Shown: positions 1-64,000 of the stretch, one piece after another
How positions within the stretch are numbered: position 1 is the stretch's first letter
Layout of the letters: the number at the start of each line of letters is the position of its first letter
Source: a virus
Direction: 5' to 3' (one strand)
IMG/VR virus record: IMGVR_UViG_3300007735_000786
Coordinates: 8,752 to 72,751 of that record
DNA length: 64,000 nucleotides
The notes under the pieces: generated by a model
What the model saw: the letters and a program-made list of their open reading frames with translations, nothing else
Told to the model about the DNA's origin: nothing
Database searches by the model: none
Program-made: the position numbers and the translations under genes

Positions 1-13
1 TTAAACCAAACTT

Positions 14-41
14 AGGGTCAGCATTTATGCTGGCCCTTTTT
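14..41 (+). terminator. intrinsic terminator
   Basis: AGGGTCAGCA-TTTA-TGCTGGCCCT hairpin followed by a T run. Confidence 0.7.
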
Positions 42-55
42 CACATGTATTTACA

Positions 56-436
56 ATGACCCAACAATTTTCTCAATCACAACTCAATCACATGAAAGAA
101 CTAAGGGAATCAGGTAGTAGTCAACGTGTTGTTGCATCAATGTACAATTGTCATCGAAAGACAATTTACTATTGGGAGTCACGTGCTTTTGTACTAACTA
201 ACAATTCAATAATGTTCCAGGCTCAAGGACGTTATCGTTCCAACTCAAAGTACTTTGTTAAGCAAGAGGAGCTTAACAGAATGAAAAAGTTAAGAGAGCA
301 AGGTTTGTCCCAAGAAACGGTGGCTGGTTTGCTAGGACGTTCAAGAGTTACAGTTCGTCATTGGGAACGTCGTTCATTCCTTTTGGATGATAAGCTTCCT
401 GCATCAGGTCCAGTGCATCCTTCACTAGTCCCTTGA
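56..436 (+). CDS. tandem helix-turn-helix DNA-binding protein
   Basis: Two similar units, ELRESGSSQRVVASMYNCHRKTIYYWE and KLREQGLSQETVAGLLGRSRVTVRHWE. Confidence 0.65.
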   Translation: MTQQFSQSQLNHMKELRESGSSQRVVASMYNCHRKTIYYWESRAFVLTNNSIMFQAQGRYRSNSKYFVKQEELNRMKKLREQGLSQETVAGLLGRSRVTVRHWERRSFLLDDKLPASGPVHPSLVP

Positions 437-578
437 TCACCACTTGTCTTGTTGTTGCAATCTTGGTAAGTAACACTGCCATCTCTCGTAACTCAGCGAT
501 AGATGAGCAGTCGTTAATTTGTCGAGTCATCTTCTCTTGCCAGAACATATCTTCTGGCGACAGTATGAATTGCAACAT
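348..578 (-). CDS. NblA-like phycobilisome degradation adaptor (picocyanobacterial/phage type)
   Basis: LSPEDMF..KMTRQINDCSSIAELREMAVLL..RQVVIKGLVK matches the spacing of the NblA two-helix pattern; 76 aa. Confidence 0.5.
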   Translation of the reverse strand: MLQFILSPEDMFWQEKMTRQINDCSSIAELREMAVLLTKIATTRQVVIKGLVKDALDLMQEAYHPKGMNDVPNDEL

Positions 579-622
579 TAGCCACTACTCAATTACTAAT
601 CCTCATTGTAACCTCTCGAACC

Positions 623-1603
623 ATGACTACTACAGCAACACATGATGAATTTAATTCGTCTTCTCAAGCAACACATACTGAACTTAATGCAGCACAAGCA
701 ACCATCTACACGCGCACAAATATATCGCGTGCGTTTCCAGACTTCGATGACTCTGGCGTGGTTGGTATTTATCTGCGAGGTGACTCTTGTCTTGTTGTGT
801 ATCGCGATGGTACTGAACGTTTGTATCCAAGGGAGGCAATCAAAGCAACCTTTACTTCCTATACGCACAGACTCAAGGACTTCTTCTCATACCTTGGACC
901 TAATTACAGGGGACCAAGTATCTGGCACGATAACTCTTACATCTTATTCAAAGGCTGGAACTACAGTCACACACTTGGACACTTAAATGACAATGCAAAA
1001 CTACAAGGCCAATGGGCAGATAAGTTCATTCGTCTTACTGATCCAACAAAACTTAAAGCGTTGCTTCAGTCAGAGCACACAGACCTTGGGCATCTGGTTG
1101 CACCGGACGGGTTGCGGCTTCCAGATCGGCTCCCTGATTTGGACTCTGAGTTGGAGACAGTGCAAGAAGAACGGCCCATGTTTGGCGAACCTCACTGCTC
1201 ATGTGGGTCCTTTCAACGTCAGCTCAACAACCTACCTTTGTTCCAACAAGAGATCGAAGGATTCAAACAACATTGCATCCATCTAACTTGGATTGCTAAA
1301 TACAGAAGCCTGCTATCCAAACGCACTGAGGCACGTGATGCGTGTCCTGCTGGTGTCCCACACACTTGTGTTGCTTGGTGGTACCAGCCTCCTATGGATC
1401 ACGCCAGTGATGGTCGTTTCCTTTTACTGCACACTAAGTCTGGAGTGCAAGCGCCCCTTAGCCATTGGCGTACCTACAAACCTAAGGAATCATTTACTCA
1501 GCGTCATGCTTGGGATCTATTCTTTAGTATGCTTGATGCAGGCTATGTACCATTCCCTGGTACCTCACTACCTCAACTAAGAACGGCTTTCAAACATGAC
1601 TAA
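623..1603 (+). CDS. SWIM zinc-finger protein
   Basis: CSCGSF...HCIH motif in a 326-aa ORF. Confidence 0.6.
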   Translation: MTTTATHDEFNSSSQATHTELNAAQATIYTRTNISRAFPDFDDSGVVGIYLRGDSCLVVYRDGTERLYPREAIKATFTSYTHRLKDFFSYLGPNYRGPSIWHDNSYILFKGWNYSHTLGHLNDNAKLQGQWADKFIRLTDPTKLKALLQSEHTDLGHLVAPDGLRLPDRLPDLDSELETVQEERPMFGEPHCSCGSFQRQLNNLPLFQQEIEGFKQHCIHLTWIAKYRSLLSKRTEARDACPAGVPHTCVAWWYQPPMDHASDGRFLLLHTKSGVQAPLSHWRTYKPKESFTQRHAWDLFFSMLDAGYVPFPGTSLPQLRTAFKHD

Positions 1604-1790
1604 TCCAAATGCATGGCTTACCAAACTAGCCATTAAAGTTACAGAAGATAACGATAGTCCCTGTCTAATTCAAATTGACTGGGACGAAACTGATCCAGAG
1701 CTTGACTACTGGAGTAACCTAGACCAAGAGGGTAAAGAAACCCTTATCCACAACCTCCTCAACCCTGACGGTATTCACCATGACCATTGA
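1596..1790 (+). CDS. hypothetical phage protein
   Basis: Tightly overlapping operon ORF; IDWDETDP motif. Confidence 0.55.
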   Translation: MTNPNAWLTKLAIKVTEDNDSPCLIQIDWDETDPELDYWSNLDQEGKETLIHNLLNPDGIHHDH

Positions 1791-2181
1791 TGCATACGGA
1801 CTTCCATTTGAACAGTACGAAGATTTCTTTTCAAGTAATGCAACTAATCTAGTTGAACTATATATTTCAACACATAAGTATTTTGTAGACATAGTACAAG
1901 AAGCATATGGAGAAACTGCTTCCTGTGTTCTAGTGGATTCTCCTGTTTTCTTGGAATTATTTAATGGACTTATTTATGCAACAAATGATGAGTGTCATCG
2001 TTACCAAAAGAGAAACAATCCTGAAGCTATGGAAGACGTTAGGTTAAGTGGTAATTTATTTGGTGATGATGACCTTCTTAAACAAATAAAAGAAGTTAAT
2101 AAAAAGTTAAATGATTTGCTTGCAGTTTTTATTGCAATACAAAAGGTACCTACTGGTATCACAGGAGACACAGAGGAGTAA
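1780..2181 (+). CDS. hypothetical protein
   Basis: 133-aa ORF in a coupled operon. Confidence 0.6.
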   Translation: MTIDAYGLPFEQYEDFFSSNATNLVELYISTHKYFVDIVQEAYGETASCVLVDSPVFLELFNGLIYATNDECHRYQKRNNPEAMEDVRLSGNLFGDDDLLKQIKEVNKKLNDLLAVFIAIQKVPTGITGDTEE

Positions 2182-2209
2182 GTAGACTCCTGTTGTTCGT
2201 GTGAGGAAC

Positions 2210-2237
2210 CGTCCTGGTGATGACGTAAAAAGCACCA
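2210..2237 (+). promoter_or_regulatory. candidate H-type RNA pseudoknot in a 5' leader
   Basis: CGTC(2210-13)/GACG(2222-25) and TGGTG(2215-19)/CACCA(2233-37) interlocked, 22 nt before an ATG. Confidence 0.4.
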
Positions 2238-2259
2238 CCAAACCTACCTATTCAATCTA

Positions 2260-2373
2260 ATGTTTGAAACTATTCTTGCTTACGTTCTTCCCTTTGCCAA
2301 AGATTTACTTTGGACAGCATGCGCAGCTATGCTGGCCTTAGTACTCACCAAAATCAAATCTCAATTCATCTGA
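2260..2373 (+). CDS. small hydrophobic protein (37 aa)
   Basis: MFETILAYVLPFAKDLLWTACAAMLALVLTKIKSQFI; not in the ORF track; fills the gap before 2377. Confidence 0.5.
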   Translation: MFETILAYVLPFAKDLLWTACAAMLALVLTKIKSQFI

Positions 2374-2376
2374 ACC

Positions 2377-3090
2377 ATGGCTCAAATTACTAGCACCAAA
2401 CTCAAAGAACTTTCTGTTATCAAACTCTATGAACACTATGCTGCCCTTGAGAAGTCTCTTCCTTTACTCACTCCTGAGTCCCAAGACCTGGCAAAAGCTG
2501 AACTGGAATCTTGTATTGACTTACGCTCAGAGAAAGTTGATCGTATCTATTATGCAATGGCCGCGCATGAAGATGCGTTGGAACGTATCAAGAAAGAAGG
2601 TGACTTAGTTGCAACAGCTAAGCTTCACCACACGTCACAACTTAAATCTCTTAAAGGTTTGTTAAGTTACTTACGTCGGGTCCTACCATTAGATACGAAT
2701 AAGATTACTGGTCGCAACTATCAATTCACCCTAATTAAAAAGAAGGAGCTTACTGTTGAAATCAACTCGGACCCGGAGCTTTGGGACACTGAAGAAAAGT
2801 CAACCTATTGTATGGAAGAAGAAACAACCACAACCAAAAGAGTTGTGCTACGTTCATTCTCAGGAGAAGTTCTATCCGATAGAACAGAACCTAAAACAAC
2901 CACTAAAGTCCTCCCTAATCTCGATGTCATACGCTACGCCTATCAAAACGGACAACAACTCCCGACCGGTGTCAAAGTTGTCCAAGACTATAGTGTCAGA
3001 TCCAAACGAATCTTTAATGAGCCAAAAGTGGACTTGGTTGCATCCGAGTATCCAAGAGAGCTTTTACCTGAAGATACCAGCGCCGACTGA
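2377..3090 (+). CDS. Siphovirus Gp157-like coiled-coil protein
   Basis: EKVDRIYY..EDALERIKKE..L.....LKSLKGLL pattern and C-terminal LPTGVKV typical of Gp157. Confidence 0.6.
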   Translation: MAQITSTKLKELSVIKLYEHYAALEKSLPLLTPESQDLAKAELESCIDLRSEKVDRIYYAMAAHEDALERIKKEGDLVATAKLHHTSQLKSLKGLLSYLRRVLPLDTNKITGRNYQFTLIKKKELTVEINSDPELWDTEEKSTYCMEEETTTTKRVVLRSFSGEVLSDRTEPKTTTKVLPNLDVIRYAYQNGQQLPTGVKVVQDYSVRSKRIFNEPKVDLVASEYPRELLPEDTSAD

Positions 3091-3349
3091 TGTAGATGAT
3101 GCTCGCATTAAGATGAGTTGTCATGACCATGCTCTTAAAGACTTTGATCTCCAGCTGGAGATGAATGACTTACAAACGGGTATGTTAAAAGATGGAGATG
3201 AGATTATACCGTACCATGGGGATGAGCATGATGACCTGGAAGCAAAAAGATTAAAACTTCTTTTTGGTAAACGGTTTCATCAGAATGCTAGTAATGCTTA
3301 TTGGTATTGGTTGCAAAAAGAAAAACCATGTAGTAATAAAGTAAATTGA
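3017..3349 (+). CDS. hypothetical protein
   Basis: Track ORF 2756-3349; ATG at 3017 is the likelier start. Confidence 0.55.
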   Translation: MSQKWTWLHPSIQESFYLKIPAPTDVDDARIKMSCHDHALKDFDLQLEMNDLQTGMLKDGDEIIPYHGDEHDDLEAKRLKLLFGKRFHQNASNAYWYWLQKEKPCSNKVN

Positions 3350-3378
3350 ACTACAATTAAAGAAAGATAAGGAGTCTC

Positions 3379-3642
3379 ATGGACGTAGATCCCACATTAG
3401 TTAATCTTATATCTGGGTTTACATCAGAAGGGACTCCTCTTTCTGCTACCATTGGTTCAAAGATTGAACATGCTGTCGTTATCTTAACGGCAGCAATGTT
3501 AGCTAATGAAAACTTAGCTGCTTCTATGGATGCACCTGAGATGGTAGATGCAGCAATTAACTATTACCACATCATTCAAGAACGTCTTGGTTACTACCAA
3601 CAAAATCAAAGTCAGTCATTGGAACGGCTACTAAATAACTAA
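3379..3642 (+). CDS. hypothetical protein
   Basis: AAGGAG RBS upstream; 87 aa. Confidence 0.65.
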   Translation: MDVDPTLVNLISGFTSEGTPLSATIGSKIEHAVVILTAAMLANENLAASMDAPEMVDAAINYYHIIQERLGYYQQNQSQSLERLLNN

Positions 3643-3836
3643 TGGAACTTGCAGGTAAGTATTCAGCATTGGCATCTGAAGCTTTTAATTCAGGAGCTGG
3701 TAACCCACGTAAAGGATTCATAGAAGGACAGAAGGGTCTTTCCTTGGGAAGGTATGCAGGTAACGCAGCTCTTATGGATGCACACCCACAAGTTGCTTTT
3801 GGTTCTCAAAGTTTAGGTTTTAGTCCAGCTTCTTAA
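3642..3836 (+). CDS. hypothetical protein
   Basis: TAATG coupling to the previous gene. Confidence 0.5.
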   Translation: MELAGKYSALASEAFNSGAGNPRKGFIEGQKGLSLGRYAGNAALMDAHPQVAFGSQSLGFSPAS

Positions 3837-3876
3837 ATTCAATTTTTCTGCTAACCTAGACTAACGTTTACTTCGA

Positions 3877-4071
3877 TTGATGGAACCCGATCCAAAGCTA
3901 AAGCTCACCGTGTCACTATCGGTGGATGTCGAACTCATCTATAAACCTTTTGCAGGTAAAACTCCTGACGAAGTCGTGGAGTTTTTACAAGATGAGCTTC
4001 ACACTTTACTTTTTGAAATAGATGAAGTTGTTGGTGTCTCTTCTAATTGCACATCCTTTCATGAACACTGA
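3877..4071 (+). CDS. hypothetical protein
   Basis: 64-aa ORF in operon. Confidence 0.5.
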   Translation: MMEPDPKLKLTVSLSVDVELIYKPFAGKTPDEVVEFLQDELHTLLFEIDEVVGVSSNCTSFHEH

Positions 4072-4300
4072 TTATCTTTACGCCTGGGATGTTGTAGAAC
4101 AACAGAAACGCGTGGACTTTATGGAGCGTATGTACCAGTGTTCTGGTAGAGCAGTTGCTGGACATCCCATGGAAGGACTGTATACTGGGTTATGGCAAGA
4201 CTTTTGTATCCGTGAAGCTGGCCTTGCCATGCGTGAACGGTACTTTGAAATGCTTGAAGCTATTCAACTTTACAATGACAACCTCCTCCAACCTGCCTAA
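4061..4300 (+). CDS. hypothetical cyanophage protein
   Basis: FMERMY..SGR...HPMEGLYTGLWQ; ATG at 4061. Confidence 0.55.
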   Translation: MNTDYLYAWDVVEQQKRVDFMERMYQCSGRAVAGHPMEGLYTGLWQDFCIREAGLAMRERYFEMLEAIQLYNDNLLQPA

Positions 4301-4679
4301 CACAATGTACACATCTGAAGAGTCTAAAGCTTGGTCCAACTGGTCCTCCAAAGAGTTAAAGGAACTTGTTAAGTCTTTCAAACAAAACATTGTAGCTGAA
4401 TTAGATGAGCCTTTGGTGACTAAAGACTCTAGAGAAAAACTGCATGACACTACTACGAGCACAGCACAATCTATTAAACATGCTGAATGTTTAAAAAGAA
4501 CAAAAGAATACTTTGCAGATACTATCTGTGAAGCTATTGATGAACTAACAGGAGAAGAAGTGTATCAAGCTTTTTATAAAGCGTGTAAAACATTAAGAGA
4601 TATTACTAAAAAAGAATATGATAATGCTGATGCTTTATTTAAATGTTTAGATAGTGAGCCTGATGTCACTGTATTTTAA
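4275..4679 (+). CDS. hypothetical protein
   Basis: Track ORF 4155-4679; likelier ATG at 4275 or 4305. Confidence 0.5.
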   Translation: MTTSSNLPNTMYTSEESKAWSNWSSKELKELVKSFKQNIVAELDEPLVTKDSREKLHDTTTSTAQSIKHAECLKRTKEYFADTICEAIDELTGEEVYQAFYKACKTLRDITKKEYDNADALFKCLDSEPDVTVF

Positions 4680-4918
4680 TGGGACGTACTAAAGAATTAA
4701 ATTATCCTGTGTGGATCTGCCAGAATTGTGGTGAAGCTTATGGTGACTGGTATAAGAAAGGTAACTATATTGGTCCACCTAATTTTCTTTCTACTTTTCA
4801 CAGGGGTACATGTGATATCTGTGGTACAACAGAAGCTATTGTCACTGAACCACGGGACTATGGTCACCTTAGGCCTATGTGGAAAGAAGAATATGCAAGA
4901 AGTATAGAGTCGCAGTAG
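4679..4918 (+). CDS. zinc-finger protein
   Basis: CQNC and CDIC pairs; TAATG coupling. Confidence 0.6.
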   Translation: MGRTKELNYPVWICQNCGEAYGDWYKKGNYIGPPNFLSTFHRGTCDICGTTEAIVTEPRDYGHLRPMWKEEYARSIESQ

Positions 4919-4930
4919 ATGCGATATTAC

Positions 4931-5266
4931 TTAGTTGGCGCCTACACTAAACAATACAGTAGCTGCCGTACCACCTGATTCTGATACAAAGACAGGCTGT
5001 ACGTATTTAACTGGGTGGTTAGCAACATTGTAATGTGTTGTACCATTAGCTGTAATAGTTTGGTTGCTAATTATTTTTGAGTAATTTGTGCCATCAATAG
5101 AACCTTCTAATGCAACAACAACGTTAGTGTTGATGCTTGCAACAGTAGTAAACAAGGTATAGTTCCTTGTATTAATTTCTTCTCCTAATTGAACTGTAGT
5201 TGACACACCAGAAGCAGGTGCTGTCAACGTATCATATGTAACAAAAAAAGCTTCTGAAGAATCCAT
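4931..5266 (-). CDS. beta-rich hypothetical (possibly virion) protein
   Basis: T/S/V-rich with LEGSIDG motif; own TAGAAT element upstream. Confidence 0.6.
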   Translation of the reverse strand: MDSSEAFFVTYDTLTAPASGVSTTVQLGEEINTRNYTLFTTVASINTNVVVALEGSIDGTNYSKIISNQTITANGTTHYNVANHPVKYVQPVFVSESGGTAATVLFSVGAN

Positions 5267-5356
5267 GGCTATTGTTTTTTACTATTCTAAATTATGTATC
5301 CTATTAACGCCACTTAAGACACGTCACTGATAAAATAAAAGTACTGAATAAAAACT

Positions 5357-5908
5357 ATGTATACCCCCGGTCCTCAAGCTGTACCACAGGTTCAAACCCC
5401 TCCTGTTCAAGAGGTAACGCAACCACAAGCTAAGATCAAAGCACCTAGTAAATCTAAGGGTGGGGATGTTGGTTCTTTTATTCAGCAGTTAATTTCATTA
5501 ATGGCTTATGTGCACCAGCTTCAGGTGCAAAGTCACTTGATTCATCTGAATATAGAAGGGTCAAATTTTTTTGGCGTACACAAGTTCCTGAAACATCAGT
5601 ACGAAGCACACATCGAACAGTTTGATAAACTTGGGGAATTTATTCGCAGCATGGACTATCTGCTCCCTTCCTGCCACAACGGTTTGATGGAAGCAAGCCC
5701 AGAGTTCAAGCACTGCACCAGCTATAAAGCAACTGAGATGCTAGGTGTGTACTACAAAAATCTTGAGGAGTTGGGCATGAAGACTAAAAAACTAGAGCCT
5801 ATTGCTGCCAAGGTAGGTGCCATTGATATCCAGAATTACATGGCTGAGCTGTGTGGGGAAGCGTTTAAAGCGGCATGGATGATTAAAGCTACTCTTCGAA
5901 ACTCTTAA
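5357..5908 (+). CDS. dps: Dps/ferritin-like DNA protection protein
   Basis: HLIHLNIEGSNFFGVHKFL..QYE....FDKLGEFIR ferroxidase pattern and C-terminal KAAWMIKA. Confidence 0.85.
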   Translation: MYTPGPQAVPQVQTPPVQEVTQPQAKIKAPSKSKGGDVGSFIQQLISLMAYVHQLQVQSHLIHLNIEGSNFFGVHKFLKHQYEAHIEQFDKLGEFIRSMDYLLPSCHNGLMEASPEFKHCTSYKATEMLGVYYKNLEELGMKTKKLEPIAAKVGAIDIQNYMAELCGEAFKAAWMIKATLRNS

Positions 5909-6344
5909 GATACTTAATAGCTGAGTAAAATAAACTTACATCATCATTAAGCATTCCTAAAGAAGTATTACATTTTATACACAATAACCCTCTTACTTTT
6001 CCTGTTTTGTGGCAATGATCTACGGATAAAGTTTGTTTACTTGAACATTTTTTGTTGCAGATTTTACATACTTCTTTTTGTTTTTCAAGCATTTTGTAAT
6101 ATTCTTTAGCTGATAACCCATAACGTTTTATCCATTTTTCTTGTTTTTCCTTTTGATTTAGACCATGCCAATGCTTTAAACTTGCTTTGCGATATATTTC
6201 AGGATTTTTTTTGCGATATTCATTTGTTATTTTTGTATGACAAAGCTTGCAACGTCTTGCTCGTCCATCTTTTACCCTTGATTCTTTGTAAAAATCTTCA
6301 AGTAGTTTTAGTTCATTGCAGACACCGCAAACTTTTTTTGACAT
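5889..6344 (-). CDS. recombination endonuclease VII-family homing endonuclease
   Basis: CKIC...LSVDHCHKTGKVRGLLCIKCNTSLG plus an N-terminal zinc finger. Confidence 0.85.
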   Translation of the reverse strand: MSKKVCGVCNELKLLEDFYKESRVKDGRARRCKLCHTKITNEYRKKNPEIYRKASLKHWHGLNQKEKQEKWIKRYGLSAKEYYKMLEKQKEVCKICNKKCSSKQTLSVDHCHKTGKVRGLLCIKCNTSLGMLNDDVSLFYSAIKYLKSFEE

Positions 6345-6373
6345 TACGAAAAATTTTAACTACGAATATTTTA

Positions 6374-6619
6374 TCATTGCCAGTGCTCAAGCCTATGACA
6401 GTTAGCACATAAAGGAATACATTTATCAATTTCTTTTTGGATGCGCTGCCAGGCGTATCCTCCATGTAAAAGAGCTGATACTTTGTTATCCTTTTCTTTT
6501 TCGTGATGAAAATCTAACAATCGATAATCATCTGTTCCACAGCGCCTGCAACACAACGTCTTTTTGTACTCCAGCATTTTTTCTTTATTTTTTTGAAGTG
6601 TGCTTTTGGTGGATGGCAC
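6374..6619 (-). CDS. small HNH nuclease
   Basis: CRRCG...LDFHH...KCIPLCANCHR. Confidence 0.75.
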   Translation of the reverse strand: MPSTKSTLQKNKEKMLEYKKTLCCRRCGTDDYRLLDFHHEKEKDNKVSALLHGGYAWQRIQKEIDKCIPLCANCHRLEHWQ

Positions 6620-6663
6620 AAACTTCTTAAAACAAGTACACTGAGTATAGCTACTTTATTCAC

Positions 6664-6999
6664 ATGGAATCTGAAGACACCTACTTACTATTTCTGCGTA
6701 TTGATCCAGGGGCAGATTATGGGAAGATTAAACTTGGACAATTAGAGTTAACTTGGTTTAATCCAGATGGGTGTGATGATGGATCCTTTTATTTGGGTTG
6801 GGGTAAATACTGGGAATTACGGATGGCATACTATAGATCATATGATATGTTTACTGGTAAGTTTGATAATGACTACAACTTTCCTGACTGGGAAATTATC
6901 TGTTACCAACCAGAGTTAGGTAGTTGGAAGCGTAGCGTCAATATTACAGGACGCGTAATGGATGCTATTAATTGCGTTAAGCGATTGTTTGGTAAATAA
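6664..6999 (+). CDS. hypothetical protein
   Basis: 111-aa ORF. Confidence 0.55.
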   Translation: MESEDTYLLFLRIDPGADYGKIKLGQLELTWFNPDGCDDGSFYLGWGKYWELRMAYYRSYDMFTGKFDNDYNFPDWEIICYQPELGSWKRSVNITGRVMDAINCVKRLFGK

Positions 7000-7072
7000 T
7001 CGACCGTGCATGGAATCGAACCAGCTATCCAACTCCCTTGTCGGGGTGTCCTTACCAATGGACTAACGGTCG
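7000..7072 (-). ncRNA. tRNA-like element with aberrant anticodon arm (pseudo-tRNA or t-element)
   Basis: 7-bp acceptor stem CGACCGT/ACGGTCG+A, D arm GTCC-ATTGGTAA-GGAC, T loop TTCGATT; anticodon arm is not 5+7+5. Confidence 0.7.
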
Positions 7073-7074
7073 GT

Positions 7075-7290
7075 GCGCCCCCAGGTTTGTGCATCGTTGA
7101 GAGGCATAGGGGGTCAGCGAGCAGGAGACGATCAACTCCCCTGGCCTACCAAAGTAGGACTTAGTACGCAAACCAAGTGTTAGAGGACTTGGCTGCACCC
7201 TACCGGCAGAGCAGTAGGGGTGGTAGATGGACCAGGTGTGTCGCCTTCTGAGCTATGTGCTCAACGCGCACAGTGACCTGGCCTCTATCA
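7075..7290 (-). ncRNA. array of GC-rich RNA hairpins (putative ncRNA or ncRNA cluster)
   Basis: Six consecutive stems in a non-coding GC-rich tract directly downstream of an extended -10 promoter. Confidence 0.55.
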
Positions 7291-7296
7291 ATTAAT

Positions 7297-7305
7297 AGTA
7301 TAACA
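7297..7305 (-). promoter_or_regulatory. extended -10 promoter TGnTATACT
   Basis: Minus strand TGTTATACT, 6 nt before the first stem of the hairpin array. Confidence 0.55.
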
Positions 7306-7332
7306 AAAAAATCCCGGTTGCTCAAGCCGGGA
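7305..7332 (-). terminator. intrinsic terminator
   Basis: TCCCGGCTTG-AG-CAACCGGGA hairpin followed by T7 on the minus strand. Confidence 0.7.
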
Positions 7333-7382
7333 CATCAACTTTCGGAATCCCTCCTTAGGATTTTGAGCGGGTTAAGTATACC

Positions 7383-7553
7383 TTATTTTTTCTTGGCTGC
7401 AGCTTCTTTCTTCTTGGCAATCATTTCTTTAAACTTGTCGCGTGCTTCCATTTGACCTTTAGATGCACCACCCTTACCCTTGGGTGCAGCAGCTTCTTTA
7501 CCCTTAGCAGGCATTGCTTTACCCTTAGGAGCAACAGCTTTTTTCTTTTCCAT
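7383..7553 (-). CDS. small Lys/Ala-rich basic protein (56 aa)
   Basis: MEKKKAVAPKGKAMPAKGKEAAAPKGKGG...; not in the ORF track. Confidence 0.6.
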   Translation of the reverse strand: MEKKKAVAPKGKAMPAKGKEAAAPKGKGGASKGQMEARDKFKEMIAKKKEAAAKKK

Positions 7554-7582
7554 TGGAATATTTATTCTCTTTTAATTATAGG

Positions 7583-7792
7583 TTACTTCTTCTTTGTTGG
7601 TTTAGATTGTCTTGCTTTTTTACCAGCTTCTTTGGCGGCTTTTGTGTTAGGTACAAATTGCTTGCCGGACTTACTAGCTTCTCTCTTCTTGCGATCAGTT
7701 TTTTCACGTTCTTCTTTTGATAAAGAAGCCCATGCTTTTTCTGGTAAATACCGTTTGGTATATCCAGGTTGGATAGCTTTGTCAGCAGCCAT
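7583..7792 (-). CDS. C-terminal half of a DUF5872-like protein, as a separate gene
   Basis: RYLPEKAWASLS.EE...T..KK....GKQFVPNT; TAATG-coupled to the upstream gene. Confidence 0.7.
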   Translation of the reverse strand: MAADKAIQPGYTKRYLPEKAWASLSKEEREKTDRKKREASKSGKQFVPNTKAAKEAGKKARQSKPTKKK

Positions 7793-8100
7793 TACTTTGA
7801 CTCCTTATATTTTTTAGCCGCAGACTTAGCTTTACTACGTTTTTCATATTCATCTTTCGTGCCCCACTTCTCTTTTCCCCACCTCTCTAAATCTTTTTGC
7901 TTCTCACCTTTCCCCCCTTGGTATCCACCACCAGCTTTTTCATATTCTTGTGCAACAAGTTGAGCCTTACGTGCCGAAATTATTTAGCCTCACGGCTACG
8001 ACCATTCCCCTGGTTTACCACCACGACCTTCACGCATTACACGGTTTTTAATGCGTTCACGAAGATCGGGTTTGGTGTACTTGCTTTTGTCTTCAGTCAT
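7792..8100 (-). CDS. DUF5872-like protein interrupted by a 24-nt putative ribosomal bypass
   Basis: MTEDKSKYTKPDLRERIKNRVMREGRGGKPGEWS, then a 24-nt insert with stops, then ARKAQLVAQEYEKAGGGY...; removing the insert restores GKPGEWSARKAQ (94 aa). Confidence 0.75.
7975..8001 (-). other. candidate translational bypass element (UCG take-off, UAG hairpin, UCG landing)
   Basis: TCG TAGCC-GTGA-GGCTA AATAATT TCG GCA. Confidence 0.65.
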
Positions 8101-8226
8101 AACTTCCTCGCTCTTTAAGATAAGTAACTGCGTTTGTCAATACATCTATATTATCACCAAACAAACCCAGGGCCCTGTTGCATCACGTAATTCCGGCTTA
8201 GTATATTTGTTATCTTCTTGAGCCAT
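8093..8226 (-). pseudogene. deletion scar: duplicated DUF5872 5' end fused to the 3' end of an EndoVII endonuclease
   Basis: 8226-8185 reads MAQEDNKYTKPELR; 8182-8093 reads CNRALGLFGDNIDVLTNAVTYLKERGSYD*, similar to the C-terminus of the intact EndoVII at 5889. Confidence 0.7.
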
Positions 8227-8339
8227 TACGTTCTTGTTTTTGTTCCTTTAATATTTTATCCCACTTACACGGACGCAAGAACTTATCCCAGTCTTTTCCT
8301 GGGTCTGGGATTTTTTCTTCTAGTTCTAAAAAGAACTTT

Positions 8340-8558
8340 TCAAATCTTTCCGATTCGGAAGGCAACTGTATCGTCATCTTTATCTTTAAGTTTTTGCATA
8401 ATGTCATTCATCTGATCCAGGGTGTCGATTCGACAGATGAGTTCAGAGATAGCACTGACAATTATGGGATGTTCGGTGCGTGCAGCAAAGGCTAGTGCCT
8501 CACGTAAATGAGAGACTGATTCATCTAGTGAACCTTTGACTTGACTGGAGAGTGCCAT
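8340..8558 (-). CDS. hypothetical cyanophage protein
   Basis: MALS.QV..SL.E..SHLREALAFAARTEHP motif. Confidence 0.65.
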   Translation of the reverse strand: MALSSQVKGSLDESVSHLREALAFAARTEHPIIVSAISELICRIDTLDQMNDIMQKLKDKDDDTVAFRIGKI

Positions 8559-8589
8559 GATTGGAATTTATGGTATTTCTAGTATAGGT

Positions 8590-9180
8590 CTAACACCAAA
8601 TCCAACCAACTTGATAGGAATCAAAGTACGGATCTACGCCTAGTGCTTCCATTAATTCATGTACCAAGCGTCCTTTCCCATGGCGTTTACTGTCGGCTGC
8701 TCTAATATTGTCATCAACAACAATTAAAGTACCTGGACCCAAGAGGTTGTAGCCTGCAAACAGTTCCTTTAGATGATGGGATGCTGGTGCCCAATCGTTA
8801 TTCCAGTCGGTAATGTTGTAGGAATCTAGGTATAGGAGGTCTATTGGACCAAAGAGGGTGTCTAGTGTTTCAACGGAATCACCTTCTATTACCTTGGCAT
8901 GTTTGGTGTTCTTACGAGCCAAGGCGCAAGCCGCTGGATCGTTATCAATTGAAATTAATTTTCCAGTGCCACGGATGTCGATGTAGTTGTCAAAGAGAAG
9001 GGTGGAGCACCCATCGCCTGTGTAGTTGTTTTCTTCTCTGTAGGTACCGGTCTCTACGATTAGTGGTTCTTTAGAGGCATCTAGGTATTGAAAGATTTTT
9101 TCAAAGGTTGATTGCCTGGCACCAAGACGTGTTTTAATGGGATCGAAGTAGTCATTCCAAGTGGTTTGAGTTGATTTCAT
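8590..9180 (-). CDS. class I SAM-dependent methyltransferase
   Basis: IVETGT, SIDND, GDSVE, DLLYLDS and IVVDD motifs. Confidence 0.8.
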   Translation of the reverse strand: MKSTQTTWNDYFDPIKTRLGARQSTFEKIFQYLDASKEPLIVETGTYREENNYTGDGCSTLLFDNYIDIRGTGKLISIDNDPAACALARKNTKHAKVIEGDSVETLDTLFGPIDLLYLDSYNITDWNNDWAPASHHLKELFAGYNLLGPGTLIVVDDNIRAADSKRHGKGRLVHELMEALGVDPYFDSYQVGWIWC

Positions 9181-9182
9181 GG

Positions 9183-9347
9183 CTAAAGTTCTATGCGCGT
9201 GTAGGGGATCTCTAAAGATTGTAGCTCCTGTTCGTACGTATCTGCATCTGTTTTACTTACGTCTTGACACGCAAAGCCAAGTAGACATTCGGATGTAGGG
9301 CGATCTTCATCAAGATCAAAATAAAAACGTGTCAAATCAATTGTCAT
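9183..9347 (-). CDS. small hypothetical protein (54 aa)
   Basis: MTIDLTRFYFDLDED...; ends 2 nt before the next ATG. Confidence 0.5.
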   Translation of the reverse strand: MTIDLTRFYFDLDEDRPTSECLLGFACQDVSKTDADTYEQELQSLEIPYTRIEL

Positions 9348-9407
9348 GTAAGGTGGGCATTAGTGTAAAAAATCTGTTACAGTTTTATTAATACATTTGC
9401 TCTTGCG

Positions 9408-10259
9408 ATGGTTGCTTTAAGCATAGTAGACGAGCTTACAGGTAAGTACCAAGGGGATGTTGAGCTGCTGGAGAAGTTAAACCAGAAGCCTGCACGAGTC
9501 ACCATAAATGGTAAGAGACATTATCACACTCCTTTTGTAACAGGACCGGCACCATCGGTAACTACTATTTTAAGTGAGACTGCATCTGAGGCCAACAAAC
9601 AAAAGTTGGAGATGTGGTCTAAGAATAATCCAGGTGTGAAGGAAGCTGCTGCTGAAAGGGGTACCAGTATTCACTATGGGATGGAACAATATTTAAAAGG
9701 GAATAAGACTCCGGATATACCCAAAGATTATTCTCCGTTCTGGGATGGTATGCCAAAGGTTCTTGATCAGTTTGAAGAGGTGTTATGGGCAGAGACTCCT
9801 ATGTTGGAACACCATCAGTTCACACTTTCAAATGATGGTATTGGCCGGGTGTGGGGCCAAGATGAGGAGGGGCGTGCTTGGTGTGGTAGTCCAGATATTA
9901 TTGGTGTAGCAAACGGAAAACTTACGTTGGCTGACTTGAAGACTAGTGTTAAACCGTACTCACGGAACTGGCCAAAGAATGTAGAGAAGGGATCTCAGGA
10001 GTGGCGCGACCTGCTAGGGGGCAACCTCAAGTTTAAGAAGACGTTAAAACAATTAGCTGCATATGATTTAGGTGTACAGCAAACGTTAGGTATGAAGGTA
10101 CAACAAGCAGCAATACTGGTATCTACACCAGAAAGAACTCAGGTCTTTAAGATTTCTCGTAACTTCTTGAATAAGATTCACGATGATTGGTATGCTGTAG
10201 TAAATGAGTACTACACACAGCTCGGTAACTGTAATGTGTATGATCCAGATTTGATTTAG
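9408..10259 (+). CDS. PD-(D/E)XK exonuclease
   Basis: PSVTTIL, ERGTSIH, GSPD, DLKTS and QLAAY motifs. Confidence 0.85.
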   Translation: MVALSIVDELTGKYQGDVELLEKLNQKPARVTINGKRHYHTPFVTGPAPSVTTILSETASEANKQKLEMWSKNNPGVKEAAAERGTSIHYGMEQYLKGNKTPDIPKDYSPFWDGMPKVLDQFEEVLWAETPMLEHHQFTLSNDGIGRVWGQDEEGRAWCGSPDIIGVANGKLTLADLKTSVKPYSRNWPKNVEKGSQEWRDLLGGNLKFKKTLKQLAAYDLGVQQTLGMKVQQAAILVSTPERTQVFKISRNFLNKIHDDWYAVVNEYYTQLGNCNVYDPDLI

Positions 10260-10280
10260 ATTGGGTGGGTAGATGAGGTA

Positions 10281-10565
10281 ATGCCCGTGTTGTTAAGTTT
10301 TGTAAGGATGAACATAGAGGTCATTATCAAATGGTTAAACAAAGTTTGGTTTGAGGCAAAGCTTAAGGCGCGACTAGACATGATTGAATTTGAAAATCAG
10401 ATTGAGGCTGAACAAGAACGTAAACAACAAGCTGAGCCTATCTATAGGGAGTACGCTCTTGATCCAGAAAAACAGACTGGTGAGTCCTTGAAGTTAGGTG
10501 GAGAGATGCGTCTGTCTGCACCATGGGTTGTTAAGGACGCTGGTGAGGAACATAAGGGTTACTGA
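10281..10565 (+). CDS. hypothetical protein
   Basis: 94-aa ORF; start may be the internal ATG at 10308. Confidence 0.55.
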   Translation: MPVLLSFVRMNIEVIIKWLNKVWFEAKLKARLDMIEFENQIEAEQERKQQAEPIYREYALDPEKQTGESLKLGGEMRLSAPWVVKDAGEEHKGY

Positions 10566-10635
10566 TCTATAGAATTCCACTGGTTTTCTTTGGGTATGCC
10601 AGCCGTAAGATTGTAAGACACCGAAAAAAAGAACC

Positions 10636-10827
10636 ATGAACACCCACGTGATTAGCGTGGGCGAGTGGTCACAATCTCTACTTAACCGCATGAATAGTGC
10701 GGTGGAAGGGGATGTGTTTTGCTTGCCAACACCCATGCACCTACATATGTATGAATTAATAAAAGAACAGTATTTCGACCAGAAGCAGTTTAAAGTAGAA
10801 GTCATTCAAACTAAGGCAGTAGCATGA
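10636..10827 (+). CDS. hypothetical protein
   Basis: ATGA overlap with the primase gene. Confidence 0.55.
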   Translation: MNTHVISVGEWSQSLLNRMNSAVEGDVFCLPTPMHLHMYELIKEQYFDQKQFKVEVIQTKAVA

Positions 10828-13487
10828 CCAGCACAAGTCAAAAGGCAGTAAGGCCAGGGGAGATTAAGATTAGTTTAATACCGATTGATTGGCCTCTTAC
10901 TCCGTTAGGACCAAATAAAGATCCGTATACACATGGGTGGCAACTGAAACCCTTTACTATCACAGAGATTGAAGATGAACTTGCTTCGGGAAAATGTAAA
11001 GCTATCGGACTGTTGGGCGGTCCTTTCTACAATCATCCTTATGGGTTGTGCTGGGTTGATGTTGACGGACCGAGCGTATTCGATCTCATTGAAAAAACAG
11101 CAGAGCTCCCATACGCTCAAGCATTGCCACCAACCTTAACTATATGTAGTGGAAAACAAGGTCGTGAACGACGTCTATACAAAGTAAGTCGTGATCACCA
11201 GAAGCACTTCATACGAAATAAATACACCTGGCACTCAGAAACCAACAAAGAAAAACTTGAGATCCTTTGGTCTAAGCACCAAGGGGTGTTGATGGGTATG
11301 CACCCAGAGACTGAGGGTTACTTTACGAAAGAAGGGTTGGGATTCGAGTGGGTACATAACTTGCCTGAGTTGCCTGAATGGATCTTGTCTGGCATCATCA
11401 CTAAGAATGCAAGACAAGGTAAACCGTCTGTCGAAACTTCTCGCGTCATAGGCCCAGGGTTTGTTATTGAAGCTGAGATGGGTCTCGAACGAGATATCCA
11501 ATTGGCGAAAGAAGCTACCTGGGGTATGCCACCAGAAGCTGCCGATGACTATGACATTTGGTTAACGGTAGGTCAGACATTACATTCCTTAGACGAATCT
11601 CTGCTTGATGAATGGGATGAATGGTCTAAACAGTCACCTAAATATAAGGAAGGTGTATGTCACAATCGTTGGCTTGGTTTTAATAAACAGGGTGGACGTG
11701 GTGTCGGATCTCTTATTTTTATGGCAAAAGAACAAGGGTGGTCACCGTCTCAAGAACACCGCGCTATGAGCGTAGACGATTCAACCTTAGAACACATAGC
11801 AAAACAACTTGCGGAAATGCAAAGCACATTTGAGTATACACAGCAGCAACAGGTGGAAGATCAACTAATAACAGTTGTTCCTATGTCAAACAAGGAGGAA
11901 AAAAAGAAAAGGACTAGACGCACAAAAGAAGGTGATGGTGATAAACCACCTAGGAATAGGGCTGCTAATGAAATTGCCGATAACATAATGGCACTTTATG
12001 GTGAGCACCTTAAGTACAGCGAACAACATGGCTGCTTCTATTTATATGAATATCGTTCTAAAGGCGTGTGGTGTAGCTTGTCAGATAACGAAATGAAAGG
12101 TTCAGTAAAAGATAAGATTGAATATGTGAAAAATGAGTTGCTGCCTAATGGTTACAGTATGTCCATGATTACAGATGTTGTAGAACAACTACGCATCTCA
12201 CTTCTGGACGATGATTGGTATGAAGGTTCAGATTACCTGTTATTTACTAATGGCATCTTAGATGTACAGACGCGAGAACTATTGCCTTTTAATTGGAAAT
12301 TACATATGACACAACAATTACCATATGAATATGATCCAGGGGCAGATTGTGAACAAATCATTAAATGGTTGAAGGGTACACAAGCTAATGATTGGGGTCG
12401 CGTTCAAGTGTTAAGGGCGTGGCTTCGTGCTGTACTACTTAGTCACTCAGAAATACAGAAGTTTGTTGAGGTTGTAGGTCCAGGTAAATCTGGTAAATCG
12501 ACGTATGCAAACTTAGCACATGCACTGGTGGGACAAGATAATGCCATGACGTCTAGCTTGGAGCACATTGAGAAGAATAGGTTTGAGACAGCAAACTTAT
12601 ATAAGAAAAAGTTGGTATTGTTTAATGATGTTGAACGATATGGCGGTTCAGTAGCCATGTTAAAAGGCTTGACTGGTGGTGACTTAATACGTAAGGAACG
12701 CAAGTTTCAATCTGGGTCTCAGAATCCGTTTAAATTTTCTGGTGTCGTTATGATTACAGCTAATGAACCTATACAGACAACAGACCCTACTTCTGGTTTA
12801 GCTCGTAGACGTCTGACGATACCATTTGATAAACCATTTAAAGGTACTTCAGCAGAGCAACGTATCCTTATTGATATGAACGATAAGGGTAAACCGTACG
12901 GAGATTTTGCTTCTTTGCTTCCAGGGTTGGTTAACTGGTTGCTTGATATGTCGGAAGTAGAGATGCGTGAATACCTTATGGAAACAACAACGAAAGTACC
13001 GTTCTTTGCTAAGCATAATAAAGAACAGATCTTAAAATCAAATTCGTTATTAGATTGGATGGAACATTGTATTGTTTTTGATGTAGGTGCTGTTTCCCAG
13101 ATAGGGCAAAAGAAACTTGCACCGCGAGAAAGCAGTACAGTATATGTTAACGCTGGTTGGCATTTATATCCAAACTATTGTGAGTTCTCTACTGGATCTG
13201 GTAACAATATAATGTCTCGTTCTAGGTTTGAGAATAATTTTTTGGATGCATGTAAGCATCAGTTGGGATTAAATGTTTATAAATTCAAACGTGGTAATAC
13301 TTGGTTGTTTGGTAATGTTGCTTGTCGCGCCGAGGCTTCTCAGAAACATTCAGACTATCCTTCTATTATTGAAGTGGGTTTGAATAAAGCTAAATGGTTG
13401 GAATATTATGGAGAAACACTGATTAAGGAAACTGATGAGACAATAGAAGTTGGTGAGGAACAAACGTGGGACATGGTAAACATATGA
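10824..13487 (+). CDS. bifunctional primase-polymerase / PriCT-2 / D5-like SF3 helicase
   Basis: N-terminal WVDVDG prim-pol, YDIWLTVGQTLH..WDEWS PriCT-2, LLFTNGILD D5-N, Walker A GPGKSGKST, LKGLTGGD, TANE and RR motifs. Confidence 0.9.
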   Translation: MTSTSQKAVRPGEIKISLIPIDWPLTPLGPNKDPYTHGWQLKPFTITEIEDELASGKCKAIGLLGGPFYNHPYGLCWVDVDGPSVFDLIEKTAELPYAQALPPTLTICSGKQGRERRLYKVSRDHQKHFIRNKYTWHSETNKEKLEILWSKHQGVLMGMHPETEGYFTKEGLGFEWVHNLPELPEWILSGIITKNARQGKPSVETSRVIGPGFVIEAEMGLERDIQLAKEATWGMPPEAADDYDIWLTVGQTLHSLDESLLDEWDEWSKQSPKYKEGVCHNRWLGFNKQGGRGVGSLIFMAKEQGWSPSQEHRAMSVDDSTLEHIAKQLAEMQSTFEYTQQQQVEDQLITVVPMSNKEEKKKRTRRTKEGDGDKPPRNRAANEIADNIMALYGEHLKYSEQHGCFYLYEYRSKGVWCSLSDNEMKGSVKDKIEYVKNELLPNGYSMSMITDVVEQLRISLLDDDWYEGSDYLLFTNGILDVQTRELLPFNWKLHMTQQLPYEYDPGADCEQIIKWLKGTQANDWGRVQVLRAWLRAVLLSHSEIQKFVEVVGPGKSGKSTYANLAHALVGQDNAMTSSLEHIEKNRFETANLYKKKLVLFNDVERYGGSVAMLKGLTGGDLIRKERKFQSGSQNPFKFSGVVMITANEPIQTTDPTSGLARRRLTIPFDKPFKGTSAEQRILIDMNDKGKPYGDFASLLPGLVNWLLDMSEVEMREYLMETTTKVPFFAKHNKEQILKSNSLLDWMEHCIVFDVGAVSQIGQKKLAPRESSTVYVNAGWHLYPNYCEFSTGSGNNIMSRSRFENNFLDACKHQLGLNVYKFKRGNTWLFGNVACRAEASQKHSDYPSIIEVGLNKAKWLEYYGETLIKETDETIEVGEEQTWDMVNI

Positions 13488-13816
13488 TTCTCGATCTGTA
13501 CGGTTGCCCCCGTGAGATTCTGGATGACTACGACTATCTGCAGGAGGTGATGGAGACAGCTATAAGCATGTCTGGTGCTACCTTATTGCGTATTTTTGGA
13601 GAGAAGTTTAGTCCGCAAGGCGTCACACTATTGGCATTACTTGCGGAATCACATGCTTCTATTCATACATGGCCGGAGCAAGGCTATGCTGCTGTTGACT
13701 TATATACTTGTAATCCAGAAGGTGTAACTCCACATAAGGCAGTGGAATACATAAAAGAAAAACTGGGTGCAACAGATGTAAAAGAAGAAGAGATAGATCG
13801 TCAAACTACTCTATAA
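13466..13816 (+). CDS. speD: S-adenosylmethionine decarboxylase proenzyme
   Basis: GKHMILDLYGC, FSPQGVT, LAESHASIHTWPE and DLYTC motifs. Confidence 0.9.
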   Translation: MGHGKHMILDLYGCPREILDDYDYLQEVMETAISMSGATLLRIFGEKFSPQGVTLLALLAESHASIHTWPEQGYAAVDLYTCNPEGVTPHKAVEYIKEKLGATDVKEEEIDRQTTL

Positions 13817-13846
13817 ATACGATATATTACATACAGTTAAACACAT

Positions 13847-15145
13847 TTGAACATGAGTAAAAAGAAAACTAAGGTCCTTTGGTGCGCCGATCTGGTGGCA
13901 ATGACCGGTTTTGCCAGGGTAAGTGGTGGAATATTACCGCGTCTACGCGATGATTTTGAGATTGTTTGCATGGCTTCTAACTGGTGGGGTGACCCATGTG
14001 ATGAGCAAGCTTTGTATCGCATGTACCCAGCCTCCAACAGGCATCAGACGGCTCCTTTTGGCGAGCAAAGGATTCGTGAGATTGTCGAAAAAGAACAACC
14101 TGACATCGTATTTAGTTTGAATGATCCGTGGATTGTGAGTGAACAATACAAACAGATTCAAGATTTACATAAGGCTGGGAAATTTAAGTTCGTTGGGTAC
14201 CTCACCATGGACTCAATGAATTGGGTGGGTGGAATCGATCCACATATCAATGATTGGGATGCGTTAGTTGCGTTTACAGAATTTGGTGCGCACGAATTTG
14301 TGAAGGGTGGTGTGACCAAGCCTATTGCTGTTATTCCCCATGGGTTGGATACCAAGGATTTTTATCCTATGGATCAGGGGGAAGCAAGGAAAAAGTTGGG
14401 ATTAAAAGAAGATATCTTTATTTGTTTAAATGGGAATCGCAATCAATTTAGGAAGAGGCAAGATATTACGATTGCTGCATTTGCCAAGTTTGCGGTAGGT
14501 AGACCTAATGCACAGTTGTATATGCACATGGGGTTAAAAGACCAAGGTTGGGATTTAATGTCGTTATTTGGTAGGGAGATGGTCAAGAATGGCTTAGATC
14601 CAAATGGGAGGATCATTATGACAGCTAATAATCCTAATCCTCCTAACGTACCTGTGGACATGCTGCGGTCAATTTATAACTGTGCTGACGTTGGTGTTAA
14701 TACGTGTAAAGGTGGGGGCTGGGAACTCGTTAACTTTGAGCATGCGGCGTGTCGTGTAGCTCAAGTGGTACCGAACCATACGGCAACCAAAGAGATCTTT
14801 GAAGGTTACGGTAAGTTGATTGACTGTAATCACATTGATGTAGATACGAACTACTGCCGTGAGATGCCGTGCCCTAGCACGGAACACCTGACTGAGATTT
14901 TGTGTGAACTGTATGAGTCACCAGTGTTGCTGGAGAAAACAGCACAGGATTGTTACAACCGTGTAACAGATGCACAGTTCAGTTGGGACACAATAGCGTC
15001 TCAGTTTGGCGGCATCTTTGAGGATGTAATGAATGGAGTAGGTCATGAGGTTGCACCAGGGGGGCAGCAGATGGAGAAGGAGGAGAAGAAGAAGAGAAAG
15101 AGTAGGAAGGAACGTGAGCGAAAAGAGGTGTGTAGCCTAAAGTAG
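13847..15145 (+). CDS. GT-B (GT4-like) glycosyltransferase
   Basis: TGFARV, IPHGLD, RNQFRKR, YNCADV..GGWELVNFEHAAC. Confidence 0.85.
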   Translation: MNMSKKKTKVLWCADLVAMTGFARVSGGILPRLRDDFEIVCMASNWWGDPCDEQALYRMYPASNRHQTAPFGEQRIREIVEKEQPDIVFSLNDPWIVSEQYKQIQDLHKAGKFKFVGYLTMDSMNWVGGIDPHINDWDALVAFTEFGAHEFVKGGVTKPIAVIPHGLDTKDFYPMDQGEARKKLGLKEDIFICLNGNRNQFRKRQDITIAAFAKFAVGRPNAQLYMHMGLKDQGWDLMSLFGREMVKNGLDPNGRIIMTANNPNPPNVPVDMLRSIYNCADVGVNTCKGGGWELVNFEHAACRVAQVVPNHTATKEIFEGYGKLIDCNHIDVDTNYCREMPCPSTEHLTEILCELYESPVLLEKTAQDCYNRVTDAQFSWDTIASQFGGIFEDVMNGVGHEVAPGGQQMEKEEKKKRKSRKERERKEVCSLK

Positions 15146-15162
15146 ATAGTACATAAGTATTG

Positions 15163-15190
15163 ATTCCTCCCGCAAGGGGGGATTTTTTTT
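15163..15190 (+). terminator. intrinsic terminator
   Basis: CCTCCC-GCAA-GGGGGG hairpin followed by a T run. Confidence 0.75.
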
Positions 15191-15208
15191 GGCCTGAAAC
15201 TTGTTGAA

Positions 15209-15403
15209 AACTCCAAACTATAGGTATAGCACGTTTTTCATTAGGTTCATGGAGTTTCCGACATTTCTGCATCAAAATGTCGTTCGCTATACCGATTCTC
15301 ATGAGACTCACTTAAATGCGTATACAAACCGACATTTCTGCATCGAATTGTCGGAAACCCTATAGAACTAATAAAAACATGGCTATACCTATAGTTTGGA
15401 GTT
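15209..15403. repeat. long inverted repeat with nested direct repeats (candidate origin or cis element)
   Basis: Perfect 22-bp IR at 15209-15230 and 15382-15403; CCGACATTTCTGCATC at 15258 and 15329; central palindrome TCTCATGAGA. Confidence 0.8.
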
Positions 15404-15452
15404 CCCCTGGTTTCGGACAACGCTATACTTATTTTGTACCTACGCTTCTCCC

Positions 15453-15788
15453 ATGGGACGCAACTACAAACCAATGCCTCCTCTTTGGAGAATCCAAGAG
15501 TTAGTTGAGTTAACTGACGATCATCCCAGTGGCCTCTACTACCCCCGTAAAAAGAAGTTCGTCACACATAAGCACAAGCACTCTGGTCACTACCTAGTGT
15601 CTCTTGACGCCGACGTATACCTTGCGCACAGGGTCGTCTACTACTTACGTACAGGTCAAAGTCCCGATCTTCGTTCCATCACTCACCATCCCTACAACAA
15701 AGATAAAGACAATCGTCAGGAGCTCCGTAGCACCGCACCTAAACGCACAACAAAAAAACCTAATCCCCCTTGGATGCAAGACGTCTAA
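15453..15788 (+). CDS. degenerate HNH-like protein
   Basis: YLAHRVVYYL..G...ITH...KDNR resembles HNH_3. Confidence 0.55.
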   Translation: MGRNYKPMPPLWRIQELVELTDDHPSGLYYPRKKKFVTHKHKHSGHYLVSLDADVYLAHRVVYYLRTGQSPDLRSITHHPYNKDKDNRQELRSTAPKRTTKKPNPPWMQDV

Positions 15789-16459
15789 TGACAAACGTTC
15801 TTAAGAAAGTATTAAAGACTAACTTTCGTTATGTCCCAGGTATCGACAGCCTCGACGAAGGACAGCTTGACGAACACGGGTACTACAAAGGTTACCCTTG
15901 TCCGCATCACCATCACATCAGGGACAAACAAAATCACTGGTGTTACCACTGTGTCGTAAAGATCCTGTCTAATACCTGTGGTTTCAATACAAACTTCCTT
16001 CATCCGTACTACAACCACAAGTACGAACAACTATGGAAAAACATTGAAGTGGGTGATCTTGATGAGTGTTGGGAGATAGACTTACCTGGAAGTAAAAGTC
16101 CTAAACGCATTGGTTTTCCTTCTTATCGCTCACGATTCACTGGACGTGCCATAGAGAATGTCACACCACACAAGGTGATCTATCAGTGTGCCTGGGGGGA
16201 TATAGGGGCAATGACAGTGTCTAGGGCTTGTGGTAACCCTTGGTGTGCTAATCCATTACATCTGGTCTCAAGTTGGAATATTGGCTTACCACCTTCATCT
16301 ATCACACCGTTTATACGTACGTTTGAACCTACACATGTAATGGCACTCATCAAAGCAAAGAAAGTAGGACGAGAACAAGAATTAATTCAACGATACTACA
16401 AGCAAGTAATACGTAATCCCTTATGTGCAAAAGATGCACCTTACTACGATGAAGGTTGA
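15788..16459 (+). CDS. His-Me finger / zinc-binding nuclease-like protein
   Basis: CWE...HKVIY...CGNPWCANPLHL; TAATG coupling. Confidence 0.6.
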   Translation: MTNVLKKVLKTNFRYVPGIDSLDEGQLDEHGYYKGYPCPHHHHIRDKQNHWCYHCVVKILSNTCGFNTNFLHPYYNHKYEQLWKNIEVGDLDECWEIDLPGSKSPKRIGFPSYRSRFTGRAIENVTPHKVIYQCAWGDIGAMTVSRACGNPWCANPLHLVSSWNIGLPPSSITPFIRTFEPTHVMALIKAKKVGREQELIQRYYKQVIRNPLCAKDAPYYDEG

Positions 16460-16501
16460 GTTTTCAGAATTAGAATATACAAACGGAACATTGATAAAAT
16501 A

Positions 16502-17449
16502 ATGGCACGCACTTCTGTTGTAGCTCAAGATCGTCGTAGTTTAAACAATCCATTAAACCTTGGCACCTTTTCTTCTACTTCTTTACGTTATCTAAAAGGT
16601 TCTTTAGGTCCTAAGAATAGACTTGTTGGTTACGCTGATACCAACCAACTTTCTAACGGTGGTTTTGGTGGAGGTGCTTATACTAACTGGTTTTCAATTA
16701 CAATTACTAATCCCGCTTGGATTATTATTGCTAAAGGTAATCCTCGACCACAGTACATTCAAACATCAACGTATGATTTAAATAGAAATCCAATTCAAGG
16801 AGAAGCAATTTTTGATGCTGATTCAGTTACTGACGGTTTCAAAACAAACGGAGAAGTATATATTCCATATTTAGACACTATGATGAGTGCTCAGTCAGAT
16901 TTATATAACACATTTGCAAAGGCACGTTTAGATCGAGGAGATGAACGTTATTATCCACTGGAAGTAGGTAGTTATTTAATATGTATCTCAACAACACGTA
17001 ATGAACCACTTGATTATGAAGTAGGCATTGTTGTTGAGTTTCCTGTTACAGAAATGTTTATTTCTGTTGAAGATACAGATGAGATTGTATTTTTTCTTCA
17101 GGAAACATCAATAGATTATTCTCGAACAATTAATATTGATTCTCCAATTATTACTGATACAACTATATCTTCTGATGTAGATAGACCTAATGGTTTTACT
17201 GAGACTGAGTGTACAATAAATGCAACTTTTACTGTGACTGTATTATTAAATTCTACTTGGTTTATTGGTGAGCCAATACCTTCTTCTCAAGAGGATGATT
17301 TTAAAGTTATCATAGAGCCAGGGGGAGAATCTTCTTTTGCTGGTTTTCATGATCATTCTTTAACTGAATGGAGAAACGCGTGGGAAAGTCAACATCAAAA
17401 TACAGATGTGTTTCCTGAATTATTTGCTTCTTTAACAAACAGACTATGA
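16502..17449 (+). CDS. hypothetical, probably virion-associated protein
   Basis: 315 aa, T/S/D-rich, TAGAAT element upstream. Confidence 0.6.
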   Translation: MARTSVVAQDRRSLNNPLNLGTFSSTSLRYLKGSLGPKNRLVGYADTNQLSNGGFGGGAYTNWFSITITNPAWIIIAKGNPRPQYIQTSTYDLNRNPIQGEAIFDADSVTDGFKTNGEVYIPYLDTMMSAQSDLYNTFAKARLDRGDERYYPLEVGSYLICISTTRNEPLDYEVGIVVEFPVTEMFISVEDTDEIVFFLQETSIDYSRTINIDSPIITDTTISSDVDRPNGFTETECTINATFTVTVLLNSTWFIGEPIPSSQEDDFKVIIEPGGESSFAGFHDHSLTEWRNAWESQHQNTDVFPELFASLTNRL

Positions 17450-17868
17450 CTTCAAGAAAAAAGAAAACAAAAACAGTTGTATTACCAGACGGTCAATTAC
17501 TTAAGATGCGTTTGCTTCCTTGGATACGTACAGAGAAAGGTTGTGTATGGCTCGCAAGCTTAGCTATTGGTCGTTCCAAACGGCAGATAAATGACTGGAT
17601 GGATCGTAGAAAAAAGAAATCAGTAGCTAAATTAGATAAAAGTTTAAATGGTACCCTTGGTCCTGGGACGCAAGCAGTTGCCATACGTCAAATACGTCAG
17701 TGGGTAGATGAACTGCCAAAGGGAGAATCAATTACTTTACGTTGTGAGTCAACTGTTCCTGATAAACAGTTTCGTGTGTGGAAGAAATGGTTTACAAAAC
17801 ATGAAGATATGAGGTGGGAAATATCAGAAGAACACAAATCTTTTTTCTTTTACAAATCAATACTGTAA
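17446..17868 (+). CDS. hypothetical basic protein
   Basis: ATGA overlap; 140 aa. Confidence 0.6.
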   Translation: MTSRKKKTKTVVLPDGQLLKMRLLPWIRTEKGCVWLASLAIGRSKRQINDWMDRRKKKSVAKLDKSLNGTLGPGTQAVAIRQIRQWVDELPKGESITLRCESTVPDKQFRVWKKWFTKHEDMRWEISEEHKSFFFYKSIL

Positions 17869-17892
17869 AATAAAAGTAATTAAATAAATCTC

Positions 17893-18054
17893 ATGAACCT
17901 TTCCAAGTATCTCGAAGTAGCTCTTGCTATCCATGCAACAGCTAGTGTTATCACAGCTTTGACTCCAACACCAAAAGATGACGGCTTTGTTCGCCAGCTT
18001 TACAAGGTAATTGAAATCTTAGCCTTAGTTGTAGGTAAAGCTAAACAACGCTGA
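17893..18054 (+). CDS. holin-like small membrane protein (53 aa)
   Basis: ALAIHATASVITALTPTPKDD..LYKVIEILALVVGKAK; convergent with the endolysin. Confidence 0.6.
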   Translation: MNLSKYLEVALAIHATASVITALTPTPKDDGFVRQLYKVIEILALVVGKAKQR

Positions 18055-18056
18055 GT

Positions 18057-19148
18057 TTAGGTAAGAACACACCAACCGGAACCTGGCCCTTCGACTAGCC
18101 ATCTAGGGTTAAAATTTTTGTAACTATACTTGCGTTTAGCACCATTGGTACTTATATATTCACCAGACAATAAATCTATTTCGCCCCAAGGGTCATTGAC
18201 AATATAACCAGTGTCGTCGTAACCAATAATACAAAGCCAATGCCCACCTCCTCGTGGTGCATTTACAGGTCCATGGTGCAGAAAACCAACAGGAACAGGT
18301 TTGTTATTGTTAATTTGTTTTTTAATTAACTCAACTGTACCTTTAACACTAAAGCGTGCTTCTACGTCATACTTAAATAGAGCTTTAATTTGCGCCGTGC
18401 TATCAGTGCTATCACCATACATAAACACAGTTTTAATATAATCATCATCACTTGTTATTGCTTTGGGTTTTAGATATTTCAACATCATGGCACAACTAGA
18501 ACTAAAACATGTTCTACCTGCGTCTCTATAGTTATCCCTTTGACTCATATAAAGAACAGGCAGGGGATTTACTTTTGGTACATCACCTCCTGGTGCTTCA
18601 ATTTTTTGATCCATAATCTGAATCAATTTTGTAGGGTATCCAGGGTCTGTTGCGTAGCCTTGTTCTTTAAGCTGTTCTGCTGCTGCATTGCGATTTGGTG
18701 CGTTGTTAACACCTTGGTATCCTTCGTAATCTTTGTACCATCGGTCAACGAGATAGGAAACACAAGTGCGTAAGTCAGGAAAATCAAGGAACCCATCAGT
18801 AATTGTGATCCAGTTGCCGTTAATAAATTCCTGCGTAGGTTGATTAGTTCCTGATCCTTTAAGTCCAAAGTAATTGTTCTTACCCGAGACATGTTTTCCC
18901 CAATTTGATTCTAGTGCCCATTGTGCTGCTACTAATTCTGGATATTTAGCACCAGAAACTTTAGCTACTGCTATAACACGATCCCAATCATTGGTATAAG
19001 TGTCTTGAGCAGGAGCATTAGTACGGTACTTAACAAAAAATTCTTTTAGTTTATCGGCTGGAATGGTAGTCTCCAGCCAATTAAAAGCATCTGTTTGTTC
19101 TTTAAGTCCTTTATAGAACTTAGCTGCATCGATAAGCTTGTCTGCCAT
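18057..19148 (-). CDS. endolysin: GH73 glucosaminidase plus C39-like peptidase
   Basis: AAQWALESNWG, NNYFGLK, GYATDP.Y; QRDN..CFSSSCAM, GHW, VNDPWG. Confidence 0.85.
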   Translation of the reverse strand: MADKLIDAAKFYKGLKEQTDAFNWLETTIPADKLKEFFVKYRTNAPAQDTYTNDWDRVIAVAKVSGAKYPELVAAQWALESNWGKHVSGKNNYFGLKGSGTNQPTQEFINGNWITITDGFLDFPDLRTCVSYLVDRWYKDYEGYQGVNNAPNRNAAAEQLKEQGYATDPGYPTKLIQIMDQKIEAPGGDVPKVNPLPVLYMSQRDNYRDAGRTCFSSSCAMMLKYLKPKAITSDDDYIKTVFMYGDSTDSTAQIKALFKYDVEARFSVKGTVELIKKQINNNKPVPVGFLHHGPVNAPRGGGHWLCIIGYDDTGYIVNDPWGEIDLLSGEYISTNGAKRKYSYKNFNPRWLVEGPGSGWCVLT

Positions 19149-19155
19149 GATTTAA

Positions 19156-19335
19156 TCAATCAGTAACATTAGTTTCATTTGCTTCAACAGGATCTACTTC
19201 TGGAGCAAACTCAAGAGTTTCTACTAGTTGACCAATAAGATTAACAGCAAAACCAATCAGGTTATGATCTCCGGTGGCACGAGCAGAACCAAAGGAATTG
19301 ATGGCACTAACCAACTCAGATTTTTTGCAAGCCAT
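19156..19335 (-). CDS. small hypothetical protein (59 aa)
   Basis: MACKKSELVSAINSFGSARATGD...; not in the ORF track. Confidence 0.55.
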   Translation of the reverse strand: MACKKSELVSAINSFGSARATGDHNLIGFAVNLIGQLVETLEFAPEVDPVEANETNVTD

Positions 19336-19368
19336 GATGTGTAGGTAACTGTTTAAAATATAGCAGAA

Positions 19369-19695
19369 TTAGTTGTTCCAGGGTATCCCCTGTGCGTTTG
19401 TTGGATGTAGTTTTTGTTCAATTTGAGTCTCTAATGCTGTGGCAATACTCGCAACTTGTTCCTCTCCTAAGGCATCTTTTACCCAACCAATTACTTGTTC
19501 TTTGGTTAATTGGTCATATGGCGTAAAATTAGTAGGGTCTGGATCGCTAAACCCAACGCTGCCATAAGCACCCGCACTTTCACCTTGGTCTTGTAAATTT
19601 ACTGTCCAGTGTGCGGTGTATACGGCACCATCGCTTAGATGACGTTCGAGTTGAGCAATATTCCATTCAGATGTAGCAGGAGTAACGTCAGTCAT
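19369..19695 (-). CDS. tail-fibre-associated protein
   Basis: WNIAQLER..DGAVYTAHW..FTPYDQLTKEQVIGWV..G.PW pattern, common downstream of fibre genes. Confidence 0.6.
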   Translation of the reverse strand: MTDVTPATSEWNIAQLERHLSDGAVYTAHWTVNLQDQGESAGAYGSVGFSDPDPTNFTPYDQLTKEQVIGWVKDALGEEQVASIATALETQIEQKLHPTNAQGIPWNN

Positions 19696-19726
19696 AAAAC
19701 TCTTTTTTCTTATTATAGATCAATTT

Positions 19727-20581
19727 TCATAACTCTGGCATCTCATATTCTTTTGTGCTGTTGCAATAGTGTTTAAATATAATCTCACTTGTATTTCCAG
19801 CCCATGATGCTACTTGTGGTACAGGAATACCGGCCTCTATCCAACAACTGATTGCAGTATGGCGACAATCATAGGGGCGATATAGGTGGGAGATTAATCC
19901 TGTGTCATGTAAAGGTTTTAATTTTTTACGAAAGTAACTTTGAAAAGCTACTCGATCCCAAGGAAAAATAAAATCATTTTCCTTTGGTACTTTTTCAAGA
20001 AGCTCTTGGCATTTGTTATTGAGTGGAACCCAGCGTTTCTTGTTGGTTTTAGTACTGTTCTTTAAACCGTGCGTAAGGGTGTAGTTTTGATGCACAAGAA
20101 TTTTATTTTCTTTAATGTCATCCCAGCGTAAAGCTCGAACTTCTCCTGTGCGCATCGCTGTTTGAAGCATAAATTCTGTGTACCAAGACCAATTAACATT
20201 TCTATATGTACGCTTTGCCGCTAATGCGGCTAACACTATACCTATTTCATTTCTAGGAATAACAATAATTTCTTCATCCTTCTGTGGTGCTTTAGGCATT
20301 TTAAAGCTAGCCAAGGGATTTTTATCCATATGTCCTACATCTTCTTGTGCTGCCCATTTGTACATTGTTTTTGCGTACATTGCTACACGTCTAGAAGCAA
20401 GCACAGGCTTTTCTCCCAGTATCCAGATCATGACCTTCCGTGCTTCGCTAATGTCTTGTACTGGACAACGAGATAACCATTTTGTGGTTTGCCTGTAATC
20501 TGATGTAAGGCTAGTGGGGCACAAAGAAATTGAACGTTCCTCCAAGAAAGCATTCCATAATTCTTTAAGCTCTAGTGCCAT
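19727..20581 (-). CDS. tyrosine recombinase / integrase
   Basis: TAMRTGE, KTNK, YDCRHT and VASWAGN....KHY catalytic set. Confidence 0.9.
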   Translation of the reverse strand: MALELKELWNAFLEERSISLCPTSLTSDYRQTTKWLSRCPVQDISEARKVMIWILGEKPVLASRRVAMYAKTMYKWAAQEDVGHMDKNPLASFKMPKAPQKDEEIIVIPRNEIGIVLAALAAKRTYRNVNWSWYTEFMLQTAMRTGEVRALRWDDIKENKILVHQNYTLTHGLKNSTKTNKKRWVPLNNKCQELLEKVPKENDFIFPWDRVAFQSYFRKKLKPLHDTGLISHLYRPYDCRHTAISCWIEAGIPVPQVASWAGNTSEIIFKHYCNSTKEYEMPEL

Positions 20582-20607
20582 GGGATTGAGTGGTGTAAAG
20601 GGTTACA

Positions 20608-20772
20608 CTACTCTGCTTCAACCTGCTTGTCAATCTCCTCAGCGTCTGGTGGAATTGTGTTCACAACGTATTGGGCAATAACTCGGTAACAGCCTAATGC
20701 TTCTTCCGTGTCCATTCCACCGTTAATTAGATCAACAGCAGCTTGCAGGACGTCGTTTTGTTGTGGTGTCAT
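20608..20772 (-). CDS. small hypothetical protein (54 aa)
   Basis: AAGGA RBS; MTPQQNDVLQAAVDL... Confidence 0.5.
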   Translation of the reverse strand: MTPQQNDVLQAAVDLINGGMDTEEALGCYRVIAQYVVNTIPPDAEEIDKQVEAE

Positions 20773-20827
20773 TTAATGTTCCTTTTCGGGAAGAAAATCG
20801 GAATTTATCCGTTTATAGGTGTAAAAT

Positions 20828-21103
20828 TTACCGTTCGGTAATACTATGGTTGCCATCGTCAAAAGAAAATAGTGTTTTTTGAGCAAGAAGCTTTTTAGCT
20901 TCTTTGAATACCAACTCTAGCTCATCAGCGTCGATGCGTACGCAGTGTTCAGAGTCATCGCCTAATTCACAAATCTTTACATATCCTCCTGCACCTTCGT
21001 CGTCAACAGAGACTTGTAAAGCACCACGTCCATAAACAGGGTTACTGTCTGGTCGATGTATGGCTACTGTAAGAATAGTTGCTACTGGAGCAGGGTCAGT
21101 CAT
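20828..21103 (-). CDS. hypothetical protein
   Basis: VSVDDEGAGGYV motif. Confidence 0.6.
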   Translation of the reverse strand: MTDPAPVATILTVAIHRPDSNPVYGRGALQVSVDDEGAGGYVKICELGDDSEHCVRIDADELELVFKEAKKLLAQKTLFSFDDGNHSITER

Positions 21104-21132
21104 TGTTAAAAAGAATGTGTGCTTATCCTACC

Positions 21133-21522
21133 TTACGTTAGATTGGGTACAAAAAATGTAAACCAAGTTCTTATGGCATCGCCTGTAGCTGTACCCGGTG
21201 CTGCACGTATTGCTTTTAATAATTGTTTAGGGTTAGTAAACAAGTGTGAGCCAGTGTCCTGGTACAACGTAAACCACACACCTTCGGTATTATGTGTGCC
21301 AGGGGGAACGTTTGCAAACACTCGAAAGCTGCCACCGTCAAATGTACGACTTACTCCAGCAGTAGGTGGTACCACACCACAGGCTTTGAGTACGGATGCC
21401 TTGAGTACCGACTCAGGAATAACAGCTAGTTGGCGCCAGGAGGGTTGGATTCCTGTAGCTGGGGTGTCATCAATAGACATTCCGGAATTTCCAGAGAGTT
21501 GCAATGTGCAGTATATGCACAA
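21133..21522 (-). CDS. hypothetical protein
   Basis: Minus-strand ORF in operon; start may be ATG at 21480. Confidence 0.45.
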   Translation of the reverse strand: MCIYCTLQLSGNSGMSIDDTPATGIQPSWRQLAVIPESVLKASVLKACGVVPPTAGVSRTFDGGSFRVFANVPPGTHNTEGVWFTLYQDTGSHLFTNPKQLLKAIRAAPGTATGDAIRTWFTFFVPNLT

Positions 21523-21625
21523 GCTGGAAGCTCGTTGTCGCCAACATCATCCTGATTGCTCAGGTCAAGACTTGCTTCGCAGTATTCGTCCCAAGGGGTA
21601 GTATCAGACATAGTAGTGTCAAAGT

Positions 21626-21931
21626 CTAGTTGGCTTCAGCAGTGTAGATTTTCCAGGTGGGACGGCAACGCCCACGAGCTTGATCAAAATAGCCGTCTTT
21701 TGTCCAATTTTTCAAACGTGCTGCTTTTAGTGCATCAAGATAAGGTTTAGCTTCTGCTTTAGTTTTAAATTTTTTTGGCGGGGTTGCCGTACTAAACTTC
21801 TGGATATCTTCTGAATCAAGAGGTAATGCCGTTGTCCAAGAGTCTGCAATAGAAGTGGTTGTTTCTGTGACGTAATGAACCCATCCTGGTTCATATGCGT
21901 AGTCACGGATCTCGTACAGTTGGGTAGTCAT
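21626..21931 (-). CDS. hypothetical protein
   Basis: Likely start MTTQLYEIR at 21931. Confidence 0.55.
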   Translation of the reverse strand: MTTQLYEIRDYAYEPGWVHYVTETTTSIADSWTTALPLDSEDIQKFSTATPPKKFKTKAEAKPYLDALKAARLKNWTKDGYFDQARGRCRPTWKIYTAEAN

Positions 21932-22063
21932 GATCTCTAGGGGATTGTGGCCGTGGGCAGGAGGTTGTACTCGCTGCCCTACCACATTACACGGCGCCAG
22001 ACCATTTTCGTGATGTCAGGAAAATGGTTCAGCTAGGCACAGTAAAGAAGGGGGAGACTGGGC

Positions 22064-22546
22064 TTAGCTTCGTGCAAACTCGCCGTGCAATTCTTCGCGC
22101 AACTTGTCAAGAGCGACGATAGCTTCCTCCTTGTTATCAAAAGAGCCAGCGGAATGCCGCTTGTAATCCAGAATAACGCAGGTGTACCACTTGTTCTTTT
22201 TCCATGTGACGCCCTTTACGCCCGACTTGCTGTCAAACCGCACACGGCGGTTCATGCAGTTCTGGGAATGAGTGGCTGCTCGCAGGTTTTCAATGCGGTT
22301 GTCCAACACCTCGCCGTTGATGTGATCAACAAACGGGACAGGATCATTGCCGTGCATGACCCAGACCAAGCGATGAACGGCGTAAAGCTTGTAGTTGATC
22401 TTGATGCGGCGGTAACCGTCACGATTGACTGAGCCCGCTGGCATCCCGATGCGCCGTCCATTGCCGCTGACTCTCCACAACAGTTCGCCATCCCGATACT
22501 CAAAGAGTTCGTGGAGAAGGTCTGCTGGTAGTTCGTTGGTTTTCAT
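22064..22546 (-). CDS. HNH homing endonuclease with AP2-like domain
   Basis: VHRLVW...VDHING..LDNRIENLR..T.SQN; SGVKGV..HGEFA. Confidence 0.9.
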   Translation of the reverse strand: MKTNELPADLLHELFEYRDGELLWRVSGNGRRIGMPAGSVNRDGYRRIKINYKLYAVHRLVWVMHGNDPVPFVDHINGEVLDNRIENLRAATHSQNCMNRRVRFDSKSGVKGVTWKKNKWYTCVILDYKRHSAGSFDNKEEAIVALDKLREELHGEFARS

Positions 22547-22548
22547 GG

Positions 22549-24738
22549 CTACGCGCTCTCAAGAGCAGCAACTTTGGCCTCAAGGGTTTCGATGCGCTCC
22601 ATTGCTTCCTGCAGCGCCTTGACTGCCTTCATGTAAAGCACCGAGTAGTTGACGCTCTTGGTGACGGTGCCAAGGTCGTTACCTTCAGTGTCGCGGTCAG
22701 GTGATTCATTAACTAAACCAGGGGACACAAGTTCGACTTCTTGTGCGACAAGACCGATTTGGGTGTGGGTGTTGTAACCAGTTTCTTCTTTAAAGTTGTA
22801 TCTGCGAACTTGCAGAGCTTTAATGTCAACCCACTGAGAAGAAGCATCAACAATGTTTTCTTTTAACTTTTGGTCAGAAATTGCTCCATAGGAGTTGTTT
22901 GTGTTCTTTAAGTCGCCGTCACCTTCAATGTACGCCTCACCAGCGTTGCCGCCAATAATTGCAGTTTGCGAATTATTGCCAACGTTTCTATAACACTCAA
23001 GTAAGCCTTGGCTACCTGTTCTGTTAATTGAAAAACCAAACGAAGCGGCACCTGGAGCAGATGTCGTGCCGGTGGAAATTCGACCATCATTATGAATCCT
23101 CATCCGCTCCACCGGACCCGTAACTGGACTTTGATTATCCGGCGTAGTGGAGAACACTAAACGCCCCGGCATGTCATTAGCGCCGGGGGTGCCGTCTACT
23201 TGTGCTGAGATTGCGGCTGCAGCTACAAATTCAGTGCCATCTGATCCTTGGAAACTGATTTCGCCAACTTCATCTTGACTTTGGACAGCTGTAATTCCGC
23301 CGATAGAATTGGAGCGATGTTTTGCAAAAATTGTAACGGGACCATTTGTATTGCTTGCACCATAGATCTGCGCCGTCATCCGTTGGTCCGTATTATTGGC
23401 ACCTTCTGCTTGAACCAAGGCGGAAATAGTAGTGTTAAAGAAAGTGGCACGCGCACTAGACGTGCCCACTAAGAGCCTGCCGGAGCTGTCGATGCGGGCG
23501 CGTTCGGTATCTGACGTATAAAAAGTAATAGGAAGAAAAGAGCCTGATCCAGTCTTGCTGGAACTCAAACGTACATCCGTAGTTCCAATTACCGCTAAGT
23601 CAAAAGCTTGATAATCACTTGCGTTTGGATCGGAATTATTAATACCATTAATTGCGGCAATGTTTCCCGTGCCGTTTGGGTACAGGAAGAATCGAGTATT
23701 ACCGTTTGTTGTTGAGTTTTGAATTGCAAATCTTGAGCTTTGCGTTCCACTCATGTTTGCTAGCAAACGAGGAATTGATCCGCTAATTTGTATATTTCCG
23801 TTTACATCCAATGCCTGCGCAGGGCTCGTAGTGCCAATCCCTACGTTGCCTCCCCTTGGTTGCAAATGCAGACCATACGGAGCCGCTAGGTTATTATCCG
23901 ATGCTTGTATATATGCACCATAATTACCAGTGGCTGTGTGCAGTCCAATGTTGACCTCGTTGCTAAGGGATTGATCTTTTAACTGCAGTAGTGAATTTGC
24001 AGTTGTGCCACTTGATGGAGGCTCAGCGGCAGTTCCTGTAACTGAGAGTTTAACTTCAGGCGAACTAGTCCCTATGCCTACAAGCCCTTCCGTGCTGATT
24101 GTCATCCGCTCAGCTTGCGCTCCACTTGAGTTAGCGCCTTGCGTATAGAACTTCAGACCGCCGTAGTTACCGCCAGCGCGGCAAGCTCTGATCTCAGAAA
24201 ACGGACTACTGAAATTAAATACAAGACCATTAACGGCGTAAGAAGAGACTCCTCCGCTAAATACACCACCACCGGGAGTAACAATTCCGTATGAGTCAAT
24301 TAGGAGCCGCTGAGACCCACCAGTGCTGATGGCTAATTGGTCTGCGCCGGGGCTGTAGATGCCGGTATTTGAGTCCGATAGTATCGCTAAGGATGGAAGT
24401 GCGGCTGTACCACTAGCAATAATGCCAGATGTGATGGTGGCAGTAGTTCCCGTCAAGGAAGTAAAGTTACCGGTTGTAGTAGAGACCGTAGTACCTGTTA
24501 TTGTTACGCCTGAAATCTGTGTAGTAAATACACCTGATGCAAAGTTTGCAGTTGTACCAGTTACAGTAAGACCTGAAACAGTTGTGCCACCTCGGATAAT
24601 ATTGCCTGATATGGTACCAGTAACAGTAATATTTCCTGTGAAGGTTGGATTCTGTACTAAGCCGGAGACAGGAACACTTTTATCTACACCACCATCAGTA
24701 AAGGTGATTGTATCAATTTTGATAGTACCGTAAGGCAT
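22549..24738 (-). CDS. tail fibre with C-terminal intramolecular chaperone (peptidase S74)
   Basis: VGIGT repeats, NDMPGRLVFST, SDQKLKENI...GLVAQEV...KALQEA. Confidence 0.85.
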   Translation of the reverse strand: MPYGTIKIDTITFTDGGVDKSVPVSGLVQNPTFTGNITVTGTISGNIIRGGTTVSGLTVTGTTANFASGVFTTQISGVTITGTTVSTTTGNFTSLTGTTATITSGIIASGTAALPSLAILSDSNTGIYSPGADQLAISTGGSQRLLIDSYGIVTPGGGVFSGGVSSYAVNGLVFNFSSPFSEIRACRAGGNYGGLKFYTQGANSSGAQAERMTISTEGLVGIGTSSPEVKLSVTGTAAEPPSSGTTANSLLQLKDQSLSNEVNIGLHTATGNYGAYIQASDNNLAAPYGLHLQPRGGNVGIGTTSPAQALDVNGNIQISGSIPRLLANMSGTQSSRFAIQNSTTNGNTRFFLYPNGTGNIAAINGINNSDPNASDYQAFDLAVIGTTDVRLSSSKTGSGSFLPITFYTSDTERARIDSSGRLLVGTSSARATFFNTTISALVQAEGANNTDQRMTAQIYGASNTNGPVTIFAKHRSNSIGGITAVQSQDEVGEISFQGSDGTEFVAAAAISAQVDGTPGANDMPGRLVFSTTPDNQSPVTGPVERMRIHNDGRISTGTTSAPGAASFGFSINRTGSQGLLECYRNVGNNSQTAIIGGNAGEAYIEGDGDLKNTNNSYGAISDQKLKENIVDASSQWVDIKALQVRRYNFKEETGYNTHTQIGLVAQEVELVSPGLVNESPDRDTEGNDLGTVTKSVNYSVLYMKAVKALQEAMERIETLEAKVAALESA

Positions 24739-24777
24739 TGTTTTGTTAGTCGGTTTTTCTTATTTTAACCGGAAAAC

Positions 24778-27675
24778 TTAAGGCAGGATGATTAATGGGC
24801 CTTGAATAACAAAACCAGCAGTGCTGCCTGATACAACACCAGAACAAATCAAAGCGGGAGAAGCGCCTGATGCTGTGGTTACATGAAGAGTATTACCAGT
24901 CATGGTTGTAAATAAGCCAATATTACCAGTTACTGTGGCACCAGAAACTCTTGTAGTAAATACACCAGACGTAAAGTTTGCAGTAGTACCAGTAGTTGTA
25001 GTTCCTGTTAAGGAGGTAAAGTTACCTGTTGTAGCAGCAACTGTAGTACCTGTAAATGTGGTTCCGGATAATGTTCCTGTAACGGTAACGCCAGAAGCAA
25101 ATACACCAGAACCTAAAACATTAAGATTACCTGATACAGTTAAACTGTTTTGAACAACATGTCCACTAGTCACAAGTGTTCCAAAAGTTCCACTGGTTGC
25201 ACTTATCTGGTTACCGGTTATTGTAGTGCCAGAGAGTTGTGTGCTAAATACACCTGATACAAAATTAACAGTAATACCTGTAACTGTAGTACCTGTTAAA
25301 GAAGTAAATGTTCCAGTGGGTGCAGCAACTGTTGTACCTGTTATTGTTACACCTGAAATCTGTGTACTAAACACACCTGATACAAAGTTTGCAGTAGTAC
25401 CAGTAGTTGTGGTTCCTGTTAACGTAGTAAAATCACCAGTGCTTGCCGTTAGTGTACTTCCTGTAAGGTAAGTAAATGTACCTGTTGTAGCTAAAACAGT
25501 ATTACCTGTTAGGTAAGAAAACGTACCGGTAGTAGCTGTAACATTAGTACCTGTTATTGTTACACCTGAAATCTGTGTACTAAACACACCTGATACAAAG
25601 TTTGCAGTTGTACCAGTAGTAGTGGTTCCTGTTAGAGAGGTAAAGTTACCGGTTGTTGCAATGACAGTAGCACCTGTTATTGTTACACCTGAAATCTGTG
25701 TACTAAACACACCTGATACAAAGTTTGCAGTTGTACCAGTAGTAGTGGTTCCTGTTAAGGAGGTAAAGTTACCTGTTGTAGCAGTTATTGTTGCGCCTGT
25801 AAGAGATACAAAAGTACCAGTTGTAGCTGCAACTGTGGTTCCGGTTATTGTTGCGCCAGAAATGCTTGTAGTAAATACACCGCTAACACCAGTGATATTT
25901 GTAAATTGCCCAGTATCACCCGTGATAGTGCTACCACTTACAGAAGAAGTAAAAACAGCGGATACATAATTACCAGATGTAAAATTTGATGTTGTTCCCG
26001 TAATAGTTGTTCCGCTTAATGTGCCGGTTACTGTGACACCAGAAGCAAAACTACCTGAACCAAGGATATTAAGATTTCCTGATACAGTCAGATTATTTTG
26101 AACGGTGTGCCCACTGGCAATTAAAGTTCCAAATGTTCCTGTTGTAGCTGATACATTTGTACCTGTTATTGTAATTCCACTAACGGTACCTGTAACACTG
26201 ATGCCTGAACTAAAGAAACCTGAGCCTAATGTAGAGGTATCTCCCGAGAAAACTAAACCACCTGAATAACTTAAGTTGACAGCATTTATAGTAGTAAAAT
26301 TACCAGTATCTGCAATAAATGTCGTACCTGTAAGGTTTACAAAAGCACCAGACGTGCCTTGTACAATGTTGCCTGTAATTGTCGCACCAGAAAGACTGGT
26401 AGTAAATACTGCAGCAATACCGGTTACATGCGTAAAAGAACCTGTGTCTCCTGTAACAAGCGTTCCAGATACTTTTGTTGTAAATGTTCCGGTAGCTCCT
26501 GTAACAGAAGAGAACGCTGCTACGTCACCAGTGACAATTGCACCTGAAACTTTAGTTGTAAAATTACCTGAAACTCCATTAACTATTGAAAATAAACCAG
26601 ATGTTCCAGTGATAGTTACGCCTGAAATGTTACTTGTGAATACTCCAGAAACACCTGAGACAAAAGTAGCTGCAACTGTATTGCCTGTTACAAGTAAGCC
26701 TGATACACGATCTGTAAACGTACCCGATACACCTGTTAGTTGTGTAACATTTCCTGTATCTCCAATGATAGATGCCCCTGATAAAACTTGTGTAAAAACA
26801 CCTGAAACACCTGTAACATTACCAAACGAACTATTATTCCCTGTAATTGTTGCACCAGATAACCTGGTTGTAAATACACCAGATACTCCAGTGATATTAC
26901 TCACTAAAGCAGTATCTCCTGTAATCGTTGCACCTGAAAGTTGACTAGTAAAAACACCTGAAACACCAGTAACTGTACTAAATTTAGCTGTAGTTCCGGT
27001 TACCGTAGTGCCAGATAATGTTCCTGTGACTTGTACGCCGGAGGCAAATTGGGCAAGTCCAGTAACTGTTAGACCACTTGCTACGGAGAGATTTCCGGTT
27101 ACGGCTAAAATAGGTATATTTAAAGTTTGAAAAGTACCTGTTGTAGCTTCTACTGTTGTTCCTGTAATTGTTGTTCCGCTTAAATTAATAAATGTCCCCG
27201 AGGTTGCAAGAAGCTGCCCACCTGTTATTGTTGTTCCTGAAAGATTTTGAAATCTTCCACTTGTAAATAAACTAGATGTTCCCGTAGTTGTTGTAGTTGT
27301 AGCAGTAACGGCATTTACAAAAGTACCTTGTAAATATGTACCTGTTACTGTTGTTCCACTTATAACACCACTAACAGTAGCATCATTTTGTACTAGGAGT
27401 CCACTAACGGTAGTTAAACCAGAAGACGTAATTGTAGAAAAAGTACTAGTACCGTTTACAGAAAGATTTCCAGTGACTGTAATATTTCCACTAAAAGTAG
27501 CACCACTAGTGGAAGGATAGTAATCATCAAGATAATCTTTAAACTGTGTAAATGTAATTTTTTTATTACGTAGCGTTGGGTCCACTTCAAAAACGTGGAC
27601 AAGCGTTAGCAAGTCTTCGTCGTCAATTTGGTTTCCGTCAATAGATGGAAACTCACTTATTCTACGGTTTGCCAC
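24778..27675 (-). CDS. Thr/Gly-rich repetitive tail fibre
   Basis: 965 aa of SGTTITGT/TGNFTSLTG repeats with an N-terminal anchor domain. Confidence 0.8.
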   Translation of the reverse strand: MANRRISEFPSIDGNQIDDEDLLTLVHVFEVDPTLRNKKITFTQFKDYLDDYYPSTSGATFSGNITVTGNLSVNGTSTFSTITSSGLTTVSGLLVQNDATVSGVISGTTVTGTYLQGTFVNAVTATTTTTTGTSSLFTSGRFQNLSGTTITGGQLLATSGTFINLSGTTITGTTVEATTGTFQTLNIPILAVTGNLSVASGLTVTGLAQFASGVQVTGTLSGTTVTGTTAKFSTVTGVSGVFTSQLSGATITGDTALVSNITGVSGVFTTRLSGATITGNNSSFGNVTGVSGVFTQVLSGASIIGDTGNVTQLTGVSGTFTDRVSGLLVTGNTVAATFVSGVSGVFTSNISGVTITGTSGLFSIVNGVSGNFTTKVSGAIVTGDVAAFSSVTGATGTFTTKVSGTLVTGDTGSFTHVTGIAAVFTTSLSGATITGNIVQGTSGAFVNLTGTTFIADTGNFTTINAVNLSYSGGLVFSGDTSTLGSGFFSSGISVTGTVSGITITGTNVSATTGTFGTLIASGHTVQNNLTVSGNLNILGSGSFASGVTVTGTLSGTTITGTTSNFTSGNYVSAVFTSSVSGSTITGDTGQFTNITGVSGVFTTSISGATITGTTVAATTGTFVSLTGATITATTGNFTSLTGTTTTGTTANFVSGVFSTQISGVTITGATVIATTGNFTSLTGTTTTGTTANFVSGVFSTQISGVTITGTNVTATTGTFSYLTGNTVLATTGTFTYLTGSTLTASTGDFTTLTGTTTTGTTANFVSGVFSTQISGVTITGTTVAAPTGTFTSLTGTTVTGITVNFVSGVFSTQLSGTTITGNQISATSGTFGTLVTSGHVVQNSLTVSGNLNVLGSGVFASGVTVTGTLSGTTFTGTTVAATTGNFTSLTGTTTTGTTANFTSGVFTTRVSGATVTGNIGLFTTMTGNTLHVTTASGASPALICSGVVSGSTAGFVIQGPLIILP
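25336..25731. repeat. three identical 60-bp intragenic direct repeats
   Basis: ACCTGTTATTGTTACACCTGAAATC...TTTGCAGT at 25336, 25549 and 25672. Confidence 0.85.
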
Positions 27676-27720
27676 CTACTTCTCAATATATGTTCTTACT
27701 TTAATTATAAAGCGTTTTCC

Positions 27721-28032
27721 TTACTTTACTCTGATTTCTATTCGAGGTAAAACATTTGTGCCATAGTTCCAAATCTGTTGTATTCCTGTTACAATTCCAC
27801 AAGCTACAGCAAATAACAAAAGTAATTCTGCAACAGTCCAGTTGCGACGCACATAAACAACCCTTGGGCCTTGTTGTGTTTGTACTGTTTGCTGTTGAAT
27901 TCCTTGTTGAATTCCCTGTTGTATTGCCATCTCCATGGCACGAGCTTTCATTTCTGCAAGTTGTGCAGGGGAGATTGATCCCTCTGGTATCTGTGGGACT
28001 GAAGGTTGGCTAGGCGGAATCTGTTCTTCCAT
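27721..28032 (-). CDS. small membrane protein
   Basis: One hydrophobic segment (VAELLLLFAVACGIVTGI). Confidence 0.6.
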   Translation of the reverse strand: MEEQIPPSQPSVPQIPEGSISPAQLAEMKARAMEMAIQQGIQQGIQQQTVQTQQGPRVVYVRRNWTVAELLLLFAVACGIVTGIQQIWNYGTNVLPRIEIRVK

Positions 28033-28085
28033 AATGGTTGTTTTATCTTTAAAAACGTTAGCATGTTCTCGACCTATTTGTCGTT

Positions 28086-28520
28086 ATGTACACCGGAATC
28101 CCTAAAGGACTACAGGATATTGTTGCTGAACTCAAAGGCATCAAGCATATACTGGCCTCAATGTGGCACAGTCGCTACCAAGAAGGCGAGACGGATCAGT
28201 TAAATCCTGAAGCATATACTGACGAATACATTTCTACCGAAGAATGTGGTAGACGTCTAGGTATATCAGACCAGACAGTGAGGAATTGGATTTCTATCGG
28301 TAAAAACAACCCAAGTAAAGGCTGGGTAGAAGGTCTTCATTACGTCAACGCATCTCCTAATCCTGGTAAAAAAGCACTTCTTCGTATCCCCTGGAACACC
28401 TTGGTTCGTTCTTTTGCTAAAAACAAGAAGGTAGATCAGGCAGATTTACGTGACAATCTTCCTTCTATGTATTGCACAACCACAGCTGAAAAGGTTATGG
28501 AAAATGGCGCACCGCTTTAA
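28086..28520 (+). CDS. HTH (excisionase/MerR-like) DNA-binding protein
   Basis: YISTEECGRRLGISDQTVRNWI. Confidence 0.7.
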   Translation: MYTGIPKGLQDIVAELKGIKHILASMWHSRYQEGETDQLNPEAYTDEYISTEECGRRLGISDQTVRNWISIGKNNPSKGWVEGLHYVNASPNPGKKALLRIPWNTLVRSFAKNKKVDQADLRDNLPSMYCTTTAEKVMENGAPL

Positions 28521-28962
28521 AAATGTAGATATTGCAGCGGTCACTCTTGACAATGTCAATGATGTGCTTCCAGAATCCCTTTTCTTACAGTTGGAATTTT
28601 TTCTTCCGCCTGAAGGTTCTTTTGATGACGGTTGCTTACAAAGATACCTGACAATCTTAAAACAATATGAAGAAGAGGATGAGAATTCTCACATGACGTT
28701 AGCAAATCGTTTACGTCTTGCGTTCCAAGAACCTACACCAGCTACGATATGCGGTAAATTCCCACAAGCAGAACTTCCCTTGAAAAGACGGCTGCGTTGT
28801 GTAGCGGAGTATTTGATTCGTTCAGGTGAATTAGATAAGGTTAAAGACGAAAACGGAAAACTTGTAAAGAAACGTGGCATCTTAGGTAAGATGGTAGTGC
28901 TGTACAGACCTACTGGTAAGCTGCTAGAGTCTTTAGTACGTCAAGGGTTAATAGAAAAATGA
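28504..28962 (+). CDS. hypothetical protein, possibly winged helix
   Basis: Likely start MAHRFK at 28504. Confidence 0.6.
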   Translation: MAHRFKNVDIAAVTLDNVNDVLPESLFLQLEFFLPPEGSFDDGCLQRYLTILKQYEEEDENSHMTLANRLRLAFQEPTPATICGKFPQAELPLKRRLRCVAEYLIRSGELDKVKDENGKLVKKRGILGKMVVLYRPTGKLLESLVRQGLIEK

Positions 28963-29345
28963 ACCGCAGAGAAAATTTAATCGCTTCTGTTATCGGTCCG
29001 GAGTTGGATGAAACAAAAGCTAAGATGCTCGACGCAACACTTAAGTTGATTCTTGGTGATATGGGAGAACAATATTGTAAACACTGGGAGCTTTCTGGTC
29101 CAGGTGTAATGGTATTTCAACCAGAACACAAAGATCGCACAATGTTCTATTGGTTACTTTCTGAAATACATAAGGCACAAGAGAAGTCTGAAAGAGAAAA
29201 TAACGGAGATCTAGCAGAAACATTTAGACGTATTCTTGAGTCTGCGCAAAAAATAAACCCAGTAGAAAATGCTGGTTATGTGATTAATGACAATGAGGGC
29301 ATTCGCTATTTTCAAATAGACTATAACAAAACAGCCGAGTCTTAA
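28959..29345 (+). CDS. hypothetical protein
   Basis: Coupled overlaps at both ends. Confidence 0.65.
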   Translation: MNRRENLIASVIGPELDETKAKMLDATLKLILGDMGEQYCKHWELSGPGVMVFQPEHKDRTMFYWLLSEIHKAQEKSERENNGDLAETFRRILESAQKINPVENAGYVINDNEGIRYFQIDYNKTAES

Positions 29346-29932
29346 TGGGAATACAGAATATACATAGTCACACTGAAGACCGGGAATTCATTACCAACCA
29401 AGATCTTGTTACCGCAGCACATGGTTTGCTTGGAGGAATTGACCTTGATCCCGCAAGTTCTGAGTTTGCAAACACTCATGTATGTGCAGATGAAATTTAT
29501 ACACCATCAGACGACGGTTTAAACTGTCAGCCATGGTACGGAAAGGTATATCTTTTTCCTCCAGCGGGGGCATACTTTTGGGATAAAAAACGTCAACGTT
29601 GGAAGATGACTAGAACATCTTCTCCATCTTTAATGTCATCTCATGCCGTTTGGTTTAATCGTCTTTATAAGGAGTGGTTGGCAGGAGAAGTTACAGAAGG
29701 TTTGTTCTTTACTAATGTCCCAGATATGATTCGGTATGATCCAAGGATCTTTAAGTTCCCTTTGTGTATCTTAAAGACACCGCCAACACTTCTAAAAAGA
29801 ACCAGTGAGGGTCTCGCTAAACACAAGACGTGTACTTCTTTGATTGTTTACCTGCCGCCAAAGAATGACACAGCAGACTTTATAGAAAAATTCATTAGTA
29901 TTTATGAAGAGAAGGGGCACATCCTAAGTTGA
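29345..29932 (+). CDS. phage Dam-like N6-adenine methyltransferase homologue (degenerate motif IV)
   Basis: IDLDPAS, DDGL..PW.GKVYLFPPA (canonical NPPY). Confidence 0.65.
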   Translation: MGIQNIHSHTEDREFITNQDLVTAAHGLLGGIDLDPASSEFANTHVCADEIYTPSDDGLNCQPWYGKVYLFPPAGAYFWDKKRQRWKMTRTSSPSLMSSHAVWFNRLYKEWLAGEVTEGLFFTNVPDMIRYDPRIFKFPLCILKTPPTLLKRTSEGLAKHKTCTSLIVYLPPKNDTADFIEKFISIYEEKGHILS

Positions 29933-29965
29933 TCCTGTAAGCTAGTCCAGGACCTACCAACGAGT

Positions 29966-30553
29966 ATGAGCATTTTAGCTGACTGGGAAATTAAAAAACT
30001 TGCGGAAGAAGAACAGATGATCGAACCTTTTGCTGACCATCTTGTCAGCAAAGAACATAAACGCAAAATTCTCAGCTATGGCCTTGGTTCCTATGGTTAT
30101 GATATTCGGTTATCACCTGAACAGTGTTTGATTTTTGGTAATGTTCAATCAGGTGATTGTGATCCAAAAAACTTTGATCCTGAAATCCTTAGGCCCACTG
30201 AACTACTTAAAGATAAACGCGGTGAATATTTCTTGTTGCCACCCTATGGTTATTGCTTAGGTGTAGCAATGGAGCGATTGAAACTACCTCGTGACATTAC
30301 TGTTGTAGCTGTAGGCAAGTCAACCTATGCACGTTCAGGGATAATGGTAAACATAACTCCTGCAGAAGCAATGTGGGAAGGTTATTTAACATTGGAGATT
30401 AATAATTGCACTCCTTTGTTTAATCGTATTTATGCTAATGAAGGTATTACGCAATTACTTTTTTATCGTGGTAATCCTTGCGAAGTAAGTTACCAAGACA
30501 GGAAAGGTAAGTACCAAGATCAACCACCAGAGATTGTTTTTTCTCATGTTTAA
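29966..30553 (+). CDS. dcd: dCTP deaminase
   Basis: SYGLGSYGYDIRL, GKSTYARSG, TPAE..WEG.LTLE, YANEGI.Q, Y..RKGKYQ. Confidence 0.95.
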   Translation: MSILADWEIKKLAEEEQMIEPFADHLVSKEHKRKILSYGLGSYGYDIRLSPEQCLIFGNVQSGDCDPKNFDPEILRPTELLKDKRGEYFLLPPYGYCLGVAMERLKLPRDITVVAVGKSTYARSGIMVNITPAEAMWEGYLTLEINNCTPLFNRIYANEGITQLLFYRGNPCEVSYQDRKGKYQDQPPEIVFSHV

Positions 30554-31020
30554 TAACTATAGGATCTACCTGAGAAGGACTTAGGTTTATCAGCGTAGTT
30601 ACTACCACCACCACCATAACCATCTCCCATACTTGGTAGTTCAACTCCTTCAATTGACGCGGCACCCCTAGGAGTTTTTCCGCGAATTGCTGGTTCCGCA
30701 ATGGCAGTACGTTTTTTGTATTCGCCAGCAGTCTTTGCTGCTTGCATGAATTTAAAAAGGCGTTCTTGTGCGTCTTGCTGTGAGTTATCAATTTGTCTGT
30801 AACCTGTTCTTTCCGGGGAATAGGCAAAATCTCGCGCAACGTCTGAAAATAAATCCCGCTCTTCTGGATCTAAACGACGTAGATCGACATCCCTAGCTTG
30901 TTCTGGTCGTAAATCGGTTACTTCAACACCTGAGGATCCAGTGTCCTTTAGTGGATCGTAAGTAGGATCATAAAAACTTGCCATAGTAATATTGTAAGAG
31001 GAGATAATCAAGCTTTTCAA
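30550..31020 (-). CDS. hypothetical protein
   Basis: Low-complexity ORF; likely start MASFYDP. Confidence 0.6.
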   Translation of the reverse strand: MKSLIISSYNITMASFYDPTYDPLKDTGSSGVEVTDLRPEQARDVDLRRLDPEERDLFSDVARDFAYSPERTGYRQIDNSQQDAQERLFKFMQAAKTAGEYKKRTAIAEPAIRGKTPRGAASIEGVELPSMGDGYGGGGSNYADKPKSFSGRSYSY

Positions 31021-31025
31021 ATATT

Positions 31026-31370
31026 ATGCATAACAATGCAGCTGGTTTTTTAGACGGGTTTATGGATGAGGTAATGTGTCGTTGTATTGACGAAGATGAC
31101 TTTGGTCAACCACTAGCCAATCAAAATAACGATGTTCCTTTACAGGATATGTACAACCGTGGCTTGGTAGCACCAATGCAAGGACTTGAACGTAATCCTT
31201 TACACATTGAAGGAATGAAACGGCCTGGTGTATCGGGACTCATTCCTTCCATGGAGGAGGGTGTAGCAATGGGTGCATCACCTAAGCCACATGCCTTGGT
31301 ACTAGAGCTACCTGAGGCTGATGATGAAATGAAAATACAATCTGCTAAACGTCGTGGCTTAATGCGTTAA
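31026..31370 (+). CDS. hypothetical protein
   Basis: 114-aa ORF. Confidence 0.55.
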   Translation: MHNNAAGFLDGFMDEVMCRCIDEDDFGQPLANQNNDVPLQDMYNRGLVAPMQGLERNPLHIEGMKRPGVSGLIPSMEEGVAMGASPKPHALVLELPEADDEMKIQSAKRRGLMR

Positions 31371-31397
31371 GCTGACATTTGAATTACCTTTTGGTTT

Positions 31398-31625
31398 GTG
31401 AATCTAGATCTTGTTGACCATCCTCCGCACTACACGGCGAGTGATAGGGTTGAGTGCATTGAAGCACTAGAGGCACAACTAAATACAGATGAATATCGTG
31501 GCTACTTACGTGGCTGCTGTATCAAATATCTTTGGCGCTGTATGCTCAAAGGTAAACCTTTAGAAGATCTTAAGAAATGTCAGTGGTACCTTGACAGGTT
31601 GATTGACACCTTTCAGAACGGCTGA
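31398..31625 (+). CDS. DUF3310 / T7 gp1.7-like nucleotide kinase
   Basis: VDHPPHY...ECIEA...KYLWR...K...EDLKKCQWYL. Confidence 0.85.
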   Translation: MNLDLVDHPPHYTASDRVECIEALEAQLNTDEYRGYLRGCCIKYLWRCMLKGKPLEDLKKCQWYLDRLIDTFQNG

Positions 31626-31921
31626 AGCAAGTAATCGTCTTCATCGTCGTCGTCATCGTCATCAGATACACAAGCTGCCGCGAGCTCTGCCAGGTCAACA
31701 TCAGTTGGTTGGCCCCATGTGATCTCGATATTTTCGCCTGCCATAATATCTTTGACTGCTGTCCACTCCATCATCCGAGTGTAATAAAGGTTTAAAAGGG
31801 CCGCCTGAAGCTCATCCCAAGTCATTTCTGCGCTTTGGAGTTCAGCTTTCTTCATTGCAAACTGAAGCTCCAAAGGGAGATCAAACTCCCGATGCTCACA
31901 CGGTTCGACTGAGTGCTCCAT
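31613..31921 (-). CDS. nblA: NblA-like phycobilisome degradation adaptor with acidic tail
   Basis: LPLELQF..K....Q..EMTWDELQAALLNLY..RMM matches the NblA consensus LSLEQQF...QV..MS.EQ...L..LY.QM. Confidence 0.7.
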   Translation of the reverse strand: MEHSVEPCEHREFDLPLELQFAMKKAELQSAEMTWDELQAALLNLYYTRMMEWTAVKDIMAGENIEITWGQPTDVDLAELAAACVSDDDDDDDEDDYLLQPF

Positions 31922-31950
31922 TTTCTCTGCGTGTCTTATGTAATTCTATT

Positions 31951-32616
31951 CTAAGGGTAAGAGTCAAACACACTGCTTAAGACACTGTCCGTAGCACCAA
32001 GCCATGGATCATCTGATACCCTAAATCTGTTTGCAAACTCCGATAAAACGTATGGATTAAGTTGTTCTTCCAGATGGCGGATGGCTTCTACTTGATGAGG
32101 TGCAGCACTGTAGACTCTAAATGCTGTTAATAAGATGTCTGGGGACGAACGAAAGGGTGTGTTGAGTTGTAGTAGGAATAGATCAACTTCTTCTCTCCTG
32201 CGGTCCAGGAGACCACCAATGACCTTATAGTCGGCATCAAAGATCCAGTGACCAATATCTTCAATAGCACCATGAAAATCATCAGCCTCCAAGCAGTCAA
32301 TGATTCCGCTGTACAGAAAAGAATCCCAGCCAACCGAATGAATAAAGGAGACTAACGCCTGGCGCATACAACCATCTAGATTTAAGTTTAATTTGTCTAG
32401 ACGTCCTTCAATAATCCCAAGTTCGTGAAATAAATATTCTAATGCTTTTTCTTGACTGCAATACTGACCTTTTTTGACGGGAGCACCGTCTGGATAAAAT
32501 TGAGTTCCGTAGCCAATAGTGTATGGTTCTTTGCCAGTGTGTTGATCGGGATATGCTTTTTCACTAAAGCCCTCATATTTACGGATCAAATTAACAGCGC
32601 AAGATAGATCCGACAT
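31951..32616 (-). CDS. phage lysozyme (GH24)
   Basis: IRKYEGF...YPD....TIGYG...ALVSF...GLLDRRREE..LF. Confidence 0.85.
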   Translation of the reverse strand: MSDLSCAVNLIRKYEGFSEKAYPDQHTGKEPYTIGYGTQFYPDGAPVKKGQYCSQEKALEYLFHELGIIEGRLDKLNLNLDGCMRQALVSFIHSVGWDSFLYSGIIDCLEADDFHGAIEDIGHWIFDADYKVIGGLLDRRREEVDLFLLQLNTPFRSSPDILLTAFRVYSAAPHQVEAIRHLEEQLNPYVLSEFANRFRVSDDPWLGATDSVLSSVFDSYP

Positions 32617-32667
32617 AAGAACAATAATTATTACTTCTAATATACACAGAAATTTTTTATTTTGACT

Positions 32668-33084
32668 TTACTTTTTTGTTTTTCTTCTATTATTACATTG
32701 TTCCACATGTGTAGCCCAGCGTACGTTGCCAACTTCATAATTTCCCCAAGGATCAATTCTATCTATTGTTTTACCTTCTGGTCTGGGGCCTACTTCATCA
32801 TAAAATTCTTGAAAGCATGTAAATTTAAATTGAACGTGACCATACGCTCCGTGATGGTTTTCCCTGACTCTTTTTTTTGCTCGCCAATAACTTTTATAAG
32901 CGCCTACTTTTAAAATATCGTGTTTTGCTGAAGGGTTTTTAACCTTAAGTTTTCGTCCAGCAAAAGCACAAGAACGACAAATCCATTGTTTATTCTTTCT
33001 GTTGTATTGGTCAATTCTTATTGTTCCTTTTTCAGCGCAGGTCAAACAGTTTACGTCAACATAGTTCCAACGTGATGAAGGCAT
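32668..33084 (-). CDS. HNH-family homing endonuclease-like protein
   Basis: GPRPEGKTIDRID..GNYEVGNVRWAT..EQCNNRR. Confidence 0.85.
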   Translation of the reverse strand: MPSSRWNYVDVNCLTCAEKGTIRIDQYNRKNKQWICRSCAFAGRKLKVKNPSAKHDILKVGAYKSYWRAKKRVRENHHGAYGHVQFKFTCFQEFYDEVGPRPEGKTIDRIDPWGNYEVGNVRWATHVEQCNNRRKTKK

Positions 33085-33422
33085 AGCTCGATAAAATCAG
33101 ATCCAAGTATACCACTTAGGATCATCCACTTGACCTTGTGCGACCACCATCTAGCACTCATCTTGTCAGGATTAGGATCTTGCGCATTATGTCTAGCGTA
33201 ATAAGATTTCTTTCGTGCCTTGTCTTTTTCTGTGGTTGGGTTTTTACCAGCGCCTTCTACGCCTTGTTGACCAAAGCGGATGATACGTTCTTCTCCTTTA
33301 TCACAAGCTTTAACTACATGGCTTTTGGTTGGATGACCAGGAGTCTTACGTGGCTTATTACAAGCCATTTTATCTTTTGCTAATTTGGCTGCACTTGCTG
33401 CCTTTTGGTGCTTTTTAGTCAT
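33051..33422 (-). CDS. basic hypothetical phage protein
   Basis: CNKPRKTP.HPTKSHVVKAC...IIRFGQQG...SYYARH. Confidence 0.7.
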   Translation of the reverse strand: MTKKHQKAASAAKLAKDKMACNKPRKTPGHPTKSHVVKACDKGEERIIRFGQQGVEGAGKNPTTEKDKARKKSYYARHNAQDPNPDKMSARWWSHKVKWMILSGILGSDFIELCLHHVGTMLT

Positions 33423-33427
33423 GTTAG

Positions 33428-36082
33428 TTATTTAAAGTTTTTGGTAAACTCACCTAAAATATCTGATCCAGACTTTGATTTGTAATCATAGTCTTCATCT
33501 TCTTCATCATCTTCTTCATCATCTTCTAATCCTAATCGAAAAAATTGTGAAGGAGGTTTTATTTTATTGTCATCTTTCTTCTTGTCCTCTTCTTCTTCTG
33601 GGAACATACCTTGAATTGTATTAAGGTTTTCAAAAGGATCATTACTTGTTGTTAGTCCTGTTATTTTAAAGTCTGCTCCTGTTAAAGCTTTGGTTAAGTA
33701 TTCTTGTTCAGAGCGGTCAGTGTCAGGGAAAAACTTTTCGTAAAATTCATCTTCTGTTCCTTTGTATCCGGCTTTTTGAAATGTTGTGTATAGTGCTGTA
33801 TCTGATTTAGGATCACCTGTTTTGTAATCTTCTGGTCGTTCAATATAAGTTATGCCAAGCTCTTTTTGTGTTGGACGTTTGCGTTTTTCGTTTAAGTATT
33901 TAATATTCTCTCGTATTGTTTGAGCGGAGCCTGTGCGTAACGTTTCTTTAATGGCTTCTTTAAGTTCGTCTATTGTTCCCTTGAAGTCTTCTAGTCCATT
34001 TGCTTTAAGTACTTTATTCCAGGCTTCTTTGTCTGTTGGATCTACACCTTCAAGTACGTCATCAGCAAATTCTTCTGGTGTAGTGAAAATACCAAAAACA
34101 GATCCTAGATCTTTAGCTTCTTTACTTAAAGCTGGAAGAATATTCTTATAAATTTCATCTTGGATTTTACTGGCATTAACAATATCATCAGCACCATCAA
34201 ACCCTTGGCCTTGTCCTTTTACTTGAAAATGTATACGTGCAAAAGCATCTTTATCGTTAACGTCAATACCAAAACGATAAGCTTGTTGCGCCCAGTATTC
34301 ATCTCCTTTTTTAGCAGCTTCCCAATCTTGTGTTACTGTGTCCATTTGTTTTTTATAGGCTTCATCTCTAGCCTTGTCTCCAGTAGGATTAAAGTAAAAT
34401 GTAGAATCAAACTCACGTGCTGCTGTGTTTTGAATTTTATCTAAATAGTCTTTCGTTCTTTTGTCCGCAACAACTTTTACAGCGTTAACAATGTCTTGTG
34501 TTTGAAAAGGATTTTGTTCTTCTTGTCTAACATCAATGTATTCACGAAATTCATCCATTGAACGAGAAGTGTTAAACCTTGGGGTTAAATAATTATCAAC
34601 AAATTTTTTGGCAAAGGCACCGTCAATTTTTAATTGTTCCTCACTATCTTCTGTTTTATAACCTAATTCAATATCTTTTTGATAGCGTTCTTTAAGTGTT
34701 GTATCAAACCATTTCTGCCAGTTATATACTACGTTGTTTCGTACACCTGTAATGTTCTCTAGTTTTTTTTCTAAATCTTCTTCTGTTTTTGTTGTACTTC
34801 CCATTTGGGACAATATGCCACCAACACCACTATCTCCTAATATTGAATCACTTAATTGTTTATTGACATCCATAATTTCACTGAATCCACCGAGTCCTTT
34901 ATATAAACCAAGCATTTGTTCTTGTCCTTTAGCTTTTTTCATTTCAGCAATTGTTTCCCTTAAAACATCTTGAGCCAAAGCACCGAACTTCTTTGTTTCT
35001 ACTAAGGCTTCTGCTCCAACGGCTTGGTTAAATGCGTCTTCTAATTCAGTGATTCCACTTTTGGTACCTACTACACCTTTAAGTATTTCTTTATCTTCTG
35101 GTCGTTCTGAAAGACGGAATAACGTTAGAAACTCATCTTGTTTATCAATGTCAAGATATTTTTCTTTGGCTTGTTTTGACCAATAGGGATCACCTTTTTT
35201 TGCTTTGTCCCACTCAGCTGCTATTGCACTTCCTTCCCCCATCAAACGAGAAGCTTGTGTATCTGTATCTAACCCTAACTGCTGATCACGAATAGCTTGA
35301 ATCTCAGCGTCTGTTTTCTTAGCTTCCGTATATTTCTTAGTTTCTTCTGCTACTTCAACTGCATTAGCACGACGTTTTTCATTTTTACCATAATTAGTGT
35401 AATGGTTAGCATAAAAACCCGTCTCCCCATAACGTTCAATAACATCTACGTCATCGTTTTTTACATAACTATCCCATGCATTTTTTACGTCTGGATAATT
35501 TTCTTTATAATACTTTGGATCAAAATCACCATAAGGAGGTTTTGAACTAAGTGCTGGATCCCATTTATTTTTAGCTATATGTTTTTCAACGTAAGCTCCT
35601 CTAAAAGCATCTTCTATTTCTTTTTTTACTGTATCATTTAAATCTGGTATTTTTTTAAGTAGTTCTCTTTGTGTAATATATTCTCCTGGTTGAGATGTGT
35701 TTAAAGTAGCTACCGTTTTATCGTAAGCTGCATTTATAGGTACATTTGCTTTATGTTCATCTATTTCTTTATTAGCATCTCTTGCTCGCAAGTTGGCTAA
35801 TGCGCCTTCTTTGTTTGCTATTTTATTAGCTTCAGCTACTTTATTGTAATTTTCCATTGCCCCATCTTTGCTTGCTCCTGCGTTGTATACAATATTTCCA
35901 TTTGAATCTTTAATTACCTGCCCTGTTACCCACTTTCCACCTATTGCTGCTGAATATGTATCCCAATAAAAACTTTCCGGTCTACTAGTGTCATTCTCCT
36001 CACTATGATAAGCTTCGTTTGCACGTGAGTCTGGTAGCTTATTTACAACTAAACCTTTATCTGGACTGTAATAAATACTCAT
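33428..36082 (-). CDS. large helical protein, probably internal virion protein
   Basis: 884 aa, FDPKYY..YPDV..HY..YG..E.R motif, acidic tail, in the structural operon. Confidence 0.65.
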   Translation of the reverse strand: MSIYYSPDKGLVVNKLPDSRANEAYHSEENDTSRPESFYWDTYSAAIGGKWVTGQVIKDSNGNIVYNAGASKDGAMENYNKVAEANKIANKEGALANLRARDANKEIDEHKANVPINAAYDKTVATLNTSQPGEYITQRELLKKIPDLNDTVKKEIEDAFRGAYVEKHIAKNKWDPALSSKPPYGDFDPKYYKENYPDVKNAWDSYVKNDDVDVIERYGETGFYANHYTNYGKNEKRRANAVEVAEETKKYTEAKKTDAEIQAIRDQQLGLDTDTQASRLMGEGSAIAAEWDKAKKGDPYWSKQAKEKYLDIDKQDEFLTLFRLSERPEDKEILKGVVGTKSGITELEDAFNQAVGAEALVETKKFGALAQDVLRETIAEMKKAKGQEQMLGLYKGLGGFSEIMDVNKQLSDSILGDSGVGGILSQMGSTTKTEEDLEKKLENITGVRNNVVYNWQKWFDTTLKERYQKDIELGYKTEDSEEQLKIDGAFAKKFVDNYLTPRFNTSRSMDEFREYIDVRQEEQNPFQTQDIVNAVKVVADKRTKDYLDKIQNTAAREFDSTFYFNPTGDKARDEAYKKQMDTVTQDWEAAKKGDEYWAQQAYRFGIDVNDKDAFARIHFQVKGQGQGFDGADDIVNASKIQDEIYKNILPALSKEAKDLGSVFGIFTTPEEFADDVLEGVDPTDKEAWNKVLKANGLEDFKGTIDELKEAIKETLRTGSAQTIRENIKYLNEKRKRPTQKELGITYIERPEDYKTGDPKSDTALYTTFQKAGYKGTEDEFYEKFFPDTDRSEQEYLTKALTGADFKITGLTTSNDPFENLNTIQGMFPEEEEDKKKDDNKIKPPSQFFRLGLEDDEEDDEEDEDYDYKSKSGSDILGEFTKNFK

Positions 36083-36083
36083 A

Positions 36084-36452
36084 TTAAACAGCGTAACTTA
36101 AAGTGGTAGGACAAGCTGTAAAGAAGTCAATAGCTTCTTGATTCATCCAAGACTGTATCATATCCATCTTAGCTTGAGTGAAAAATTCTTGTTGTTGATA
36201 CCATTCTTCCATCTTATCGCTGCCTTTGTGATTATTGCAACGTTGGCACGCAGGAAGCAGGTTATTACGGTTGTTAGAACCAGAACGAAACCTTGGTATT
36301 ATGTGATCTAAAGACGTAGCTTCCCTGCCGCAATAACCACATTTGTGGTCCCAGGATTCGTAGATAGATTGTCGATAACGGCGCTTAGCTAATTTAGGAG
36401 TTAATTCAAGGAGAAGGGAAAGGGGATCCTGCTCACAATTGAACATACTCAA
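36084..36452 (-). CDS. HNH endonuclease
   Basis: CGYCG....SLDHIIP...G.N...NLLPACQRCN..K. Confidence 0.9.
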   Translation of the reverse strand: MSMFNCEQDPLSLLLELTPKLAKRRYRQSIYESWDHKCGYCGREATSLDHIIPRFRSGSNNRNNLLPACQRCNNHKGSDKMEEWYQQQEFFTQAKMDMIQSWMNQEAIDFFTACPTTLSYAV

Positions 36453-36536
36453 TTTGCTGTTATCTTATTTTAATTTCTCTAAACGCGGGGGAAAGAGTAT
36501 AGATACAGAAGCTTTCTTGAAGACAGCGACAAGTAT

Positions 36537-38096
36537 TCAAGGCGTATATGCTATGCCGTCTTTATCATACATAGTAAAGTTAGAAATAAGAATACGGTCT
36601 GTTGTAATGTTAAATAGTTTTTGTAACATCGGATATATCATTGGTGACTGGGAATTGTAAGGTGGCACGTCCATCATTGCCAATGATCTTCTGGTTGCAT
36701 AGTATGATCTTGCTGCTTGTTGTTCTTTTTCTGTTTTAGCAACTAGCTTTTGTTCCCAGTTGACCATACTTTCTGGTCCCACTGGAAAGTCAGATGGTTC
36801 GGGTGGGAACACACGATCTTTAAATCTAAGTGCATAGATGTGTTTGCAATAACGTAACTCATCTAGAAGAGGTGTCCAGTTATCTGTAATAGATGTAATT
36901 ACATCTTGTGGAATGGAATTTGCATCAGTACTTGTAACACTTGTAGCGTAATCTTCGTAACCAGGTAAGCCTTCTGCAGCAGAGCCTGGGAGCGCTATAT
37001 CAGATGTACTACGGGTGTACAAGAAACCAAACTCACGATAGACCCCAGGGTTGTCTCTGGTGGCTCCTACTTCGGTTGTAGAGCTATCTGAGACTGTGTA
37101 ATCAAGTCCGAAAGTATCTGGTGCATATACCTCAATGTTTCTATCTACAGATGCTGTAGTCATTGCACTGTTATCTAAAATACCATCACGTTTTGTTATT
37201 TCAAAACGACCTGGTTTTATTGATGCTATGTTGTTGCGAGGTATTGATTGTTTGTTGTTACTAGAAGTAAGGAAGGAGTAGTCCCGATGCGTAAAGTCCT
37301 GGCAGGTACAACAGTATCGTGCTCCTGTTATAAGATACCTACCTACTGTAAAGCTTTGTGGAGATGGGCTTATATACACAGCGTCCGGTGTTACGTACAC
37401 AGAACCAGCTTTCTTAAACGTAAGTATTCCTGTAAAAGGATCTATGTTTGTAACTACAGCTTGAACATAACCATAACGTTTTTGTGTTGCTGGATTAAAC
37501 GTGTCTTTTGTAATTATGTCTCCACCGGCAGTAATAACACGATCTTCAAAAATCTCTGTAGTCGCTGGACGTAAACCATTAGGTTGTCCTGTAACAGGAA
37601 TATAGAATGGTGCGGGAAGTGGGTTGCCTGCGCTCCAGGTTCCAGCAAGCGTTACATACCAATTTGTTGCATCTTCTGTGACGCTACTGATATAAAGTCT
37701 GTCGGTACTAACGGGATCAATAAAATCATCACAACGTAATGATCCAGCGTATCGCCATATCGCCCAGTGCATTCCAAGTTCTTTATTTGTAGTTGGAAAG
37801 CCTACAAAGGCACCTGAGATTACAGGCGTTGGATTACCACTTGTTGTAGTAGCTGGTATCTCGTAGGAAAATTCATATCTGTAATCAGTGTTATGTGTAG
37901 ATGCGGTCGCAAGTTCATAACCTTTTCTCCAACGTGTCCAAGCAGATTCTCTATTTATTGTGTAAATAGAGTCTGGAATTGAACCACGGGAAAACTCCGT
38001 AGTTATTGGCTTCACACCCGCTGGTGGAATTATGGGTGCAGTTGATAGACCACCAAAGGAACTTGCGCCAAAAGAGTTTCCACTCTTCTTTGCCAT
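36537..38096 (-). CDS. structural-module protein with a split SWIM-like zinc site
   Basis: YCCTCQDF and YCKHIYAL about 150 aa apart. Confidence 0.65.
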   Translation of the reverse strand: MAKKSGNSFGASSFGGLSTAPIIPPAGVKPITTEFSRGSIPDSIYTINRESAWTRWRKGYELATASTHNTDYRYEFSYEIPATTTSGNPTPVISGAFVGFPTTNKELGMHWAIWRYAGSLRCDDFIDPVSTDRLYISSVTEDATNWYVTLAGTWSAGNPLPAPFYIPVTGQPNGLRPATTEIFEDRVITAGGDIITKDTFNPATQKRYGYVQAVVTNIDPFTGILTFKKAGSVYVTPDAVYISPSPQSFTVGRYLITGARYCCTCQDFTHRDYSFLTSSNNKQSIPRNNIASIKPGRFEITKRDGILDNSAMTTASVDRNIEVYAPDTFGLDYTVSDSSTTEVGATRDNPGVYREFGFLYTRSTSDIALPGSAAEGLPGYEDYATSVTSTDANSIPQDVITSITDNWTPLLDELRYCKHIYALRFKDRVFPPEPSDFPVGPESMVNWEQKLVAKTEKEQQAARSYYATRRSLAMMDVPPYNSQSPMIYPMLQKLFNITTDRILISNFTMYDKDGIAYTP

Positions 38097-38098
38097 GA

Positions 38099-38881
38099 CT
38101 AGAAGAAACCGCCTTCTGCTATGACGTGAGCACCTGGAATATAACCACTTGAGTTAGGGCCGTCTGGGAATACACCTACGTAAATTCTGTCGCCACGTTC
38201 CAAGTAAATACCTTTGTTACGTAAAGGTGCGGTCGAACCCAAACCAGTGGTATTGCCTGCTTGCACAACAGGTGTTGCAAGTTGAGGCATCACATCAGAA
38301 CAATCAACTACACCACTATCAGCCGGAACTGTCTTAGCAAACAACAATCTATAATCACCAGAACCAGGGATTGGTATTGTTGTACCACGAGTGTGATAAA
38401 ACGCAAAGGTAACTGCAGGTTTGTATCCGTAGTTAACGCCGTTGTATAAGAAGCCTGTAGTTGTACCGCCAGAGTATAAAAGGGCGGTGTTAACACCTGT
38501 CAATGTAGATGCCCCTGTATAGGTGTAATAACCAACGCCACTAGCAGGAGCTGTACCTATACCTGTAACTGCTGTGATCTGTATTATCTGACCACTTACA
38601 AAGGAAACAACTTGACCAGAACTTGCAATTCCTGTGTAAGTGTAGTCTGGAGCACGATAGAAATCATTACGTACAATCGTAATGGAATCAACAACACCGC
38701 CATTGTTGGTGTCTTCACTAAGGGCTGCATCCATGTCCACCAAAATTGATGGCCCTTGTCCGCCTTGTACAAAGAGAGTGTTGGAGGATGCACTACCTAC
38801 AGTCTGTGTAGTTACACGGACGGAATCAAATAATGGTCTATCAACCAATAAGGGTTGTTTATTTGTGGCTGTAGAAGACAA
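38099..38881 (-). CDS. putative virion structural protein
   Basis: T/G/S-rich; ends LERGDRIYVG...AEGGFF. Confidence 0.65.
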   Translation of the reverse strand: MSSTATNKQPLLVDRPLFDSVRVTTQTVGSASSNTLFVQGGQGPSILVDMDAALSEDTNNGGVVDSITIVRNDFYRAPDYTYTGIASSGQVVSFVSGQIIQITAVTGIGTAPASGVGYYTYTGASTLTGVNTALLYSGGTTTGFLYNGVNYGYKPAVTFAFYHTRGTTIPIPGSGDYRLLFAKTVPADSGVVDCSDVMPQLATPVVQAGNTTGLGSTAPLRNKGIYLERGDRIYVGVFPDGPNSSGYIPGAHVIAEGGFF

Positions 38882-38911
38882 TGTACTTACCGCTTTTTAT
38901 TAATTATAGCG

Positions 38912-39208
38912 TTATGTTCCAAGGTTAGACAGAGCTTGAAACTCTTGAAATTTCTGAGGAAGACGCATTTTACTTGTAAATAAAGACTCTGGATTATTTT
39001 GTAAATTTAAAAACCGTTCAAAAGAACTTCCTGGTTTTGCCAAGGAGTCTTGTATGCTACCTGTATTCGGGATATCAGCAAATTTAAATTTTTTCTTTGT
39101 TAAGTAATCAACAATAAATTGTGGATCTTCACGGTATTCTGATAGGCCGCTATTATACACTTCCCCTGGGAGGTAAGAGCTATCTACGTAGTCAGAAAAT
39201 CTAGCCAT
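38912..39208 (-). CDS. hypothetical protein
   Basis: TGATG coupling. Confidence 0.6.
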   Translation of the reverse strand: MARFSDYVDSSYLPGEVYNSGLSEYREDPQFIVDYLTKKKFKFADIPNTGSIQDSLAKPGSSFERFLNLQNNPESLFTSKMRLPQKFQEFQALSNLGT

Positions 39209-39888
39209 CAGTACAACGCAAAAGGATTAGTTGGTATCACTGGACTGGTTGTAGAAAGCACTCCAGGAAGTACGGATTGCATTACCATCTCTACTAATGT
39301 TTTTGCCTTATTATTCGTGTCTTCTAACTTTGGTTTTTCTGTGCCACTTAAGACTGACGATAAAATATCTTCCACAGAGCGTGTATTTGTATTAACAGAA
39401 GTTACCGCAGAGTTACTAAAAGAAGTATTAGGAACATCTCCCAAAACACGTTGTGCATTTTCATATAGATCACCGCCTTGCTTAAAACGTTTTGATGCAC
39501 CTGCAACAGAAGTACCAAAAGAATCTTTAGCGTTTAAAGAAACATTAGGATTACCTCCTAATACCGTAGCGTAAGCTCGATCAATACCCATGCCTGGTTT
39601 ATAGCCTCGATCAGTAAGAAACTGAACAGCTTTAGGCATCTGTTCTGCACGGGTATATTTACCTATGCGAGATTGATCTAGGTATTTCTTTTGTTCGTCT
39701 GGTCCAAATTGAATCATGCCATAATAATTACCTCCTGCCCCACCACGGATATTGGGATCCATGTTAGTACCAGATTCCAAAGAAAGGAATCCGCCTAATT
39801 CATAAGGATTAAGTTTTAACTTACGCGCAGCATCAAATATTGCTGCACGATCAGCTTGAGGTAATGTTCCAACGCGAGGTGTAGACAT
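39208..39888 (-). CDS. lysozyme-like / lytic transglycosylase domain protein
   Basis: LSLESG...DP......YYGMIQF...EQ pattern. Confidence 0.7.
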   Translation of the reverse strand: MSTPRVGTLPQADRAAIFDAARKLKLNPYELGGFLSLESGTNMDPNIRGGAGGNYYGMIQFGPDEQKKYLDQSRIGKYTRAEQMPKAVQFLTDRGYKPGMGIDRAYATVLGGNPNVSLNAKDSFGTSVAGASKRFKQGGDLYENAQRVLGDVPNTSFSNSAVTSVNTNTRSVEDILSSVLSGTEKPKLEDTNNKAKTLVEMVMQSVLPGVLSTTSPVIPTNPFALY

Positions 39889-39901
39889 AAGTATTGAAGT
39901 T

Positions 39902-40015
39902 TCATCTAACCCAATTTGATTCGGCCTTGAGACCTGGTGTAAATACAGCTTGAACAGATGTAATCAAGCTAACAGTAACTGCAAGGCGTTTAACAAAATT
40001 AGGACAAAGAGTCAT
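39902..40015 (-). CDS. 37-aa signal-peptide-like ORF
   Basis: MTLCPNFVKRLAVTVSLITSVQAVFTPGLKAESNWVR; not in the ORF track. Confidence 0.5.
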   Translation of the reverse strand: MTLCPNFVKRLAVTVSLITSVQAVFTPGLKAESNWVR

Positions 40016-40033
40016 CAGTTTAAAGCAACAACA

Positions 40034-40101
40034 CTGGTCTCCGTGAATCAAAGATTCTTATCCAGTTGGGTTCTTGGGCTTACATGTTGTGCAATGCCAA
40101 G
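40034..40101 (-). promoter_or_regulatory. two-hairpin structured 5' leader
   Basis: CTTGG..TTGCA/TGTAA..CCAAG and CTGG..GAATC-TTT-GATTC..CCAG downstream of TATAAT. Confidence 0.45.
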
Positions 40102-40110
40102 CATATAAAG

Positions 40111-41049
40111 TTAATTATATTGTTGTATTTGTTTCATTAACTCTTCGTCAAATACAGCATTTTTAAACAAGTCTGCAAGGTCTTGGGCTTGTACTTGTGC
40201 TCCAGTATTTACTTGTTGTGCTGTAGTTGCATTAAGTCCTGGTACAGATGTGATGGGTGATTGCATCTGATAACCAACAGCAGGATTTTGGGGTTCGCCA
40301 TAATCCCGGTAATCATATTCTGTGCCAGCCTTACCGTAGGCGCTAAGTCCTTGTAGTGCTGCACCAGGGTTTATGGTGTTTTGAATTACATCATATCCAG
40401 CTTGGCCAGGTTTTACTTTACTAGCTAAGCCACCTGGACCACCATATTTTTTAGCCCAGATTTGCATACCAATATCTTCTGCTGTCTTAACGCTTTCAGG
40501 TGTAGCACCTTGAGCAGCAGCAATTTTACGTGCGTTTTCGTAACGTTGAAGTTCAGGATCCTGTGCTGTTAATTGCGCAGTACGAGATACTTCCTGTTGG
40601 TAAGCACGGTCTGCTGGTGGTGCGTAAGTATCAATAGAAGGATCTTGTGATCTGCCTCGTGGTAAAAGGTTGCCAAATTGACCGCCTACTTTACCAGCTT
40701 CTCGTGTATAAACTAAATCGTTTCCGAGTTTAGCAGGGAAGAAACGTTGTCCTCCGACATTAATTTCACCTAACGCAGCAGCCTCCGGTGTATAACCTCC
40801 TCTCCCAAGCAAAACTTCTCTGCCATTTAAACGTGCAGAACCTAAATTAGGAAGTTTTGTTTCGCTAGTTCCAAGATTTAAGAAGGCTCCTATTCTTGCG
40901 AAAGGATTTGCAGGCTCTGCCCCACGGATAACACCACCTTGTCTTAATTTATTAAGAACAGCTTGTTGTTCTCTAGCTCTTTGCGTTTGACCTGGATCAG
41001 GACTTTGCTTGCTGTTTCGTTGTCCACCTTGATAAGCCATTAGCGCCAA
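40111..41049 (-). CDS. hypothetical virion protein
   Basis: 312 aa, Q/G/A-rich, in the structural operon. Confidence 0.65.
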   Translation of the reverse strand: MALMAYQGGQRNSKQSPDPGQTQRAREQQAVLNKLRQGGVIRGAEPANPFARIGAFLNLGTSETKLPNLGSARLNGREVLLGRGGYTPEAAALGEINVGGQRFFPAKLGNDLVYTREAGKVGGQFGNLLPRGRSQDPSIDTYAPPADRAYQQEVSRTAQLTAQDPELQRYENARKIAAAQGATPESVKTAEDIGMQIWAKKYGGPGGLASKVKPGQAGYDVIQNTINPGAALQGLSAYGKAGTEYDYRDYGEPQNPAVGYQMQSPITSVPGLNATTAQQVNTGAQVQAQDLADLFKNAVFDEELMKQIQQYN

Positions 41050-41501
41050 ACCTCATGAAGATAAATACGAGAACCGACTGAAGTATCGGCAGGGCCAGGT
41101 AAAGCCTGGATAAATTCAGCACCAGAGCGTTCGTAGCGGTATCTGGCTTGGAAAGGATCTTTGTAGTTTGGAACGTAAAGAATACCAGCTAAACGATTAG
41201 TTTCGTAAAGGTAAACTTCATCCCAAACTTTCAAGGCTTCCTTGGTATTACTAGAGCGGATCGTGCGATCCACATCACCTGCAATACTTTCTAAACGTGT
41301 GGAAGGAGAAGAGGCGACTTCTGTTTTCTTTTCAGCCGTATCACAACGACCAATTTGAATAGCAATTTTGTCGTAGAAGTAAGAATCAGGAACAGTGTTC
41401 AAAGATTCTTCTAAACGAGCATAATCTCCCGCTGGAACAGAAACCACATAGTATCCTAAATGGTATCTAACTCTGCTTTTGTCGAAGTCAGAGAGTTGCA
41501 C
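41040..41501 (-). CDS. putative head-tail adaptor
   Basis: LSDFDKSRVRYHLGY; downstream of the capsid genes; GGAGG RBS. Confidence 0.55.
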   Translation of the reverse strand: MQLSDFDKSRVRYHLGYYVVSVPAGDYARLEESLNTVPDSYFYDKIAIQIGRCDTAEKKTEVASSPSTRLESIAGDVDRTIRSSNTKEALKVWDEVYLYETNRLAGILYVPNYKDPFQARYRYERSGAEFIQALPGPADTSVGSRIYLHEVWR

Positions 41502-41540
41502 TTCTATTCCTCCTTATCTATTTATTATAAAAGCATGTAA

Positions 41541-42269
41541 TCAACTAAATACATTGTTAAGGAAATCACCTGTTGCTGCAGACTTACCTTGTATAAACGG
41601 ATTACTTGCGGAGTAAGAAGACAGAAAGGATTGTGGGTTAAGTGCTTGACTCAAAACATTACCTAATAACTGTTCCTTTAACTGTTGTTCAAATGTCTTT
41701 GGTGCTTCCTTTGGCTTATCTGTGTATCCTGCACCATACAAAAAAGCTTTAAGTATATCTTCTGTTCGTGCGTCAGTGGATGTTGTTGTTTGTGCAGGTG
41801 CTGTTACAGCCGGTGCGGCTGATGCAACTGTACTACTTCCCGCTGGTTTCGTATGTAGGAACTGAATATCATAAGGTTGTCCTTTTGAATCTGTAGTTGA
41901 TAAAGTACCATAGCCTTTATTTGGTGTAAAGGTACCATAACCCTTATACGCTAATTGAGTTCCAGCACCAATGCCTAAATCAATTCCCTCATGGTACGTG
42001 GATGCTCCTGCGGTAGGTGCAGAACGTGGCCCAAAACGCGATGTGATTGGGTTGTTCCAATTCCACTGGCCATCTTTGCCTTGTTGTACGATAGGCTTCC
42101 CTGCAGCTTGTATATTTTGAAGTAAAGACCTTATTGTCTCTGGGTTAATTTTCTTACCTTTATCTTTTCCAAATTGTGGAATTACACGTACATCAAGATG
42201 TGGTCCAGTAGTCGCAAAGACGTCTTCTCCGGGACTAGCAATTTTTCCTATCGGTATTAAAGCTGCCAT
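41541..42269 (-). CDS. circularly permuted M23 peptidase-like protein
   Basis: TGPHLD precedes ITSRFGPR...HEGIDL...GYG...FLH. Confidence 0.7.
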   Translation of the reverse strand: MAALIPIGKIASPGEDVFATTGPHLDVRVIPQFGKDKGKKINPETIRSLLQNIQAAGKPIVQQGKDGQWNWNNPITSRFGPRSAPTAGASTYHEGIDLGIGAGTQLAYKGYGTFTPNKGYGTLSTTDSKGQPYDIQFLHTKPAGSSTVASAAPAVTAPAQTTTSTDARTEDILKAFLYGAGYTDKPKEAPKTFEQQLKEQLLGNVLSQALNPQSFLSSYSASNPFIQGKSAATGDFLNNVFS

Positions 42270-42300
42270 TTGTATTTTATTTTTCTTTTATTCTAAAAGC

Positions 42301-42324
42301 AAAAACCCCCGGTTTCCCAGGGGT
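42301..42324 (-). terminator. intrinsic terminator
   Basis: ACCCCTGG-GAAA-CCGGGGGT hairpin followed by a T run. Confidence 0.75.
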
Positions 42325-42340
42325 AAGTAGGAGATGAGTA

Positions 42341-42751
42341 TTAGACACGTATTAAATCAGCAGAAAAAACAGACTCCCAATCAATTCGTTTAATCTGTCT
42401 CAGTTGTTCGAGATTGTTAAATCTTTCACCTGATAAGGACATTTGAAGATCTTTGATCTCACGAGCGGTCTTAAGACCTATGCCCTTGATATGATCTGCG
42501 AGCATCTGAGCAGTTGCCGAATTTACATTCAAGCGATGATCAGGAGGAAAAGTACGTGGCTCTTCTTTTGCTGCTTTATCTTTTACCTGAAGAGTCTTTA
42601 CCTTTTTAGTGGCATCTTCATCAGGCGATATTTCAGTTTTATAAGCTGTAAATAAACGTCCGTCTTGGTCTTCGACCATAAACCAGTCGCCGTTATCCCA
42701 TTCGCTTATAACTTTGAGGCGTGCGCCTGTCTTTTTGTGCTGATAGAGCAT
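42341..42751 (-). CDS. helix-hairpin-helix (ComEA-like) DNA-binding protein
   Basis: LNVNSATAQML...KGIGLKTA.EI......FNNLEQLRQIKRI. Confidence 0.8.
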   Translation of the reverse strand: MLYQHKKTGARLKVISEWDNGDWFMVEDQDGRLFTAYKTEISPDEDATKKVKTLQVKDKAAKEEPRTFPPDHRLNVNSATAQMLADHIKGIGLKTAREIKDLQMSLSGERFNNLEQLRQIKRIDWESVFSADLIRV

Positions 42752-42789
42752 AAGGACCAGAAGAATGTTCTGGTCCTAGTTTACCCTAA

Positions 42790-43593
42790 TTAGCTGACAG
42801 TGCGACCAATTAAGTAGCTATCGATATCTTCGTAGCCAGGAGCTTCATCAGGTTGGATGTAGCATATTTCAACTACAAAGTAACCTGCACGACCAGCAAG
42901 TGAATCACCACTGGAGATGTAGAAACCACCAGAAGTAGCTGTACTGTTAGCTGTTTCTTTTGCAAACACCTTCATGGTGGTGGATGCAGTGGCAGCGTAA
43001 TTAACATTACCTGCTGTTACACCTGCTGCACCTGAAGCAATATGGAATGGGTTGGTGCCATAACCTGCAACACCTGCAGTGAAGAAAATTTCACCAGCTT
43101 GTGTGCCAGAGGTAGTAGAGGTGAGGTTAGCTTGGATAACACCTTCGCCAACACCAGAAGCAGCTACTGGGCTACCAGAGTTACTGCGACCAAATGATAG
43201 TACGTTACCTGTTGCGGCATAAATTCCAGAAGCAACGCGACCATCACCCCAACCAGAGGCTACGGAAATCGCAGTGCGGTATACGTAAGCAGGTAGGGTA
43301 GCTGAACCAGAGATCACCATACCAGTGATGTTGGTACGTGTGTCGTCATTCTGATAAGGAGAAGGAACGATCACATCAGCAGCAGCTACTGCACCAGCAC
43401 CAGATGTTGCGGTTACAGCGACATAACCACGTTGTTGAAAATAACGGTAACCGGGGAGAGCCAATACGGAAGTAGGGCCACCTTTAGTTGCGTCATTAGA
43501 GCCGTTGTCGTTGGTATCAATGTTTTTGTACCAACCATTCAGGGGTTCTGCCCAGTTGCCTGGGTAGATTTTCTTAGCGGACAAATAAGTCAT
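42790..43593 (-). CDS. capsid-associated (decoration/minor) protein
   Basis: Immediately after the capsid gene; A/G/S/T-rich; strong codon bias. Confidence 0.6.
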   Translation of the reverse strand: MTYLSAKKIYPGNWAEPLNGWYKNIDTNDNGSNDATKGGPTSVLALPGYRYFQQRGYVAVTATSGAGAVAAADVIVPSPYQNDDTRTNITGMVISGSATLPAYVYRTAISVASGWGDGRVASGIYAATGNVLSFGRSNSGSPVAASGVGEGVIQANLTSTTSGTQAGEIFFTAGVAGYGTNPFHIASGAAGVTAGNVNYAATASTTMKVFAKETANSTATSGGFYISSGDSLAGRAGYFVVEICYIQPDEAPGYEDIDSYLIGRTVS

Positions 43594-43629
43594 TTATTTT
43601 TTCCTTGGAGATTATTACAGTGATTATGT

Positions 43630-44796
43630 TTAAACAGTGCCGTCATCAGAGACGTAGCTGAATGCAGTGGTAACGAAGTCCTTGTTCAAGGCTTCAAAAC
43701 CAGCATACAGTTGCCAAATCAAGATGATGAAACGACTGAAGTCATCGTTGTTGTTGATGAGTACTTGAGCGTTAGGACCGCCAATACCAACACCAATTGC
43801 TTGAGGGCCAAAGAAGTAACCTTGTGCAACTTCCTGAGAAGCGTAGGTACCAGATACGCCGTTAAAGGCTGTGGTAACGTTCTTGGTTGGGAAGTTCGTT
43901 GACTCATAGAACTTCACACCTTCAAACTGAACGCCAGTAGGCATTACAGGTTCACCAGCCAAGAAGTAAGCTTGACCAGCTTGGGGACCCATGAAGAAGC
44001 TGGCGTTGTTAGGCATCATGGGATTAGCCATGTACATGCCTTGACCGGGGTTACCGGCATAACGTGCAATCTCACGGAAGTCAGGGTCACGACGCAAGTG
44101 CATCATGAATGTAGGGTCGCAAATGCAACGATACAAACCATCAGCAAAACTTGGTACGTTACGCTTACGTAAATCTTTAACTACAGTTAACAGGTCAGTA
44201 GATACATGGAACTGTTGAAGATCAGCTGTGTATTCAGCTGACTCATAAGAAATACGGCCAGAGGAATCTTTGGTTTTGTTACCAGCAAAGTAGTAACCAC
44301 CTTGTGTTCCAGAAGCTTTACCATTAGCTTCAGTTTTAGCTAGTTCGTCAAGGAAGACGCGATCACGCCAACGACGATAGTCATCTAGCAGTGTGAGGCT
44401 ACCGATAGATTGGTGGAACATATTCAAGTTACCTGTGTCCAGCAACATGCGCTGAGCGGTAACTAGAGTTTCACGAGCAATCTTAAAGGTTGAAGGTTGG
44501 GTAGGATCACCAGGGTCCGCAGGACCGGTGTACTCCTTAAGCACCACAAGGACTTTCTCCTTGGTGATGTTACGGCTATTAGCGGTACCAATGGTTTGGT
44601 CGGCAATACGCTCGCGGCTATCCTTAGTACCAGGGGTTCCCCAGAACTTGTAGCGGTCGAGTTGTACAGTTTGACCAGGTTGGCGTGTGAAGTCGTGGAC
44701 GACCACGGGCTCAACAGCCATTTCCGCAATATAAGCAGGGTGGGGACGGTAAAGTTCCGCACCTAGAATCTTTGGAAAATCGTTATCAATGAACAC
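43630..44796 (-). CDS. major capsid protein
   Basis: 388 aa, GGAGG RBS, after portal and scaffold; FEGVKFYES and DDF.R...W C-terminal HK97-like pattern. Confidence 0.8.
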   Translation of the reverse strand: MFIDNDFPKILGAELYRPHPAYIAEMAVEPVVVHDFTRQPGQTVQLDRYKFWGTPGTKDSRERIADQTIGTANSRNITKEKVLVVLKEYTGPADPGDPTQPSTFKIARETLVTAQRMLLDTGNLNMFHQSIGSLTLLDDYRRWRDRVFLDELAKTEANGKASGTQGGYYFAGNKTKDSSGRISYESAEYTADLQQFHVSTDLLTVVKDLRKRNVPSFADGLYRCICDPTFMMHLRRDPDFREIARYAGNPGQGMYMANPMMPNNASFFMGPQAGQAYFLAGEPVMPTGVQFEGVKFYESTNFPTKNVTTAFNGVSGTYASQEVAQGYFFGPQAIGVGIGGPNAQVLINNNDDFSRFIILIWQLYAGFEALNKDFVTTAFSYVSDDGTV

Positions 44797-44913
44797 TTTG
44801 TTTTATCCTCCAGTTCTCGGGGAATGTTTTTACAGGGTGAAAGATTCAGACATTATATGTCTTATCTAACATGATTTTAACAGCTTGTAATTTATTCATT
44901 ACAAGCTGATGTA

Positions 44914-45909
44914 TTACTCCATTACAAACAATTTGTTTGCAACAGTTTGAGGTTGTGCTTGATTCAAAATGCGCCAAGCATTTTGTGGATCACGTGTCAT
45001 TGTGTCGTTAAATTCACCCCAGAAATTACCAGGGGCTTGAGGAGCAGCAGCAGCAGGAGGTGCAGGGAACTGACCTACTTGTGAATAACCAGCAGGCTGA
45101 GTGGGATAACCACGAGTAGCTAGTTGCTCTTCATTTTCGTACACAGGATAAGGACCTTCAGGACCGAAGAACTTAAGCGTGTAGTCGCTGAGTACATCAG
45201 GGTTAGTCAGAATCTCGTTATAGGCGAGGTTCTCCTGGTGCTCATTAACGGCAAAGTTGGCGTAACCAGTAATACAGTTAGCTGCGCGGTTTCCCCATGC
45301 GACGGCGCTGTCCACCATTGCTTCCAGGTTTAGCGCGTAGTTGTTCAGGACTGCCGGAGCTTCCATCCCGAACACGTCCAGAACCTGACGCGTTTCGTTG
45401 CTCAGATTGTAATAATCTGCTACCGCCGTATTTATCGCCTGCTGATCCTGAACCGCCGATGATGCCGTCGAGGAGGTTGGGGAAGAGTTGGGCAAGTAAG
45501 CCTGGTTGGCTTGCCAGGTCTGCGGAGCCGATTGTTGCGTAGCTTGGCTGTACGGAATTCCGTAATTGGCCGGGGTATACTGAGGTGCCGCTTGAGAGGG
45601 TTGACCCTGGAACGGGGATTGGACTGGTGCGCTCAGTAGCCCCACTACCTTGTTGAACGCCGACTCCCATGGGTTGCCCTGAGGTGCCGCCGGTTGGGAT
45701 TGGGGGGCGTATTGAGTAGGGCTTGATTGGTAACTGGGGTTCGCCTGAGGTACCGCTTGGGGGTAACTCGTACCCACTTGATAAGCCTGAGGTGCTGCCT
45801 GGTAGCTGACCGGAGCTGCTTGAGGTGCTGCCACCACGTAGTTGCTCGGAGCGACGGCTGCTGGTACTTGGCTCATCTGTGGGATCGATTGGACGGTAGC
45901 GTCCTGCAT
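44914..45909 (-). CDS. putative scaffold protein
   Basis: P/Q/A-rich, AAGGAG RBS, between portal and capsid. Confidence 0.65.
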   Translation of the reverse strand: MQDATVQSIPQMSQVPAAVAPSNYVVAAPQAAPVSYQAAPQAYQVGTSYPQAVPQANPSYQSSPTQYAPQSQPAAPQGNPWESAFNKVVGLLSAPVQSPFQGQPSQAAPQYTPANYGIPYSQATQQSAPQTWQANQAYLPNSSPTSSTASSAVQDQQAINTAVADYYNLSNETRQVLDVFGMEAPAVLNNYALNLEAMVDSAVAWGNRAANCITGYANFAVNEHQENLAYNEILTNPDVLSDYTLKFFGPEGPYPVYENEEQLATRGYPTQPAGYSQVGQFPAPPAAAAPQAPGNFWGEFNDTMTRDPQNAWRILNQAQPQTVANKLFVME

Positions 45910-47656
45910 AACTCATCTCCTTTTGTAATGCTTCTAATGTACGATACAGATATGGAGTTAGATCCAATCTTGGATCCGCAGCCATCGGTAAGTCCGGTGA
46001 TTGCGGGTGAGGAGTCTGCATCATACCCCCCACCAGGCGAGAGAATTGAGAGTATGCACTCTGTAATTCATTCACCATCCTGAACGGGAACCCAGATAAC
46101 ATCTCGGCCCGCTCCTCTTCCGTTTTTGAGGGGAAGAGGTATTTCAGTGCTTCAATGCTATCAACACCTAATTCCTGTAGGTTCCTAACAACAATTGAGT
46201 TGTTAAGAATATCTTGTGTTGAGTCTTCGTAAACAGGACCCATCCAACGCCATTGGAGCGTTACATCTCCATCTGGTATTAGTCCTAATACACCAGGTGG
46301 TATTTGTTGAGTCTTAAGACAAGCCATCATTATCTTCTTGACTTGATCTTCAAACATACGCATAGCTTCGTTATATGCTGCTGTGTCTTCATCCGTAGCT
46401 TGCTCGGGAAGTTCCAAAGGTCTTTCAATTCCTGCAGCCGCTGCTAATGTGTTACGGAATAAAGTTTCCTCTTGGAATAAGATAAGCTCTAAACAACGAC
46501 ATATCCCATATGTGTAAATAGCTGTTGCTTTTTTCTTTGCAGTGGCAGATACCCTGCCAAATAATGATTTGTATTCTGTTGCAGTTACACCTGCAGATAT
46601 AGATAGTTCATCTACACCACCGAGAGATGTACGTATTTCTTCTCGGTATTGACGTGCAAAAGAATTTTGATCTCCTGTGATTGCATCTGGAACAATGTAA
46701 CCAACACGATCATTAGGTTCAAGGTTTGCAATGATGCGTGGTACTCGGAGTTGTCCATCAATACCGCGATATATAGGATCAGATTTAAACTGAGATCTAC
46801 TTAAAGGTCCTGCACCACCAAAGCCTGAGTTCGCTGCAATAGAAGGACGTTGCACAGTAGCAGTATCGCTACTAGATTCCATTAGGTCCGTTTTAGGACG
46901 AGAAGAAAGTAGAGTTGGGCTACCAAAGAAGGTAACATTCTTCCGCATGGTACGCACCAAGTCGTCATGCGTGCATATATGGTTGGCTAAGGCGTCAAAT
47001 TCACCAACACCTTCCATTGAGAAGCCTTTGGTATTATTAAAGATTTCAACACAAGGAATAAAGCCAAGCGTATTTTTAAGTGTGGTGGTACGCCCAGAGT
47101 TCATTTGATAGTTAGTATCAAATGATAGTTCTGCTTCCGAGTGTGTCTCTTCTATTGTTTTACGTTTAATCGAAAGACGAATGTAACGTTTAACTCCGCC
47201 TTGCCCCATGGAAACAGAACCTGTTACATCAGAAGATACAATGTCTTGTTGGTAGCCGAAACCTTGACGTATCTTGTAACTATAGATAATTACAACTTCG
47301 TCTAACTCGCCGTCAATGTTGTAGAAACTCCTATACTCATTACGTCTAAAGAAGTAAAGGCGATAATTGTTTTCTGTAGGACGTATATAAAAAAGACCTT
47401 GTCCATCACACAGGAAATAGTCCCAGATAGAATCTAAGCGTGTGTCTATTTGATTGAATTTGATTACACGGTCGATAAAGTCTTTGCGTTGATTACCAAA
47501 GTTATCTTGAGCTGGAAAGAATTCAACACCCTGGCGGATGCCAAATAACTTCATCTGTGCTAAGTGGGACGCAACAATACCGGTATCAACGGAAGCTCCT
47601 CCATCCTTCTCGATGTAGGAATCAACAATCTCTTTAAGCCGGGCTTTAGCGTCCAT
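45278..47656 (-). CDS. portal protein with long disordered C-terminal tail
   Basis: NTLGFIPCVEI.N....G.GEF, ISAGVTA, V.LQW motifs; position between terminase and capsid. Confidence 0.75.
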   Translation of the reverse strand: MDAKARLKEIVDSYIEKDGGASVDTGIVASHLAQMKLFGIRQGVEFFPAQDNFGNQRKDFIDRVIKFNQIDTRLDSIWDYFLCDGQGLFYIRPTENNYRLYFFRRNEYRSFYNIDGELDEVVIIYSYKIRQGFGYQQDIVSSDVTGSVSMGQGGVKRYIRLSIKRKTIEETHSEAELSFDTNYQMNSGRTTTLKNTLGFIPCVEIFNNTKGFSMEGVGEFDALANHICTHDDLVRTMRKNVTFFGSPTLLSSRPKTDLMESSSDTATVQRPSIAANSGFGGAGPLSRSQFKSDPIYRGIDGQLRVPRIIANLEPNDRVGYIVPDAITGDQNSFARQYREEIRTSLGGVDELSISAGVTATEYKSLFGRVSATAKKKATAIYTYGICRCLELILFQEETLFRNTLAAAAGIERPLELPEQATDEDTAAYNEAMRMFEDQVKKIMMACLKTQQIPPGVLGLIPDGDVTLQWRWMGPVYEDSTQDILNNSIVVRNLQELGVDSIEALKYLFPSKTEEERAEMLSGFPFRMVNELQSAYSQFSRLVGGMMQTPHPQSPDLPMAADPRLDLTPYLYRTLEALQKEMSYAGRYRPIDPTDEPSTSSRRSEQLRGGSTSSSSGQLPGSTSGLSSGYELPPSGTSGEPQLPIKPYSIRPPIPTGGTSGQPMGVGVQQGSGATERTSPIPVPGSTLSSGTSVYPGQLRNSVQPSYATIGSADLASQPGLLAQLFPNLLDGIIGGSGSAGDKYGGSRLLQSEQRNASGSGRVRDGSSGSPEQLRAKPGSNGGQRRRMGKPRS

Positions 47657-47687
47657 TAATTATTACCTTTGTTAAATGCTAGCAGAT

Positions 47688-48503
47688 TTAAGAGACATAT
47701 TTATTGATAAATCCGTTTGGTAAAGAAGATTGATTTTCGCGAAGCTGCGCTAACATTTGTTCCATGCCATCGGGATCTTCAGTAAGATCTTGAGCAAGAG
47801 GAACAGATCCCTTTGGACGCACATTACCAGGACCTGCTGCACCACGATTAGGTAAGATTCCCCCTTGTCCGCCAAACGCGTCAGGGTAGTATTTAACGGG
47901 TGTACTAGGACCTTGGTTCTGTGCAAGTAAAGCTTCAAAAGGGTTTATTTCACTAGATGAACTACCACCTCTCATCATTTTTATTGCTTCTTCAGTTGCT
48001 CTTTTTCTTTCCATCATTCTCTCCCCTGTTTTAGTTCCTAATTCATCCATGGTAGGCTTTTCTCCTGGCTTAAGTGGTTTAGATTTTCTACCAAAAATAC
48101 CATCAAGTATTCCTGCTACTTCACCAAAAGGAGCTTCAGCTTGTGTAAAAGTTGAATTTGCAAGACCTCCCATATTACCCATTGGAAACTGACCTCCCAT
48201 ATTAGTGACCGCATTGGGAAGATTGCTAGAACCAAAAGCTAACGGGTTTTGATTCCCAAATTGACCTTCTGCTTTCTTTACAAAGCCAGGGAGATCTTCT
48301 CCTCCCCCTGGATTATTAAGAAGACGTTGACGTAATTTCTCACGCATTACAGGATCATTGGCATTAGGTATTCCCTGTACGTCACGACCTGGTATTTTAG
48401 GGTAACTTAGATCATGATTAAAGCCGCCTGCTATAGCTTCCATGCCTTCAACATTGCCTAGTTCCGTACCGTAAAAACCACCTGGTTGCGATTGATAATA
48501 CAT
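47688..48503 (-). CDS. hypothetical low-complexity protein
   Basis: 271 aa, G/P/N-rich. Confidence 0.6.
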   Translation of the reverse strand: MYYQSQPGGFYGTELGNVEGMEAIAGGFNHDLSYPKIPGRDVQGIPNANDPVMREKLRQRLLNNPGGGEDLPGFVKKAEGQFGNQNPLAFGSSNLPNAVTNMGGQFPMGNMGGLANSTFTQAEAPFGEVAGILDGIFGRKSKPLKPGEKPTMDELGTKTGERMMERKRATEEAIKMMRGGSSSSEINPFEALLAQNQGPSTPVKYYPDAFGGQGGILPNRGAAGPGNVRPKGSVPLAQDLTEDPDGMEQMLAQLRENQSSLPNGFINKYVS

Positions 48504-48529
48504 CTATTTACTGCTTTAATTTTTATATT

Positions 48530-48712
48530 CTACTCTTCTATAACCTCATAACCGCTTGAGTCATTTACTTTACTTAGAATGATGCCGTTACTACGTACAT
48601 CCCAACTAAGCACATCATCCTCCTTCCAGCCCAACTCATCGATTACTTCTTCTGGAAACGTGATAAAGCAATCACCGTTTTCATCTTCTTGGACTTCAAG
48701 TACGTAGCTCAT
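48530..48712 (-). CDS. AbrB/MazE-like DNA-binding protein
   Basis: ITFPEEVIDELGWKEDDVLSW..GIILSK. Confidence 0.7.
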   Translation of the reverse strand: MSYVLEVQEDENGDCFITFPEEVIDELGWKEDDVLSWDVRSNGIILSKVNDSSGYEVIEE

Positions 48713-49002
48713 TTTGCTAAAAGCTTTTCAATTAGCTTATCAAGCTTATTGTTAATTTGTCTAAAATTACTATGCATTTCTGTAATCTCGTGTAAGAAAT
48801 CAACCTTTAGTACGTAATCCATTGGTAAACGCTTTACTTCATCTTCTAGATTATCGATCCTACGTCTCTGTGTGTTGATGTGTTCCACGCCTTGTTGGAT
48901 CCTCTCCGTTTGACGGGACAACAGTTTGTTAGCCACCCAGGAACCACCTGTGATCGCTGAAATGACCGCAGTCAAAAAGATGGCAGCGTATTCCGGACCC
49001 AA
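48709..49002 (-). CDS. membrane-anchored coiled-coil protein
   Basis: N-terminal transmembrane segment; LP.DYVLKVDF...INNKLDKL. Confidence 0.6.
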   Translation of the reverse strand: MGPEYAAIFLTAVISAITGGSWVANKLLSRQTERIQQGVEHINTQRRRIDNLEDEVKRLPMDYVLKVDFLHEITEMHSNFRQINNKLDKLIEKLLAK

Positions 49003-49033
49003 GGTTTTAGATTTCTTTCCTTTAGTTTACAAT

Positions 49034-49062
49034 AAAAAACCCGACCGTGTTAGCAGTCGGGT
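49034..49062 (-). terminator. psbA terminator
   Basis: CCCGACTG..CGGTCGGG hairpin followed by T6. Confidence 0.7.
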
Positions 49063-49081
49063 AGATAATTTTATTTTAAAT

Positions 49082-50161
49082 TTAACTTAAGGCCGGAGCC
49101 TTTAGTGCTACAAGAACAGACTCAGTTGTAGCAAGGTCAAGAGGAAAGTTATGTGCATTACGCTCATGCATAACCTCGAAGCCTAGGCCAGCTCTGTTAA
49201 GAATATCAGCCCAAGTAGGCACCACACGATTCTGGCTATCAACAATAGATTGATTGAAGTTAAAACCATTTAAGTTAAATGCCATGGTTGATACACCAAG
49301 CGCAGCAAACCATATACCAATCACAGGCCAAGCGGCAAGAAAGAAATGAAGACTACGACTATTGTTAAAGCTGGCATACTGGAAAATAAGTCTTCCAAAA
49401 TAGCCGTGTGCTGCAACGATGTTGTAGGTCTCTTCTTCTTGACCAAACTTGTAGCCATAGTTTTGAGATACGTCTTCAGTCGTCTCACGTACCAATGAGG
49501 ATGTGACGAGAGAACCATGCATAGCACTGAATAACGATCCACCAAAAATCCCAGCTACACCTAACATGTGAAAAGGGTGCATAAGGATGTTATGCTCAGC
49601 CTGGAATACAAACATGTAGTTAAAGGTTCCTGATATACCAAGAGGCATTGCATCAGAAAACGAACCTTGACCAAAGGGGTAAATCAGGAATACAGCAGTT
49701 GCTGCAGCTACTGGTGCGGAGTACGCAACACAGATCCAGGGACGCATCCCTAATCTATAGCTAAGTTCCCACTCTCGTCCCATGTAAGCAAAGATGCCAA
49801 TGAGGAAGTGGAAGATGACGAGCTGAAAGGGACCCCCGTTGTAGAGCCACTCGTCAAGCGAAGAAGCTTCCCAAATTGAATAGAAATGTAAGCCGATTGC
49901 ATTGCTGCTGGGCACAACGGCTCCGCTGATGATGTTGTTTCCGTATAGGAGGGATCCAGCAACAGGTTCACGAATGCCATCGATATCAACGGGTGGAGCA
50001 GCAATAAAAGCAATGATAAAACAAATGGTGGCGGCCAGTAGGCAAGGGATCATAAGTACACCAAACCAACCGACATAAAGACGATTTTCAGTGCCTGTAA
50101 CCCACTTACAAAACTGATCCCACCCAGCCACGCTAGAACGTGGAGCAAGAGTAGAAACCAT
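49082..50161 (-). CDS. psbA: photosystem II D1 protein
   Basis: Full D1 sequence with D170, E189, H332, E333 and [10 protein letters not shown]; E130 form; start at MVSTLAPR. Confidence 0.99.
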
Positions 50162-50185
50162 GAGGACGTTAAGAAACATGTAGAT

Positions 50186-50205
50186 ATGTGAGGAATTCCT
50201 CACAT
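50186..50205. promoter_or_regulatory. perfect 20-bp palindrome in the psbA leader
   Basis: ATGTGAGGAATTCCTCACAT just downstream of the minus-strand TAGAAT. Confidence 0.6.
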
Positions 50206-50270
50206 TTTTATTCTATATGTTAAGATCTACTGCTGTAACTAATTTTTATAATTTTATAAAGTCTTTAGAA

Positions 50271-52934
50271 TTAAAAGTCTAGGTGTAATTGACCTTTCCG
50301 TGCTAGACCGTTAACTAACCACACAAGGGCATCCGCACAATCATCATGACTACTTACGCCGAAGTTCGTGAGTTCCTCGAAGAGATTTGTGAAGTTCCTA
50401 AATCGATTAAAGATTATTTTTCTATCTTCAAACATGCCCATAATGCCGCGAAACCTTGCAAGCTTATCTGCACGGAAACCTTTGACAGGATGCCACAAGA
50501 TGTTGTAGAGACCTTCTTGATTTAAACAAACTCTTTTAAAGTCTGCTTCCAAGGACGCCTGGTACTGTACAGCTTCAGACCATATGTCAACTGTTGCGAA
50601 AGTCGGGAAATAATTATTGTTTTCATCTTTACCGAGAATAGACCAGTCGTTAAGAAGTTCTTTAAGCACATCAAGTTTTTCCAGGTTTCCCATGACTCGT
50701 ATTCGTCTGTAATCAATAATATGAATTTGATCGCCGATACGTCCACCTAGTACCATAACGGTGTAATCATTCTTTTCTTTAACACCAGCAGATAGATCAA
50801 CACCCACACCAAGAGTATCAAACTCCGTTGCAATTTCTGCTTTAACTATTAGTTCTGGTGCTAAGGAAAGTTCGTTTTGTCTAATAATTTGATTCATGTA
50901 CTGAAAAGAAAAAGCGATAGGTGCCTGTCGTTTTTTTTCCTTTAGGTATTCCAAAGACCACATTTCAGGCCAGTAGGATTCTTCTTCTCCTGTTATAAGA
51001 TTGTTCCTAATTGCAGGAAGAACAATCTGCATCCAATTATTTTGTTCATTAAAAGTTGTCGCATGAATGTCATCATGTCGGAAGCGTGTACCAAGACATA
51101 TTGCTCGTGCGCCTTCAAACATCGTAGGTGCGATCACAGCATTCCAGTTCTCTTGCATTTGTTTTCTAATGTCTGGATTTGAGATATCTGCCGAACTTTT
51201 TATGGCGTCATCTATCATTACTAAATGAGATCGTTTGGAAGTAACTGAACCTTTAAGTCCTGCAGCACAAAGTGTAAACTGTTCATCACCAGTTGTGTCA
51301 ATACCTGCAAAACGATGATCTATTGACCAATACTCATTACTGGTTACATTTTTCATTAGGCGTACAGTAGGGAAAACTTCTTGGTATCGCTTGCTTTCAA
51401 TGATGCGTTTGATAGTAGCACTTTTGGATCGTGCAATATCAACTGTGTATGACAAGTAAAGAATCTGTAGAGGACGTTTAGCTTTAGTATGAATACCAAT
51501 AGCCCATGCCGTAAGCAAACCCAAGACTGTGCTTTTGGCCGAATTTTTACTGACAATATAATCTTTTGTTAAGAATGTATGACACTCATCCTGAACTTCT
51601 ATGCAACGTACCTTCTCTTCAAACGATGGTTTAATATCTACAATGCCACGGCAAGGAAGGTATTTAGTACAGGGAGCATACCTCAGTGCTTTACGCTCCA
51701 GAAAGAAGGGTCTGATCTCAGGGTTTAATTTTATTCCTACTTTATAAGAAGGTGTTGTTGTACGGGTTTTTACTCCGTTAGGCAGCGTATAAGAATTAAA
51801 CTGTGCACTATGTCTAGTTGCAATACCTCCTAATGATTGAACTAATTCAATGATGTCCTCTACCAGTTGTTGAGATGTAGTACAAAAAGAAACAGAACCA
51901 GAACTAGATACCGTGCCGTCCGTATCGAGTAAACCTTGTAGCAACGCCTCACGATCAGCAACAGAAGAAAGTAAGTATTCTTTTGGGATAAATTTTGATA
52001 CTGATGTTTTTCCATACAAGCCAAGCTTTTCAAGATTTCCTTTCACAGGATTTGGTGTTCCAGAAAAAAGGCTGCCTTTAACATGTGAAATACGATAACC
52101 GTACTTAGAAGCTTTTTTGAACGTGTAGTCTTTAGGTAAAAGTTGAGCGCAACGTTCAATCAATTCTGAATCAGCGCTAGTTATTGTTAAGTTTCCACTG
52201 CTTAAGGAACCATCTCCAATTAAAACACCAAGTAAATATGGATCAATTAAAAGTTCTTTTTCTGGATACTGAACTGGTTCCGTCACGGGAATATAGTAAC
52301 GAGCGTAGCCCCTGCTGTCCAACCAAGGTTTTTCTTCCTGTGAACAAGTTGTAGTAATACGTTGACTTGAAGAATCATCTTTACCGTCTCTTTTTATTCC
52401 ACTTGTTTTTTGTGTACGTATTTCATTAAGAGACATAACACGCCATTCACCTTTGGCATCAGAACTTACGCGCCGCACCTTCCATAGGTGTTGATCGTCA
52501 CAACGTACGGATGAACCATCTGTATAGGATATTTCCCACGTTGGAGACAATGCATAATCAGATATATTAATTACTTCTGTAACTTGCCCCTTCTCAGAAA
52601 AAACTAAATCACCTAATTGTAAATCACCAATTGGCACCCATCCGTTAGGAGTTGCTACTGGCATTGAAACAGCAAGTGGCCCCCTTGGTGCCAATAGGTC
52701 GACGTTTGGTCCAGCAATGTGTAAAAGGCAACTACTGTCTTCTTCTGTTATGAAATGTTTATGCCATTCCAAGTGGTGTTCAGCAGGAGGCTTGTCGGCT
52801 ACATATTCACAAAAGAAGCCAAAGTCTTCTTGCGCAAGCTTAAGAGCATCTACATTCTTGGGTATACGTATTTGTTGATTTTTAGCAGCAGCTTTTGCAT
52901 TACGTCGATAAGCAAGGTGTGTATAGCTAGGCAC
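50271..52934 (-). CDS. terL: terminase large subunit (intein-containing)
   Basis: Walker A APRG|SAKST split by the intein, Walker B VMIDD, GTRFRHDD, GVDL, HDDCADA. Confidence 0.92.
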   Translation of the reverse strand: MPSYTHLAYRRNAKAAAKNQQIRIPKNVDALKLAQEDFGFFCEYVADKPPAEHHLEWHKHFITEEDSSCLLHIAGPNVDLLAPRGPLAVSMPVATPNGWVPIGDLQLGDLVFSEKGQVTEVINISDYALSPTWEISYTDGSSVRCDDQHLWKVRRVSSDAKGEWRVMSLNEIRTQKTSGIKRDGKDDSSSQRITTTCSQEEKPWLDSRGYARYYIPVTEPVQYPEKELLIDPYLLGVLIGDGSLSSGNLTITSADSELIERCAQLLPKDYTFKKASKYGYRISHVKGSLFSGTPNPVKGNLEKLGLYGKTSVSKFIPKEYLLSSVADREALLQGLLDTDGTVSSSGSVSFCTTSQQLVEDIIELVQSLGGIATRHSAQFNSYTLPNGVKTRTTTPSYKVGIKLNPEIRPFFLERKALRYAPCTKYLPCRGIVDIKPSFEEKVRCIEVQDECHTFLTKDYIVSKNSAKSTVLGLLTAWAIGIHTKAKRPLQILYLSYTVDIARSKSATIKRIIESKRYQEVFPTVRLMKNVTSNEYWSIDHRFAGIDTTGDEQFTLCAAGLKGSVTSKRSHLVMIDDAIKSSADISNPDIRKQMQENWNAVIAPTMFEGARAICLGTRFRHDDIHATTFNEQNNWMQIVLPAIRNNLITGEEESYWPEMWSLEYLKEKKRQAPIAFSFQYMNQIIRQNELSLAPELIVKAEIATEFDTLGVGVDLSAGVKEKNDYTVMVLGGRIGDQIHIIDYRRIRVMGNLEKLDVLKELLNDWSILGKDENNNYFPTFATVDIWSEAVQYQASLEADFKRVCLNQEGLYNILWHPVKGFRADKLARFRGIMGMFEDRKIIFNRFRNFTNLFEELTNFGVSSHDDCADALVWLVNGLARKGQLHLDF
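51543..52679 (-). mobile_element. class-3-type intein with LAGLIDADG endonuclease (379 aa)
   Basis: Starts PLAVSMPV.TPNGW; HLW; YLLGVLIGDG and LLQGLLDTDG; VRCIEV; ends IVSKN|S. Confidence 0.9.
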
Positions 52935-53012
52935 AAAAATGTTTCAGGTTTAATGCATACTAAACCAAAACACGTTTTAATTGCTGTCTAAAAGTAAAAA
53001 TTTTTATTTTTA

Positions 53013-54014
53013 CTAGGCATATGCACCAAACGCATTCCATGACCCACGTCTAAATGGTTCTTCTTCTTGTGGCATATCTTCACCAAATGCATTTCTTGAC
53101 CCACGTCTAGTTGGTTCTTCCTGTTGTAGCATATATTCACCAAATGCATCCCCTAATCCACCTCCTCTTAGTTGTTCACTTGCGTCTGCTCCCATATGAT
53201 CACCTAACCCAGTACCACGTCTATAGGGTATTCCTGTTGGTATTGGTTTGTCTTTATTACGTAAAGCATCTTTATCTAATTTTTCTATCCACGTTTCTAC
53301 TGTAGGTGCACTTGGCTTATAGACAGCTGCTATATCTTCATTTTTGTTATTGATTGCTTCTGTTTGTGCTTGATTCTTATAAGCTTCTAAAAACTCATTT
53401 GCTTTTGTTTGTGGTGTAGTGCGTACGTTTTCTTCTTCTTGTGGCATATATTCACCAAATGCATTCCCTGACCCACGTCTAAGTGGTTCTTCTTCTTGTG
53501 GCATATATTCACCAAATGCACTTCTTGACCCACGCATAGGTGGTTCTTCTTCTTGTGGCATATATTCACCAAATGCACTTCTTGACCCACGCATAGGTGG
53601 TTCTTCTACCCGAGACACCGTGTTATTTTTAGATATTTTATTCAGTAATTCTTGAAATGCATCTTCCTTTTGAGGTTGTTTTTCTTTTTCAGGAAGTGTA
53701 GGTGTAATAGAAAAACCAGGGGTGAGTATTAATTCTGATCCATAATCATTAACACCTTGACGAGCTAAATTGGCGGCATCGAAATCTGCTCTTTTTTTTG
53801 ATGCCTGGGCCTTATCATCGGCTATTTGTAGAAGCTCTCTTTGCCTACGTAATTCAGGAGGTTCAGCGTTTAAAAAGTTTTGATAAGCGTTTTCTAGACC
53901 AACAGCTTCTAATGCCGCAGGATTACTCTCTTGAACAATAAATTTTTTTACTAGTTCAGGCGACATTCCATATGTAGCATAGCCATAACCAGTACCTGTG
54001 CTCGGATTTCCCAT
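53013..54014 (-). CDS. hypothetical protein with 19-aa repeats
   Basis: EEEPPMRGSRSAFGEYMPQ repeats. Confidence 0.65.
   Translation of the reverse strand: MGNPSTGTGYGYATYGMSPELVKKFIVQESNPAALEAVGLENAYQNFLNAEPPELRRQRELLQIADDKAQASKKRADFDAANLARQGVNDYGSELILTPGFSITPTLPEKEKQPQKEDAFQELLNKISKNNTVSRVEEPPMRGSRSAFGEYMPQEEEPPMRGSRSAFGEYMPQEEEPLRRGSGNAFGEYMPQEEENVRTTPQTKANEFLEAYKNQAQTEAINNKNEDIAAVYKPSAPTVETWIEKLDKDALRNKDKPIPTGIPYRRGTGLGDHMGADASEQLRGGGLGDAFGEYMLQQEEPTRRGSRNAFGEDMPQEEEPFRRGSWNAFGAYA
53431..53601. repeat. 3 x 57-bp coding tandem repeat (further copies at about 53017-53150)
   Basis: Units at 53431, 53488 and 53545; the last two are identical. Confidence 0.85.
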
Positions 54015-54201
54015 TTACTTTATTTATTTATTTATTTATTCTAGTGTAAATAACATTTAATTTGTTATCTTTTCTTAGGTGTCTTTGCTTTTTTACTAGC
54101 TCTCTTAGCTGCTTTTGTTTCAGGACTTTCATTAAGCAGATACTGAAACAGTCCTGTTGAATTACCTGGTTTTTCTGAAGGATACGTATTAGCCATGATT
54201 T

Positions 54202-54360
54202 TTACTTTGTTGTTTTGTTTTTTTGGTTTTTATATTTCCTTGCCTTATCTAGAGCAGCCTTACGTTTTTCTTTGTCATTCATTTCTGTGCCATCTTCTTT
54301 CTTGGCGTCTTTCTTCTTGAGATACTCAAGAAATTGAGGTGGCATTTTACTTTTAGGCAT
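54202..54360 (-). CDS. small basic protein (52 aa)
   Basis: MPKSKMPPQFLEYLKKK...; not in the ORF track. Confidence 0.55.
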   Translation of the reverse strand: MPKSKMPPQFLEYLKKKDAKKEDGTEMNDKEKRKAALDKARKYKNQKNKTTK

Positions 54361-54367
54361 ATAATGT

Positions 54368-54670
54368 TTACATCAACATCCCACGTACTTTACGTCGGTT
54401 AATGCTTTCTTTTTTCCCTAAATCGCGTAGTAAAGTGCCAAACCTATCTGAACTAAACTTTTCTCTGTTAATTTGCCCAAGATCATTCTCCAGATATTCC
54501 ATTAGCCCTGGTTGACTAGAATTCATTCTGTTAGCTCTTTCCCTGCTAGCTGCTGCAGACTCTCTTTCCCTGCTAGCTTCAGCAAATTTATCAAGACCAA
54601 AGTAGTCTGCTCTGTTATCTTGACCTGGTTGACTAGTATTACTTCTTGAGGGCAGTCTTCCGGCACCCAT
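54368..54670 (-). CDS. hypothetical protein
   Basis: 100-aa ORF with a TATAAT element upstream. Confidence 0.55.
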   Translation of the reverse strand: MGAGRLPSRSNTSQPGQDNRADYFGLDKFAEASRERESAAASRERANRMNSSQPGLMEYLENDLGQINREKFSSDRFGTLLRDLGKKESINRRKVRGMLM

Positions 54671-54705
54671 GTTATTTATTCAATGTAAATATAATTATAA
54701 CAGAA

Positions 54706-55329
54706 TCACTCTTCAAGTTGCATTCTAGACCATACGCTCATTGTTGCTTCTTCCAGGGGGATCTCAATTGGATCATCTTTGAAAATAAACATTAGTTCAC
54801 GTATGGCCCTATCAGCACCTGCCATCAATAAACCTTTTCTATCTTTAATGCTCGTAAACTTTTCTACTTGGTCAATATGACCACGGATTTCTTTTTGCAT
54901 AGAAGCAATACGAGCTACTCCCGCATCACGTTTTACAACACCATTCTCTACATCTTCTCGCAATTTACGTACGTCCTCTTGCATCTCGTCAATTTCATAC
55001 AAGAGTTTCTTTCGGTGATCAGGTTTATCGTAATGTTGTTTAACCCATAGTTCGCACGCAGTTACGGTTCCTTTATAACCAAGGAATCGTGAGTATAGAT
55101 ATGCTTCTATTACAGAGTAATTTTCTTTGGCGAATGCACAAAATGATTCTTGGGTAGACGCATCTAAATTATCTACCCACCCATCAAATAACTCAATATC
55201 GATAAGCTCGTTGGGCCTGGCCGTAATCGCGTTCTTCGTCCCTTTCTTTAAAGCGCTGTGACTGCTCTGCGGAGGTACGTTGTTCTTCGGCACCTTTACC
55301 GATAGTTTCTCGTTCCTGTCCACCAGCAT
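54706..55329 (-). CDS. hypothetical helical protein (terminase small subunit candidate)
   Basis: Coiled-coil protein upstream of terL; true start uncertain. Confidence 0.5.
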   Translation of the reverse strand: MLVDRNEKLSVKVPKNNVPPQSSHSALKKGTKNAITARPNELIDIELFDGWVDNLDASTQESFCAFAKENYSVIEAYLYSRFLGYKGTVTACELWVKQHYDKPDHRKKLLYEIDEMQEDVRKLREDVENGVVKRDAGVARIASMQKEIRGHIDQVEKFTSIKDRKGLLMAGADRAIRELMFIFKDDPIEIPLEEATMSVWSRMQLEE

Positions 55330-55441
55330 CCTCCATCTTTTTCTTGGAAAAGTCGTAAGCCACGCCAGCTGCCTGACGATATTTGTCTAAATCAAACCAA
55401 TCATCAGCATCGACTTGTCCTGCTGGAACGCTACTGGTCAT
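55193..55441 (-). CDS. hypothetical protein
   Basis: 82 aa, charged. Confidence 0.6.
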   Translation of the reverse strand: MTSSVPAGQVDADDWFDLDKYRQAAGVAYDFSKKKMEDAGGQERETIGKGAEEQRTSAEQSQRFKERDEERDYGQAQRAYRY

Positions 55442-55463
55442 GGCTTACAGCACCTATGGGAAA

Positions 55464-55634
55464 TTAGAAGTTACTCATCATACCAGCAAGGCCCTGGCTG
55501 AAGATATCACGACGTCCTTCAACGGACTTTTGGCGTTGTTGACGACCTTTAGATGCTTCAAGACGCTCTAAAAGTTGCTCAAAACGATTAATGTCAAAAT
55601 CACTTGCGCTATCTTGACCGGATGAAGCTGTCAT
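55464..55634 (-). CDS. small hypothetical protein (56 aa)
   Basis: AAGGA RBS; MTASSGQDSASDFDINRFEQLL... Confidence 0.6.
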   Translation of the reverse strand: MTASSGQDSASDFDINRFEQLLERLEASKGRQQRQKSVEGRRDIFSQGLAGMMSNF

Positions 55635-55681
55635 TTTTAAAATTCCTTTACACTAGATAATTATAACAAAGATATCTTAAA

Positions 55682-56578
55682 TTAAAAGCTAAAACTTCCT
55701 ATCAAAGCTTTATACATATCGCCCGTCGATCCGATCTTAGCCACATCCGCTGCTCCTTTATTCTTTAACTTCTGTGTTTCTTTATCGATATCCCCTTGGA
55801 GATTGGTTAGACCAGCACTGTAAAGATACTTACGTGTGTCTCTGATATTTTGTGTTTGCTCTTCAAGTTCAGCAGGTGTGCCAGTAAAGGTGTCCTTAAA
55901 GTCTGGAACTGCAACTCCAGCTTTACCTAAGGTTCCTTCAGCGTAAGTAGGAAGAAGTGACTTATCAAACTTAAAGCTTCTTGTACCTGTTCTCTTACCT
56001 GCTGCATCCCTTTCTTCCTTACCATACATCGTATCGTAATAGTTGCCGAGATAACTCGTTTGGAATTTATCTTGATATTCCGAACCTTTGGTAAGGGAGT
56101 CTTTTAAGTCTTGAACACTACTGTAATAACCCTGATTAAAACGTTCTAAGGCAGCTGTCTTCTCTGGCTCCGTAGCTTCGCGTCCTAAGAGTTCTTGATA
56201 GGCCGCAGAGACTCCTGTGGAGCGGCGTCCAGGTAATAATTCTTTCGTATAAAGATCTGTTAATTTATTAACATCTTCTTCTGCATTTATTTCGTATTTC
56301 CCAGCGTAATCACGTAACTGACTGGAAGCATCGTTATATGTAATTAAACCTTGTTTCAGTTGAGACTCTAGACCTGAACGTAAACCACCAAAGCCTGCAA
56401 TACCAGAAGCTTTACGTGCGTCTTCCTTAGCCTTAGCGTCTGCTCTTTCTTGATCAGCTCGCGCTTGTGCCCGTGCTTCTTGTTGTTGACTGTAATTTAA
56501 GAAATCTCTAAACGTATTATCAGGCGGTGGCGGCATGTATACGGGTGCCGGTGCGCTTTTTCCTCCTCCTCCTCCCAT
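55682..56578 (-). CDS. putative internal virion protein
   Basis: MGGGGGK..P-rich N-terminus; AAGGAG RBS. Confidence 0.65.
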   Translation of the reverse strand: MGGGGGKSAPAPVYMPPPPDNTFRDFLNYSQQQEARAQARADQERADAKAKEDARKASGIAGFGGLRSGLESQLKQGLITYNDASSQLRDYAGKYEINAEEDVNKLTDLYTKELLPGRRSTGVSAAYQELLGREATEPEKTAALERFNQGYYSSVQDLKDSLTKGSEYQDKFQTSYLGNYYDTMYGKEERDAAGKRTGTRSFKFDKSLLPTYAEGTLGKAGVAVPDFKDTFTGTPAELEEQTQNIRDTRKYLYSAGLTNLQGDIDKETQKLKNKGAADVAKIGSTGDMYKALIGSFSF

Positions 56579-56642
56579 GATTTATCTCCTTATGTAAAAA
56601 GCGTAGATGTAGCTATTAATGTAATTCTACCAAACATATTCA

Positions 56643-57230
56643 TCATCCTAGTCCCGTGGTCTGCCGGTTAAACATTGAAGTAGGACCAAACATGCCCATT
56701 AGTCCAGCATTTGATTGAAGTGCAGTTGATCTTGCTTGTGCCTCTTGTTGTTGTCGTTTTAATTCTCTTGCTTCTGCTGAATTGTCCATACCAAAAGCAG
56801 CTCTTGCAAAGTCCCTTTTATTGGCAAGTTCCATGGGATCTAATATACTTTTTTGAAATAAAGATGCTGCTTTATCTCTACCAAATGCAAGGTCTGGTCT
56901 CCAAGTTGCAGCACTTGTTGCATCCCATATACCAAAGCCAAGACCAGCTTTATTTGCCTCCCTTCCTTCTAAAATACCTGCTCTTTGTGCATCAAATTGA
57001 CCTTGTGCAATTTTTTTTGCAGTATTATCAGCTATGCGAGCAGACTCTGCAGCTTGATTGGTACCGAATAAACTGGTTCCTGCGCTAAACGCAGCAGGTA
57101 TTATTGTTCCCCACATACTATTACCTTTTTGTTTGGATGGAAGAAAAGACGTAATGTCTTTAAATTGACCTTGAGTGTCGGTTCCAAAACCAGAGCTAAA
57201 GTCAACTGGGCTACTCCAATTATAAGCCAT
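56643..57230 (-). CDS. putative ejection/pilot protein
   Basis: G/A-rich hydrophobic patch followed by a Q-rich coil. Confidence 0.55.
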   Translation of the reverse strand: MAYNWSSPVDFSSGFGTDTQGQFKDITSFLPSKQKGNSMWGTIIPAAFSAGTSLFGTNQAAESARIADNTAKKIAQGQFDAQRAGILEGREANKAGLGFGIWDATSAATWRPDLAFGRDKAASLFQKSILDPMELANKRDFARAAFGMDNSAEARELKRQQQEAQARSTALQSNAGLMGMFGPTSMFNRQTTGLG

Positions 57231-57239
57231 TGTTTCATT

Positions 57240-57773
57240 TTAACTAAAGTACCTTCCAGATTGTAAAACAGGAGCACTACTCGCGAACTGTAGTTTTGGA
57301 TAATTAGCTAAGGTATTAGTATATGCATCAGTTATCGATCTAGCGCCAAGAAGAGTGTTAGCTGTTTGTAAAGCAGACTGTTGCGCTATACGATCAGGTA
57401 TCTTGGCTAAAGTATCTAATCCTTTATACAACATGTTATAAGGTGCTGCTGAAGCTTGTTGTTTATTTTGAAATTCCAATGTATCTTCAAGAGCTTGTTT
57501 CCGTGCTTCTGGACTTTTTGCTTCACGAGCAAAAGCTAATAGTTGAGCAACATCACTTTGACTTTTGTTTCCTAATTCGTTTTCAGCTATTAATTTTCGT
57601 GTTTCAGGGTCAGCATTTTTATAGAGATCACTACCTATAAACGCATATTTTCCAGCAGGAGTTATGGGTTGTTGTCCGTAAAAAGTTGCTCCTTTATCTA
57701 TTCCATCAAAATTCACGCCTGTCCCATATCTAAGGGCGTTGGGAGAACTAGGATTGAAACCTGAAAAAGACAT
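57240..57773 (-). CDS. hypothetical virion protein
   Basis: 177 aa in a tightly packed operon. Confidence 0.6.
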   Translation of the reverse strand: MSFSGFNPSSPNALRYGTGVNFDGIDKGATFYGQQPITPAGKYAFIGSDLYKNADPETRKLIAENELGNKSQSDVAQLLAFAREAKSPEARKQALEDTLEFQNKQQASAAPYNMLYKGLDTLAKIPDRIAQQSALQTANTLLGARSITDAYTNTLANYPKLQFASSAPVLQSGRYFS

Positions 57774-57778
57774 GTTAT

Positions 57779-58567
57779 TTAACGATACTGGAACGCGGAA
57801 TTAGCGTAAGGATTAACAGATGTTATTACTTGTCGTGTAAGTGCGCCAGCTTCTGTTTGTGCTCCACCTGCTAGTTCAGCCATATATCTTTGCTGATTAA
57901 GTGCCCCAGTAAGTTGTGCAGTCTGTTGATTCAACTGCATTTGACGATTACGTTGTTGATCAAGATTTTGATTCAACATCGGATTAAGTGCTGTTGCAAT
58001 ATCTACTTGATTCATACCCGCTCTTCGCATAAAGTCAATTGTTTCATTGACATTCATATCACCTACTTTCTTAGCACCAATACCAGGGAGACCAGGAATA
58101 GGTCCAGCAGACTCACCACGAGCAGCAGTATTAGCTGCAGCACCACCTAAAGCACCTTGGATAAGTCCACCTATACCTTTCTGTGCAGCAGTACCAATAC
58201 CCCCACCAACAACAGATCCAACCAAACCACCGATAGGACCTCCTAGCATTGTGCCAAGCGCCATACCACCTAAACCACCTGCAGCTCCACCAACATCACC
58301 TTGCATTAACGAAAGACCAGCACCTGCAATTGGTATATACTTACCAGCTATATTACCCGCTACAGCTCTTCCGCCACCTGCACCTGCTATTGCTTTTGAC
58401 ACACGATCTCCCAAGCCTTTCATCTTGGTACCCGCACGATTAAGTAAATCTTGAAACCCCATGCCGAGAGAGGGATCAATATTTTGTGTTGGAATATATG
58501 TAGGTTGAATTGTTGCAAGTGGACCTCCACGTTCCATTGAACCTCCAGGACCTGCCATGATTGCCAT
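57779..58567 (-). CDS. putative ejection protein with glycine zipper
   Basis: GGAAGGLGGMALGTMLGGPIGGLVGSVVGG followed by a Q-rich coil. Confidence 0.6.
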   Translation of the reverse strand: MAIMAGPGGSMERGGPLATIQPTYIPTQNIDPSLGMGFQDLLNRAGTKMKGLGDRVSKAIAGAGGGRAVAGNIAGKYIPIAGAGLSLMQGDVGGAAGGLGGMALGTMLGGPIGGLVGSVVGGGIGTAAQKGIGGLIQGALGGAAANTAARGESAGPIPGLPGIGAKKVGDMNVNETIDFMRRAGMNQVDIATALNPMLNQNLDQQRNRQMQLNQQTAQLTGALNQQRYMAELAGGAQTEAGALTRQVITSVNPYANSAFQYR

Positions 58568-58610
58568 AATTTATCTTATTCGATATGTTAATTTTACCAG
58601 CCTACATACT

Positions 58611-59717
58611 CTAACGGTATTCATTTGTGCTTGGTAAGTTCTCAGGATGATTATTTAATGAAGCAATAGCTTGGTTGGTTAAGTTACCTACTAATGCTCC
58701 TGCTAAAGATCCAGCTAATGCAATACTTGCAGTCTTACGTGTAGCCATTGGTACTCTAGTATTAACATCCTGTTCGACAACACGTGAACTTCCACCAGGA
58801 TACGAGATAACACGACGTTCTTTTGTTGTAACAACAGGTGGTCGGGTTTGTAATGCACCACGGAGAGCCATTGCTCCTCCTGCTAATGCACCTGCTGCCT
58901 GTAGTCCGATTGGGAAGCCTACAATGCGAGCTTCTGGTACACCTTCCAAATTTTCCATTGTTCCTTTAATTAAACCAAGACCGATAATACCTTTATCTTG
59001 GTAATAATTCTTCATGTAATTACTATACCTTTCAGGTGTCAAACTAGGGATATCTTCTTTTGCTGTTTCATATTTAAGTGGACGACCTTGTCTTCCAAGG
59101 AACAAACGTTCAAGTAATTCAGTTCCAGGTTGACCAGTCTCACGTCGATCTTCTGCTCCTTCTTCTGCATAGGTTTGAGCAAAACCTTTTGATCTAAATT
59201 GTTCAAGAGGATTTGTTATGTCTATTTGTCCCAAGGAAGCAACAGTAGGTGCACTGATAGCTAAGCCAACAAGACCTTTTTGTGTTGGGTTAAATTGTTT
59301 ATATGCAGGTCCAGCAGCTTTTTCAATAAGTTTATCTGCAATTGCCATTGGGTGATTGTAACGCCAATACAAATGACGAGTTGAGTCTGTGCCTGCATCT
59401 GTTAATAACCTAGCCGCATAAGCACCTATAAATTCTTGTGGTGTTTCGTTAAAACTAATACCTTTTACATTTTTTAATTCTTTTTTAAAATTCGGACTAA
59501 ATGTACTGTAATTTGAAATACTACTAAGAATACGATTACCTTGTTCATCTGTTATTTCACGTCTAGACTCAGGTGTCATTAATTCCACACCTGACTGAAA
59601 ACCTTTTTTAATTTTAGTTGGCATTAGATCACCAACAGAATGCATTGCGCTATTGTAGGCGTCCGCTGCACGCCTAAGAAACGTCTGTGCTTGTTCTGGT
59701 CTCCCTGGTACGGCCAT
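58611..59717 (-). CDS. hypothetical virion protein
   Basis: 368 aa with G/A-rich hydrophobic segments; TAATG coupling. Confidence 0.6.
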   Translation of the reverse strand: MAVPGRPEQAQTFLRRAADAYNSAMHSVGDLMPTKIKKGFQSGVELMTPESRREITDEQGNRILSSISNYSTFSPNFKKELKNVKGISFNETPQEFIGAYAARLLTDAGTDSTRHLYWRYNHPMAIADKLIEKAAGPAYKQFNPTQKGLVGLAISAPTVASLGQIDITNPLEQFRSKGFAQTYAEEGAEDRRETGQPGTELLERLFLGRQGRPLKYETAKEDIPSLTPERYSNYMKNYYQDKGIIGLGLIKGTMENLEGVPEARIVGFPIGLQAAGALAGGAMALRGALQTRPPVVTTKERRVISYPGGSSRVVEQDVNTRVPMATRKTASIALAGSLAGALVGNLTNQAIASLNNHPENLPSTNEYR

Positions 59718-60274
59718 TAGTATTGCCCCGTTGAACGATAAGGAAGACCTTGCGTTTGATACAAGGTACCATCTGCTGTTTGTGCTTGGTACATTTGATT
59801 TAACATTTCTTGCTGACCAAGTTGTTGTTGTTGTGTCACGGACTGATTAGTGTTTATTTGTTGCTGAGGATAAAATAAAGGTTCAATTAGCATTGGTGCT
59901 GCAACACTACCCGCTAGATTCACAGCATTAGCTTGCCAACTAGGTTCATATACACGATTAATTTTTTCTGCAGGTATTGATGAACCCGCATATTTTTTTA
60001 ATACTTCATCTGGTATATAAGCATTATATTTACCTGCAATATCAGGTGCATATTTTTTTAATAATTTACCTGCACCTACACCTAACCCGATATCTGCTGC
60101 ACCTACCGTAAGACCGGCTATTGGATTACCAGTGGCTAGTGTGGTGTATATGCCTGTAAGTAAACCTCCTGGTACAGAAGCGCGTAACATATCGCCTCCA
60201 CCGTCTGCTACTAGCCTTTTTACGGGAGCAGAATTTTTTAATGCTCCTGCTAGTTGACCCGCAATTTTAAACAT
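59717..60274 (-). CDS. hypothetical G/A-rich virion protein
   Basis: 185 aa. Confidence 0.6.
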   Translation of the reverse strand: MFKIAGQLAGALKNSAPVKRLVADGGGDMLRASVPGGLLTGIYTTLATGNPIAGLTVGAADIGLGVGAGKLLKKYAPDIAGKYNAYIPDEVLKKYAGSSIPAEKINRVYEPSWQANAVNLAGSVAAPMLIEPLFYPQQQINTNQSVTQQQQLGQQEMLNQMYQAQTADGTLYQTQGLPYRSTGQY

Positions 60275-60307
60275 TTTCTATATGCATTAATACTATTTTA
60301 TCTTTAG

Positions 60308-60964
60308 TTACTTTTGTGTTTTACCAGGGGAAGTATTAGATTCAACGGCTTCTTCATTTGCAGTTTTTTCTCCTTGTTTTTCTTCTGCTTGTTTTTGTTC
60401 TGTTTTAACTAAACTTTGACGATCTAACAGTTGTGCAATTGAAGGTTTATCTTCTATTTCATTCTCAGCACGTTTCTCTGCTCCTGCCATTAGATAACCA
60501 TTTGGATCAGGATTACGTAAGCGAGGCATTGGGTTACGTGCTGCTTTCCCTGGTTTTAAAGTAGGACTTAATTTATACGATTCAATCCAATCTTGATTGA
60601 AGTCAGGTTGATCTTGTGGACGTTGTGTGGTACGTGCCCTACCTTCATCAAAGTCATAATCTTCTGGTCTATTGAAACGACCAAGTCCTTCAAACAGCTC
60701 GTACTGTGGTGTTACTTCTGCGTTGTCATCAAAGAAAGGTGTATTACCTACAAAATTAAGATCTGGGTTTAATGTAACTTTACGTGTCATTGCACGTTTT
60801 AATAAATCACGTTCATTAAATTTTGATGGGTTCCAAGGGTAATCTCCACTGTTAGCTTTGGATTGAAACAAATCATCAAAATCCAAACGCTTGGAGATTT
60901 CTCCTCGACGATTAAAAGGATTTTGTATGTAGCGCCCTAAGTCAAGTCTCGCGTCACGTGCCAT
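60308..60964 (-). CDS. hypothetical protein
   Basis: 218 aa; TAATG coupling. Confidence 0.65.
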   Translation of the reverse strand: MARDARLDLGRYIQNPFNRRGEISKRLDFDDLFQSKANSGDYPWNPSKFNERDLLKRAMTRKVTLNPDLNFVGNTPFFDDNAEVTPQYELFEGLGRFNRPEDYDFDEGRARTTQRPQDQPDFNQDWIESYKLSPTLKPGKAARNPMPRLRNPDPNGYLMAGAEKRAENEIEDKPSIAQLLDRQSLVKTEQKQAEEKQGEKTANEEAVESNTSPGKTQK

Positions 60965-61194
60965 TAGGTCTCAGTTTTTTTTTCGTCTTTTTTCTTTTTT
61001 AATCCTACCAAGGTTTGACGTAACCTTGCTTGTTTTACGGTTTCAGCATCATACTTCTCTGGAGCTGAAAGAACATTCTCTTGTAGCTGTGCAGTGGTAA
61101 TACCTTTTCGTTTAGCTTTGGCCGTAAAGACACCTTTCTTCATTTCAGTTTTCTGAATCCATTTTTTATCTTTTTTCTTTTCTGCCATAATCAA
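60964..61194 (-). CDS. small basic protein
   Basis: KKWIQ...KKGVFTAKAK...KQARL.QTL; GGAGG RBS. Confidence 0.6.
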   Translation of the reverse strand: MIMAEKKKDKKWIQKTEMKKGVFTAKAKRKGITTAQLQENVLSAPEKYDAETVKQARLRQTLVGLKKKKDEKKTET

Positions 61195-63464
61195 CCTCCT
61201 TTAAGTTGCTGAAGATACACGTTAACAAGGCGTTGAGCTTTTTCTGGTGGATTACTATTTTTTATTCTACGTATATCTTCTGAAACATCCATGCTTCTTC
61301 GACCTGCTTCAGTAGCTGGTTGTGACCCAAGACGTTGAACTGCTTCTTCATATCCGATAGGTTCATTAGACATGGCAATTTCATTTCTTATCTCACCTCG
61401 TGTATATACTGGCTCACTTGGTTTACGCATGGCTTCTTCCTTGTAAACAAAGCCTTCTGGTGTACGTTGCGCCGGTACATGTAATGACGGATCCCAACGT
61501 ATTGGATTTGATCCCATACTTTCAGTAGATGTAAATTCTCTTTCAACTCCCCTAAGACCTCGCATACTAGTACCAGAGGCTGGTTTTTCTACAACACCAG
61601 CGGGCCTAGATGGCCTTCCTCTACGTAACTCTAGAGTCTCAGGAATAATTTCACCTTCTGGTGTTTGTTCATAAAAAGGGCGAACACCTTCTTGTAAATC
61701 TGCAACTCTGTAAATAGACGGAAATTGTTCTACATTACTTTTTTTACTTTCAATAATGTCACGCGCTTCCCTACGCACTGATTCAGCTTCGTTCATTTGC
61801 CGAGACAATGTTAAATAGTCAGGATTGGTAATCTCCCGAGGTGGAACTTTTCCTTCTCTAAATTTTTGACGATTTTGATAATAGATATTAGCAGCAGTAG
61901 GGTTACCTTGTTTCATCCCATACATTGCCATATTAGTTTGTTCTTCTAAAGCTGCATATTCTGGATTGATAATTGTTTTAGGTATAGTTTCTCGCGTAGC
62001 ACCTAACCCACTAAGGCGGTTTGTCATACGCATGTCAACATCTTCTTGTTTGTTGATATTTAGTTCTCGTTTTTTAAACGGTGAATAAAGAGAAGAGGTA
62101 CTTAATTCAGAAGGTGCATCACCTTCTAAAGATTGTGTGGTAATTAATTGTTGTGCTTTTGGTTGAACACTAATAGGTAAAGAAGGTGTTTCAGAAATTA
62201 ACGATAAAACATTTGGATCTCCAGTTGCTGCATATAACTCAGACGCTTGTTTAATACGAGTCCCTTGTTCTCCTTGTAACATTTGTTTCTCTGTACTTAA
62301 GCCACGATAACCTTGTGCTTCTTGTATTCCACGGATCTCTTGCATGCGCTTTCGTGCAAAACTCAAAGCACCTTCCGCTTGGTCAACAGGTAATCCATCC
62401 GGTAAACGAGACGCAACTTGTTTAACATGAATGTCAGGTTCAAGTCCCATCATTTGACTGGGATCTTCTTGATTCACAAAATTACGATATTGTGCATCTG
62501 CCATTTCTTCCATGATCTCAACTTGACCAAGATCTAGATCTTCATTCTGTTGTAAGCGATGTTTTGTTCGGCCTTCCATTTGGTGTGTACCAGAGGAAAG
62601 CGCATCTTTTACTTGTTCAATATGTTGTGGACGAGCTGCAACATGTTGTTCAGTCATTGATTCAGCGTCAATGTAACCTTTTTGTTTTAAGAATGTTTGT
62701 GGACCAAAGTCACTTTGTGCTGCTGCTTCGGCAGTGTTAGCTTCTAAACGAAGAGAAGAGATAATATCATCTCCTGTTGCTGTAAGTACTTGCCGCCTTC
62801 TTGCTGCTTGTTTTGCTTGTTCTGATCTATTGCTAGAAAGTAAATTTTCTTTTGCTAACTCTTCTGCTTCAACACGTTTTAACAAGTCAGGATCATTAAG
62901 TAAACGATCAGTAATATCAGGAGCTGCTGGAGAAAGTAACCGTGTTCCTCTTGTTGTAGTTTCTGTTGTTCTAACTGGAGGTACGGTTGGAGAACCAAAA
63001 GGTGTCAAAATTGTTTCTTTACCTGACCATGGATCTACTGACGTACGTACTTCATCAGATAAATCAACAAACTTTATACCTTGTGGGCGTTCACTACGTG
63101 CTTGACGCGTTATTTCATTTACATCACCTAAACGCTCAACTGCTGTTTGTGGCGCGGGACGTGGTGCAGGACGAGAAGGTACAACAGTTTCTGTAACATC
63201 TACAGGAGGACGTCCACTTGCACGACGAATGTTATTAATATTGATATTACTAAGATCTGTAGTAGCACTTGTGTTGCGTACAGAAGTAGGTGCTGCTCCC
63301 CTACCAGCAAAGAAACGACGTCCACCTAAAATACCTGCTGTTGCAACACCCGCCGCAAGTGCTGCTTTACCTAATGCATCAACTAAATTATTTTCTTGTT
63401 CGGGTTCTTGACGTAATTTATCTTGTTCCGCTTGATATGCAGCGGCCATAAGTGCAGAATTCAT
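61191..63464 (-). CDS. large hypothetical, probably disordered virion protein
   Basis: 757 aa with an N-terminal A/G hydrophobic patch. Confidence 0.65.
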   Translation of the reverse strand: MNSALMAAAYQAEQDKLRQEPEQENNLVDALGKAALAAGVATAGILGGRRFFAGRGAAPTSVRNTSATTDLSNININNIRRASGRPPVDVTETVVPSRPAPRPAPQTAVERLGDVNEITRQARSERPQGIKFVDLSDEVRTSVDPWSGKETILTPFGSPTVPPVRTTETTTRGTRLLSPAAPDITDRLLNDPDLLKRVEAEELAKENLLSSNRSEQAKQAARRRQVLTATGDDIISSLRLEANTAEAAAQSDFGPQTFLKQKGYIDAESMTEQHVAARPQHIEQVKDALSSGTHQMEGRTKHRLQQNEDLDLGQVEIMEEMADAQYRNFVNQEDPSQMMGLEPDIHVKQVASRLPDGLPVDQAEGALSFARKRMQEIRGIQEAQGYRGLSTEKQMLQGEQGTRIKQASELYAATGDPNVLSLISETPSLPISVQPKAQQLITTQSLEGDAPSELSTSSLYSPFKKRELNINKQEDVDMRMTNRLSGLGATRETIPKTIINPEYAALEEQTNMAMYGMKQGNPTAANIYYQNRQKFREGKVPPREITNPDYLTLSRQMNEAESVRREARDIIESKKSNVEQFPSIYRVADLQEGVRPFYEQTPEGEIIPETLELRRGRPSRPAGVVEKPASGTSMRGLRGVEREFTSTESMGSNPIRWDPSLHVPAQRTPEGFVYKEEAMRKPSEPVYTRGEIRNEIAMSNEPIGYEEAVQRLGSQPATEAGRRSMDVSEDIRRIKNSNPPEKAQRLVNVYLQQLKGG

Positions 63465-63530
63465 GGAACACCTAAAAGTTTATCGTTTTATTTGTTGTAT
63501 ACCAATATTATATTGTTTAAAACTTAAAAT

Positions 63531-63779
63531 ATGGGCGCTATAGTTAAAGAACAATCTATATGCGCCAGGATGGACGACGAAACACGTCTAAAACGAGTAG
63601 AGGCACTCGAAACTATAAAAAACAAAGCTTTAGAAAAAGCACAAAGGGGTGAAGACTCCCTTGAAGTACGAGATTTTGTTACTTCCGCCAAAAAAGAGCT
63701 GGCTTATGAGCTGCCAGATGAAGATGCATTCCGTAAAGCGATGAAGGCAACTCTCGCATACAAGGCAAAGAAGGGATAA
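63531..63779 (+). CDS. hypothetical protein
   Basis: Helical 70-82 aa ORF followed by a terminator. Confidence 0.55.
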   Translation: MGAIVKEQSICARMDDETRLKRVEALETIKNKALEKAQRGEDSLEVRDFVTSAKKELAYELPDEDAFRKAMKATLAYKAKKG

Positions 63780-63803
63780 TAATAAAATTTTGTAATTCAA
63801 AGC

Positions 63804-63832
63804 AAAGCCGGGAATAAAACCCCGGCTTTTTT
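63804..63832 (+). terminator. intrinsic terminator
   Basis: AAAGCCGGG-AATAAAA-CCCGGCTTT followed by a T run. Confidence 0.75.
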
Positions 63833-64000
63833 GTCTAAATTCTTGGGCAAACACATGTTTTGGACGACAAAATAACACTTTTACTACATATAAGGCGCCC
63901 TTATACCCTCAAATAGGTATTAGATTTACCCGACCGTTCTCCCACCCCCCCACCGATTAGGTATCTGCAAAGAAAAAAAAAGGGTACGGGTATCACAAGG

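What the first reader, a model, noticed from the sequence alone, without database searches (positions are those of the whole stretch)
7975..8001. Candidate programmed ribosomal bypass (hop) of 24 nt in a cyanophage gene
Seen on the minus strand: ...GAA TGG TCG | TAG CCG TGA GGC TAA ATA ATT TCG | GCA CGT AAG.... Codon 34 (UCG) is followed directly by UAG, which forms the 5' arm of the hairpin UAGCC-GUGA-GGCUA (GNRA loop). An unstructured AU spacer follows, then a second UCG. Skipping the 24 nt restores the conserved GKPGEWSARKAQ motif and an otherwise intact 94-aa protein ending in a TAATG junction. All three stop codons are in frame, so readthrough or code reassignment cannot explain it. Known: matched take-off and landing codons, an adjacent stop and a stem-loop define T4 gene 60 bypassing and yeast mitochondrial byps. 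The upstream 34-aa K/R-rich peptide could act as the nascent-peptide signal. Inference: a minimal, functional hop element. I do not know of one described in cyanophages.
Basis: partly seen in the sequence, partly recalled or inferred. Interest (0 to 1): 0.93.

Follow-up and report, generated by a model that had tools for sequence, protein, structure and literature searches.

The report
Ribosome-hop gap left by homing cassette
A small conserved gene of a lake cyanophage-like virus is cut by 21 untranslatable bases that came in with a selfish nuclease gene (now mostly deleted here), and about 100 wild versions indicate that ribosomes hop from one UCG codon to the next, as in phage T4 gene 60, though nobody has tested this at the bench.

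Summary
On the minus strand a 34-codon frame (8100-7999) ends in UCG and is followed by UAG. The UAG opens the hairpin UAGCC-GUGA-GGCUA, then comes an AU spacer, a second UCG (7977-7975) and 60 more conserved codons.

The gap is not private to this contig. In 137 loci (100 distinct sequences) from two public collections, the same site carries gaps of 23-33 nt. Of the 100, 36 are not multiples of three, 96 keep the same 5-bp stem, 92 have GNRA loops and 99 land on UCN (95 on UCG). Both flanking frames are open and under purifying selection.

The gap travels with an Endonuclease_7-type homing endonuclease and a replacement gene start as one cassette of about 760 nt. In this window a 612-nt deletion has reduced the nuclease to a 28-codon scar, but the gap remains.

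The best reading is a programmed translational bypass that parallels T4 mobA/gene 60. It sits in another gene, with an unrelated nuclease, in another phage group. The take-off stem has the same sequence as T4's.

No published description turned up in three full-text searches. This scan had already reported the same cassette on other genomes. The hop itself is untested: no RNA or protein data were available.

The parts
8183..8226 (-). Stub of the original (recipient) gene start, 'copy A': MAQEDNKYTKPELR(D). The listed ORF runs on out of register to a stop at 8146.
   Evidence: It has the same position, and the same overlap with the upstream gene, as the start of the intact S-EIVl homologue. The deletion junction at about 8183 was mapped against L207.
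8093..8182 (-). Scar of the homing endonuclease: its last 28 codons (CNRALGLFGDNIDVLTNAVTYLKERGSYD) plus the stop TGA at 8095-8093. It overlaps the new ATG in another frame.
   Evidence: tblastn with the 213-aa L006 nuclease matches residues 185-212 at 89% identity. The full-length relatives are Pfam Endonuclease_7 with E about 1e-22. Compared with L207, 612 nt are missing.
7999..8100 (-). Cassette-borne replacement gene start, the 'N-part' or 'copy B': 34 codons, MTEDKSKYTKPDLRERIKNRVMREGRGGKPGEWS. It ends in the take-off codon UCG (8001-7999).
   Evidence: The N-part is intact in 94 of 95 distinct relatives that hold it. pN/pS is 0.24 over all pairs and 0.047 over close pairs. Glu32 is present in all gap-bearing copies, against Gln in 49 of 49 distinct insert-free copies.
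7985..7998 (-). Take-off hairpin UAGCC-GUGA-GGCUA. Its first three bases are the in-frame UAG stop (7998-7996).
   Evidence: The stem is identical in 96 of 100 distinct sequences and the loop is GNRA in 92 of 100. The T4 gene 60 gap opens with the same stem sequence, TAGCC-TTCG-GGCTA.
7978..7984 (-). A/U-only spacer AAUAAUU.
   Evidence: In 21 distinct gaps the spacers vary in length and sequence. They total A 91, T 82, C 26, G 5, and contain no 'TC' dinucleotide, against 9.3 expected.
7975..7977 (-). Landing codon UCG.
   Evidence: Landing is TCG in 95, TCT in 3 and TCA in 1 of 100 distinct sequences, while neighbouring codons vary freely at synonymous sites.
7792..7974 (-). Rest of the gene, the 'C-part': 60 codons, ARKAQLVAQEYEKAGGGY...KESK, plus TAA (7794-7792), which overlaps the next gene's ATG.
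   Evidence: It has no in-frame ATG, GTG or TTG. The frame is open for at least 46 codons in 99 of 100 relatives; the remaining one is cut by its contig end. pN/pS is 0.20 over all pairs and 0.085 over close pairs. It is the only copy in the 72.7-kb genome record.

Best explanation
This is a programmed translational bypass (hop) element that entered the gene as part of a homing-endonuclease cassette.

Origin (shown by comparison). An Endonuclease_7-type homing endonuclease inserted at the Trp33/Ser34 codons of a small conserved gene. The gene is DUF5872-like and of unknown function. The cassette brought its own copy of codons 1-34 with a new start, 20-30 untranslatable bases, and the landing codon. 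In this window a later 612-nt deletion removed the nuclease down to 28 codons.

Mechanism (inferred by analogy with T4 gene 60). The ribosome translates the 34-codon N-part and pauses with peptidyl-tRNA-Ser on UCG in the P site and UAG in the A site. The UAG forms the 5' side of the UAGCC-GNRA-GGCUA hairpin. The tRNA then lets go of its codon, the ribosome slides over the hairpin and the A/U spacer, which holds no UCN triplet, and the tRNA re-pairs with the next UCG 24 nt downstream. Translation resumes at GCA (Ala) and yields the 94-aa protein.

Role of the gap at the DNA level (inferred). It splits the nuclease's target sequence and so protects cassette-bearing genomes from cutting.
For: 1. 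Recurrence.
- 4 of 80 protein-retrieved IMG/VR loci have a gap at the same codon, 75 are contiguous there, and 1 is cut by its contig end.
- Pattern scans gave 38, 51 relevant of 54, and 50 IMG/VR stretches, and 84 relevant of 92 metagenome stretches.
- After removing duplicates, 137 loci give 100 distinct sequences.

2. Architecture under constraint (unless noted).
- The stem TAGCC/GGCTA is kept in 96 of 100.
- Loops are GNRA in 92, UUAG in 6 and AUAA in 2.
- Hop lengths are 23-33 nt, and 36 of 100 are not multiples of three.
- Landing is TCG in 95, TCT in 3 and TCA in 1.
- The take-off codon is TCG in 50 of 50 where no pattern forced it.
- Adjacent Gly, Ala and Arg codons use 3-5 synonymous codons each.
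- Insert-free homologues use TCG at this Ser in only 2 of 50 distinct sites.

3. Spacers avoid premature landing sites. There are 0 'TC' in 204 spacer nt, against 9.3 expected, and 0 of 10,000 shuffles were as low.

4. Both halves are translated.
- pN/pS is 0.24 for the N-part and 0.20 for the C-part over all pairs, and 0.047 and 0.085 over pairs with pS < 0.35.
- The C-part has no start codon of its own.
- The N-part lies inside the cassette, so it is not needed as a homology arm for homing.

5. The gap is retained after nuclease loss. 22 distinct sequences with only a remnant or no nuclease, this window among them, keep the gap and both open frames, with pN/pS of 0.28 and 0.24. Only 1 of 100 (L131) is decayed.

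6. The cassette is mobile.
- L025 and L027 are 99.2% identical on both flanks and differ by a clean insertion of about 763 nt. The donor-derived tract runs through the landing TCG plus 9 nt.
- The nuclease frame is open and full-length in 67 of 100.
- It is never adjacent in 77 insert-free loci.

7. The gapped gene is the only copy in a record rated 92% complete.

8. The geometry is the same as in T4 gene 60, and the stem sequence is the same. GNRA and UUAG loops, gaps as short as 20 nt, AU-rich 3' gaps and loss of the nuclease with retention of the gap are all described for gene 60 homologues (bioRxiv 10.1101/2022.08.31.505936, sections 4 and 11 read).
Against: There is no direct evidence that the full-length protein is made. 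No RNA run held the stretch, and no proteomic data were available.

The stem shows no compensatory change, so it is supported by conservation only.

Two distinct sequences (loci L123, L140, L202) have lost the hairpin yet keep both frames. Either the hairpin is dispensable, or those copies are dying.

There is no GAG/GGA mini-SD 5-7 nt before the landing codon, as T4 has. The only SD-like run (GAGG, AAGG or GGAGG) lies inside the hairpin, 9-19 nt upstream.

The sequences are related by descent. Counts of copies are therefore not counts of independent events, and all patterns contained TAG.

C-parts may owe part of their good state to recent homing into working genes.
Confidence: 0.75

Rival explanations
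1. Dead gene carried by a selfish cassette. The gap serves only to protect against the nuclease, translation stops at UAG, and the flanking frames look healthy only because the cassette keeps homing into working genes.
For: The gap arrives with the nuclease. Many cassettes have near-identical N-parts next to very different C-parts, as expected from repeated homing. One decayed copy exists, L131. The gene's function is unknown.
Against: The N-part lies inside the cassette and would be free to decay. Instead it is intact in 94 of 95, with pN/pS of 0.24 overall and 0.047 in close pairs, while its synonymous sites are near saturation at pS 0.61.

22 distinct nuclease-less sequences, which can no longer home, keep both frames and the gap.

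The take-off and landing codons stay matched, using the window's rarest Ser codon.

Spacers avoid UCN.

It is the only copy of a gene that is conserved across this phage group.
Confidence: 0.12
2. Two products, or termination followed by re-initiation. The 34-aa peptide is released at UAG and the C-part is started separately, using the SD-like GAGG in the hairpin.
For: An SD-like GAGG, AAGG or GGAGG lies 9-19 nt before the landing codon in all 20 of 21 distinct gaps that keep the hairpin.
Against: The window's C-part has no in-frame ATG, GTG or TTG.

The codon before the landing site differs among copies: ATT, ACT, AAT, TTT, CTA, TTA, TAT, ATA, CAA. In the 28- and 29-nt classes it is the stop TGA.

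What is conserved at the resume point is a Ser codon that matches the take-off codon.
Confidence: 0.05
3. The 21-24 nt are removed from the RNA by splicing or editing before translation.
For: None from any call. It cannot be excluded without RNA data.
Against: The gap is far smaller than any self-splicing intron (established knowledge). No Rfam family matches the site: the only match in 6000-9000 is abiF at 7077-7113. The matched-codon and stop-codon design has no role in splicing.
Confidence: 0.03
4. Assembly or sequencing artefact, or a private mutation of this contig.
For: None.
Against: The same architecture is found in 136 other loci from two collections. These include a metagenome contig that is 100% identical over 315 nt (L216).
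Confidence: 0.01

Closest known systems
Phage T4 gene 39 / mobA / gene 60 element with its 50-nt translational bypass, and its homologues in Myoviridae topoisomerase genes (Manning & Atkins, bioRxiv 10.1101/2022.08.31.505936; sections 4 and 11 read. Huang 1988 and Bonocora 2011 are recalled and are cited in that text.)
   Same: A homing endonuclease, an element-borne replacement of the target's codons and a stop-led coding gap form one mobile unit. [quoted passage not shown] UAG follows the take-off codon directly and forms the 5' side of a tetraloop hairpin. The 5-bp stem sequence is identical, UAGCC/GGCUA. [quoted passage not shown] Some lineages have lost the nuclease but kept the gap. The insertion is clean against near-identical genomes that lack the element.
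   Different: The target is a 94-aa DUF5872-like gene, not Topo2L. The nuclease has a C-terminal Endonuclease_7 domain and shows no detectable similarity to MobA of RB55. The hop is 23-33 nt rather than mostly 50. The codons are Ser UCG rather than Gly or Asp. There is no mini-SD 5-7 nt before landing. The gene is not split into two working subunits: the whole N-terminus is replaced and the old start is left as a stub. The phages are S-EIVl-like and from environmental contigs, not T4-like. No bench evidence exists.
Magnusiomyces capitatus mitochondrial 'byps' (Lang 2014 and Nosek 2015 are recalled; they are mentioned in passages of 10.1101/2022.08.31.505936 and 10.1101/2024.12.09.627546)
   Same: Short coding gaps of tens of nt are hopped between matched or wobble-matched codons. 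The 3' part is AU-rich. No SD is needed.
   Different: Those gaps are mitochondrial, with many per genome in several genes, and the passages I read mention no homing endonuclease. The gap here is a single site in one phage gene, tied to a nuclease cassette.
Streptomyces phage Hau3 terminase, two 10-nt UUA-led inserts proposed to be bypassed (PMC10732093; passages read)
   Same: A phage gene is interrupted by short non-coding blocks that are absent from relatives. A slow or unreadable A-site codon sits at take-off.
   Different: The trigger there is a hungry UUA codon tied to host tRNA availability, with 10-nt blocks. The term 'homing endonuclease' occurs 0 times in that text. Here the gap has a stop codon inside a hairpin and is linked to a nuclease.
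Free-standing Endonuclease VII-type HNH homing endonucleases of phages (annotated as such in 2216 matching phage records)
   Same: The nuclease family is the same: Pfam Endonuclease_7 and PHROG 'endonuclease VII'.
   Different: The best identity to any isolated phage is below 60%, and in the listed rows 40.5% or less. None of the listed records is annotated with a coding gap; I did not inspect them.

Membership tests
T4 gene 60-type programmed translational bypass element (functional class) | Matched (identical or wobble-compatible) take-off and landing codons | tested here: met
   In the window both are UCG. The take-off codon is TCG in 50 of 50 unforced cases. Landing is TCG in 95, TCT in 3 and TCA in 1 of 100.
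T4 gene 60-type programmed translational bypass element (functional class) | [quoted passage not shown] | tested here: met
   UAG lies at 7998-7996. In relatives TAG was part of every search pattern, so its invariance is unbiased only in the 4 protein-retrieved loci.
T4 gene 60-type programmed translational bypass element (functional class) | A take-off stem-loop that includes the A-site codon | tested here: met
   The hairpin UAGCC-GUGA-GGCUA is in the MFE structure. The stem is kept in 96 of 100, and T4 has the same stem sequence. There is no covariation: 0 compensatory pairs.
T4 gene 60-type programmed translational bypass element (functional class) | An AU-rich 3' gap free of premature landing triplets | tested here: met
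   Spacers total A 91, T 82, C 26, G 5, with 0 'TC' against 9.3 expected.
T4 gene 60-type programmed translational bypass element (functional class) | A mini Shine-Dalgarno (GAG, GGA, GGG or AGG) 5-7 nt 5' of the landing codon | tested here: not met
   The spacer before landing has almost no G. The only SD-like run is in the hairpin, 9-19 nt upstream. The preprint lists one gene 60 homologue, MGS2, with GAGG 12 nt upstream.
T4 gene 60-type programmed translational bypass element (functional class) | A nascent-peptide signal that promotes take-off | not testable with these tools
   Indirect evidence only. The N-part is under purifying selection. Glu32 is fixed in gap-bearing copies, against Gln32 in 49 of 49 insert-free copies.
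T4 gene 60-type programmed translational bypass element (functional class) | A full-length product shown to be made across the gap | not testable with these tools
   No RNA holder was listed, and the one run that was laid does not cover the site. No proteomics were available.
MobA element (homology class of Manning & Atkins) | Inserted in the Topo2L gene and carrying a MobA-family HNH endonuclease | tested here: not met
   The target gene is DUF5872-like. BLASTP of the nuclease against RB55 MobA gives E = 1.7. The Pfam domains differ in family and position.
Homing-endonuclease mobile cassette (general) | A clean presence/absence difference between near-identical genomes at a conserved target | tested here: met
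   L025 and L027 have 99.2% identical flanks and differ by an insert of about 763 nt at the Trp33/Ser34 codons.
Homing-endonuclease mobile cassette (general) | The nuclease cuts the insert-free target and spares the gap-bearing allele | not testable with these tools
   This is inferred only from the position of the gap at the insertion point.
Pfam PF02945 Endonuclease_7 (the cassette nuclease) | Score above the gathering threshold | tested here: met
   L006, L025 and L088 score 79.6-81 bits against a threshold of 23.6. The window holds only the last 28 codons.
Pfam PF19197 DUF5872 (the interrupted gene) | Score above the gathering threshold | tested here: inconclusive
   Scores are 18.9-22 bits against a threshold of 27.5 for the read-through form and two intact homologues. 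PHROG phrog_17747 matches at 3.8e-19 and has no known function.

The most novel reading that the evidence does not exclude
The UAGCC-tetraloop-GGCUA take-off hairpin, followed by a short A/U spacer, is a portable bypass module of about 20 nt. It would share descent with the T4 gene 60 gap and would have been passed between unrelated homing endonucleases and unrelated genes, from phages of proteobacteria to phages of cyanobacteria. It would be enough for efficient hopping on bacterial ribosomes without a mini-SD.
Probability: 0.2. Interest if true: 0.92.

Novelty: new variant of a known kind. Interest (0 to 1): 0.8.

Why it matters
Efficient programmed bypassing is one of the rarest ways of reading a gene. 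According to the 2022 preprint I read, all gene 60-like cassettes sit in one gene, Topo2L, of Myoviridae, and the cassette 'remains unique'.

A second family would show three things. It is in another gene, with an unrelated nuclease, in another phage group, and it has about 100 natural variants of length, loop and spacer.
- 'Nuclease plus hop' would be a recurring evolutionary solution, not a one-off.
- The variants would form a ready-made mutational series for finding the minimal requirements: a 5-bp hairpin, no mini-SD, and hops of 23-33 nt.
- It would warn annotators that such genes are being called as two fragments or as pseudogenes.

This window adds the state in which the nuclease has been deleted but the gap is kept.

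Tried and rejected
RNA evidence. The look-up of sequencing runs listed no RNA holder. It listed one run of uncertain kind holding 6% of the words. When that run was laid, its single 207-nt contig covered 8306-8512 only, not the gap. This says nothing about expression.

Stem covariation. RNAalifold on 34 representatives, one for each distinct gap-plus-landing sequence among the 100, found 0 compensatory pairs.

Thermodynamics. The 76-nt region is not unusually stable (z = -0.63).

Phage-encoded tRNA-Ser. ARAGORN found no tRNA in the window.

The same hairpin in other genes. A scan for VNNTAGCCGTAAGGCTAA gave 49 stretches. The two with matched codons (L233/L244 with CCG, L252 with GTT) lie antisense to or between other genes, and I rejected them as chance. 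This covered only one loop sequence.

Homology of the nuclease to MobA. None was detectable.

Readthrough or code change. Rejected: there are three different in-frame stops, and 36 of 100 gaps are not multiples of three.

Published record. Searches of the held library found no description of a bypass in cyanophages or in this gene. Supplementary tables of the 2022 preprint (Table S2 and the files) were not seen and could list further cases.

Earlier notes of this scan. One note (e1-5369312) says a similar claim on other DNA was checked and 'part of it fell'. Two further look-ups did not show which part.
Full report
What is there. On the minus strand a frame opens at ATG 8100 and reads 34 codons, MTEDKSKYTKPDLRERIKNRVMREGRGGKPGEWS, ending in TCG (8001-7999). 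It is followed by TAG CCG TGA GGC TAA ATA ATT TCG (7998-7975). After that come 60 more codons, ARKAQLVAQEYEKAGGGY...KESK, to TAA at 7794-7792, which overlaps the ATG of the next gene. All three stops are in frame. TAGCC-GTGA-GGCTA is a 5-bp hairpin with a GNRA loop, and it appears in the predicted MFE structure. The 76-nt region as a whole folds no better than shuffles (z = -0.63). The C-part has no in-frame ATG, GTG or TTG. The only isolated relative is Synechococcus phage S-EIVl, at 75% identity over 45% of an 871-nt query. It has an uninterrupted 94-aa homologue reading ...KKGQWSARKSQ.... The gene is DUF5872-like, but only below Pfam's threshold (18.9-22 bits against 27.5), and it matches a PHROG of unknown function. 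The window belongs to a 72,751-base virus record rated 92% complete, and this is the record's only copy of the gene.

The gap recurs at the same codon. Of 80 IMG/VR loci retrieved with the C-part protein, 75 are contiguous at this site and one is cut by its contig end. Four (L006, L025, L026, L043) carry an insert of 24, 27, 23 and 24 nt after the same TCG. In L026 the insert has 23 nt, so the frame is restored only if reading resumes at the second TCG. Four pattern scans enlarged the set.
- A pattern with the hairpin gave 38 contigs.
- A hairpin-free pattern gave 54 stretches, 3 of them unrelated.
- A pattern that left the take-off codon free gave 50 stretches, all with TCG.
- The hairpin-free pattern in the metagenome collection gave 92 stretches, 8 of them unrelated. 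Of the remaining 84, two were cut off inside the gap and two more were too truncated to score.
After dropping four loci that were the same contigs fetched twice, 137 loci collapse to 100 distinct sequences over -99 to +150. The two collections overlap, and the sequences are related by descent, so these are variants and not independent events.

What is conserved and what is free (n = 100 distinct sequences).
- The stem TAGCC/GGCTA is kept in 96. The exceptions are two copies with no hairpin at all, one with a mismatch at the loop-closing pair, and the decayed L131.
- Loops are GTAA in 59, GTGA in 25, GGGA in 3, GAAA in 3, GCAA in 1 and GAGA in 1, which makes 92 GNRA. A further 6 are TTAG and 2 are ATAA.
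- Hop length, counted from take-off to landing, is 23, 24, 25, 26, 27, 28, 29, 32 or 33 nt. In 36 cases it is not a multiple of three.
- The landing codon, which no pattern forced, is TCG in 95, TCT in 3 and TCA in 1. The hundredth sequence is the decayed L131.
In contrast, the neighbouring codons vary freely. Gly27 uses four codons, the Ala after landing uses four, and the Arg uses five. The same Ser in 50 distinct insert-free sites is TCT 19, TCA 13, AGT 9, AGC 5, TCG 2 and TCC 2. TCG is the rarest Ser codon in the window's long ORFs, at 4.9%. The spacers differ in length and sequence right up to the landing codon, are almost free of G, and contain no 'TC' in 204 nt. Mononucleotide shuffles give 9.3 on average, and none of 10,000 was as low. 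This is the pattern expected if the peptidyl-tRNA-Ser must not re-pair too early. The stem shows no compensatory change, so it is supported by conservation and not by covariation.

Both halves look translated.
- The N-part has a start codon and no stop in 94 of the 95 distinct sequences that hold it.
- The C-part is open for at least 46 codons in 99 of 100. The remaining one is cut by its contig end.
- By Nei-Gojobori counting over all pairs, the N-part has pS 0.61 and pN 0.146 (ratio 0.24). The C-part has pS 0.83 and pN 0.167 (ratio 0.20).
- Restricted to pairs with pS below 0.35, the ratios are 0.047 for the N-part (212 pairs) and 0.085 for the C-part (37 pairs).
These are pairwise figures on related sequences, not a tree-based model. 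Residue 32 separates the two classes. It is Glu in every gap-bearing copy found with the one pattern that did not force it (all 43 loci). It is Gln in 49 of 49 distinct insert-free N-parts. It may serve the hop, or nuclease immunity, or be a lineage marker.

Where the gap came from. In L006 a 213-aa ORF lies between a truncated first copy of the gene start and the full second copy that precedes the gap. That ORF is Pfam Endonuclease_7 (1.7e-22). L025 (with gap) and L027 (without) are 99.2% identical over 1166 and 1963 nt of flank. They differ by about 763 nt inserted between the Trp33 and Ser34 codons. The alignment shows the recipient's own codons 1-32 ending in a TGA created at the junction. 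Then come the nuclease, the new codons 1-34, the gap, the landing TCG, and nine more donor-type bases (GCT AGA AAA against GCA CGC AAG) before identity resumes. So the landing codon belongs to the cassette.

The state of the nuclease varies among the 100 distinct sequences.
- The nuclease frame is open and full-length in 67. That is 60, plus 7 whose frame starts at Met12.
- It is reduced to a 3' remnant in 12.
- It is absent in 11.
- It cannot be judged in 10.
No cassette-type nuclease lies next to any of 77 insert-free loci. Two of those have a 34-35% identical paralogue more than 1 kb away. The 22 nuclease-less sequences other than L131 keep the gap and both frames, with pN/pS of 0.28 and 0.24.

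This window. Upstream of the new ATG lie the last 28 codons of the nuclease (8182-8099, 89% identical to L006 residues 185-212) and its stop (8095-8093). Before that lies the orphan start MAQEDNKYTKPELR (8226-8183). Compared with L207, the closest copy with a full-length nuclease frame, 612 nt are missing, with the junction at about 8183. The window is therefore a cassette whose nuclease has been deleted while the gap persists.

Comparison with what is known. The T4 gene 60 gap, annotated at 2852-2803 in AF158101, opens GGA TAG CCT TCG GGC TA. That is take-off codon, UAG, then the same UAGCC/GGCUA stem around a UUCG loop. Since UAG and its complement are fixed by the design, only the two C-G pairs are a coincidence. 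The identity is therefore weak evidence for common descent.

The 2022 preprint by Manning and Atkins (sections 4 and 11 read) describes gene 60-like cassettes as exclusive to Topo2L of Myoviridae. It also reports most of the traits seen here:
- an element-encoded replacement of target codons;
- matched or wobble-matched codons;
- UUCG, UUUG, GNRA and UUAG loops;
- a clade with a gap of only 20 nt;
- AU-rich 3' gaps without premature landing triplets;
- replacement of MobA by other nucleases;
- loss of the nuclease with retention of the gap.

The present cassette differs in five ways.
- The target gene is different.
- The nuclease is different. RB55 MobA has an N-terminal HNH match and shows no BLASTP similarity (E = 1.7).
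- The codon is Ser UCG.
- There is no mini-SD 5-7 nt before landing. The only SD-like run is inside the hairpin, 9-19 nt upstream.
- The whole N-terminus is replaced, rather than the gene being split into two subunits.

Other published candidates are the 10-nt UUA-led inserts of the Streptomyces phage Hau3 terminase (PMC10732093, passages) and the mitochondrial byps of Magnusiomyces (recalled; mentioned). Three full-text searches found no description of a bypass in cyanophages or in this gene. Supplements were closed.

Earlier notes of this scan. The same cassette has already been reported on other genomes by follow-up agents, with the same reading. My analysis was made before I read those notes, and it agrees with them. 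A note on a different hop claim says that 'part of it fell' on checking, and I could not find out which part.

Verdict. The best explanation is a programmed ribosomal hop of 24 nt, 23-33 nt in relatives, that keeps the gene working after invasion by a homing-endonuclease cassette. I put this at about 0.75.
- Shown here: recurrence of the gap, matched codons, frame-independent restoration, selection on both halves, linkage to the nuclease, clean insertion, and persistence after nuclease loss.
- Inferred: the hop itself, its efficiency, the roles of the hairpin, of Glu32 and of the nascent peptide, and protection from the nuclease.
The main rival, a dead gene dragged along by a selfish cassette, is hard to square with two findings. 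The cassette-internal N-part is under selection, and 22 nuclease-less lineages keep everything intact.

Noticed in passing
window 7077-7113 (-), within the ORF-poor stretch of about 6900-7250: Full-length match to the Rfam abiF RNA (RF03085): 49.7 bits against a gathering score of 37, E = 1.6e-7.
   Followed up: no
window 5889-6344 (-) and 6374-6619 (-): There is a second, intact Endonuclease VII-like ORF of 151 aa, 34% identical to the cassette nuclease over 149 aa. Next to it is an 81-aa ORF ending ...CANCHRLEHWQ, which looks HNH-like (motif recalled, not tested). This part of the genome seems rich in homing-type nucleases.
   Followed up: partly
window 8002-7999 with 7976-7973 (-); alignment A2 columns 30-33 with 65-68: G-UCG (the end of the Trp codon plus the take-off codon) can pair with CG-GC (the landing codon plus the start of the Ala codon). 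This would close the whole gap into one stem. It is invariant in 32 of 34 representatives and broken where landing is TCT or TCA. It may be one reason for the rare TCG, or a by-product of the coding sequence.
   Followed up: no
L123 4494-4520; also L140 and L202: One lineage has lost the hairpin (TAGCT-ATAA-TATTA) but keeps TAG, both TCG codons, both open frames and an open nuclease frame. It is a natural test of whether the hairpin is needed.
   Followed up: partly
L131 about 1033-1060: This is the only decayed copy. It has no start codon, a frameshift in the N-part, a broken stem (GGCCA) and no landing codon. It shows what decay looks like in this family.
   Followed up: partly
L001 (S-EIVl) 3172-3402: S-EIVl has an extra 76-aa ORF between the DUF5872-like gene and the next conserved gene. 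In the window those two genes abut with a TAATG overlap.
   Followed up: no
L216 (metagenome contig of 2793 nt): It is 100% identical to the window over 315 nt, including the gap. It may be the same virus population, or even the same source, so it was not counted as independent.
   Followed up: no

What the first reader, a model, noticed from the sequence alone, without database searches (positions are those of the whole stretch)
8093..8226. Homing-endonuclease scar and duplicated gene start next to the hop: a mobA/gene 60-like mobile cassette
Seen: just upstream of the bypass gene is a second, diverged copy of its 5' end (MAQEDNKYTKPELR versus MTEDKSKYTKPDLR). It is fused out of frame to the last 29 codons of an EndoVII-type nuclease (CNRALGLFGDNIDVLTNAVTYLKE; compare CNTSLGMLNDDVSLFYSAIKYLK at 5889), whose stop overlaps the new ATG. 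Known: in T4-like phages the mobA endonuclease and the 50-nt gene 60 bypass form one mobile cassette, the insert protecting against cleavage. Inference: an EndoVII endonuclease invaded this gene, supplied a replacement 5' end carrying the 24-nt hop that disrupts its own target at the conserved WSARK codons, and was later deleted. This would be an independent origin of an endonuclease-plus-hop element.
Basis: partly seen in the sequence, partly recalled or inferred. Interest (0 to 1): 0.88.

Follow-up and report, generated by a model that had tools for sequence, protein, structure and literature searches.

The report
Decayed homing-nuclease cassette beside ribosome-hop gap
This stretch is the leftover of a selfish nuclease gene that once invaded a small phage gene, bringing a spare gene start and a 24-base stop-filled gap; intact copies in related lake phages show the three parts travel as one mobile unit, much like the T4 mobA/gene 60 element.

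Summary
Observation confirmed; interpretation supported except for the untested biochemistry.

**What the window holds (minus strand)**
- An old gene start of 14 codons (8226-8185).
- A deletion joint at 8184/8183.
- The last 29 codons of an Endo VII-motif nuclease (8182-8096, stop 8095-8093).
- A new ATG at 8100, overlapping the nuclease tail by 8 nt.

**What relatives show**
- Among 99 unique related loci, 43 carry a 23-33 nt stop-filled insert at the WS|ARK codons and 56 do not.
- A full nuclease gene (31) or a remnant (7, the window included) lies directly upstream of the insert-bearing genes. None lies upstream of the 56 insert-free genes.
- Where cassettes are 90-96% identical, the flanks are only 58-85% identical.
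- The breaks are sharp: after Gln32 of the old copy and at the landing codon. The mobile unit is therefore linker + nuclease + new 34 codons + insert.

**The window's version**
- It lacks about 609 nt of that unit.
- Independent metagenome contigs bridge the joint, so it is not a misassembly.

**Not shown**
- Neither cleavage at the WSARK codons nor ribosome hopping has been shown directly.
- Hopping is inferred from 15 of 43 inserts that shift the frame, intact downstream frames in all 43, and purifying selection.

This scan has already found the same cassette on this genome and on several others. New here is the decayed state. Interest 0.78.

The parts
8210..8407 (-). Upstream syntenic gene (65 aa); its 3' end overlaps the old start codon
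   Evidence: ORF list. S-EIVl has the same arrangement, L001 2692-2901 overlapping 2888. tblastn finds relatives in 23 loci.
8185..8226 (-). Old (ancestral) 5' end of the DUF5872-like gene: ATG plus 13 codons. Homology to old copies runs to 8184. Now the head of a 26-codon dead-end ORF (8226-8146).
   Evidence: blastn to the old copies of L028, L105, L127 and L098 covers window 8231-8184. Old copies in 24 loci with a full nuclease run to Gln32 and then a stop.
8183..8184 (-). Deletion joint: old codon 15 joined to nuclease codon 174. About 609 nt are missing relative to L028, with at most 1-2 nt of shared letters.
   Evidence: Bridged by contigs of X4, X12 and X9.
8093..8182 (-). Remnant of the Endo VII-motif homing nuclease: last 29 codons plus stop TGA 8095-8093. 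The catalytic DHxH and Arg are gone. It holds the GAGGA ribosome-binding site (8109-8105) of the new start.
   Evidence: Pfam PF02945, E 1.3e-3, positions 59-81 of 82. 28 of 28 identical to the L028 nuclease. Motif read against Fang 2018.
7999..8100 (-). New, cassette-borne 5' end of the gene: 34 codons ending GEWS, with take-off codon TCG at 8001-7999
   Evidence: Residue -2 is Glu in 42 of 42 insert-bearing copies and Gln in 56 of 56 insert-free copies. pN/pS 0.26.
7975..7998 (-). 24-nt insert at the 3' end of the cassette: TAG (7998-7996), hairpin TAGCC-GTGA-GGCTA (7998-7985), A/T spacer (7984-7978), landing TCG (7977-7975)
7792..7974 (-). Resident 3' part of the gene (ARKAQ... to TAA 7794-7792). 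It has no in-frame ATG, GTG or TTG of its own.

Best explanation
8093-8226 is the wreck of a mobile homing-endonuclease cassette.

Intact form (about 765 nt, seen in relatives). It sits inside a small DUF5872-like phage gene, between Gln32 and Ala35. It consists of:
- a stop plus a 38-nt linker;
- a 202-aa Endo VII-motif (F-CphI-type) nuclease gene;
- overlapping that gene's last 8 nt, a replacement copy of the gene's first 34 codons;
- a 23-33 nt stop-filled insert that ends at a Ser codon matching the take-off Ser codon.

Shown here:
- The cassette moves between diverged phage genomes as one unit with sharp ends.
- The nuclease decays repeatedly while the new start and the insert stay.
- In this window a single non-homologous deletion of about 609 nt removed old codons 15-32, the linker and nuclease codons 1-173.
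- What remains is a 14-codon old start fused out of frame to a 29-codon nuclease tail. That tail still provides the ribosome-binding site for the new start.

Inferred, with my odds:
- The nuclease cuts cassette-free alleles at or near the conserved GQWSARK codons, and spread is by break repair (about 0.6).
- The insert spoils that site and so protects carriers (about 0.55).
- Ribosomes hop from TCG to TCG over the insert, so the gene still works (about 0.7).

The confidence given (0.85) is for the shown part: a decayed, mobile nuclease cassette whose 3' end is the insert.
For: Anatomy.

Intact relatives.

Census of 99 unique loci:
- 43 carry an insert and 56 do not.
- Of the 43, 31 have a full nuclease, 7 a remnant, 2 are cut by a contig end and 3 have none.
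- 0 of the 56 insert-free loci have a nuclease or an old copy upstream.

Nuclease gene: all 31 full copies are open, carry CxxC..DHxH..R..CxxCN, and overlap the new ATG by 8 nt. Pfam PF02945 scores 80.2 and 78.1 bits for the two nuclease lineages.

Mobility:
- Over 231 pairs of 22 loci, mean identity is 0.80 in the cassette, 0.64 in the old copy and 0.66 in the C part.
- Of the 7 pairs with cassette identity of 0.93 or more, 6 have an old copy below 0.8.
- In 7 near-identical cassettes, mismatches stop exactly after CAG (Gln32) and resume 5 nt after the start of the landing TCG.

Decay: the seven remnants end at different points (nuclease residues 142, 161, 168, 173, 174, 182, 184), so they are independent deletions. 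All keep at least 19 tail codons.

Gene still under selection: the C-part frame is intact in all 43 (one of them cut at the locus end after 59 open codons). pN/pS is 0.26 (new N part) and 0.17 (C part), against 0.18 and 0.16 in insert-free alleles.

Hop:
- Insert lengths are 23, 24, 27, 28, 29 and 33 nt; 15 of 43 are not multiples of 3.
- The landing codon is TCG in 41 and TCT in 2. It was not part of the search pattern.
- Hairpin loops are always GNRA.
- The window's C part has no in-frame canonical start codon.

Not an artefact: contigs of X4, X12 and X9, from three studies, bridge the joint.

Precedent: the MobA element ends at its landing codon, carries a replacement homologous region, overlaps the downstream ORF out of frame, and loses its nuclease while keeping the gap. 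This is from Manning and Atkins, bioRxiv 10.1101/2022.08.31.505936, sections 6 and 12.
Against: - No enzyme assay exists. The cut site, and whether the insert protects, are inferred from the insertion site alone.
- No protein or RNA evidence for hopping.
- Over 61 nt the hairpin region folds no better than shuffles (z -0.37), although the centroid keeps the 5-bp stem.
- L163 has a full nuclease and a 24-nt insert but no hairpin.
- 19 of 43 loci have an in-frame start within 10 codons after the landing codon (an ATG at +6 in 16 of them, GTG at +7 in 3), so separate initiation is possible there.
- 7 of 31 unique loci with a full nuclease lack the old copy (for L110 the upstream DNA is cut off). 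3 insert-bearing loci have no nuclease at all. The order of events is therefore unresolved: intergenic nuclease first, or in-gene insertion first.
- Ascertainment: the pattern search fixed TGGTCGTAGCC..GGCTA, so conservation of the take-off codon and stem is partly built in.
- All loci are metagenomic contigs, and some may be one population.
- The target gene reaches only 21.3 bits against DUF5872 (cut-off 27.5). Its function is unknown.
Confidence: 0.85

Rival explanations
1. The cassette is real and decayed, but there is no hop. The insertion simply killed or split the gene. The downstream part is either unexpressed or made from its own start, and it looks conserved only because insertions are recent.
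For: No direct evidence of bypass exists. 19 of 43 loci have an in-frame start within 10 codons after the landing codon (an ATG at +6 in 16 of them, GTG at +7 in 3). The C part comes from the recipient genome, so part of its synonymous divergence predates insertion.
Against: - The nuclease has had time to decay by 7 different deletions, yet no N or C part is broken in 43 loci.
- The cassette-borne N part has pN/pS 0.26 across cassettes that are about 20% diverged.
- The window and 8 other loci have no in-frame canonical start in the C part at all.
- The landing codon stays TCG in 41 of 43, while insert-free alleles use mostly TCT, TCA or AGY.
- All deletions keep the ribosome-binding site of the new start.
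Confidence: 0.2
2. The nuclease is only a neighbour. It is a free-standing homing gene that targets some other nearby site. The insert is an unrelated small mobile or slippage-derived element that hitch-hikes by linkage.
For: Free-standing phage homing nucleases often cut at a distance from their own gene (recalled, no call). 6 unique loci with upstream DNA have the nuclease between genes with no old copy; a seventh, L110, is cut upstream. 3 loci have the insert with no nuclease. Manning and Atkins note that the T4-type bypass cassette is found with other nuclease families.
Against: - Two nuclease lineages only about 50% identical both sit next to inserts.
- All 39 close homologues with downstream DNA do so.
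- The cassette boundary coincides with the end of the insert to within about 5 nt, and with Gln32 on the other side. So the insertion site and the insert are the same place.
- The 3 nuclease-free loci carry the cassette-type Glu at -2.
Confidence: 0.12
3. A local artefact or coincidence: a tandem duplication of the gene start, or an assembly chimera, with a chance nuclease-like frame.
For: The window's remnant alone is weak: Pfam E 1.3e-3, below the cut-off. The duplicated stretch is only 14 codons.
Against: - 28 of 28 identity to an intact nuclease tail.
- The same order of parts in 24 unique loci with a full nuclease.
- The new copy is 84-88% identical in DNA to cassettes of other contigs, whereas the old copy matches resident-type alleles.
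- Independent contigs from three studies bridge the joint.
Confidence: 0.01

Closest known systems
Phage T4 MobA / gene 60 element: an HNH homing nuclease plus a 50-nt translational bypass in the topoisomerase II large-subunit gene (Manning and Atkins 2022, bioRxiv 10.1101/2022.08.31.505936; abstract and sections 6 and 12 read). That paper cites Bonocora et al. as its ref. 19, which I did not read.
   Same: - One mobile unit made of nuclease, a replacement homologous coding stretch and a stop-laden gap.
- The unit ends at the landing codon, with a clean break at its 5' end.
- The nuclease ORF overlaps the downstream ORF out of frame: 8 nt here, 8-32 nt there.
- A stop follows the take-off codon directly, take-off and landing codons match, there is a stem-loop at the start of the gap, and the 3' part is A/U-rich.
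- The nuclease is often pseudogenised or lost while the gap stays. T4's own mobA is annotated defective.
   Different: - Nuclease family: Endo VII motif (PF02945), not HNH MobA.
- No detectable similarity to the T4 39-mobA-60 region.
- Target: a 94-aa DUF5872-like gene, not Topo2L.
- Gap of 23-33 nt, not 50.
- The hairpin follows the stop rather than holding the take-off codon.
- The site lies at codon 33, so the cassette brings a whole new gene start and leaves a 32-codon stub, instead of splitting the gene into two working ORFs with added tails.
- Hosts are S-EIVl-like freshwater phages.
- Bypass and cleavage are untested here.
F-CphI of cyanophage S-PM2 and 'collaborative homing' with the psbA group I intron; the DHHRN / Endo VII-motif homing endonuclease family (Fang et al. 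2018, PMC6083498; abstract, Background and one Results section read)
   Same: - The same catalytic motif: CxxC, DHxH, R, CxxC-N.
- A free-standing nuclease next to a gene whose interruption is thought to prevent self-cleavage.
- A cyanophage setting.
   Different: - The protective interruption there is a self-splicing intron of several hundred nt, removed at the RNA level. Here it is a 23-33 nt insert with no known splicing route.
- Sequence identity to deposited phage nucleases is below 40%.
- No enzyme assay here.
Ordinary decayed free-standing homing endonuclease genes in phage genomes
   Same: The window's 29-codon tail is a typical end state of the invasion, fixation and decay cycle. The window also holds other such genes: Endo VII type at 5889-6344 and HNH at 6374-6619.
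   Different: This remnant is tied to a duplicated gene start and a stop-filled insert that outlive it. The tail is kept because it carries the translation signals of the replacement start.

Membership tests
Endo VII-motif (DHHRN, F-CphI-type) homing endonucleases / Pfam PF02945 | Significant match to the Endonuclease_7 profile | tested here: met
   Intact relatives score 80.2 bits (L028) and 78.1 bits (L174) against a cut-off of 23.6. The window's remnant alone scores 19.0 bits, below the cut-off, and covers profile positions 59-81 only.
Endo VII-motif (DHHRN, F-CphI-type) homing endonucleases / Pfam PF02945 | Catalytic and zinc residues CX2-4C ... DH(D)H ... R ... CX2C-N (Fang 2018) | tested here: met
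   31 of 31 unique full-length relatives carry the pattern, with no internal stop. In the window itself this is not met: only the last Cys and the Asn remain, so the remnant cannot be active.
Endo VII-motif (DHHRN, F-CphI-type) homing endonucleases / Pfam PF02945 | Optional gene, present or absent between otherwise related genomes | tested here: met
   75 of 80 loci of the C-part route lack it and 4 have it. Sharp cassette ends sit within diverged flanks.
Endo VII-motif (DHHRN, F-CphI-type) homing endonucleases / Pfam PF02945 | Site-specific cleavage of the cassette-free allele | not testable with these tools
   Needs purified enzyme and DNA substrates.
MobA / gene 60-type nuclease-plus-bypass element | Nuclease homologous to MobA (HNH) and insertion in Topo2L | tested here: not met
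   The nuclease is PF02945. The target is DUF5872-like. tblastn and blastn against T4 39-mobA-60 give only noise, best E 0.029 in gene 39. This is a weak test, because T4's mobA is itself defective.
MobA / gene 60-type nuclease-plus-bypass element | Gap is the 3' end of the mobile unit, preceded by an element-borne copy of the displaced coding region | tested here: met
MobA / gene 60-type nuclease-plus-bypass element | Matched take-off and landing codons, a stop right after take-off, a stem-loop, and a gap that need not keep the frame | tested here: met
   TCG/TCG in 41 of 43 and TCG/TCT in 2. TAG follows take-off in 43 of 43. A GNRA hairpin is present in 42 of 43. 15 of 43 inserts are not multiples of 3. 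Take-off, TAG and stem were partly fixed by the search pattern.
MobA / gene 60-type nuclease-plus-bypass element | Ribosomes shown to bypass the gap; gap shown to block the nuclease | not testable with these tools
   No expression or cleavage data.
DUF5872 (PF19197), the target gene | Profile match above Pfam's gathering score | tested here: inconclusive
   21.3 bits for the uninterrupted S-EIVl homologue and 17.8 bits for the window's gene, against a cut-off of 27.5. I call it DUF5872-like only.

The most novel reading that the evidence does not exclude
This is a second, independently evolved lineage of 'homing nuclease plus programmed ribosome hop' elements. It is built from an Endo VII-motif nuclease and a 23-33 nt gap in a tiny conserved phage gene, and it is widespread in uncultured freshwater cyanophage-like viruses. 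The window shows the late stage: the nuclease has been deleted, but the hop and the imported gene start are kept by selection on the host gene. The hop would then be a self-sufficient recoding signal that outlives the selfish gene that brought it. It would also be the shortest natural bypass known in bacteria or phages.
Probability: 0.6. Interest if true: 0.88.

Novelty: new variant of a known kind. Interest (0 to 1): 0.78.

Why it matters
Programmed translational bypass in phages has rested on one family. Manning and Atkins (2022 preprint, section 12) state that the cassette 'remains unique', and that MobA elements sit only in Topo2L.

A second family with another nuclease, another gene and much shorter gaps of varying length would let the rules of hopping be tested on natural variants. 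The rules in question are the matched codons, the stop after take-off, the small GNRA hairpin, the A/U-rich spacer and the nascent peptide.

It would also test the idea that a recoding signal can serve as the immunity device of a homing nuclease.

The window adds the decay end of the life cycle:
- Seven independent nuclease deletions all keep the hop, the new start and its ribosome-binding site.
- This is the strongest comparative argument available here that the interrupted gene still works.

I found no description of this cassette in the held literature. No deposited phage genome holds a nuclease more than 60% identical. No deposited phage other than insert-free S-EIVl matches this locus.

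Tried and rejected
- **Tandem duplication or chance frame:** rejected.
- **Misassembly at 8182-8186:** rejected. Contigs of X4 (2812 nt), X12 (1251 nt) and X9 (527 nt) bridge it. The X3 contig starts at 8166, only 18 nt from the joint, and was not counted. These are assembled contigs, not raw reads.
- **Read-through or a simple frameshift across the insert:** rejected. There are three in-frame stops in the window, and 15 of 43 inserts shift the frame.
- **Separate initiation of the C part:** rejected for the window, which has no in-frame ATG, GTG or TTG. It stays open for the 19 loci with an in-frame start within 10 codons after the landing codon.
- **Microhomology-driven deletion:** only 1-2 shared nt at the joint. 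I call it non-homologous.
- **Promoter and terminator scan of 7300-8700:** nothing found.
- **RNA fold of 61 nt around the insert:** not better than shuffles. It neither supports nor excludes the small hairpin.
- **Identity profile over all 22 class-A loci:** only a modest step, about 0.72 to 0.80. The sharp ends showed only within sets of near-identical cassettes.
- **Not used:** The search for homologous proteins, the search of protein representatives, structure prediction, complex prediction, and the scans of metagenome contigs and genome contigs.
- **Supplements:** those of Manning and Atkins (clade tables) and of Fang 2018 were not seen. They could list further nuclease or gap combinations.
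- **Limit of the census:** only the best 80 of 529 C-part relatives in viral contigs were fetched.
- **Rows dropped from counts:** L073 (N part cut off) was dropped. Five pattern hits outside any DUF5872-like gene (L101, L103, L120, L122, L130) are treated as chance hits. Loci identical over a 270-nt key were merged (171 rows to 100).
Full report
**Setting.** The window is part of a 72.7-kb IMG/VR virus record (CheckV 92% complete). Its only deposited relative at this locus is the freshwater Synechococcus phage S-EIVl, at 72% DNA identity over part of 7300-8620. All features below are on the minus strand.

**What is in the window.**
- A 65-aa gene (8407-8210) ends inside an ATG at 8226.
- That ATG opens MAQEDNKYTKPELR and then runs into a dead-end frame that stops at 8148-8146.
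- After TGA 8185-8183 another frame reads 29 codons (8182-8096) and stops at TGA 8095-8093.
  - This piece matches the last 23 positions of Pfam Endonuclease_7 (E 1.3e-3, below the cut-off).
  - It holds a GAGGA at 8109-8105, 4 nt before the ATG at 8100.
- From 8100 the gene starts again: MTEDKSKYTKPDLR... for 34 codons, to TCG at 8001-7999.
- Then come TAG, the hairpin TAGCC-GTGA-GGCTA, an A/T spacer and a second TCG (7977-7975).
- The frame then continues ARKAQ... to TAA 7794-7792.
The overlap is 8 nt, with the stop lying in codons 2-3 of the new gene.

**The uninterrupted form.** S-EIVl encodes a 94-aa homologue without any interruption. Its ATG overlaps the end of the upstream gene exactly as the window's OLD start does (L001 2888-3172). 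The start at 8226 is therefore ancestral, and the start at 8100 is the newcomer. Both proteins score below the DUF5872 gathering score (21.3 and 17.8 bits against 27.5), so I call the gene DUF5872-like.

**Intact relatives.** I fetched loci by three routes:
- with the C part of the gene (80 of 529 hits);
- with a 20-letter pattern of the insert (55 loci);
- with the intact nuclease found in L028 (47 loci).

After merging identical stretches there are 100 unique loci. Of these, 43 have an insert at the same codon (the window included), 56 do not, and one is cut.

Among the 43 insert-bearing loci:
- 31 have a full 202-aa (201 aa in the second lineage) nuclease gene directly upstream;
- 7 have a remnant (the window, L087, L089, L107, L111, L114, L128);
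- 2 are cut by a contig end;
- 3 have none (L099, L115, L134).

None of the 56 insert-free loci has a nuclease within 400 nt upstream, and none has a second gene start.

By route:
- C-part route: 75 with neither, 4 with both, 1 cut.
- Pattern route: of 50 true hits, 36 full, 8 remnant, 2 cut at the locus end, 3 none, 1 unknown. Five further hits are chance hits elsewhere.
- Nuclease route: all 39 homologues of 49% identity or more with downstream DNA adjoin an insert-bearing gene. One (L175) is cut. Seven distant Endo VII genes (31-45% identity) lie elsewhere.

All 31 full nuclease genes are open, carry CxxC..DHxH..R..CxxCN and overlap the new ATG by 8 nt. Two lineages about 50% identical to each other both score about 80 bits on PF02945. 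That motif is the one defined for F-CphI and the Endo VII-motif homing nucleases (Fang 2018, PMC6083498; abstract, Background and section 7 read).

**The cassette and its ends.**
- In 24 of the 31 loci, an old copy of the gene runs from its ATG to Gln32 and is followed at once by TGA or TAA. Then come a conserved 37-43 nt linker (38 nt in 18 of the 24), the nuclease, the new 34 codons and the insert.
- Over 231 pairs of 22 such loci, mean identity is 0.80 in the cassette, 0.64 in the old copy and 0.66 in the C part.
- Pairs with cassettes 92-96% identical have flanks of 58-85%.
- In seven near-identical cassettes the mismatches stop exactly after the Gln32 codon. They start again 5 nt after the first base of the landing TCG.
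- The mobile unit is therefore linker + nuclease + new 5' end + insert, about 765 nt in L028. Its insertion point is the GQ|WS|ARK stretch, which is invariant in all 56 insert-free alleles.
- The cassette-borne copy is distinct: Glu at -2 in 42 of 42, against Gln in 56 of 56 insert-free alleles and in the old copies.
- Seven loci with a full nuclease have no old copy: L046, L117, L125, L094, L132, L136, and L110, where the upstream DNA is cut off. There the nuclease simply lies between the upstream gene and the insert-bearing gene.
- I cannot say which arrangement came first.

**What happened in the window.**
- blastn against full cassettes places homology to old copies at 8231-8184, and homology to the nuclease tail from 8184/8183 downward.
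- About 609 nt of the L028-type cassette are missing: old codons 15-32, the linker and nuclease codons 1-173.
- The joint shares at most 1-2 nt between the two sides.
- The catalytic DHxH and Arg are gone.
- The genome's only other PF02945 gene (5889-6344) belongs to a different lineage: 29-35% identity to the cassette nucleases, 39% to the remnant over 23 residues.
- Contigs from three other studies bridge the joint and the insert without gaps. In X9, a second contig runs on from 8167 into a longer nuclease frame, so longer and deleted forms co-occur.
- The other six remnants end at nuclease residues 142, 161, 168, 173, 182 and 184. One (L128) is an internal deletion that keeps residues 1-20.
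- These are independent deletions. All keep at least 19 tail codons, the stretch that carries the ribosome-binding site and overlaps the new ATG.

**Does the interrupted gene still work?** This is inferred, not shown.
- In favour:
  - The C-part frame from the landing codon is intact in all 43 (one of them cut at the locus end after 59 open codons).
  - pN/pS is 0.26 for the new N part and 0.17 for the C part, against 0.18 and 0.16 in insert-free alleles.
  - Inserts are 23 (2 loci), 24 (13), 27 (14), 28 (7), 29 (6) and 33 nt (1), so 15 of 43 change the frame.
  - The landing codon was not part of my pattern. It is TCG in 41 and TCT in 2, while insert-free alleles mostly use other Ser codons.
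  - Hairpin loops vary but stay GNRA.
  - The window's C part has no in-frame ATG, GTG or TTG.
- Against, or open:
  - There are no expression data.
  - The 61-nt fold is not better than shuffles.
  - L163 lacks the hairpin.
  - 19 loci have an in-frame start soon after the landing codon.

**Comparison with what is known.** Manning and Atkins (bioRxiv 10.1101/2022.08.31.505936; abstract and sections 6 and 12 read) describe the MobA element.
- It is an HNH nuclease plus an element-borne homologous region plus the 50-nt gap.
- It has a clean 5' break, and the insert ends at or just after the landing codon.
- The downstream ORF overlaps the nuclease ORF out of frame.
- The nuclease is repeatedly pseudogenised or lost while the gap stays.
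- They report that the gap protects against MobA nicking (their ref. 19, not read by me).
- They also write that the bypass cassette 'remains unique' and that MobA elements are exclusively in Topo2L.

The present cassette has the same architecture and life cycle. It differs in nuclease family, target gene and gap length, and it shows no detectable similarity to the T4 39-mobA-60 region. It works like that element but is not a member of it. By nuclease family it belongs with F-CphI, whose 'collaborative homing' uses an intron as the protective interruption.

**In print or not.**
- Searches for mobA / gene 60 / bypass / homing endonuclease gave 4 papers.
- 'Translational bypassing' with cyanophage gave 1 paper, unrelated by its abstract.
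- DUF5872 gave 1 paper, on an algal virus.
- None describes this cassette by its title or abstract; only Manning and Atkins was read further.
- No deposited phage holds a nuclease more than 60% identical.

**Earlier notes of this scan.** They describe the same cassette on this genome (the adjoining hop finding) and on several other genomes. I reached the anatomy from my own calls before reading the latter, and they agree.

**Verdict.**
- The reading as a decayed nuclease-plus-hop cassette is supported by comparative evidence.
- Cleavage specificity, protection by the insert, and hopping remain to be tested.

Noticed in passing
window 7077-7113 (-): Rfam abiF RNA motif at 49.7 bits (gathering score 37), full length. 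It lies inside the GC-rich structured stretch 7000-7300 just downstream of the small-gene operon. ARAGORN finds no tRNA there, and the only tRNA-like hit is weak (tRNA-Sec model, 19.5 bits, E 0.88, at 7002-7071).
   Followed up: partly
window 5889-6344 (-) and 6374-6619 (-): Two further homing-type nuclease genes lie side by side: Endo VII type, 151 aa (PF02945, 85.9 bits), and a small HNH, 81 aa (weak, E 0.0066). They follow the Dps/ferritin-like gene. S-EIVl has a sulfate adenylyltransferase gene in this region instead. L029 carries a 63%-identical copy of the 151-aa gene about 1.3 kb downstream of its cassette.
   Followed up: partly
L028 2239-2265 and the same place in 23 other loci: The linker at the cassette's left end holds a conserved inverted repeat (7-bp arms around a 10-nt loop) just upstream of the nuclease ATG. 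It may control nuclease expression. It is deleted in the window.
   Followed up: no
L163 (insert), L087 and L139 (landing codon): L163 has a full nuclease and a 24-nt insert whose hairpin half is replaced by A/T-rich sequence. L087 and L139 land on TCT rather than TCG. These are natural variants useful for testing the hop.
   Followed up: no
L099, L115, L134 compared with L111, L132, L136: In a second phage group (upstream gene begins MRFA..., with an M23-like protein before it), the insert-bearing gene occurs in three states: with a second nuclease lineage, with a remnant plus old copy (L111), or with no nuclease at all. The nuclease-free copies keep the cassette-type Glu at -2. This suggests clean loss of the nuclease, possibly by recombination between the old and new gene starts.
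   Followed up: partly
window 7786 and below: In contigs of four other studies the sequence departs from the window right after the end of the DUF5872-like gene; all show the same loose end at 7786. So the small basic-protein genes at 7583-7792 and 7383-7553 are not shared by those near relatives.
   Followed up: no
window 8590-9180 (-): A 196-aa Methyltransf_24-type protein (E 1.5e-7), conserved in S-EIVl (L001 1749-2339). It is annotated there only as hypothetical.
   Followed up: no
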